Shown: positions 1 through 20,000 of the stretch, in pieces
How positions within the stretch are numbered: position 1 is the stretch's first letter
Layout of the letters: each line of letters begins with the position of its first letter
DNA from: Trichoplax sp. H2
Lineage: Eukaryota
Direction of reading: 5' to 3'
Length of the DNA: 20,000 nt
Assembly: GCA_003344405.1 (NCBI GenBank)
Contig: NOWV01000146.1
Coordinates: 171,667-191,666, forward strand
Made by a program: the position numbers and the translations under genes
The notes under the pieces: generated by a model
Seen by the model: only the letters and a program-made list of their open reading frames with translations
What the model was told of the DNA's origin: nothing
Databases searched by the model: none

Positions 1-84
1 CCAGTATAACACCAAAAAGTGAAAACGACATCTATTTTACACATTCTGGTACAGTACACTGTACTGTGCACTACAGTGTACAGT

Positions 85-800
85 ATTGAAAGCAAAAGAT
101 GCTTTTTCTTCGCGCTGTTAACTAGGAACCCAAGGCAAAATGTCACTAATCAGAACAAATTAATTAATTATTCAACCCATTCTTATGTCCAATCTTACAG
201 TAAAAATGAACGTCTAATGTCGAACTACTAGTAGGACGTTGGTGAGAAGAAAAGTTTGATTTTTTCTTGGCGCTAGTACTGCACTGTGACTATGCTATAC
301 CTACCATAGCAGCAACTTCAGTAGTTAACTCAAGGCAAAGCCCCTACTGGACTCAACCAATTCTTCTGCCCAATCTTACAGTACAGTAAAAATGAACAGC
401 ATGTCCAACTACACGTTAGTGAGAAAGAAAAGCTTGGCTTTTTCTTGGCGCTAGTACTGCACTCTGACTATGCTACGCCTAGTGAGTAGTGAACAAAAAG
501 CAAAGCCCCAATTGGACTCTACCAATTCTTTCTGTACCTGTCTGTACAGTGTACATTGCGTATGCCCAATCTTACAGTAAAAAGAAGGGACACTTAACCA
601 CGGTGGGGGTGAGAAGAAAAGCTTTTGCTTTTTCTTCGCACTAGTACTGGCACTGTGACTATGCTACGCCAACAATAGCAGGGACTAGTCAACAAAAAAT
701 TTTCCATATCCATTAGCAACCCAAGCCAAAGTCCCAATTAATTCATTATTCAACTTGACAAATTCTTATGTCCAATCTTACATTGAAAAGGACAGAGAAA
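85..800. repeat. Degenerate ~180-205 bp tandem repeat, about 4 copies
   Basis: caatcttaca at 190, 371, 567 and 773; gtgaga(a)gaaaag...tttttctt..gcgctagtactgcactgtgactatgcta recurs. Confidence 0.88.
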
Positions 801-849
801 CACCACTGTCTACTCACTGTACAGTACTGTACAATATACAGTATGTCAT

Positions 850-1165
850 ATACAAGACCGGTATTACGACGCGACTTGGACAGTAAAATGCTTGCAGCGA
901 CCGGACATCAAACAGCGAATGATCGCTTGAACTCCAAACTTGAAACAAATAGAATCATTCAATACTGCAATAAAAAGGAATCACAATACCAAGAGCCAAT
1001 TGCTCAAGGTTGTACTGATCTATCTGCATGGAATTGGAGCCAAATTGAAAGTCCATTTCTTCAAAATGGAAAGACATAATGGAAGGCAATACTCTTGTAG
1101 AGTGGAACATCTTTCAACCATTTTACAGCGCTCGCCGCGCCCCTGGAAGAGTGGTCTTATACAAT
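850..1165 (+). mobile_element. Possible decayed Tc1/mariner transposase C-terminal fragment
   Basis: One frame reads IQD...TVKCLQRPDIKQRMIA*TPNLKQIESF...RNHNTKSQLLKVVL, then SAWN in a shifted frame; loosely resembles QQDN...WPxxSPDLNPIENLW...L...AW. No TIR identified. Confidence 0.3.
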
Positions 1166-2090
1166 TGCAACCCTAGAGGAAGGCTATGGAAAAATCGCGG
1201 AGTTTTACCAAGGGTGGTGAGAAACAGAGGGAAAGTTGGGGGTTGACTAGTCTCTGACTTGTATCTAAGCAATGCAATTATTACAATTGACAACTTTAGC
1301 ATCTTCAACTAAAGGCATCGAAGTGTAGTATAAATACCACGGCGCCGCTCATTTTAGGAAGACTATGGAAAAATCGCGGAGTTTTACCAAGGGTGATGAG
1401 AAACAGAGGGAAAGTTGGGGGTTGACTAGTCTCTGACTTATATCTAAGCAATGCAATTATTACAATTGACAACTTTAGCATCTTAAACTAAAAGCATCGA
1501 AGTGTAGTATAAATACCATGGCGCAGCTCATTTTAGGAAGACTATAGAAAAATTGGACTTCTGGTAAGGGATGGTGAGGAACAGTTGGAAAATTGAGGGT
1601 TGACTAGTCCCTGACCTGTAACTAAGCAATGCAATTACTGCAATTGACAACTTTTGCATCTTAAACTAAAGGCATCGAAGAGTAGTATAAATACCCCGGC
1701 CGGCGCCGCTCATTTGAAGCGAGGGTGGGTGGCATATACTTTACACTAGTGTACACTGTACGGTGCAACCCTTTAGGAAGACTATGCAAAAATCGGAGTT
1801 TCCCCAAGGGGTGGTGAGGAACAGAGGGAAAGTTGGGGCTTGACTAGTCTCTGACCTGTATCTAAGCAATGCAATTATTACAATTGACAACTTTTGCATC
1901 TTAAACTAAAGGCATCGAAGAGTAGTATAAATACCCCCCCCCGGCGCTGCGCATTTTAGGAAGACTATGGAAAAATCGGAATTTCGGTAAGGGGTGGTGT
2001 GCAACTGAGGGAAAATTGAGGGTTGACTAATCTATGGCCTGTAACTAAGCAATGGAACTATTGCAATTGACAACTTTTGCATCTTAAGCT
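1165..2090. repeat. 179-bp tandem repeat, 5 copies, with a ~60-bp interruption after copy 3
   Basis: aggaag(a/g)ctat starts at 1177, 1356, 1535, 1775 and 1958. Confidence 0.95.
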
Positions 2091-3426
2091 AGTAGGAAAT
2101 CTGCTAAATCTCCTTCTCCATCATCATGACTACAGCATTTAGTACAGTACTGTACATTTAGCGTGCAATAGGTGTACAGTAACTCCAGTTATCCGCAGGG
2201 ACCGCGTACACTATATGAAAGACAAATCAACAGGGCAAAGAAAAAGTATAACAGAGCTAATGTACTACTGTATATTGTGCATGAATTTATTTAAAAAGAT
2301 CCATAATCATAATCTAGACAGTTGTAGCATCGTCAGACGCGTAAAAATCACACAACGCATGCATTCACATTCTAAATTTATCTCCAGATAGTAGCTAGTA
2401 CATATCCGTGGGCTGTACTCCTAGTAAACAGCTTGATATATTTAAAACGCAATATTTAGGACTTTTTAAATGATCGTTTATTGGAATATTATCAGATTAT
2501 AGTTTACATATTTAATAAAGGCAAGGTACAGACCGCATAAAATGAGGTATATCTTTAATTGACATCTATCTTACTTCATGACCAGCTATACCTACATTTT
2601 TTTATGGATAGGGTCACATTATTAATAGGATTGGGTAACGTTCAATGTAGATATTGCACAAGCTATAGCTTCTACTCAATACTAATCTATCTTCTTTAAT
2701 TGCTAGATGATATTATATGACATCTTTTCATCATATGGGCTCAAGGTTAATTCTGCCAATTATTTGCAACTTTAATAAAGCCCACTTGGGTAATATAATA
2801 TTCCTTCCTGTGTACACGTCCTAAAAAAGAAATAAAAAAGTTTATCAATAAATACGCTATATTAACTATATATACAATAATCCTGACCGTAGTTATTGTT
2901 ATTGTTAGGCAAGTATAGCTAATAATATATTATTATTAACGACTAGAATACTGCTGGGTCTTGTGCATTATAATATTTTTAGAACGACTAGATTAAACTG
3001 CATCTAATAGTAACTCGCGACAAGTAGAGTACGCGCGTAAACGGATGCTCGACATATGGACTGCAAGAGGACCTACCTACCATTCATTCTAATGTAGCGT
3101 AAAGTAACATTTAAAATCTATTTCAATCCATAAGCAAAAAAAGCAAAATTGTTGGGTCTACTTTAATTTCATCCTTGTTCAATCTTTAATCCCATTAGTA
3201 TTCTTACTATACTGAAACATTGTATCTGGTATCAGGAACATCAAGAAAATATAAAAATAAAAGCAACCCAAATTTGATCCTAATGGTTGATATCAATTAC
3301 AGTATCTATCGTGTAAACTCATACAGCAGAAAGAAAGCTAAATTCTATTTTGAGCACAAAACTAACATTTGTATTCGATCAACTACAGTAGTACAAATCT
3401 TTACCAATAATTTGGCCGGTATAGGC

Positions 3427-4175
3427 TTAGGCTTTCGATTTTAGTATGTTTGAGCTATGATGGAGTTTCTCGGTATTGAATTTTTTATTATAACCATCTC
3501 TTTTCTGCGAAACCGACAATTTATCGTTCCGCTTGGCTGATAAAATGCCTTTGAAATGAGTACTGCCCTTTAATCTTAATTGCGGGTGATAATTGGTTTT
3601 TGATAATTTCGCATTAGAACGAAATTCTCTCTTGAACAAACTCAACCCAGGAATATTTTTATCTTCCTCTTCCTCTTTATGAGAAGTAGCAGTGGGATCG
3701 TGCCTAACATTAAATTCGCTAAATAATGGATTGTGTCTTTCGTTAAACCAACTAATGAGAGGGTCTTCTGACTCTTGTCTTTCCTCAAACCAACTAATTA
3801 AGGGATCTTGCCTTCGTTTCAAATTATTGAAATCTGCGTCTGAAAAGATGTGTCTCTTCTTAAACAGACTAATACCAGTATTAGAACGAGCTTGTCTTTC
3901 ATTAGATAAGCTAATACTAGCACCAGGAGGAGCTTGCCTATCGTTGAATAAGCTAATACCAGGTCCTTGTCTCTCATTAAATAAGCTAATACCAGGTTCT
4001 TGTCTCTCATTAAATAAGCTAATACCAGGTTCTTGTCTCTCATTAAATAAGCTAATACCAGGTTCTTGTCTCTCATTAAATAAGCTAATACCAGAGTCAG
4101 GAGGCGCCTGTCTTTTTTTAAACCAATTTATAATAGGTTCTTGATTGTTCTTGTATACATGACGATCAGTTATCT
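3427..4175 (-). CDS. Gene A exon 2: peptide repeats and C-terminus
   Basis: Open for 749 nt; extends the supplied ORF 3427..3822 upstream in frame to a TAG acceptor. Confidence 0.92.
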
Positions 4176-4444
4176 CTATTACGATGCAGTTAAAAAATAT
4201 TCAATACGAGTATGCAAGTAAATTATAAAGTAATCATATCAGTTGATTTAATCTACGACTAGTTAACTTCTAAATCATCGTTTCACTTAAAAATTGCAAG
4301 GAGCTTTGTCAATGAAGTATGGAGCATCGTTAATTTTTGTTTGCATAGTTATATACGATATATGCAATAGCGTATTGCTTTACCTTTGCATGTTGCGATA
4401 GCATTAAGGCCAATGATGGTAACAACTAATAGACAGATCTTCAT
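3427..4444 (-). CDS. Gene A: LF-type neuropeptide precursor, join(4444-4384, 4175-3427), 269 aa; resembles the placozoan LF prohormone
   Basis: Exon 1 (ATG at 4444) gives MKICLLVVTIIGLNAIATCK and ends G|GTAAAG. A 208-nt phase-1 intron (4383-4176) ends ...GTAATAG|. Spliced protein: MKICLLVVTIIGLNAIATCKEITDRHVYKNNQEPIINWF-KKR-QAPPDSGISLFNE-R-(QEPGISLFNE-R)x3-QGPGISLFND-R-QAPPGASISLSNE-R-QARSNTGISLF-KKR-HIFSDADFNNL-KRR-QDPLISWFEE-R-QESEDPLISWFNE-R-HNPLFSEFNV-R-...NIPGLSLF-KR-...KSKA*. Signal peptide plus repeated Gln-initiated peptides and basic cleavage sites. Family name is from recollection. Confidence 0.92.
3943..4094. repeat. 33-bp coding tandem repeat (QEPGISLFNER units)
   Basis: cttgtctctcattaaataagctaataccaggtt repeated about 4.5 times, nearly perfectly, without spacers. 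Confidence 0.95.
4384..4444 (-). CDS. Gene A exon 1: signal peptide
   Basis: 61 nt, MKICLLVVTIIGLNAIATCK plus 1 nt, basic-hydrophobic-small residue pattern, canonical GT donor, phase matches exon 2. Confidence 0.88.
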
Positions 4445-7400
4445 TTCGCCTAATCTTTCAATAAAAGCGTTATTAATATTGGACTATAAAAATATTTGCG
4501 AAATATGGTTCAAGTTCATACTTTGATAGTAGAGTAGTTACAGGTGAAATTATTTTTTAATCATTTGTTCAGTAAGATCTGTATAATTACACTATTTGCA
4601 GTTCTTAACTTAAAGTACAAGCAAAAGATTAAACAAATAATACTTGATTAATAAATTTACCTTATACACATACATTACATTTTTTTGTATATTAAATACG
4701 CATAAAATACTTATTCCAAAATATTCAAACTTTCTAAGATACGCTAACTTTTTAACAGTTACCTTCTGATAAATCCCTTAATTGGTATTGCTCAACTAAA
4801 CTGCAATATTTAACGAAAAAGTTGCAATTCGCCGCTATATATCTAAAAAGTGAACAAAAGAATTCATTCTTCCTAATCTATTTCTATTTAACTTTATCAG
4901 ACTCCACCTACCCGTACCTAAGTATAATTATGATAAATAGATAAAATAAAATTTTCTTAGCCACAATAGGTCATTTCATACTCTGGCCCAATCTGTCAGT
5001 AAATAAAATATTTCCCTGAAATACTCAACAGTGGCAAAATTAATAAAACCAAAGATCAATAGCAATAAATCTAATTATAACGATGATATGTATTTTATTT
5101 ATTCGCTAAGGCATACTATCCATTATTGTAACAGATAAATAGTAATACTGTGTTGCATCACTATATTTCAATCCTTAAGAAATTAAAAGCCATCTAAAAT
5201 GAAATATAATTAACTTACCTCTTTTGTTATGCTAGATTAATGTATTTGTAAATATAGTTATACTAAATACTGATTATAAGTAACGGATACACTGATCATT
5301 AGATTATATCTATGGACAATAATTTAATTTAATATAATGTTGAATTAATTGCTAAAAATGTTATATTAATTTTAAGGACGTATTTAACACCATAAAATTT
5401 TCAAAGTGAACTTTTCGTTATCAGAGAAGAGGAATGGCAGACTTTGTGTCTGACCATTTTTGACCTAAATTCTATCAAAGTATCTTGCCTAAAGTATTCA
5501 CGTTCAATAGAAACTGTTATAAATAGATTAATAAAGTTATCTATTCCACACTCACTTAATTTCATCATCACGTAAACCACAATTACAATTATTGTTGACC
5601 TTATTTTTAATTGTTTCATAATATCAACAATGGTCTGATTTACCAATATCTTATTATATATCAAACAGATTTATCTTGGATTTATTCATCTGAAAGGTAC
5701 AAAAAAAACTAAGAATCAACTGAAGAATATATAGAAGCTTAGGAAATTAATATTATGATTTACTAGATGCTTAGACAACAACAAAAATGCCTAACGGTAG
5801 CTCTATTTGTCATTATTATTATTGTCTAGAATGCCTAAGCTACTGTGTGTAAATAACTTAATAGAGAGAATGCTATCTTTACAGCAAGATACACAGCTGC
5901 AACTAGACCAATTTAAGGAACGTTATTTTACGCTCTCATTGTATTAATATTATCATGCTTTATTGCGTTTAGGAAGAAACATAGTTGGTAGAAAATGAGG
6001 TTTATATCTATATCCTAAAAAATTTCATCATTTTTCTGTTTATAGGTTAAGGTATATGTAATTATGTTATTAATTTAACCTTTTACTTATACATCACATC
6101 AAATCATTTTGAACAATAACTGTATTATACATGCCTAATAAACAGATTGTGCGAAGAACGCATTTGGAATTCTAAAATCTATATTTAATTATGATGTCAA
6201 AATCTTTTTCTATAGTGCAGTAATAATATATCATGGTTATATAATTTTTATCTGATTATTTAAGATAGAAAATTAATACAAAATGATTTGAAAGTTTAGT
6301 TGAGTTTATCATTACTTAAACCTTTGCATTATTATTCGAAAATTGAGTTTTAACCGTCATAATTAAACGAGTAGTTATAATCAATTTCAAATTTGCTACT
6401 GGCAATGACATAACATAAGTGATTGTAAACAGAAGGAAATTTTTATTTTGATCACAAGCAAGTTCATTTTTTATTACAAAAAAAATCTTAGCGAAAGAGG
6501 TGCAGGTGGATCTATCTTTCATAATTTCAATACTTGATTAAACAAATTAATTTCTGGAATTGTAAAAAGAAAGTTTCTGAAAAATTATTTTGTTTACATC
6601 TTATTGATAATTATTATAATAGAATTATTATTATAGACCACAAAATACATTTTTTTAGCAAGCAGATACTATTGTACTTAATTATATACATAAAGACAGT
6701 ATGATTTCATATTTGCTTCCATTGTCTAAATGGGATGAAAACCAATAAAATTTTCCATATCATATTATAAATATCTGTAAAAATCCACTGAAATAATCAT
6801 AAAGTGTGCCTGCAAAGTCCTGATAATCTCTATAATTATTACCAAGACTACTTGTATTTATTATAATGAAGAACTTAATACATATGTTACCATTCTAGTA
6901 TAAAACGGAACAAGAAAGCTATAAACGCGATAATAAGTAATGTCTGCTGCATATTAACATTTTATCGTTACCGCTAACGGTTAAGTATACAATCGAAATT
7001 TTTAGAAGTAAAATTACCTCCCCCTGGCAATAGTTATAGGATAATCATATTTGAACAGTTACCATAATTGAGCTTACAAATTGTGGAATTATCGGAGTTC
7101 TACTTGTATATCTGTATTGTTGAATCAGACAGGATAATCATATAAGTCAACTGGTTAAGCCTTCAGAAATACCTTAATAAAGCATCTAAGAATAGATATC
7201 GAGCTAAATATCAAAGGTATTAACATACTGTAGTGCAGTCTTTCATTTAACGTTTAGCGGACACGGAAGTATTGCTATTACAAGTCATTGAAATTTCAAC
7301 TAGCATCATAGCGGCATAATGCTTAAATATAGACACTTTTTTGTCTGTAAGGATTAAAGACTTATTGTTAATAAATCCTGTAACAAGATTCAAATATAGC

Positions 7401-10400
7401 TTATAGATTGAAATTAGTAATTCTCTAATGATCATATGGGATAAATATCATAAATAGGTGTGATAGTCAAGCCGCACAAGTATATAATAGAATTCCATTC
7501 TGTTATAATTTGTTTCTTATTTGGGTGAAGTATAGTGATCACATACAATAAAGTATCTCCTTATTTTTAGGCACCATAATCAATAGTTTATGTTTTCGGT
7601 TGTGAACTATTAGACCACCTGCACCCTTTTCGAGCGTAATACCAATATTAACAAATGAAATACTAGAAAAATATGCATTGATTTAACCGCAAATTGCTCA
7701 TTATGAGTCCTTAATAGAACCTTCAATTACTCTTGCTCGCCTGTAATTTAAATGATCTGATGGAAATAAATACAACTAAACTTTCACTACATTTATTACA
7801 ATTTTACTCACCACTTAGTTTTATCAATAAACTATTATCTACTTCGTTATATTTACTATATTTACTTTAAGCAAATTAGCAATTTACGTGTAGAACTTTC
7901 AGTACAATTGTACTATTACTTTGATCGTGATTTGGGATGTGTATATGTCCTCTACAGTACATCTCCACATTCATTTATTTTTTTACTTACCTATCTTTAC
8001 AATGACAACGCCATTAAGGATTTAACGCTAACTAATAAGACGGTAAACAGATAATATACTTTATTATTGGCGTAAGGTACTTCAGTAAAATTGATGGCTG
8101 ATAATCATTTGCTCGCCTTGTTATTTTAGAGTGTAGGAATGACTTTGGAGCATAGCATGTCATGGAGAGCCTATAGTACATATAAATGGAAAGAGGCCTG
8201 TAATTATCAGTGGTTTTTAACTCCCCCACGGAAATAATAATTGTATTCTACATCGATAGTTGAAATCTGCATTCCATTTCAATTTGCAAATTCTTTGCCC
8301 TCATGGTCTATCGTTTAGAATCATGATTCCCTAGCAGTAGAATTACTATGTCTAAAATATTATTTATAGAGTAATTGTAAATTTGGCAGGTGAAACTGAT
8401 TTTATTAGACTCTTATTTACTCATAAGTAGGACTGGATAAAGCAGCTTTATTTTACAATAACGGCAAAAGCAAGTATTCCAACGGAAGTAAACCAACTTC
8501 ACATTGGGAATTTCCGAGAAGTAAAAACATAAATCTTTGTAACCAATTAACGAAATCTCCTAAAAGGATTATAGTATTGTTAGTCATCGAATGTAAGACC
8601 TTCTCTACACTTGCAGTATATTTTTTCGGACTACTATCGTGTCTAGACGAGTCGTTTGTATTGCTATTACCTATTTTTATTTTATTACACAAATCTGATA
8701 TTTAAACTAACCTTTTCATTTTGAAAAGAACGTTCATTAAATTAATTTATTTTCCGCATTGACCCTTGCCCTTATACGAAGAACTTAATGTCATCTCGTC
8801 ATCCTGGCCTCTGGCCCTATAAATGGTTCCAGTTTTAATATCTAGGCTAATGGATTATAATAACCAGTAATTTATTGCCTTGTATTGCTATGTATAAAAT
8901 TAAAAGTAACTAAATTTGTAATCGTTATTGCACACTGCTCTGATCCGTAATAACCTCGTTATCGGTTTACCCTCAGCACTTATTGTACTGTATAATCTGA
9001 TAAAATAATGTGGAATACTCGTATATCCATTAAAAAGTTACACCTTTAATGCCTTCTATTTTATAAGTTTCGGCTTATAACAAGGCCAATTCAATTGCTA
9101 CGGAGAGCTGTAAGATGATTTAGTTAGAATCGAAAATAAAAATATTGTCTATTGCATTTCAGGTTGCTGTCGACAAGTTCTACAAGTTATCTAATCTAAA
9201 TACTCAATTTCATTTCACCTGTTTAAATTCTAAGTAACCCTGTCATTGAAATATATTGCATGCTAATACCGTCACAATAAGAACTCTTATAAAACACCAT
9301 ATCCGATTTCCAATGATTTGCTCATTTTAATTGCTATCAGAATAAACTCAATTAAAATAAATAGTTACAGAAATAGAAGTAAGAAATCAACGAATGGTTG
9401 ATGAATCTATTTAAATAATTTCAGTTCATTAATTCGTGTGATAAAGTCACGTAGGATTTACCTTAGCCATTAAAAACATATTTTGAAGTAATTTACGTTT
9501 ATGAGTTGTTAAAATAATTGCAAAAGGAAATGGAATTTTATTTTACAGGGTAAGAAATCTAGCGTAATGTTGGACCATACATATCATCAATCTTTTTGTA
9601 CGGAATATATTGCTTTATACACGTATCGAGGGAATCACAAAAGGAATCTGTGCTAAGGACCAAGTTATAATCCACAAGTATTTTAACCAATAACAACCCT
9701 CTTACGGTAATACCAAAGTTGAAAATTGATTTTAGTTAAATTTCGTTTCTTTTCTAACTAATAAGCTCATTCTGGATTATAAATACAAGCACCACTTACA
9801 ATACCTACGACTTTTAATATCCTTGCAAAGCACTATTAAATCTACTGCATCGCAGTAAACTTGGAAAATAGAGCTACTACACCGGTCTTGATCCCCTACT
9901 GTGAAAATCTATGATTGTGCTTAAAGGAAGTCAGTGTAAAACAAAATCTAAAAATCTGCAGCAATACCAAATTGTAAGCACAGTTGCAATATCAAACTAT
10001 TTTCTAGAACAAATAATAAGAACTAACGACTCTATTTTCTTTTACTTTATCACATAGATAGGCTGCGCTTAGACCTAGATGTCTATGGCTGCAAATACGA
10101 TACCTCCGACTACAGTTGCGGATATCAATGTCAAATACTACTCCATTAAACTGTCTAGATAATAAACCGGCAAGCAACCTTCTTTAAGACGATCTTTTAC
10201 CTTGCCATGTTATTCAAACTGAAAATAATAAGAAATATAGTGATCTTAACGTCGAAATCTGCAGATGCTACATCTTGACAAATCAGCGGGTAAAAAGTGT
10301 TTCCTTGAAGATATTGCATCTAATAGTCAGCTATTCCTAATTACGTGTAGAACTCGAATTTAGGCGGCTAAGGATTAACGTATGATAGAAAACTCTGTTG

Positions 10401-10667
10401 CATGAGCTAAAAAATTATTACAACATGCATTTCTTTTTCTATGATTTTTATCTACTGTTATGGTACAAAACCTGCTATGTACTCCTACCATAATGTAAAC
10501 GCTGAACGTGGGATTGCTTGAGCAATAACTGCGTAATGAGTGCTACCATCCGCGACGCTATTACTAGCTACAGAATAAACTTTTGCTCATAAACTAGTAT
10601 TTTTTCTTTTAGCAGGAATGAATGCTACAATACGGTATCAATCCATCTCATTAGTTTCATGCTGTTG

Positions 10668-10925
10668 CACAATCTTGTTCTTTATTGTTGTTATTTCTTA
10701 AATAAATTGAAAGAATCGGACTGACCGACATGCTATCAAAATAAAAGACTTGGTGGGCAATGTTAAGCTAACGTGTAGTCTTGTTGTTGTTGTTGTTGTT
10801 TATTGCTGTTATTTCTTAAATAAATTGAAGGAATTTGACCGATCGAAATACTACCAAAATAAATTACTTGATGGGCAATGTTAAGCTAACGTGCAATCTT
10901 GTTGTTTATCGTTGTAATTTTTAAA
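10668..10925. repeat. 118-bp direct repeat (about 2.3 copies) with internal (TTG)n
   Basis: tgggcaatgttaagctaacgtg at 10754 and 10872; ttatttcttaaataaattgaa at 10691 and 10809. Confidence 0.9.
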
Positions 10926-11935
10926 CATATTTTAGCCAGAAAAATAAGACGTGGCATGATGATATGGTAATGTTATTAAAAAAATGTCCGTAAGTGGAAG
11001 CCTGGATCGCCCGAGTCAAATACCTTACGGCTTTGATTGAGAATGTTCGGAAATTAGTTGGATGCTAGGCTGAGCTCAGTATCACTTATTCGCAACTTGG
11101 TTTATACCGATTTTATCACAAATAATAATTAAAATTGGCAATACCTTACCTCATAAACATTTTGCAGTAATAGTTTACTCGACGAGAAATGCACAAAGGT
11201 GAAGATCTTACTAATCAAAACTATTCTTGGGAGAACATGGAAGGCTTTTTTTACACATGGTACCGAACTATAGTTTCCAATCATGTCAGAGCAACATCGT
11301 CTTTAAATATTGCCGACAATATCCTTGATGACAATGATTTACTCATAAACAATTTCTTTATTTTACATTGAATATGATTGTTGTTAAAATGGCACACTGA
11401 GATTCCATAGAAGAATGCAGAAAAAATAGAATCTTTTCTGTAGGAGTCATTTGCATAGCGTAAAGGAAAAGCCTTTCACTCTATTTGTCCTAATGGTGAA
11501 CTGTCCTTTCCTGGCCGAGCTAAGAAAAATGGACATTTCAAAAAGTAAAATTGATCACAATCAAAAAAATTTAGAAGGTTGTTAAACATTATACAATATA
11601 CTAGATAGGATAAATTTTAAAAATTGAATACTGTTACCACACTATGAGCAACGAAAATGCATAACTCGTATCATTTTTAATACTAACACTAAAGGCGAAT
11701 GAATTGCCAATTTGGTAAGTTTTCAACTCTCTAGTTTAAACTAAGAACGACTCATGGAGAAAATTAATCCCTGCACTCTAATTTGCTGCTTAGGGACTCC
11801 TTATCAAAAGCAATTTTCATCGATAAAATTGATAATTTTTACAGTAGCATGGGAGTTTTCCGATGCCTCCATCATGGTTGCATCTGTTTAACTTGCACTT
11901 GGAAATAAAGGGAGTAATAACTGAGACTTTCCGGT

Positions 11936-12010
11936 CTCCCCATTTACTCTCTCTCTCTCTCTCTCCTACTATATAATCCCCGGGGATTAGAGAGAGAAAG
12001 TAGACGGTGG
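11936..12010. repeat. Inverted repeat: perfect 16-bp palindrome flanked by (CT)n and (AG)n arms
   Basis: taatccccggggatta at 11974-11989; (ct)9 at 11947-11964 is complementary to gagagagaaagta on the right. Confidence 0.8.
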
Positions 12011-12202
12011 AAAAAGGATTAATACTTTACTTAAGTAGTTTCTGGTCATAAAGAGAAACCAAAATACGAAAAAATAAATTTTGCAAAAGAACCAAGAATT
12101 GAAACCCGTTTCGTTCTGAAATCAATGTTCTAGATTTTACAAGTGCAGTATTTTGATGGTTAACTTAATTGATGATCCATAGGTCATCAATAATGATTTA
12201 AC

Positions 12203-12610
12203 AATTCACACAAATACTTCAATTTGGATTTTTTTTGAAATCTGCATACTTCCACTTATTCTTATAAAAGATATATCTAAATTTATTCCTAGCCAATTAA
12301 CAAGAGAGAATTCTATAGTAGCTTTAGCGCGATAGTTGTAAACCTATTTCAACAAGGAGAACTATAGCAAACTTTCAGCTTAGAGATGTGCATCACCTTG
12401 TGATCAGGATCCCGACAGAACAGTGAATTCACACAAATCTTTCACTTTGGGCATCGTTTTAAAATCTAAACACTTCCATTAATTCTTAAAACGTCAAGAT
12501 AAAATCCAAATCTATTCCAACATGGTGAGCTGGAGAGAATTCTGTATTAGCTTTAGCACTGCATATGCAAATCGATTCAAACAAAAAGAACCGAAGCCAT
12601 CTTCAGGCTA
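12203..12610. repeat. Diverged direct repeat, period about 223 bp, 2 copies
   Basis: aattcacacaaat at 12203 and 12426; gagagaattct...tagctttagc in both copies. Confidence 0.85.
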
Positions 12611-12859
12611 CTGGATATCAGGACCATTATCATCGGGATTTCTGTAGAACAGCAAACACCACATATGTGTAGAATATCTTAAGCTAGACAACATTTCTTT
12701 TAAAAGTTGGTTTCTTCATCAAGTATGTGAGTTTACTAGAGCTGAGATATCTACAAAGTATTCTTATTACTCAATTTAACGGATAGGCGATGATTAAATA
12801 ATATTCTTTACAAGTCCAAATTGCTAACTCCTATGTTTAAAGCTCACTCTACATTATTT

Positions 12860-13810
12860 AATGTATAGAGACTCGCGAAAGTCTGTTGAGACCGGCTTCC
12901 TCATATGCGAGAAATTCTCCTTGATAATATATCCTATTTAGTTTTCCTCAGCTATTTTTAAATCTTTCTGTTGTTAATATACAATCAATCTCGTGTATTT
13001 AGCCATGAGGATTAGCTCTTTTGCAGAAGTCAGTTCCTTTCTCGATCTAGATTAAATCATTGTAGAGAGACTCGCAAAAGCGTGATTGAGCAAAGAACCC
13101 TGAGATAGTTGACTCTATTTCATGTACGGTCTTCTTGACCTTACTGCTGTAGTATAAATTAAGCCTTATTAATATTGGTAGTAATCCCTTCTAATAAGTA
13201 AAAATTTTAAATGTTTTGACGTTATACGAAGCCTGTATTTGATGAAATATCAATTTACTGCAATTATCCATGAGCTAACTTCGCTGTGTAAGACTACTTA
13301 CAGACCAATTTCTTTCTTGATCAAAATTAATCCATGTACAGAGACTTCCAAAAGTACAATTTGATCAAGAAATTATAAGGTACGAGAAAATGCATGACTG
13401 AGAAATTCCTCTTGGCGATATACGTATTCTATACGGTCTTATTGATATTATTACTGTAGTAAGTCAAGATTTTTTAAACATCATGTTGTGATGCATAGAC
13501 AGAGTTAAGGAAATATCAAGTTAATGTAATTGCCCACGAGCTGGCTTTTCTTTGTAAGACCCTTTGTATAAGACCAGTTGCTCTCTTAACATCTTGCTGC
13601 TAGTCATAGACAGAAATCAATGAAATATCTAGTGCAAATTAGTGCACATTATTCATGAGCTAGCTTCTCTGTAAAAATCTTTTACAGGCTCATTTCTCTC
13701 AATCCAAAGTAATCAGTATAAACAAACTTTCAAAAGTGCGATTTGACCAAAGAAACTTAAGGTACAAGGAATGCCTCCATGACAGTGTATAATCAGTTCC
13801 GTCTTATTGG
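12860..13810. repeat. Diverged repeat cluster, 4-5 partial copies
   Basis: gta.agagact..caaaag-like motif near 12862, 13061, 13335 and 13716; ca(t/c)gagct near 13269, 13536 and 13654. Confidence 0.75.
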
Positions 13811-14291
13811 AAAGTAACTATTTCGTTTAGTAATGATTAATCATAATCCATTCTAGTAAGTAAAGATCGCTAACATCATGTTGTTATACGTAGATTGCAT
13901 TTCACGAGCTTTGCAAAGTCTAGTAATCAAGCAGTCTAAGTAATGCCTGCTCTTTTTGTGAATTGTATCAGAAAGAACGTCCAAGGAGTACAAGTAGAAT
14001 CGATTTACTTGTCGATTTCCATTAGAAAGGCACATACTTACGGAGCACTACTCGATCTCATAAAGTGTTCAGTTGACATGTTCTAAAAGTATTATCATAT
14101 AAGAAATGAACTGTGATCAACTAAACTACAGTACAACAAGGTTATATTTGCTCCGTTTTCAATGTGCTGCCACGTTATGATTAAACAAGGTAAAGTGACT
14201 TTTCATGATATTTCTAGTCCATTTCAGTAACTATGAGTGTAATAAAAGCATTCTTAATTAAGTATCCATTTTTTCAATGCCAACCCTAACC

Positions 14292-14630
14292 TTAACTTTT
14301 ACTTATACTGTGGTTTTAGCCTTTTTTGTATGACATATCTCGGCTTGTAGCAGATACCCATCAAAACTGCCAATTTACTGCTCCATCTTGGCTATGCAAT
14401 TCTTCACACGGAGTCAATAGAAATATGCTTTCTTGAGTTTATTGTAATTAATTACGTGTCACTATAAGTAGTAGTAAGAGTTTTAACTTTTACTTATTCT
14501 AGGCCGTTAGCGTTTTTCCGTACAACATATTGCAGCTTGTAGCTGATACCGATTAAAAAACTGTCAATTTACTGCTAAATCGTAGTTATGTAATTTTTCA
14601 CATGCACTCCATCAAAACATGCTTTCTTAA
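14292..14630. repeat. Diverged direct repeat, period about 191 bp, 2 copies
   Basis: ttaacttttacttat at 14292 and 14483; gcttgtagc.gatacc and caatttactgct in both copies. Confidence 0.88.
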
Positions 14631-14746
14631 TGCTTTCATAGATTACTGGTCAAAAATCGAGTCATTCTACTATTTACTCAATTGTAATATTGCATAGCAA
14701 CTCGAGAAGAAAATATTGCACAACAGGAATACGAGTAAACACTTCT

Positions 14747-14752
14747 TTTATT
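14747..14752 (-). promoter_or_regulatory. Candidate polyadenylation signal of gene B
   Basis: First AATAAA I found on the minus strand downstream of the stop (about 450 nt); weak evidence in AT-rich DNA. Confidence 0.3.
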
Positions 14753-15202
14753 TCATTGGTAATTCTTATATGATCTTATTTCGCTAGAGAGCTAATACGT
14801 AGACGCCTAGTTCAATACATTCACATAGTTTATGGCATCAATTTGTATAACTTGATTATCGTTATTTTCTTCCACTACTATACTTATTGGCATCTGTATG
14901 GTTGCTTTCGCTTAAATAATGACTATAGATCATGACTATATCATTTAAATTTATGTATTACGATTGATAGATTAAGGCTAAAGTATCTACGGAAGATGGA
15001 TAGTTGAGAATAACGTATAAACAACATGACTACCTCAACGATAGACAACTGCAGTAGTAAAGCATGTAGCCAATACGAGATAAAGCTATAGCATTATTAT
15101 CCACACTTGGTCAATCTAACTGGAGATTTTGTTACACATTTGAATTACCATTAACCGTTCAATGGGAAAGGAGGATGTTGGATAATCCTTCGGTTGAGAC
15201 TT

Positions 15203-15337
15203 TCAAGCCATTTTTTCCGATCGACTAGATAAATCACCAAGGAAAATTTTCTTAAATGGGTTAGAGTTAGGTATGTAAGATAGCCTTTTCTGACCTCTTT
15301 TAAAAGGGATAAATCCTTGCTTTTCTGTATCTCTCTG
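15203..15337 (-). CDS. Gene B terminal coding exon (Q)RDTEKQGFIPF-KR-GQ-KR-LSYIPNSNPF-KK-IFLGDLSSRSEKMA*
   Basis: Pyrimidine-rich tract, tandem TAG/CAG acceptor, three dibasic sites, TGA at 15205-15203. Confidence 0.8.
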   Translation of the reverse strand, partial: QRDTEKQGFIPFKRGQKRLSYIPNSNPFKKIFLGDLSSRSEKMA

Positions 15338-18300
15338 CTACAGTGAGGATAAAATAAAGCCATGTTTACATTAAGTAAGCTAGGATTAGCATTTTTGTAA
15401 TGAACTTAAAAATACTGAAGATTTCATCGAATAACTTCTCTATAATATATACCATTCATCTGTAACTAGGTATCACTTATTTATTATCGACATGAGACTT
15501 ACTGAAAACCAAGATACTACATTCTTTGCTTCCGATTTCTCACTATCATCATCTTGCTATCAATAATAATGCATGAAGAAAGAAATTGGTTAACATTAAT
15601 GGCAATCGATCATGATTTTGATACCTATGCTAATTATTCTCTACTATTACAAATTTACAATTAGCAGTTTGCATTAACCATTTTTAACCAGATGTGTACG
15701 AATCGATCAAAAAATGGCAATAACAGTTAATTACGTGATCACAACTCGGGGCTAGGGTTCCTAATTCTAGCTTGTTATTAGTCCATTTTACAAATTTTCT
15801 AGAACAAATTTAAGGTAACTAATGAATCGCTTCAATTTGGGTCTATAAATCCTTGTTTCTACGATGGTTGATGCCAGAAAAGTACAGTAAGAGGTCTACA
15901 GAATTTGCTAATATATGAGTAAACGTAAGTACGATATCGTCAACATTTTTATTAATGCAGATCAAATATATTTGTAATAGATGATTTTCTCTCTTATTAA
16001 ATACAAGAAAGGGTTTTTTCAAAATGCGATGATAACCTCTCCTAAATATTGAAAGTGGTAATATTCCTATCAATCAGTCTTTTTCTCCTACATAGTTACT
16101 TCTTGGAACAACTAGTATATACTATGGAGTATGCCGAATCTTTTAAATATTACTTTACGCCAGATTAATTCAATCTTTTTTAGTCTAAATTATTCCTTCA
16201 ATTTCTAGTATACAAATAAGCTAAAGCACTACTGTACGTATATTCGCATAATTAATAACTCTTTATAACAGATTAAATAGGTTTTAAATTCTTTGCTCTT
16301 TCGTTAAGTACATTAATTGGTCTTTCAAAATCCGATCATAGCCTATCCTAATATTTAAGAGTTTAATATTCCTACAAATCAGTATTGTTCTTCTATAATA
16401 GTTGATCCTTAAAATAGCTAGTTTAAACAAAAAGGACTATGTTGCATCGATTGAACATTCCCTTACAGGAGATAAAATCTGTTACAATCTATCATTTACC
16501 CTTTACTTAAATAGAATCTTACGAGTATCGAAATCAGATAATAGCCTATTCTAAATATTTAACCTTTGTTAATAAGTTTACAAAATTGCTACTTGAGTAT
16601 CACAGAACTGTTAGTATAAGCTATAAACTATGAATTCAATATTTTTTGTGGAAATGAAATCGATCATTTACCCTTTTCTTAAATAGAATCATTGGAATTT
16701 CAGAATCAGATGATGGGCCATCCTAAATATTTAACATTTCGACATATCTGATAAGCGTTTCTCATCAATTATAACGATTCTATAAATTTCTATACTGCAC
16801 TGCAGTATGGCTAATATAAACTAAAAACAGTATGTTGAACATTATCTACTGGAAAGGGAGTTTATATAACCTATCATTTACCCTCTTCCATATAATAATC
16901 GGGCGTTTAGAATCAGCTGATAGGCTATCCTAAATATTTAATATTTCGATATACCACATAAGTTTTTCTCAGCAATCATAACAAGCCTACTAAATTCCTA
17001 CACTAAACCACAGAACGGCAAATATAGAGTAAGAATTATGTATTGAATATTTTCCATCAGAGACTAATCTTTTATAGCCTATCATTTATCCTCTTCTTAA
17101 ATAGGATCATTGGAGTTTTAGAATCAGATGATAGGCTATTCTAAATGTTTAATATTTTGACATGCCTGATGAGCATTTCTTACTAATCATTAACCGCAGA
17201 ACGGCTAATATACTCTTAAACTAAGAACTAAGTAGTAAATATTTTCTATTTGGAGGCTAAATCTTTAATATCCTATCATTTGCTCTATTTTTGAATAGAT
17301 TAATTGAAGTTTTACAATCGGATGATAGCTTATCGTAAATATTTAGGGTTTTGGCATACCGGGTGAGTATTTCTATAAGATCATGTTAAGCCTACGCAAC
17401 TACTACACTAGTATAAAGTGAAAGGCTGTATTTTAGTTTATTGAGAGATCAGATGGCTACTATTTTATACTTGAGTATTTTCCTAAAGTAAACGAATGGG
17501 TTATTAAATTTCGATAATGATTCTATCCTTTAATATCATAAAACTTTGATATGCCATACTATCTCGGTATCCCTTTCTTAGCCTATTTTTTACTAATTAA
17601 AAATTAATTATATACAGAGGTGATAATCATACACGTAAGCGTTTTCGGCAATAAGATTTGTCGGTAGGCTCGAAACGGTTCGTAAAATCATATGATAAAT
17701 TTATAAAACATCTAACTAGTTTAGGAGTTGCTGTAATGAAATTATTAATTTAAATCGTAATGATTTAACTCCTTATCTTAATTTAAAAATAGCCTTGTAA
17801 TACGGGATAGTACACTTTGAATACAGATAGCATTGACGGGACTTATTTTCAAATGCATCATCAGATAATGTAGACCCTATTGCGTGATTTACCTCTTTCT
17901 TGAATAAGGGAGTGTCAGCTTTCTCCGAGAGTTCACCATCTTGATCCTGCGATTTTCGACAAAAATAAAGCTATGTTATTGATGCGAAGCAGTTTTATAA
18001 TCATACTTGGTCAACAAATTGCGATTCTGCGTAAAATGTTATTTCAGTTAATCTGGTTCTCGGTACACAACTTACCTCTTTTTTAAATAAGGGATTGCCA
18101 TAAAGTATAGAATTTCCGTTTTGAGCCTTTTATTAAAGTTTTATGATCATACTTGGTCAACAAATTGCGATTCTGCGTAAAGTGTTATTTCAGTTAATCT
18201 GGTTCTCGGTACACAACTTACCTCTTTTTTAAATAAGGGATTGCCGTAAAGTATAGAATTTCCGTTTTGAGCCTTTTATTAAAGTTTTATGATCATACTT

Positions 18301-19620
18301 GGTCAACAAATTGCGATTCTGCGTAAAATGTTATTTCAGTTAATCTGGTTCTCGGTACACAATTTACCTCTTTTTTAAATAAGGGATGGCCAATATTTGA
18401 GGGATTTTCACTTCGAGCCTTTTAATAATATATTCAAAAGATAGCTATGTCAGCCGTGTAAAATCCTTTATAAAAATTGTTGACTAAATCTTTAAAATGT
18501 AATTTCCTTTTAAAATATAATTACAGAATAATTAAAGCTACTTCTTTCTTAAATAAGAGATTGCCTATTAGTGGGTTATATTTATCCTTTATGAAGATAA
18601 TGATAAAATCGCAATAGAAATTAACTATATAGTAAAGGAGGAATGTCTACAATCGCTCTTGATATTGTAGATATTCAGGCAATATAGTATGTGACATCGT
18701 ACAATGTACGAATGAAGTTATGGCGTACTGGGAAATAAACACGTTTAAATATGATTCGCTATTATCACTGCTATCTTCCAAGTACTGCATTTGCAAGTAG
18801 CTTCATAAGATAGTTTAACAATGCATTCAATTGCAACAGTGTATAGCTCGTGAAATGAATTAAAATAAATGCTTTGAGTAATCAACATCTTTGCGTGTAT
18901 TCAATAAAAACTGCCATTAATCTATTTTATATCCACTTATTATTTATATACTATAACATTAATAAGAAATAGCGTTATGATTCGCTAATAAAAGCAGTAA
19001 AATTTCTATCAAGGTTATTGTTAACTTATATCTTTTCTGAACAAAGCATGCCCTATTTGAGAATCCTATCCATTTGCATTAAGGGTGTAGATAACTTATA
19101 CATTTTAAATAACCCTAAGATACTATACAATTTAGCCGTTAGCATACACAGTACTGTACAGTTGCTATCGAATTTATAGTTAACTTACATCTTTTCTGAA
19201 CAAAGGATACCCATCTTGAGAATCCTACATAAGAGATAACACAATCGTCACTATATGTATATTCTGTTAATTATAATATCGTTAACTATGGAAACTGTTT
19301 AACTATCAGCTCGTATACAATTGCATTAAAGGTGTAGATAACTTATGCTTTTTAAGTAACCCTTAGATACTATACAATTTAGCCGTTAGTATACACAGTA
19401 CAGTTGCTATCAAATTTATAGTTAACTTACATCTTTTCTGAACAAAGCATGTCCTGGTTGAGAATCCTATACAATTACATTAAGGGTGTAGTTAACTTAT
19501 GTTTTTTAAGTAACCCTTAAATGCTATACAATTCAGCCGTTAGCATACACAGTACAGTTACTATCGAATTTATAGTTAACTTACGTCTTTTCTGAACAAA
19601 GCATACCCATCTTGAGAATC
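15203..19620 (-). CDS. Gene B: second LF-type neuropeptide precursor built from one-peptide micro-exons, 5'-partial (about 215 aa in window)
   Basis: Eleven phase-0 AG/GT-bounded micro-exons plus a terminal exon join to DSQDGYALFRKD|DSQPGHALFRKD|DSQDGYPLFRKD|DKYNPLIGNLLFKKE|ARSENPSNIGHPLFKKE|AQNGNSILYGNPLFKKE|AQNGNSILYGNPLFKKE|DQDGELSEKADTPLFKKE|DSLSADSKRPIIIWKR|DGPSSDSEIPMILFKKR|QDDDSEKSEAKNVVSWFS|QRDTEKQGFIPFKRGQKRLSYIPNSNPFKKIFLGDLSSRSEKMA*. Synonymous variation occurs in the LFKKE codons. No signal-peptide exon found in the window. Confidence 0.85.
15503..15556 (-). CDS. Gene B micro-exon QDDDSEKSEAKNVVSWFS
   Basis: ttgatag|54 nt|gtaagt; SWF motif shared with gene A peptides. Confidence 0.8.
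16672..16722 (-). CDS. Gene B micro-exon DGPSSDSEIPMILFKKR
   Basis: atttag|51 nt|gtaaat. Confidence 0.8.
16882..16929 (-). CDS. Gene B micro-exon DSLSADSKRPIIIWKR
   Basis: atttag|48 nt|gtaaat. Confidence 0.75.
17893..17946 (-). CDS. Gene B micro-exon DQDGELSEKADTPLFKKE
   Basis: atcgcag|54 nt|gtaaat. Confidence 0.8.
18076..18126 (-). CDS. Gene B micro-exon AQNGNSILYGNPLFKKE (copy 2)
   Basis: ataaaag|51 nt|gtaagt; differs from copy 1 by one synonymous TAC/TAT change. Confidence 0.75.
18222..18272 (-). CDS. Gene B micro-exon AQNGNSILYGNPLFKKE (copy 1)
   Basis: ataaaag|51 nt|gtaagt. Confidence 0.75.
18368..18418 (-). CDS. Gene B micro-exon ARSENPSNIGHPLFKKE
   Basis: ttaaaag|51 nt|gtaaat. Confidence 0.75.
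18542..18586 (-). CDS. Gene B micro-exon DKYNPLIGNLLFKKE (weaker splice sites)
   Basis: cataaag|45 nt|gtagct; open and phase 0, but AAG acceptor and weak donor. Confidence 0.55.
19030..19065 (-). pseudogene. Dead micro-exon DSQIGHALFRKD
   Basis: Intact acceptor and frame; donor is ATAAGT instead of GTAAGT. Confidence 0.7.
19189..19224 (-). CDS. Gene B micro-exon DSQDGYPLFRKD
   Basis: tatgtag|36 nt|gtaagt. Confidence 0.85.
19431..19466 (-). CDS. Gene B micro-exon DSQPGHALFRKD
   Basis: tgtatag|36 nt|gtaagt. Confidence 0.85.
19585..19620 (-). CDS. Gene B micro-exon DSQDGYALFRKD
   Basis: tatgtag|36 nt|gtaagt. Confidence 0.85.
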
Positions 19621-19793
19621 CTACATAGCAGATAACACAATTATCACTGTATATATATATATACATTTTTTTTCGATTAATTATAATATTGTTAACTACG
19701 GAAATTGTTTAACTATCAGCTGGTGTACAATTGCATTAAGAGCGTAGATAACTTATATTTTTTAAATAGCTATCAAATTTGTAATCAACTTAT

Positions 19794-19828
19794 ATTTTTC
19801 GGAACAAAGCATTCCCTATTTGAGAATC
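19794..19828 (-). pseudogene. Dead micro-exon DSQIGNALFRK
   Basis: 35 nt (1-nt deletion) and ATAAGT donor. Confidence 0.7.
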
Positions 19829-20000
19829 CTACATAGGAGATAACACAATTATCACCTTATATGTTTTTCATTAATTATTTAAATGTATTAGCTAATTTAG
19901 GATGAAAAAAGTTACTGGATAAAGGGAATTGCTACTTTATAAGGATAGTCCATGATTTGATAAATTATACACCGTAAGGCAATATCAAAGCCATGATCAC

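Follow-up and report, generated by a model that had tools for sequence, protein, structure and literature searches.

The minus strand of positions 15000-20000 of the window (the whole 20,000-nucleotide stretch of DNA analysed here) is, with a probability that we estimate at about 85%, the 3' portion of the gene that encodes the LF-peptide preprohormone in Trichoplax adhaerens or a very close relative. In the RNA contigs, alternative splicing of its micro-exons, each carrying a single peptide copy, changes the peptide composition. The LF peptide (DDSQDGYALF) and the LFNE peptide (QEPGISLFNE) are among the synthetic Trichoplax peptides listed by Varoqueaux et al. 2018 (bioRxiv 10.1101/360925), who describe behavioural changes (rotation and extreme flattening) upon application of LF, one of the peptides with the strongest effect reported in that preprint; a T. 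adhaerens LF-peptide proneuropeptide had been predicted earlier (Nikitin 2015). The exon at 19585-19620 translates to DSQDGYALF (DSQDGYALFRKD), and the leading D of the published peptide is the last codon of the preceding exon of the RKD type, a B-type-to-A-type junction being present in all four RNA runs. The match agrees with the preliminary description of this DNA, which had read the locus as a neuropeptide precursor and had named DDSQDGYALF-type peptides as predicted placozoan LF peptides. Eight of the nine micro-exons end with LF followed by RK, KK or KKR, the ninth with IW and KR; in seven of these eight the dibasic site is followed by D or E, and M4 ends with KKR. A dibasic site together with an acidic residue flanking each copy is the processing rule of the cnidarian/placozoan type (Koch et al. 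2021, PMC8638164). The reading of the locus as a precursor of secreted peptides is supported.

A scan of the window located nine minus-strand micro-exons of 36-54 nt in three repeat arrays, all with lengths that are multiples of 3 and all in phase 0 (Table 1). Every one (9/9) carries a single peptide copy with its C-terminal dibasic site, to which seven add the acidic residue that opens the next peptide; M3 and M4 end with the dibasic site itself, and M3 contains an extra internal KR. The window contains 12 exons of the gene, of which 10 measure 36-54 nt and have lengths divisible by 3; the exceptions are exon R (43 nt) and the last exon. The scan recovers every AG..GT-bounded exon with an LF-dibasic or IW-dibasic end that had been described in the three arrays, and none of the nine occurs in the list of open reading frames of 60 aa or more, as the same description had remarked. 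A search for the pattern formed by AG, a stop-free stretch of 30-63 nt (multiple of 3) with a hydrophobic-aromatic-dibasic end, and GTAA yielded 10 minus-strand matches in the window, every one of them within 16.6-19.7 kb and one nested inside another, and 0 matches on its plus strand. Simulating the 5-kb region 500 times with a second-order Markov model gave 0.014 matches on average and 2 at most, a control to be read knowing that the observed matches are not independent because the copies are duplicates. The pattern is common to three unrelated exon families.

Table 1. Features of the LF locus and of the neighbouring LFNE gene (positions in the window).
Feature	Positions	Strand	Length	Product	Remarks
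LFNE precursor, TRIADDRAFT_51274	about 3427-4176, plus signal-peptide exon 4385-4444	-		QEPGISLFNE	protein match
Micro-exon A	19585-19620	-	36 nt	DSQDGYALFRKD; DSQDGYALF + RK + D	phase 0-0; AG..GTAAGT; RNA joints
Micro-exon B	19431-19466	-	36 nt	DSQPGHALFRKD; DSQPGHALF + RK + D	absent from some transcripts
Micro-exon A2	19189-19224	-	36 nt	DSQDGYPLFRKD; DSQDGYPLF + RK + D	absent from some transcripts
Micro-exon N1	18368-18418	-	51 nt	ARSENPSNIGHPLFKKE; peptide ARSENPSNIGHPLF + KK + E	
Micro-exon N2	18222-18272	-	51 nt	AQNGNSILYGNPLFKKE; peptide AQNGNSILYGNPLF + KK + E	
Micro-exon N3	18076-18126	-	51 nt	AQNGNSILYGNPLFKKE	peptide identical to that of N2
Micro-exon D	17893-17946	-	54 nt	DQDGELSEKADTPLFKKE; peptide DQDGELSEKADTPLF + KK + E	
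Cassette micro-exon M3	16882-16929	-	48 nt	DSLSADSKRPIIIWKR; DSLSADS-KR-PIIIW + KR	
Cassette micro-exon M4	16672-16722	-	51 nt	DGPSSDSEIPMILFKKR; peptide DGPSSDSEIPMILF + KKR	
Exon Q	15503-15556	-	54 nt	acidic spacer QDDDSEKSEAKNVVSWFS	joint 15337|15503 in 4/4 runs
Exon R	15295-15337	-	43 nt	QRDTEKQGFIPF + KR + first base of split codon	not symmetric
Last exon	15000-15224	-		DRKKWLESLNRRIIQHPPFPLNG after split codon	stop 15151-15153, then 3' UTR
M array	15990-17334	-	seven units, about 210 bp		two live (M3, M4), five dead
Dead M copy	17090-17140	-			frame intact, donor AT
Dead M copy	16500-16550	-			in-frame TAA
Decayed M copies	about 17284-17334, 16297-16347, 15990-16041	-			sequence decay
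Dead A-type copy	19793-19828	-			1-nt deletion, donor lost (alignment)
Dead B-type copy	19030-19065	-		DSQIGHALFRKD	frame intact, acceptor kept, donor AT instead of GT
Silent N-type copy	18542-18586	-		DKYNPLIGNLLFKKE	open frame, weak donor GTAGCT

The RNA evidence comprised assembled contigs, not reads, of four public runs (X5, X6, X7 and X10) from four studies, three of these runs being classed as RNA by automatic guess only. Taken alone, RNA contigs are a material in which deletion haplotypes or copy-number variants could mimic part of the skipping observed. The contigs carry junctions that read GT..AG in minus-strand orientation (CT..AC in plus-strand orientation) and that coincide with the predicted exon boundaries to within 1-3 ambiguous letters, and exons are covered about 100-1000 times as deeply as introns (in X5, 250-8700 in exon-bearing bins and 3-23 in pure-intron bins). 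The joints 15224|15295, 15337|15503, 15556|17893, 18417|19584 and 19465|19584 were found in all four runs; 16721|16881, 16928|17892 and 18417|19188 in three; 15556|16672 (M4 to Q) in two (X5 and X7). Two minor joints among those listed had other ends, namely 15223|15295 (AC..AC, X5) and 18418|19586 (CT..CG, X10). M3 and M4 are skipped together in 4/4 runs (15556|17893), and are included in X5, X6 and X7 (16928|17892, D to M3, and 16721|16881, M3 to M4). Likewise, exon A is joined to N1 either directly (18417|19584, bypassing B and A2) or via B and A2, with the A-to-B joint (19465|19584) in 4/4 runs, the A2-to-N1 joint (18417|19188) in X5, X6 and X7, and the B-to-A2 junction only as 19212->19430 with letters between in X6, plus a loose end in X7. 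In the N array, the N1-N2 joint (18271|18367) occurs in X6 and X7 with a shorter side of 21 letters, the low end of N2 (18221) shows 9-letter loose ends, and the N3-D joint (17945|18075) occurs in X5 and X10 with a shorter side of 30 letters in X10. As had been surmised, inclusion and skipping junctions coexist within the same runs, the 18417|19584 and 18417|19188 pair being found in each of X5, X6 and X7. At the level of contigs, these data support both the arrangement of one peptide per symmetric micro-exon and the alteration of the peptide composition by alternative splicing.

The three arrays are tandem duplicates of whole exon-plus-intron units, in line with the exon duplication first proposed. 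Units of the M array are about 70% identical, those of the A/B array 85-94% and those of N2 and N3 (146 bp) 98.6%, and the arrays differ in age. Tandem Repeats Finder reported two of the three (17991-18392 and 19314-19623); the array at 16.0-17.4 kb, with units about 70% alike, was detectable with BLAST rather than with Tandem Repeats Finder. Across the arrays, at least eight exon copies are dead or silent, two of which differ from live ones solely by a GT-to-AT change of the donor. The spliced joints 16928|17892 and 15556|16672 pass over dead M copies, and 18417|19188 passes over both the dead B-type and the silent N-type copies.

The differences between isoforms might instead reflect variation in exon copy number between haplotypes or strains, or the collapse and misplacement of near-identical exons in k-mer assembly and alignment, an explanation that we consider unlikely. 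It draws on the arrays being recent tandem repeats, therefore prone to unequal crossing-over, on low-depth rearranged A/B forms (19395->19769 in X5 and 19148->19769 in X7, both with an identical stretch of 14 letters in between), and on the N-array junctions, which rest on 20-21 letters nearly identical among N1, N2 and N3. It also draws on a joint that goes back (19619->19430), found in 4/4 runs, which places an A-type exon after a B-type 3' end and is not predicted by the exon order in the window. The following lines of evidence, however, speak for alternative splicing. First, the M cassette is unambiguous: the 3' ends of D and M4 differ in sequence, and X5 and X7 each contain both 15556|17893 and 15556|16672, the shorter side measuring 28-29 letters. 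Second, low-depth X5 contigs cover the M region just as it stands in the window. Third, the A-to-N1 and A2-to-N1 joints differ at the last exon base (C versus T) and within 25-30 letters.

The 3' end of the gene departs from the preliminary description, which had joined the micro-exons and two downstream exons into a prohormone of 215 aa ending at 15203. That length was not reproduced, the in-window reading frame with RNA support being 194 aa. Three downstream exons are present, a 70-nt intron (15225-15294, in 4/4 runs) splitting the last exon as first drawn and shifting the frame. Position 15203 turned out to be the stop of the unspliced frame, the stop codon of the spliced LF frame lying at 15151-15153. 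The 3' UTR continues past 15000, with contigs running over the low end of the stretch. At the other end, the 5' end of the gene, its start codon and its signal peptide lie beyond position 20000, outside the window, in which the sequence of the upstream exon has no match, even of 12 nt. The sole glimpse of this exon is a loose end at 19621, of 30 letters in X5 and X10 and of 19 letters in X6, which reads ...GYPLFKKED in one frame and is joined to exon A with two extra bases, which puts this frame at odds with the LF frame of exon A. The frame that would run on into DSQ... is interrupted by a stop five codons upstream. In the spliced sequence, frame +1 stays open from A to M4, and from A to Q in the skipped form.

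That the repeats are non-coding satellite-like DNA, with open AG..GT stretches as a by-product of repetition and a transcript that is non-coding or non-productive, is very improbable. Such a view could invoke the upstream exon, whose register is 2 nt off that of exon A, the C-terminus without a database protein, and the intron just downstream of the exons, which is conserved between units as much as the exons, or more. Against it, three unrelated exon families keep the hydrophobic-F/W end, the dibasic site and the D or E over differing nucleotides; the GYPLF-KK codons of the upstream loose end differ from those of A2, as expected under selection on the peptide; exons reach depths of hundreds to thousands; and the peptide predicted from the LF frame changes the behaviour of Trichoplax when applied (Varoqueaux et al. 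2018). It is scarcely credible that two frames of the locus are read, the upstream ...GYPLFKKED frame (open for about 105 codons from A to D) providing a second set of peptides, for although the upstream exon joins in the register of the open frame +1, this frame is stop-free in 54% of 5000 synonymous resamplings (local codon usage, amino acids fixed), its openness is therefore expected by chance, and its peptides have no repeated conserved core beyond the product of A-rich dibasic codons.

The genomic architecture had been thought possibly undescribed. We found no description of it for placozoans (the word "exon" occurs 0 times in the accessible portion of the Varoqueaux et al. 2018 preprint), but a design of this kind has been published for the GRFamide preprohormone-C gene of Hydra, a member of the sister phylum. 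In that gene, 7 of the 10 exons carry one peptide copy each, the first residues of the next copy stand at the end of the previous exon, and alternative splicing varies the peptide composition (Koch, Hauser and Grimmelikhuijzen 2021, PMC8638164). The LF gene shares this exon-per-peptide logic, with one copy per internal exon, a junction after the cleavage site and splicing that alters the composition. The peptides are unrelated (GRFamide versus LF), and the dead-copy arrays and homologous introns of the LF gene are absent from the description of the Hydra gene as far as it is available. Nothing suggests common descent of the two designs, and what they have in common suggests either convergence or an old cnidarian-placozoan habit. 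One hormone per exon is also a feature of the vertebrate proglucagon, preprotachykinin and Xenopus caerulein genes and of the FMRFamide gene of the mollusc Lymnaea, where peptide units are delimited by exons and the peptides are chosen through duplicated exons and alternative splicing. Most of these genes, however, have larger and far fewer exons, and there are no arrays of near-identical exon-plus-intron units such as those of the LF gene. Schistosome micro-exon genes (MEGs) have symmetric exons and vary their products by exon skipping, and most of the LF coding sequence, too, is carried by symmetric exons no longer than 81 bp. MEGs produce secreted products from strings of very short exons of 3-81 bp (PMC10526429). 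Their introns are long (up to 5 kb, versus 95-1115 nt in the LF gene) and their proteins are not multi-copy prohormones cut into peptides, the likeness being of mechanism only.

The neighbouring gene in the window is the LFNE precursor gene TRIADDRAFT_51274 (E 7.5e-162; 248/249 exon-2 residues and 20/20 signal-peptide residues). Judging from sequence comparison, it is probably a paralogue of the LF gene: Smith-Waterman alignment of LF scored 86 with a second placozoan LFNE-like protein, P0002 (z 8.65, 300 residue shuffles) and 60 with TRIADDRAFT_51274 (z 3.2). In both precursors, LF-type copies are followed by P-[IL]-I-x-W(F) peptides, and these by an acidic spacer. The LFNE gene packs all its peptide copies, arranged as in-frame tandem repeats of 33 bp, into a single exon of about 750 nt, whereas the LF gene has an intron after almost every copy, most of its junctions being AG|G-type sites just past the cleavage site. 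It is conceivable, though rather doubtful, that these tandem paralogues amplified their copies in opposite ways (exon-plus-intron units versus repeats within an exon), introns having been gained between the copies of an LFNE-like single-exon ancestor and the units then multiplied, giving a mixture tunable by splicing, possibly per cell type. If this were true, the locus would be a natural model of intron gain through tandem duplication, and of how a peptide repertoire was controlled combinatorially before there were neurons.

In the mechanism that we propose, a prohormone convertase would cut the LF precursor after the dibasic sites, a carboxypeptidase would trim the basic residues to leave peptides ending in LF, IW or PF, and the terminal ...PLN-G would be amidated. 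Because all the cassette exons are symmetric, duplication, loss or skipping alters the number and kind of peptides with the frame unbroken, and the peptide mixture may therefore be set both by evolution, through exon birth and death, and by splicing, which can include or skip copies since nearly every one sits on its own tiny exon in a duplicated unit.

Placozoans have no neurons, and their behaviour is coordinated by secreted peptides. Provided that every LF-type peptide has a skippable exon to itself, a single gene can release varying mixtures, and the repertoire would grow through unit duplication and shrink through donor-site loss without frameshifts, the live and dead copies showing both. 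Such genes are invisible to a reading based on open reading frames and apparently also to automatic annotation: the LFNE neighbour protein is present in the protein collections, and the C-terminus of the LF gene, spliced or unspliced, had no protein match in the two searched. As LF-type genes escape in this way, the peptide catalogues of early-branching animals may miss similar genes.

Scanning the minus strand of 15000-20000 for AG..GT-bounded, stop-free segments with a length that is a multiple of three, we recovered nine micro-exons in the LF gene, in agreement with the preliminary description, which had placed such exons on this strand in three tandem repeat arrays (here termed A/B, N and M). 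All nine have a TAG, AAG or CAG acceptor and a GTAAGT or GTAAAT donor, and none occurs among the window ORFs of at least 60 aa, as the same description had remarked of the ORF track.

Features of the LF and LFNE genes and unused exon copies (window positions)
Feature	Position	Strand	Product or remark
Exon A	19585-19620	minus	DSQDGYALFRKD
Exon B	19431-19466	minus	DSQPGHALFRKD
Exon A2	19189-19224	minus	DSQDGYPLFRKD
Exon N1	18368-18418	minus	ARSENPSNIGHPLFKKE
Exon N2	18222-18272	minus	AQNGNSILYGNPLFKKE
Exon N3	18076-18126	minus	AQNGNSILYGNPLFKKE, as N2
Exon D	17893-17946	minus	DQDGELSEKADTPLFKKE
Exon M3	16882-16929	minus	DSLSADSKRPIIIWKR
Exon M4	16672-16722	minus	DGPSSDSEIPMILFKKR
Exon Q	15503-15556	minus	contig joints
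Exon R	15295-15337 (43 nt)	minus	contig joints
Last exon	starts 15224, stop 15151-15153	minus	contig joints
Dead copy	19793-19828	minus	1-nt deletion, donor absent
Dead copy	19030-19065	minus	open frame, acceptor kept, donor AT for GT
Silent copy	18542-18586	minus	open frame, weak donor GTAGCT
Dead copy	17090-17140	minus	open frame, acceptor kept, donor AT for GT
Dead copy	16500-16550	minus	in-frame TAA
LFNE signal-peptide exon	4385-4444	minus	
LFNE long exon	ends at 3430	minus	33-bp in-frame tandem repeats (3933-4094), QEPGISLFNER copies

A stricter pattern (a stop-free run of 30-63 nt, its length a multiple of three, flanked by AG and GTAA and ending in a hydrophobic-aromatic-dibasic peptide motif) gave ten matches on the minus strand, one of them nested in another and all located at 16.6-19.7 kb, and none on the plus strand; over 500 simulations of this region under a second-order Markov model, the mean was 0.014 and the maximum 2. 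When the peptide motif was removed, the 16 observed matches did not exceed the simulated maximum (16; mean 7.1), showing that the signal is carried by the peptide ending. This ending is common to three exon families of unrelated nucleotide sequence, the copies themselves being duplicates. Elsewhere in the window, the same micro-exon pattern has no match in the 179-bp tandem repeat at 1177-1700 (2.9 copies, 90% matches, visibly G+C-richer than its flanks) or in the two-copy repeat of 118 bp at 10675-10932 (80-86% matches), which contains a short TTG run. A second coding frame at the LF locus was rejected, as 54% of synonymous resamplings leave frame +1 free of stops (P = 0.54 by chance).

Transcription was assessed with contigs from four sequencing runs of four studies, namely X10, which is RNA on record, and X5, X6 and X7, which are RNA by the tool's guess; the counts refer to the joints listed, beyond which four more exist. 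The contigs of all four runs join micro-exons by GT..AG at the boundaries that the preliminary description had predicted (the listed skipping joints read CT..AC on the plus strand, i.e. GT..AG on the minus strand), and other ends occur in two minor listed joints, 15223/15295 (AC..AC, X5) and 18418/19586 (CT..CG, X10). Five joints were found in all four runs (15224/15295, 15337/15503, 15556/17893, 18417/19584 and 19465/19584), three in X5, X6 and X7 (16721/16881, 16928/17892 and 18417/19188) and four in two runs, i.e. 15556/16672 (X5, X7), 17945/18075 (X5, X10), and both 17945/18367 and 18271/18367 (X6, X7). Although contig depth is a crude measure, the summed X5 depth is 250-8700 in exon-bearing bins versus 3-23 in pure-intron bins, and the same contrast was observed in X6, X7 and X10. 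The LF locus is a real, expressed and already named peptide gene.

The 3' end of the gene differs from the one first proposed. A 70-nt intron (15225-15294), removed in all four runs, lies inside what had been taken as the last exon, so that exons Q and R and a further last exon replace the two downstream exons assumed earlier. The R-last junction splits a codon, after which the last exon reads DRKKWLESLNRRIIQHPPFPLNG. The stop previously placed at 15203 is that of the unspliced frame, and the RNA-supported reading frame within the window encodes 194 aa instead of 215 aa. The terminal Gly of the product would allow its amidation. Contigs of X5 and X6 (depth 73-760) carry variant letters at 15227, 15290 and 15292, within the 70-nt intron; these contigs are unspliced or allelic forms.

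The alternative splicing that had been envisaged for this gene was observed, at the contig level, for M3 and M4, which are both included (D-M3, M3-M4 and M4-Q joints) or skipped as a block (D-Q joint) within both X5 and X7. The contig depths of M4-Q and D-Q were 1394.8 versus 2978.6 in X5 and 402.1 versus 808.6 in X7; in X6, D-M3 and M3-M4 had a depth of 18.7 versus 213.4 for D-Q, which in X10 is alone among the listed joints of this cassette. This skipping is not an alignment ambiguity, because D and M4 differ in their 3'-end sequence. N1 is joined directly to A in four of the four runs and to A2 in three, the two junctions being distinguished at the last exon base. The junctions of the N array have 20-21 letters of support, near-identical among N1, N2 and N3, and the N1-D junction (17945/18367) is no more than suggestive.

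Exon duplication, as proposed earlier, is borne out by all three arrays, in which the repeat unit is a whole exon plus its intron. The M units (about 210 bp, seven copies) are 66-82% identical to the reference unit; the N units (146 bp) show 98.6% identity between N2 and N3, and 86.5% over 126 nt for N1; the A/B double units (396 bp) are 85-89% identical. Since the N repeat begins within exon N1 (array end at 18392), the breakpoints of the duplications did not follow the exon borders. When units are compared, the 90 intronic nt 3' of the exon are at least as similar as the exon, the identities being 41/47 (exon) and 88/90 (intron) for N1 and N2, and 30/36 and 83/90 for A and B, and the exon differences are concentrated in the variable N-terminal half of the peptide. 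This pattern, seen in few pairs, fits either peptide diversification or patchy homogenisation. The arrays also contain at least eight unused exon-equivalents, five of which are described in the table, the remaining three being decayed. Seven of the eight are spanned by spliced contigs; for the copy at 19793-19828, which no contig spans in the window, the bin depth is at intron level, and this depth alone is no evidence of disuse.

Several observations concern the region upstream of exon A. First, the contig entering exon A from upstream carries 161-186 extra letters in X5 and X10, 30 of which, once reverse-complemented, read ...GYPLFKKED, an LF-type copy that uses different codons from A2. Second, versions of this loose-end motif from 26 to 12 nt long have no match on either strand of the window. 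Third, the ...GYPLFKKED frame is offset from that of exon A by two extra bases, and the frame running into the DSQ... of exon A meets a stop five codons upstream. Fourth, a joint that goes back by 190 (19619 to 19430), found in the four runs at a depth equal to that of the A-B contig, links a B-type 3' end to an A-type start, which suggests extra upstream A/B exon copies or a strain difference in copy number. The simplest reading of both the upstream contig and this joint places additional A- and B-type exons beyond 20000, aligned to their look-alikes in the window, a reading that does not account for the 2-nt offset. At 19148-19769, low-depth contigs of X5 and X7 have the same 14 letters replacing part of the A/B array, likely an indel between the window and the sequenced strains in the intron of the dead A-type unit.

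Concerning the identity of the peptides, a preprint (Varoqueaux et al. 2018, bioRxiv 10.1101/360925) describes the synthetic peptides LF (DDSQDGYALF) and LFNE (QEPGISLFNE), and reports that both cause rotation and flattening of Trichoplax. In the searched literature the LF string occurs only in this preprint, and six other predicted peptide strings have no occurrence. The LFNE precursor gene also lies in the window (3427-4444), on the same minus strand as the LF gene and about 11 kb farther downstream. It matches TRIADDRAFT_51274 of T. adhaerens (E 7.5e-162) at 248/249 residues of exon 2 and 20/20 of the signal peptide, the one difference being K for R. This match assigns the window to T. adhaerens or a very close lineage. 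Between the LF and LFNE genes (4600-15000, roughly 10 kb), stop-free stretches reach at most 94 aa, none coding-like, an observation that is blind to other micro-exon genes. In alignments, the product of the spliced LF transcript is collinear with P0002, a second placozoan LFNE-like protein (score 86, z 8.65 over 300 residue shuffles, a lenient control where proteins are repetitive), and matches TRIADDRAFT_51274 weakly (score 60, z 3.2). From these protein alignments, the LF and LFNE genes are probably paralogues, which multiplied their peptide copies in opposite ways, LFNE by in-exon repeats and LF by exon-plus-intron units.

The 20 'longer' candidates and one 'near' candidate contained no match at E <= 10 to the 70-aa unspliced frame, which shares the true last 24 residues, and 1.84 billion representatives contained none at E <= 0.001 to the unspliced 44-aa last exon of the preliminary description. 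The LF C-terminus, spliced or unspliced, did not appear, with these short queries, in protein collections that contain the neighbouring LFNE protein, a weak indication that the LF gene was overlooked or wrongly modelled by automatic annotation.

The architecture had been regarded as possibly undescribed. This holds for placozoans, in that no description of a placozoan peptide gene structure was found in the main texts of the searched literature; among the matches listed for Trichoplax 'neuropeptide precursor', 'microexon' refers only to a mitochondrial gene, and the 2022 review of Cnidaria and Placozoa by Koch, Hauser and Grimmelikhuijzen uses 'exon' once, for another gene. It does not hold more widely, as the same exon-per-peptide design is described for the GRFamide preprohormone-C gene of Hydra (Koch, Hauser and Grimmelikhuijzen 2021, PMC8638164), where seven of the ten exons have one peptide copy each, the exon end carries the start of the next copy, and the composition is altered by alternative splicing. 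For the LF gene of Trichoplax, an architecture of one exon per peptide, with cassette skipping and the birth and death of exon units, is well supported.

Follow-up and report, generated by a model that had tools for sequence, protein, structure and literature searches.

How does a gene built from many small peptide-coding exons gain new ones and dispose of old ones? The question is raised by a 20,000-nucleotide stretch of DNA from Trichoplax sp. H2 (the window, hereafter), in which short exon-like copies, some whole and some damaged, lie in the introns of a single gene. A preliminary description of the sequence had proposed that these introns preserve a fossil record of peptide turnover, and unused peptide exon copies do indeed persist in them. 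Our reading, to which we give a probability of about 0.8, is that the gene consists of modular minus-strand mini-exons whose copies have spread by unequal crossing-over, 10 of the 17 now being spliced out and decaying. The matter is of some interest in placozoans, where behaviour is coordinated by secreted peptides without neurons. The locus shows a peptide repertoire changing in the DNA itself, through whole one-peptide exons that are gained, lost and decayed.

The LF propeptide gene and its neighbour

The stretch contains the published Trichoplax LF propeptide gene, annotated as TrispH2_008150. This identity follows from the match of the peptide DDSQDGYALF to exons of one type (type A below), from the mapping of peptides found by mass spectrometry to two cassettes called B1 and A3, and from the adjoining LFNE gene. 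The gene is on the minus strand, as are all features given below; the 3' four-fifths of it lie in the window and its 5' exon or exons beyond base 20000, and the loose 5' end of an RNA contig (...FKKEDL) from X19, one of the two RNA runs used, is absent from the window. A published table marks the annotated gene model as “nSP”, that is, without a signal peptide. The published LF orthogroup has one T. adhaerens gene and lists only the two Trichoplax lineages. Animals to which the LF peptide is applied are reported to flatten and rotate.

The synthetic peptides used in the published work are DDSQDGYALF for LF and QEPGISLFNE for LFNE. Cassette A2 encodes DSQDGYALFRKD and, because the A-type exons end in D, DDSQDGYALF is completed across an A-A junction. 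Such a junction is present in the RNA contigs, where A3 is spliced to an A2-like exon. Table S5 of Najle et al. (2023) has eight peptide rows for TrispH2_008150, under the name “LF_precursor”. Seven of these rows (NPSNIGHPLF with shorter and longer forms, and QPGHALFR) can be placed on B1 or A3, the only cassettes whose peptides are backed by published mass spectrometry; the eighth, the de novo peptide KLRLPFQR, is without a match in the cassettes of the window.

The same table names the neighbour, TrispH2_008149, as “LFNE_precursor”. It is also on the minus strand, and its exon at 3427..4200 is an open frame that holds GISLFNERQEP repeats and the listed peptide APPGASISLSNE. We rejected a reading of the two genes as a single transcription unit, since the poly(A) site of the LF mRNA at about 14731 is seen in both RNA runs; between 4134 and 14339 there is no RNA cover in either run except for one small X21 contig.

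Seventeen cassettes and the mRNA

Between 15990 and 19828 there are 17 copies of a peptide mini-exon, comprising five of type A (36 nt), five of type B (45-54 nt) and seven of type C (48-52 nt). Local alignment with three references gave 17 matches on the minus strand and none on the plus strand at a score of at least 40, and the maximum over five shuffles was at most 30 for each reference. With nhmmer, all 17 copies have E <= 2.4e-12, and the next matches, which are between families, have E >= 0.018. The copies are not due to chance.

The evidence on splicing comes from assembled contigs of the two RNA runs, X19 and X21, and such contigs drop rare isoforms. In the assembled mRNA an exon outside the window is linked to A2, A3, an exon resembling A2 and A4, and then B1-B4, after which come two further exons and a last, polyadenylated one; every joint is GT..AG on the minus strand. 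The two further exons are at 15503..15556 (QDDDSEKSEAKNVVSWFS) and, 43 nt long, at 15295..15337 (QRDTEKQGFIPFKR), and the last exon (14731..15224) codes for VDRKKWLESLNRRIIQHPPFPLNG, reaches its stop codon at 15151-15153 and continues as 3'UTR to the poly(A) tail. The joints 15337->15503 and 15224->15295 occur in both runs, and the tail is seen as T-run loose ends at 14730/14731. Only seven cassettes, A2-A4 and B1-B4, are in this mRNA. Among the ten that are missing (A1, A5, B0 and C1-C7), seven carry disabling lesions (A1, A5, C1, C2, C5, C6 and C7), which bears out the earlier count of at least seven dead copies; each lesion named in the preliminary description was found on the minus strand where it had been placed, and the contigs of both runs skip the flagged copies, so that in this assembled RNA the dead exons are not routinely included.

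The live cassettes are 36, 36, 36, 51, 51, 51 and 54 nt in length and are all of phase 0, and as symmetric, in-frame modules they share one layout: a variable part, L-F, a dibasic site and one acidic residue. In every live cassette KK or RK follows LF, and the peptides seen by mass spectrometry stop before the K. No cassette has a Gly before the basic site, as C-terminal amidation would call for, all of them reading L-F-K/R-K, and the published peptide table gives no amidation for LF peptides.

The preliminary description had dead and live copies interleaved. Our data show this only for the A array, where A1 and A5 flank the live A2-A4; in the C array no live copy was seen. A1 (19794..19828; DSQIGNALFRK) is dead: it is 35 nt long through a 1-nt deletion that causes a -1 frameshift, its donor is ATAAGT, and it is skipped, since an X19 contig joins A2 to upstream letters that are not in the window. 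A2 (19585..19620), with an AG acceptor and a GTAAGT donor, takes part in the joints 19466|19585 and 18418|19585 in contigs of both runs, and its joint to A3 (19431..19466; DSQPGHALFRKD) has depths of 310 and 259; the A3 peptide has been detected as pyroGlu-QPGHALFR by published mass spectrometry. A4 (19189..19224; DSQDGYPLFRKD) has intact splice sites and is probably live. In the RNA, A3 is joined both to the A2-like exon, by a joint that “goes back”, and to a form 3 nt shorter, and the DNA of X2 has a 3-nt gap at 19212, within A4; the Pro allele of A4 that the window carries was not seen in the contigs of X19 or X21. X19 has two forms after A3 and two before B1, which in these contigs have the look of alleles (GAC/GAT and the 3-nt gap) rather than of exon skipping. 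A5 (19030..19065) is dead, with an intact frame (DSQIGHALFRKD) and an ATAAGT donor; the intron that separates the last A exon from B1 contains it, and at place 19034 its dibasic Lys is changed to Ile in X2 and X19.

In the B array, B1 (18368..18418; ARSENPSNIGHPLFKKE) is live by its RNA joints, and its peptides in the published mass spectrometry are NPSNIGHPLF and SENPSNIGHPLF. B2 (18222..18272; AQNGNSILYGNPLFKKE) is live, with a joint 18271->18367 seen in X21 only and loose ends at 18221, and B3 (18076..18126), with an identical peptide, has the joint 17945->18075 in both runs; the 146-nt units of the two are 98% alike. B4 (17893..17946; DQDGELSEKADTPLFKKE) has joints on both sides in both runs. 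The remaining copy, B0 (18542..18586; DKYNPLIGNLLFKKE), has an open frame, an AG acceptor, a weak donor (GTAGCT) and an nhmmer E of 2.4e-12, and is skipped, being within an intron removed in both runs.

Shorter, exon-like remnants recur in the repeated A intron unit at 19501-19523, 19347-19369 and 19100-19122, with a fourth near 19747-19766. They resemble the 3' end and donor of A and B exons, and the likeness is modest: the best is identical to an exon 3' end at 17 of 19 positions, which none of 300 shuffles reached, and nhmmer at E <= 10 did not recover them. They had been described as having TAG acceptors and ATAAGT donors; the donors are there, while a literal TAG directly before GG is found in only one of the four. 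The more eroded copies that had been suggested near 15790-15842 and 17475-17527 did not hold up, as nhmmer gave no match in the former and E = 1.8 at 17520-17481 in the latter.

The repeats themselves invite the suspicion, raised already in the preliminary description, that the lesions are assembly or sequencing errors. The A array is not clean, and the joint that “goes back”, a DNA depth 1.5-3x that of the surroundings and breaks in the contigs are signs of collapse or allelic mixing. We nevertheless regard this explanation as extremely improbable, because the DNA contigs of two runs that come from different studies, X2 and X13, are colinear with the window through the C array (14463-18029, about 3570 nt, with 26 and 31 differences), and the RNA splicing fits the lesions; at splice sites this comparison covers the 40 differences listed of 218.

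The C array inside one intron

All seven C copies lie within one intron of 2336 nt (15557..17892, GT..AG), which is removed by the joint 15556->17893 at depths of 44 in X19 and 186 in X21. C1 (17284..17334; DKLSSDCKTSINLFKNR) is dead, with acceptor AC and donor GCAAAT, and C2 (17090..17140) has an intact frame (NSLSSDSKTPMILFKKR) and the donor ATAAAT. C5 (16500..16550) retains its AG and GT and has an in-frame TAA; C6 (16297..16347) has an in-frame TGA and, in the window, the donor GCAAAG; and C7 (15990..16041), 52 nt long through one added nucleotide, has stops and the donor GA. C3 (16882..16929; 48 nt, DSLSADSKRPIIIWKR) and the fully intact C4 (16672..16722; DGPSSDSEIPMILFKKR) have intact frames, AG acceptors and GTAAAT donors, and are absent from the RNA contigs, since in both runs they are spliced out with the whole intron.

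The splice sites fail to explain the skipping of C3 and C4. Their donor is that of the live B1 and B4, and the pyrimidine content upstream of the acceptor (10/20 for C3/C4, 8/20 for B2/B3) is no guide to which cassettes are used. An alternative would be that C3 and C4, and possibly B0, are not dead but facultative, being included only in cell states, at life stages or under conditions that are rare, with the C array serving in part as a reserve of alternative peptides. C3 and C4 do retain their frame, AG and GTAAAT together with a basic site (KR in C3, KKR in C4), and B0 keeps its frame and AG; contigs, moreover, are unable to show absence, so low-level or cell-type-specific use would escape them, and alternative splicing of the Hydra preprohormone-C gene (PMC8638164) changes which copies a transcript carries. 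Even so, we consider this quite unlikely. Neither B0 nor any of the C cassettes is spliced to another exon in the RNA contigs of X19 or X21. Depth in X21 is 0 over 16041-17741 compared with more than 2000 at the 3' exon, and X19 has only unspliced, colinear contigs there, neither of which is proof of absence. The C-derived strings MILF, PIIIW and SDSEIP are likewise missing from the published peptide table, whose database may have left the cassettes out.

The C array may once have been expressed. Third-position differences among the C exons are in excess (0.39 vs 0.29 and 0.24), which hints only weakly at coding constraint in the past. The C units are 51-75% alike, and are best kept at an acceptor-proximal aaatatttag and a donor-proximal gtaaatgat. 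One could take the conservation of these motifs to mean that unused cassettes are kept for the control of splicing, for instance by offering decoy splice sites or by setting the spacing within the large intron. The same pattern would be expected, however, if the copies descended recently from exons that worked, and with haplotype differences striking a donor and key codons, and no positive evidence for function, this idea is very improbable.

The differences in question hit the C6 donor (place 16295, where the window has GC but X2 and X19 have GT), the Leu/Phe position of C6 (place 16308) and the dibasic Lys of A5, and by their positions suggest relaxed constraint in the unused copies. They also bear on the proposal that dead copies could be live in other haplotypes. 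This is right for the C6 donor, but C6 also has a stop, and no GT donor variant for A5 or C2 is among the 40 differences listed of 218.

The preliminary description further held that copies with intact frames had been silenced by a single donor change. Taken literally, this would mean that every dead copy was silenced separately, through one mutation at a splice site, with the copies around it in the array remaining live. In its favour, GT>AT in the donor is the main difference of A5 and C2 from live-looking copies, and the dead A1 and A5 flank live cassettes. Against silencing by one donor change stands the fact that the intact C3 and C4 are skipped as well; C5-C7, for their part, have several lesions each, and lesions may be decay that followed silencing. 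Moreover, A1 and A5 have an Ile codon and the ATAAGT donor in common, and the four remnants have ATAAGT too, which suggests an inherited dead state; duplication probably acted on copies that were already dead, so that there would have been fewer deaths than there are dead copies. Separate silencing is on these grounds unlikely.

Proposed turnover of peptide exons, and comparable genes

The reading we prefer, of modular mini-exons that multiply and decay, could work as follows. With each mini-exon of 36-54 nt holding one peptide unit in phase 0, any number of units could be spliced together in frame. The exon-and-intron units would multiply through unequal crossing-over, and would thus have given rise to the three sub-arrays and to nested, higher-order repeats in A, where the likeness is 90% between A2 and A4 and 86% between the long units of A1 and A3, which have an extra stretch of about 90 nt in common. 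Skipping of one unit would cost one peptide and leave the frame unshifted, so that loss would be cheap and unused copies would remain in introns and decay, the dead ones presumably being amplified together with the live. The introns would then hold a dated record of exon turnover, in which haplotypes are visibly different.

A broader picture can be offered tentatively, as possible rather than likely: the LF gene may be a young cassette library of fast turnover, its haplotypes differing in copies, peptides and splice state, such that clonal lineages secrete different LF mixtures, and C3 and C4 may be a recruitable reserve or be used in rare cell states. The practical side of the matter is that the predicted set of LF peptides hinges on the choice of mini-exons in the gene model. 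A protein profile of 13 cassettes of the window (whose first row is a stop-free frame of 65 aa that spans B4 and its intron) found no match among proteins of 115-2000 aa or of 6-114 aa, and a search with the frame of the C-terminal 24 residues gave none, both being weak evidence; the sole match of an exhaustive profile search, an unrelated 824-aa repeat protein, aligned to the intron-derived part and was rejected. An exact 38-nt pattern (B2 and its donor), with which an orthologous locus was looked for, had 0 matches in metagenome_contigs. Given the blank cassette searches and the “nSP” model, peptide lists and mass-spectrometry databases for the LF gene may be incomplete.

Genes with one peptide per exon have been described before, in Hydra and Xenopus, and the LF gene fits this tandem type, with one peptide copy per exon and tandem exon-and-intron units, in architecture only. 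As given in part of the work of Koch, Hauser and Grimmelikhuijzen (2021, PMC8638164), the GRFamide preprohormone-C gene of Hydra has ten exons, seven of them with one peptide copy each; a peptide is completed over an exon junction, as in LF, and the Hydra transcripts vary in peptide exons. Its peptides, on the other hand, are of the GRF type and have no apparent sequence relation to LF, and that part of the paper describes no dead intronic copies, as compared with 10 unused of 17 in LF. The caerulein and magainin genes of Xenopus laevis, in the portion of Roelants et al. (2013, PMC3731216) concerned, similarly have tandem arrays of peptide exons, which are attributed to unequal crossing-over, and near-identical young copies comparable to B2 and B3; their divergence is “quasi-zero”, whereas LF copies are 51-98% identical, encode different peptides and are in many cases decayed. 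We found no description of the LF array of unused copies and its haplotype differences in the literature searched.

Closer by, the LFNE gene is on the same strand, has an -LF- core followed by a cleavage context, and is expressed in peptidergic cells, and its repeats are matched weakly by the C-cassette profile (E 0.035). In contrast to LF, its copies all form a 33-nt tandem repeat within a single exon, and it is listed for another peptidergic cell type and another orthogroup. Tandem exon duplication is reportedly a source of alternative or pseudo-exons, a view said to go back to Kondrashov and Koonin in 2001. In such cases a copy lies beside its parent and one of the two is not used constitutively, much as in LF; they are usually mutually exclusive pairs in folded proteins, whereas the LF gene is an open-ended array of free-standing modules.

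Cassette arrays and their lesions

On the minus strand between 15990 and 19866, short exon-like units of the LF propeptide gene (TrispH2_008150) are arranged in three tandem sub-arrays. When one unit of each kind (A, B and C), taken with its splice-site flanks, was used as a reference for local alignment, five A, five B and seven C copies on the minus strand reached a score of at least 40; no plus-strand copy did so with any of the three references, and the top score in five block shuffles was at most 30 for each of them. Profiles built from the families recovered all 17 copies (E from 1.7e-19 to 2.4e-12). The next profile matches were weak ones between families (E 0.018–0.05), and the C profile also matched the repeats of the neighbouring LFNE gene, TrispH2_008149 (E 0.035), which together suggest that all the cassette families are related. 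Units with an open frame are a multiple of 3 nt in length and encode a variable part, L-F, two basic residues and one acidic or basic residue. The A units (36 nt) read DSQxGxxLFRKD, the B units (45–54 nt) end in (P/L)LFKKE, and the C units (48–52 nt) end in SSDSxxPMILFKKR and variants of it.

The lesions that the preliminary description had named in these copies were all located at the exon ends where it had placed them. A1 has a 1-base deletion and the donor ATAAGT, and A5 has the same donor; C1 has the acceptor AC and the donor GC, C2 the donor ATAAAT, C5 an in-frame TAA, C6 an in-frame TGA and the donor GC, and C7 a 1-base insertion, stops and the donor GA. B0, a copy missing from that description, has an open frame and an AG acceptor followed by the donor GTAGCT. 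The other nine copies look intact: A2, A3, A4, B1–B4, C3 and C4.

Cassettes in the assembled mRNA

Assembled contigs of two RNA runs (X19 and X21) and two DNA runs (X2 and X13) were compared with the window over 3000–20000. X19 is recorded as RNA, while the status of X21 is a guess, backed by its poly(A) tail, its spliced joints and the absence of intergenic cover; the DNA runs have an even depth of about 26–36 outside the A array. All the joints are GT..AG on the minus strand, and they describe an mRNA that runs from an upstream exon to A2, A3, an A2/A4-like exon, B1–B4, and then 15556..15503, 15337..15295, 15224..~14731 and poly(A). The upstream exon, ending in FKKEDL, is known solely from a loose end of 19 nt in X19; the window does not contain its sequence. 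The joint from B4 to 15556 has a depth of 44 in X19 and 186 in X21 and leaves out 2336 nt, thus placing the entire C array within one intron; the intron before B1 holds A5 and B0, and the intron before A2 holds A1. The assembled mRNA is therefore without 10 of the 17 copies, namely the seven with disabling lesions together with B0, C3 and C4. As the preliminary description had proposed, the copies it called dead are skipped in the contigs of both X19 and X21. Such contigs demonstrate the presence of an exon and not its absence, and they are compatible with rare or cell-type-specific use of C3, C4 and B0; X19 also has unspliced contigs at 15944–16786 and 17364–17922.

The skipping of C3 and C4 is explained by neither their donors nor their pyrimidine content. 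They share their donor, GTAAAT, with B1 and B4, which are live, and 10 of the 20 bases upstream of them are pyrimidines, as compared with 8 of 20 in the live B2 and B3. Either the C array was silenced as a block, with the lesions arising afterwards, or C3 and C4 are used only in special conditions. Differences among the C exons are somewhat more frequent at the third codon position (0.39, vs 0.29 and 0.24 at the other two), a weak hint that these exons once evolved as coding sequence.

On the far side of B4, its frame runs on for 39 codons into the intron, giving a 65-codon stop-free stretch (17776–17970, minus strand). The assembled contigs hold no RNA evidence for retention of this intron, and the single database match of the intron-derived part was an unrelated repeat protein.

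Duplication and variation among haplotypes

Assembly error, the objection foreseen in the preliminary description, does not account for the C array. X2 and X13 come from different studies, and a single contig of each runs colinear with the window from 14463 to 18029, differing from it at 26 and 31 letters; hence the array is real and common to both organisms sampled. The C units are only 51–75% alike, far more divergent than the DNA runs are from the window (about 0.7–0.9%), so the array long predates the separation of these lineages. Much closer likeness is found in the other arrays: it reaches 98% between the B2 and B3 units, and 89% between B1 and those two. The A array is nested, as short units (A2 and A4; 154 and 159 nt, 90% alike) alternate with long ones (A1 and A3; 208 and 242 nt, 86% alike) that have about 90 extra nt in common. 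The short remnants reported earlier are indeed there, one per A unit: 23 nt followed by ATAAGT, resembling the 3' end of an exon with its donor (up to 17 of 19 positions identical, a level that none of 300 shuffles reached). Given that A1 and A5 also agree in their ATAAGT donor and in an Ile codon, dead copies seem to have been duplicated along with live ones, and would then outnumber the events of death.

Haplotype variants were read from 40 of the 218 differences, which cover the splice-site bases of other haplotypes only in part. Among these 40, the C6 donor GC is GT in X2 and X19 (16295), a Leu of C6 becomes Phe (16308), and the second basic residue of A5 becomes Ile in X2 and X19 (19034); unused copies thus vary where a live exon would be affected. 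It had been proposed that silenced copies could be live in other haplotypes: the C6 donor is indeed GT in X2 and X19, but the same copy has an in-frame TGA. Within the last coding exon (15151–15224, minus strand), positions 15158, 15170 and 15176 differ in X19 and X13. By our reading of the frame all three changes are non-synonymous (N>S, P>L and H>R) and alter the tail IIQHPPFPLNG within 8 codons, so that the live C-terminal peptide region varies among haplotypes as well.

These contigs resolve the A array only in part. A3 is joined in one contig to an A2-like exon, by a joint that goes back, and in another to a form lacking 3 nt; the identical 3-nt gap is present in X2 DNA, where it falls in A4 (19212). 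B1 is joined to two forms, which end in GAC and GAT, and none of the RNA contigs has the window's own A4 (Pro) allele. DNA depth in the 18876–19442 bin rises to 80 vs about 28 elsewhere in X2, and to 48 vs about 31 in X13. Our reading of these signals is that a live A4-type exon varies between alleles or in copy number.

The spacer between LF and LFNE (4134–14339, 10 kb) is without RNA cover in both runs except for a 163-nt X21 contig at 8870–9032 (depth 5). Its many 255-nt loose ends and small insertions in the DNA runs, and an X13 joint that skips 5015 nt (6978 to 11994), point to structural differences between haplotypes. At 10675–10932 lies a 118-nt tandem repeat of two copies, 80–86% alike, each readable on the minus strand after TAG as SFNLFKK plus a stop, in the manner of a terminal LF-type unit; RNA contigs do not cover it, and its matches to the C profile were non-significant (E about 3). 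Another tandem repeat (179 nt, 2.9 copies, 90% alike) at 1177–1700 lies where the GC content of the window is highest (about 0.40–0.43).

Known peptides and known genes

The LF gene is already known, as peptide matches and table entries attest, and its exon structure is the remaining question. A preprint on placozoan peptides, in its available part, gives the synthetic peptides LF (DDSQDGYALF) and LFNE (QEPGISLFNE). The former matches A2 together with the D that closes an A-type exon before it; the latter is repeated within a single long ORF on the same strand as the LF cassettes. In the available portion of Table S5 of Najle et al. 2023, TrispH2_008150 is the "LF_precursor" and the adjoining 008149 the "LFNE_precursor", and the LF orthogroup is listed for just the two Trichoplax lineages, with Hoilungia marked "ortholog absent". 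Five of the eight peptide rows for 008150 there are forms of (SE)NPSNIGHPLF, within B1, two are pyroGlu-QPGHALFR, within A3, and one (de novo) has no match in the window; the LFNE row, APPGASISLSNE, is present in the ORF. The mass-spectrometry peptides begin inside exons, after E or R in B1 (18368–18418) and after S, with pyroGlu, in A3 (19431–19466), so N-terminal processing takes place at neither the exon boundary nor a dibasic site, and synthetic DDSQDGYALF may be longer than the mature peptide of the A2 type.

The LFNE propeptide exon (3427–4200, minus strand) is one 257-codon open frame with no Met, in which about 5 tandem copies of a 33-nt repeat (GISLFNERQEP) are accompanied by units of the WFKKR, SLFKKR and SLFKRE types. 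RNA contigs cover 3404–4063, and in X21 a 178-nt loose end beginning at 3404 suggests splicing downstream of the stop codon; no upstream exon was found.

Apart from the unrelated repeat protein mentioned above, protein-database searches with the cassettes and a metagenome pattern scan gave no match, which we do not count as evidence. A literature search found no account of the exon structure of placozoan LF or of its dead peptide exons; Nikitin 2015 and the precursor table of the Varoqueaux preprint may bear on this point. One peptide per exon in tandem units has been described in two cases, Hydra GRFamide preprohormone-C and the Xenopus caerulein/magainin genes. The accessible part of PMC8638164 describes in the Hydra gene seven one-peptide exons, with the peptide completed across the junction, and transcripts that vary in exon content. 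The LF gene itself and its one-peptide-per-exon kind are thus already known; what this locus adds is that over half of its copies go unused and that copies differ among haplotypes.
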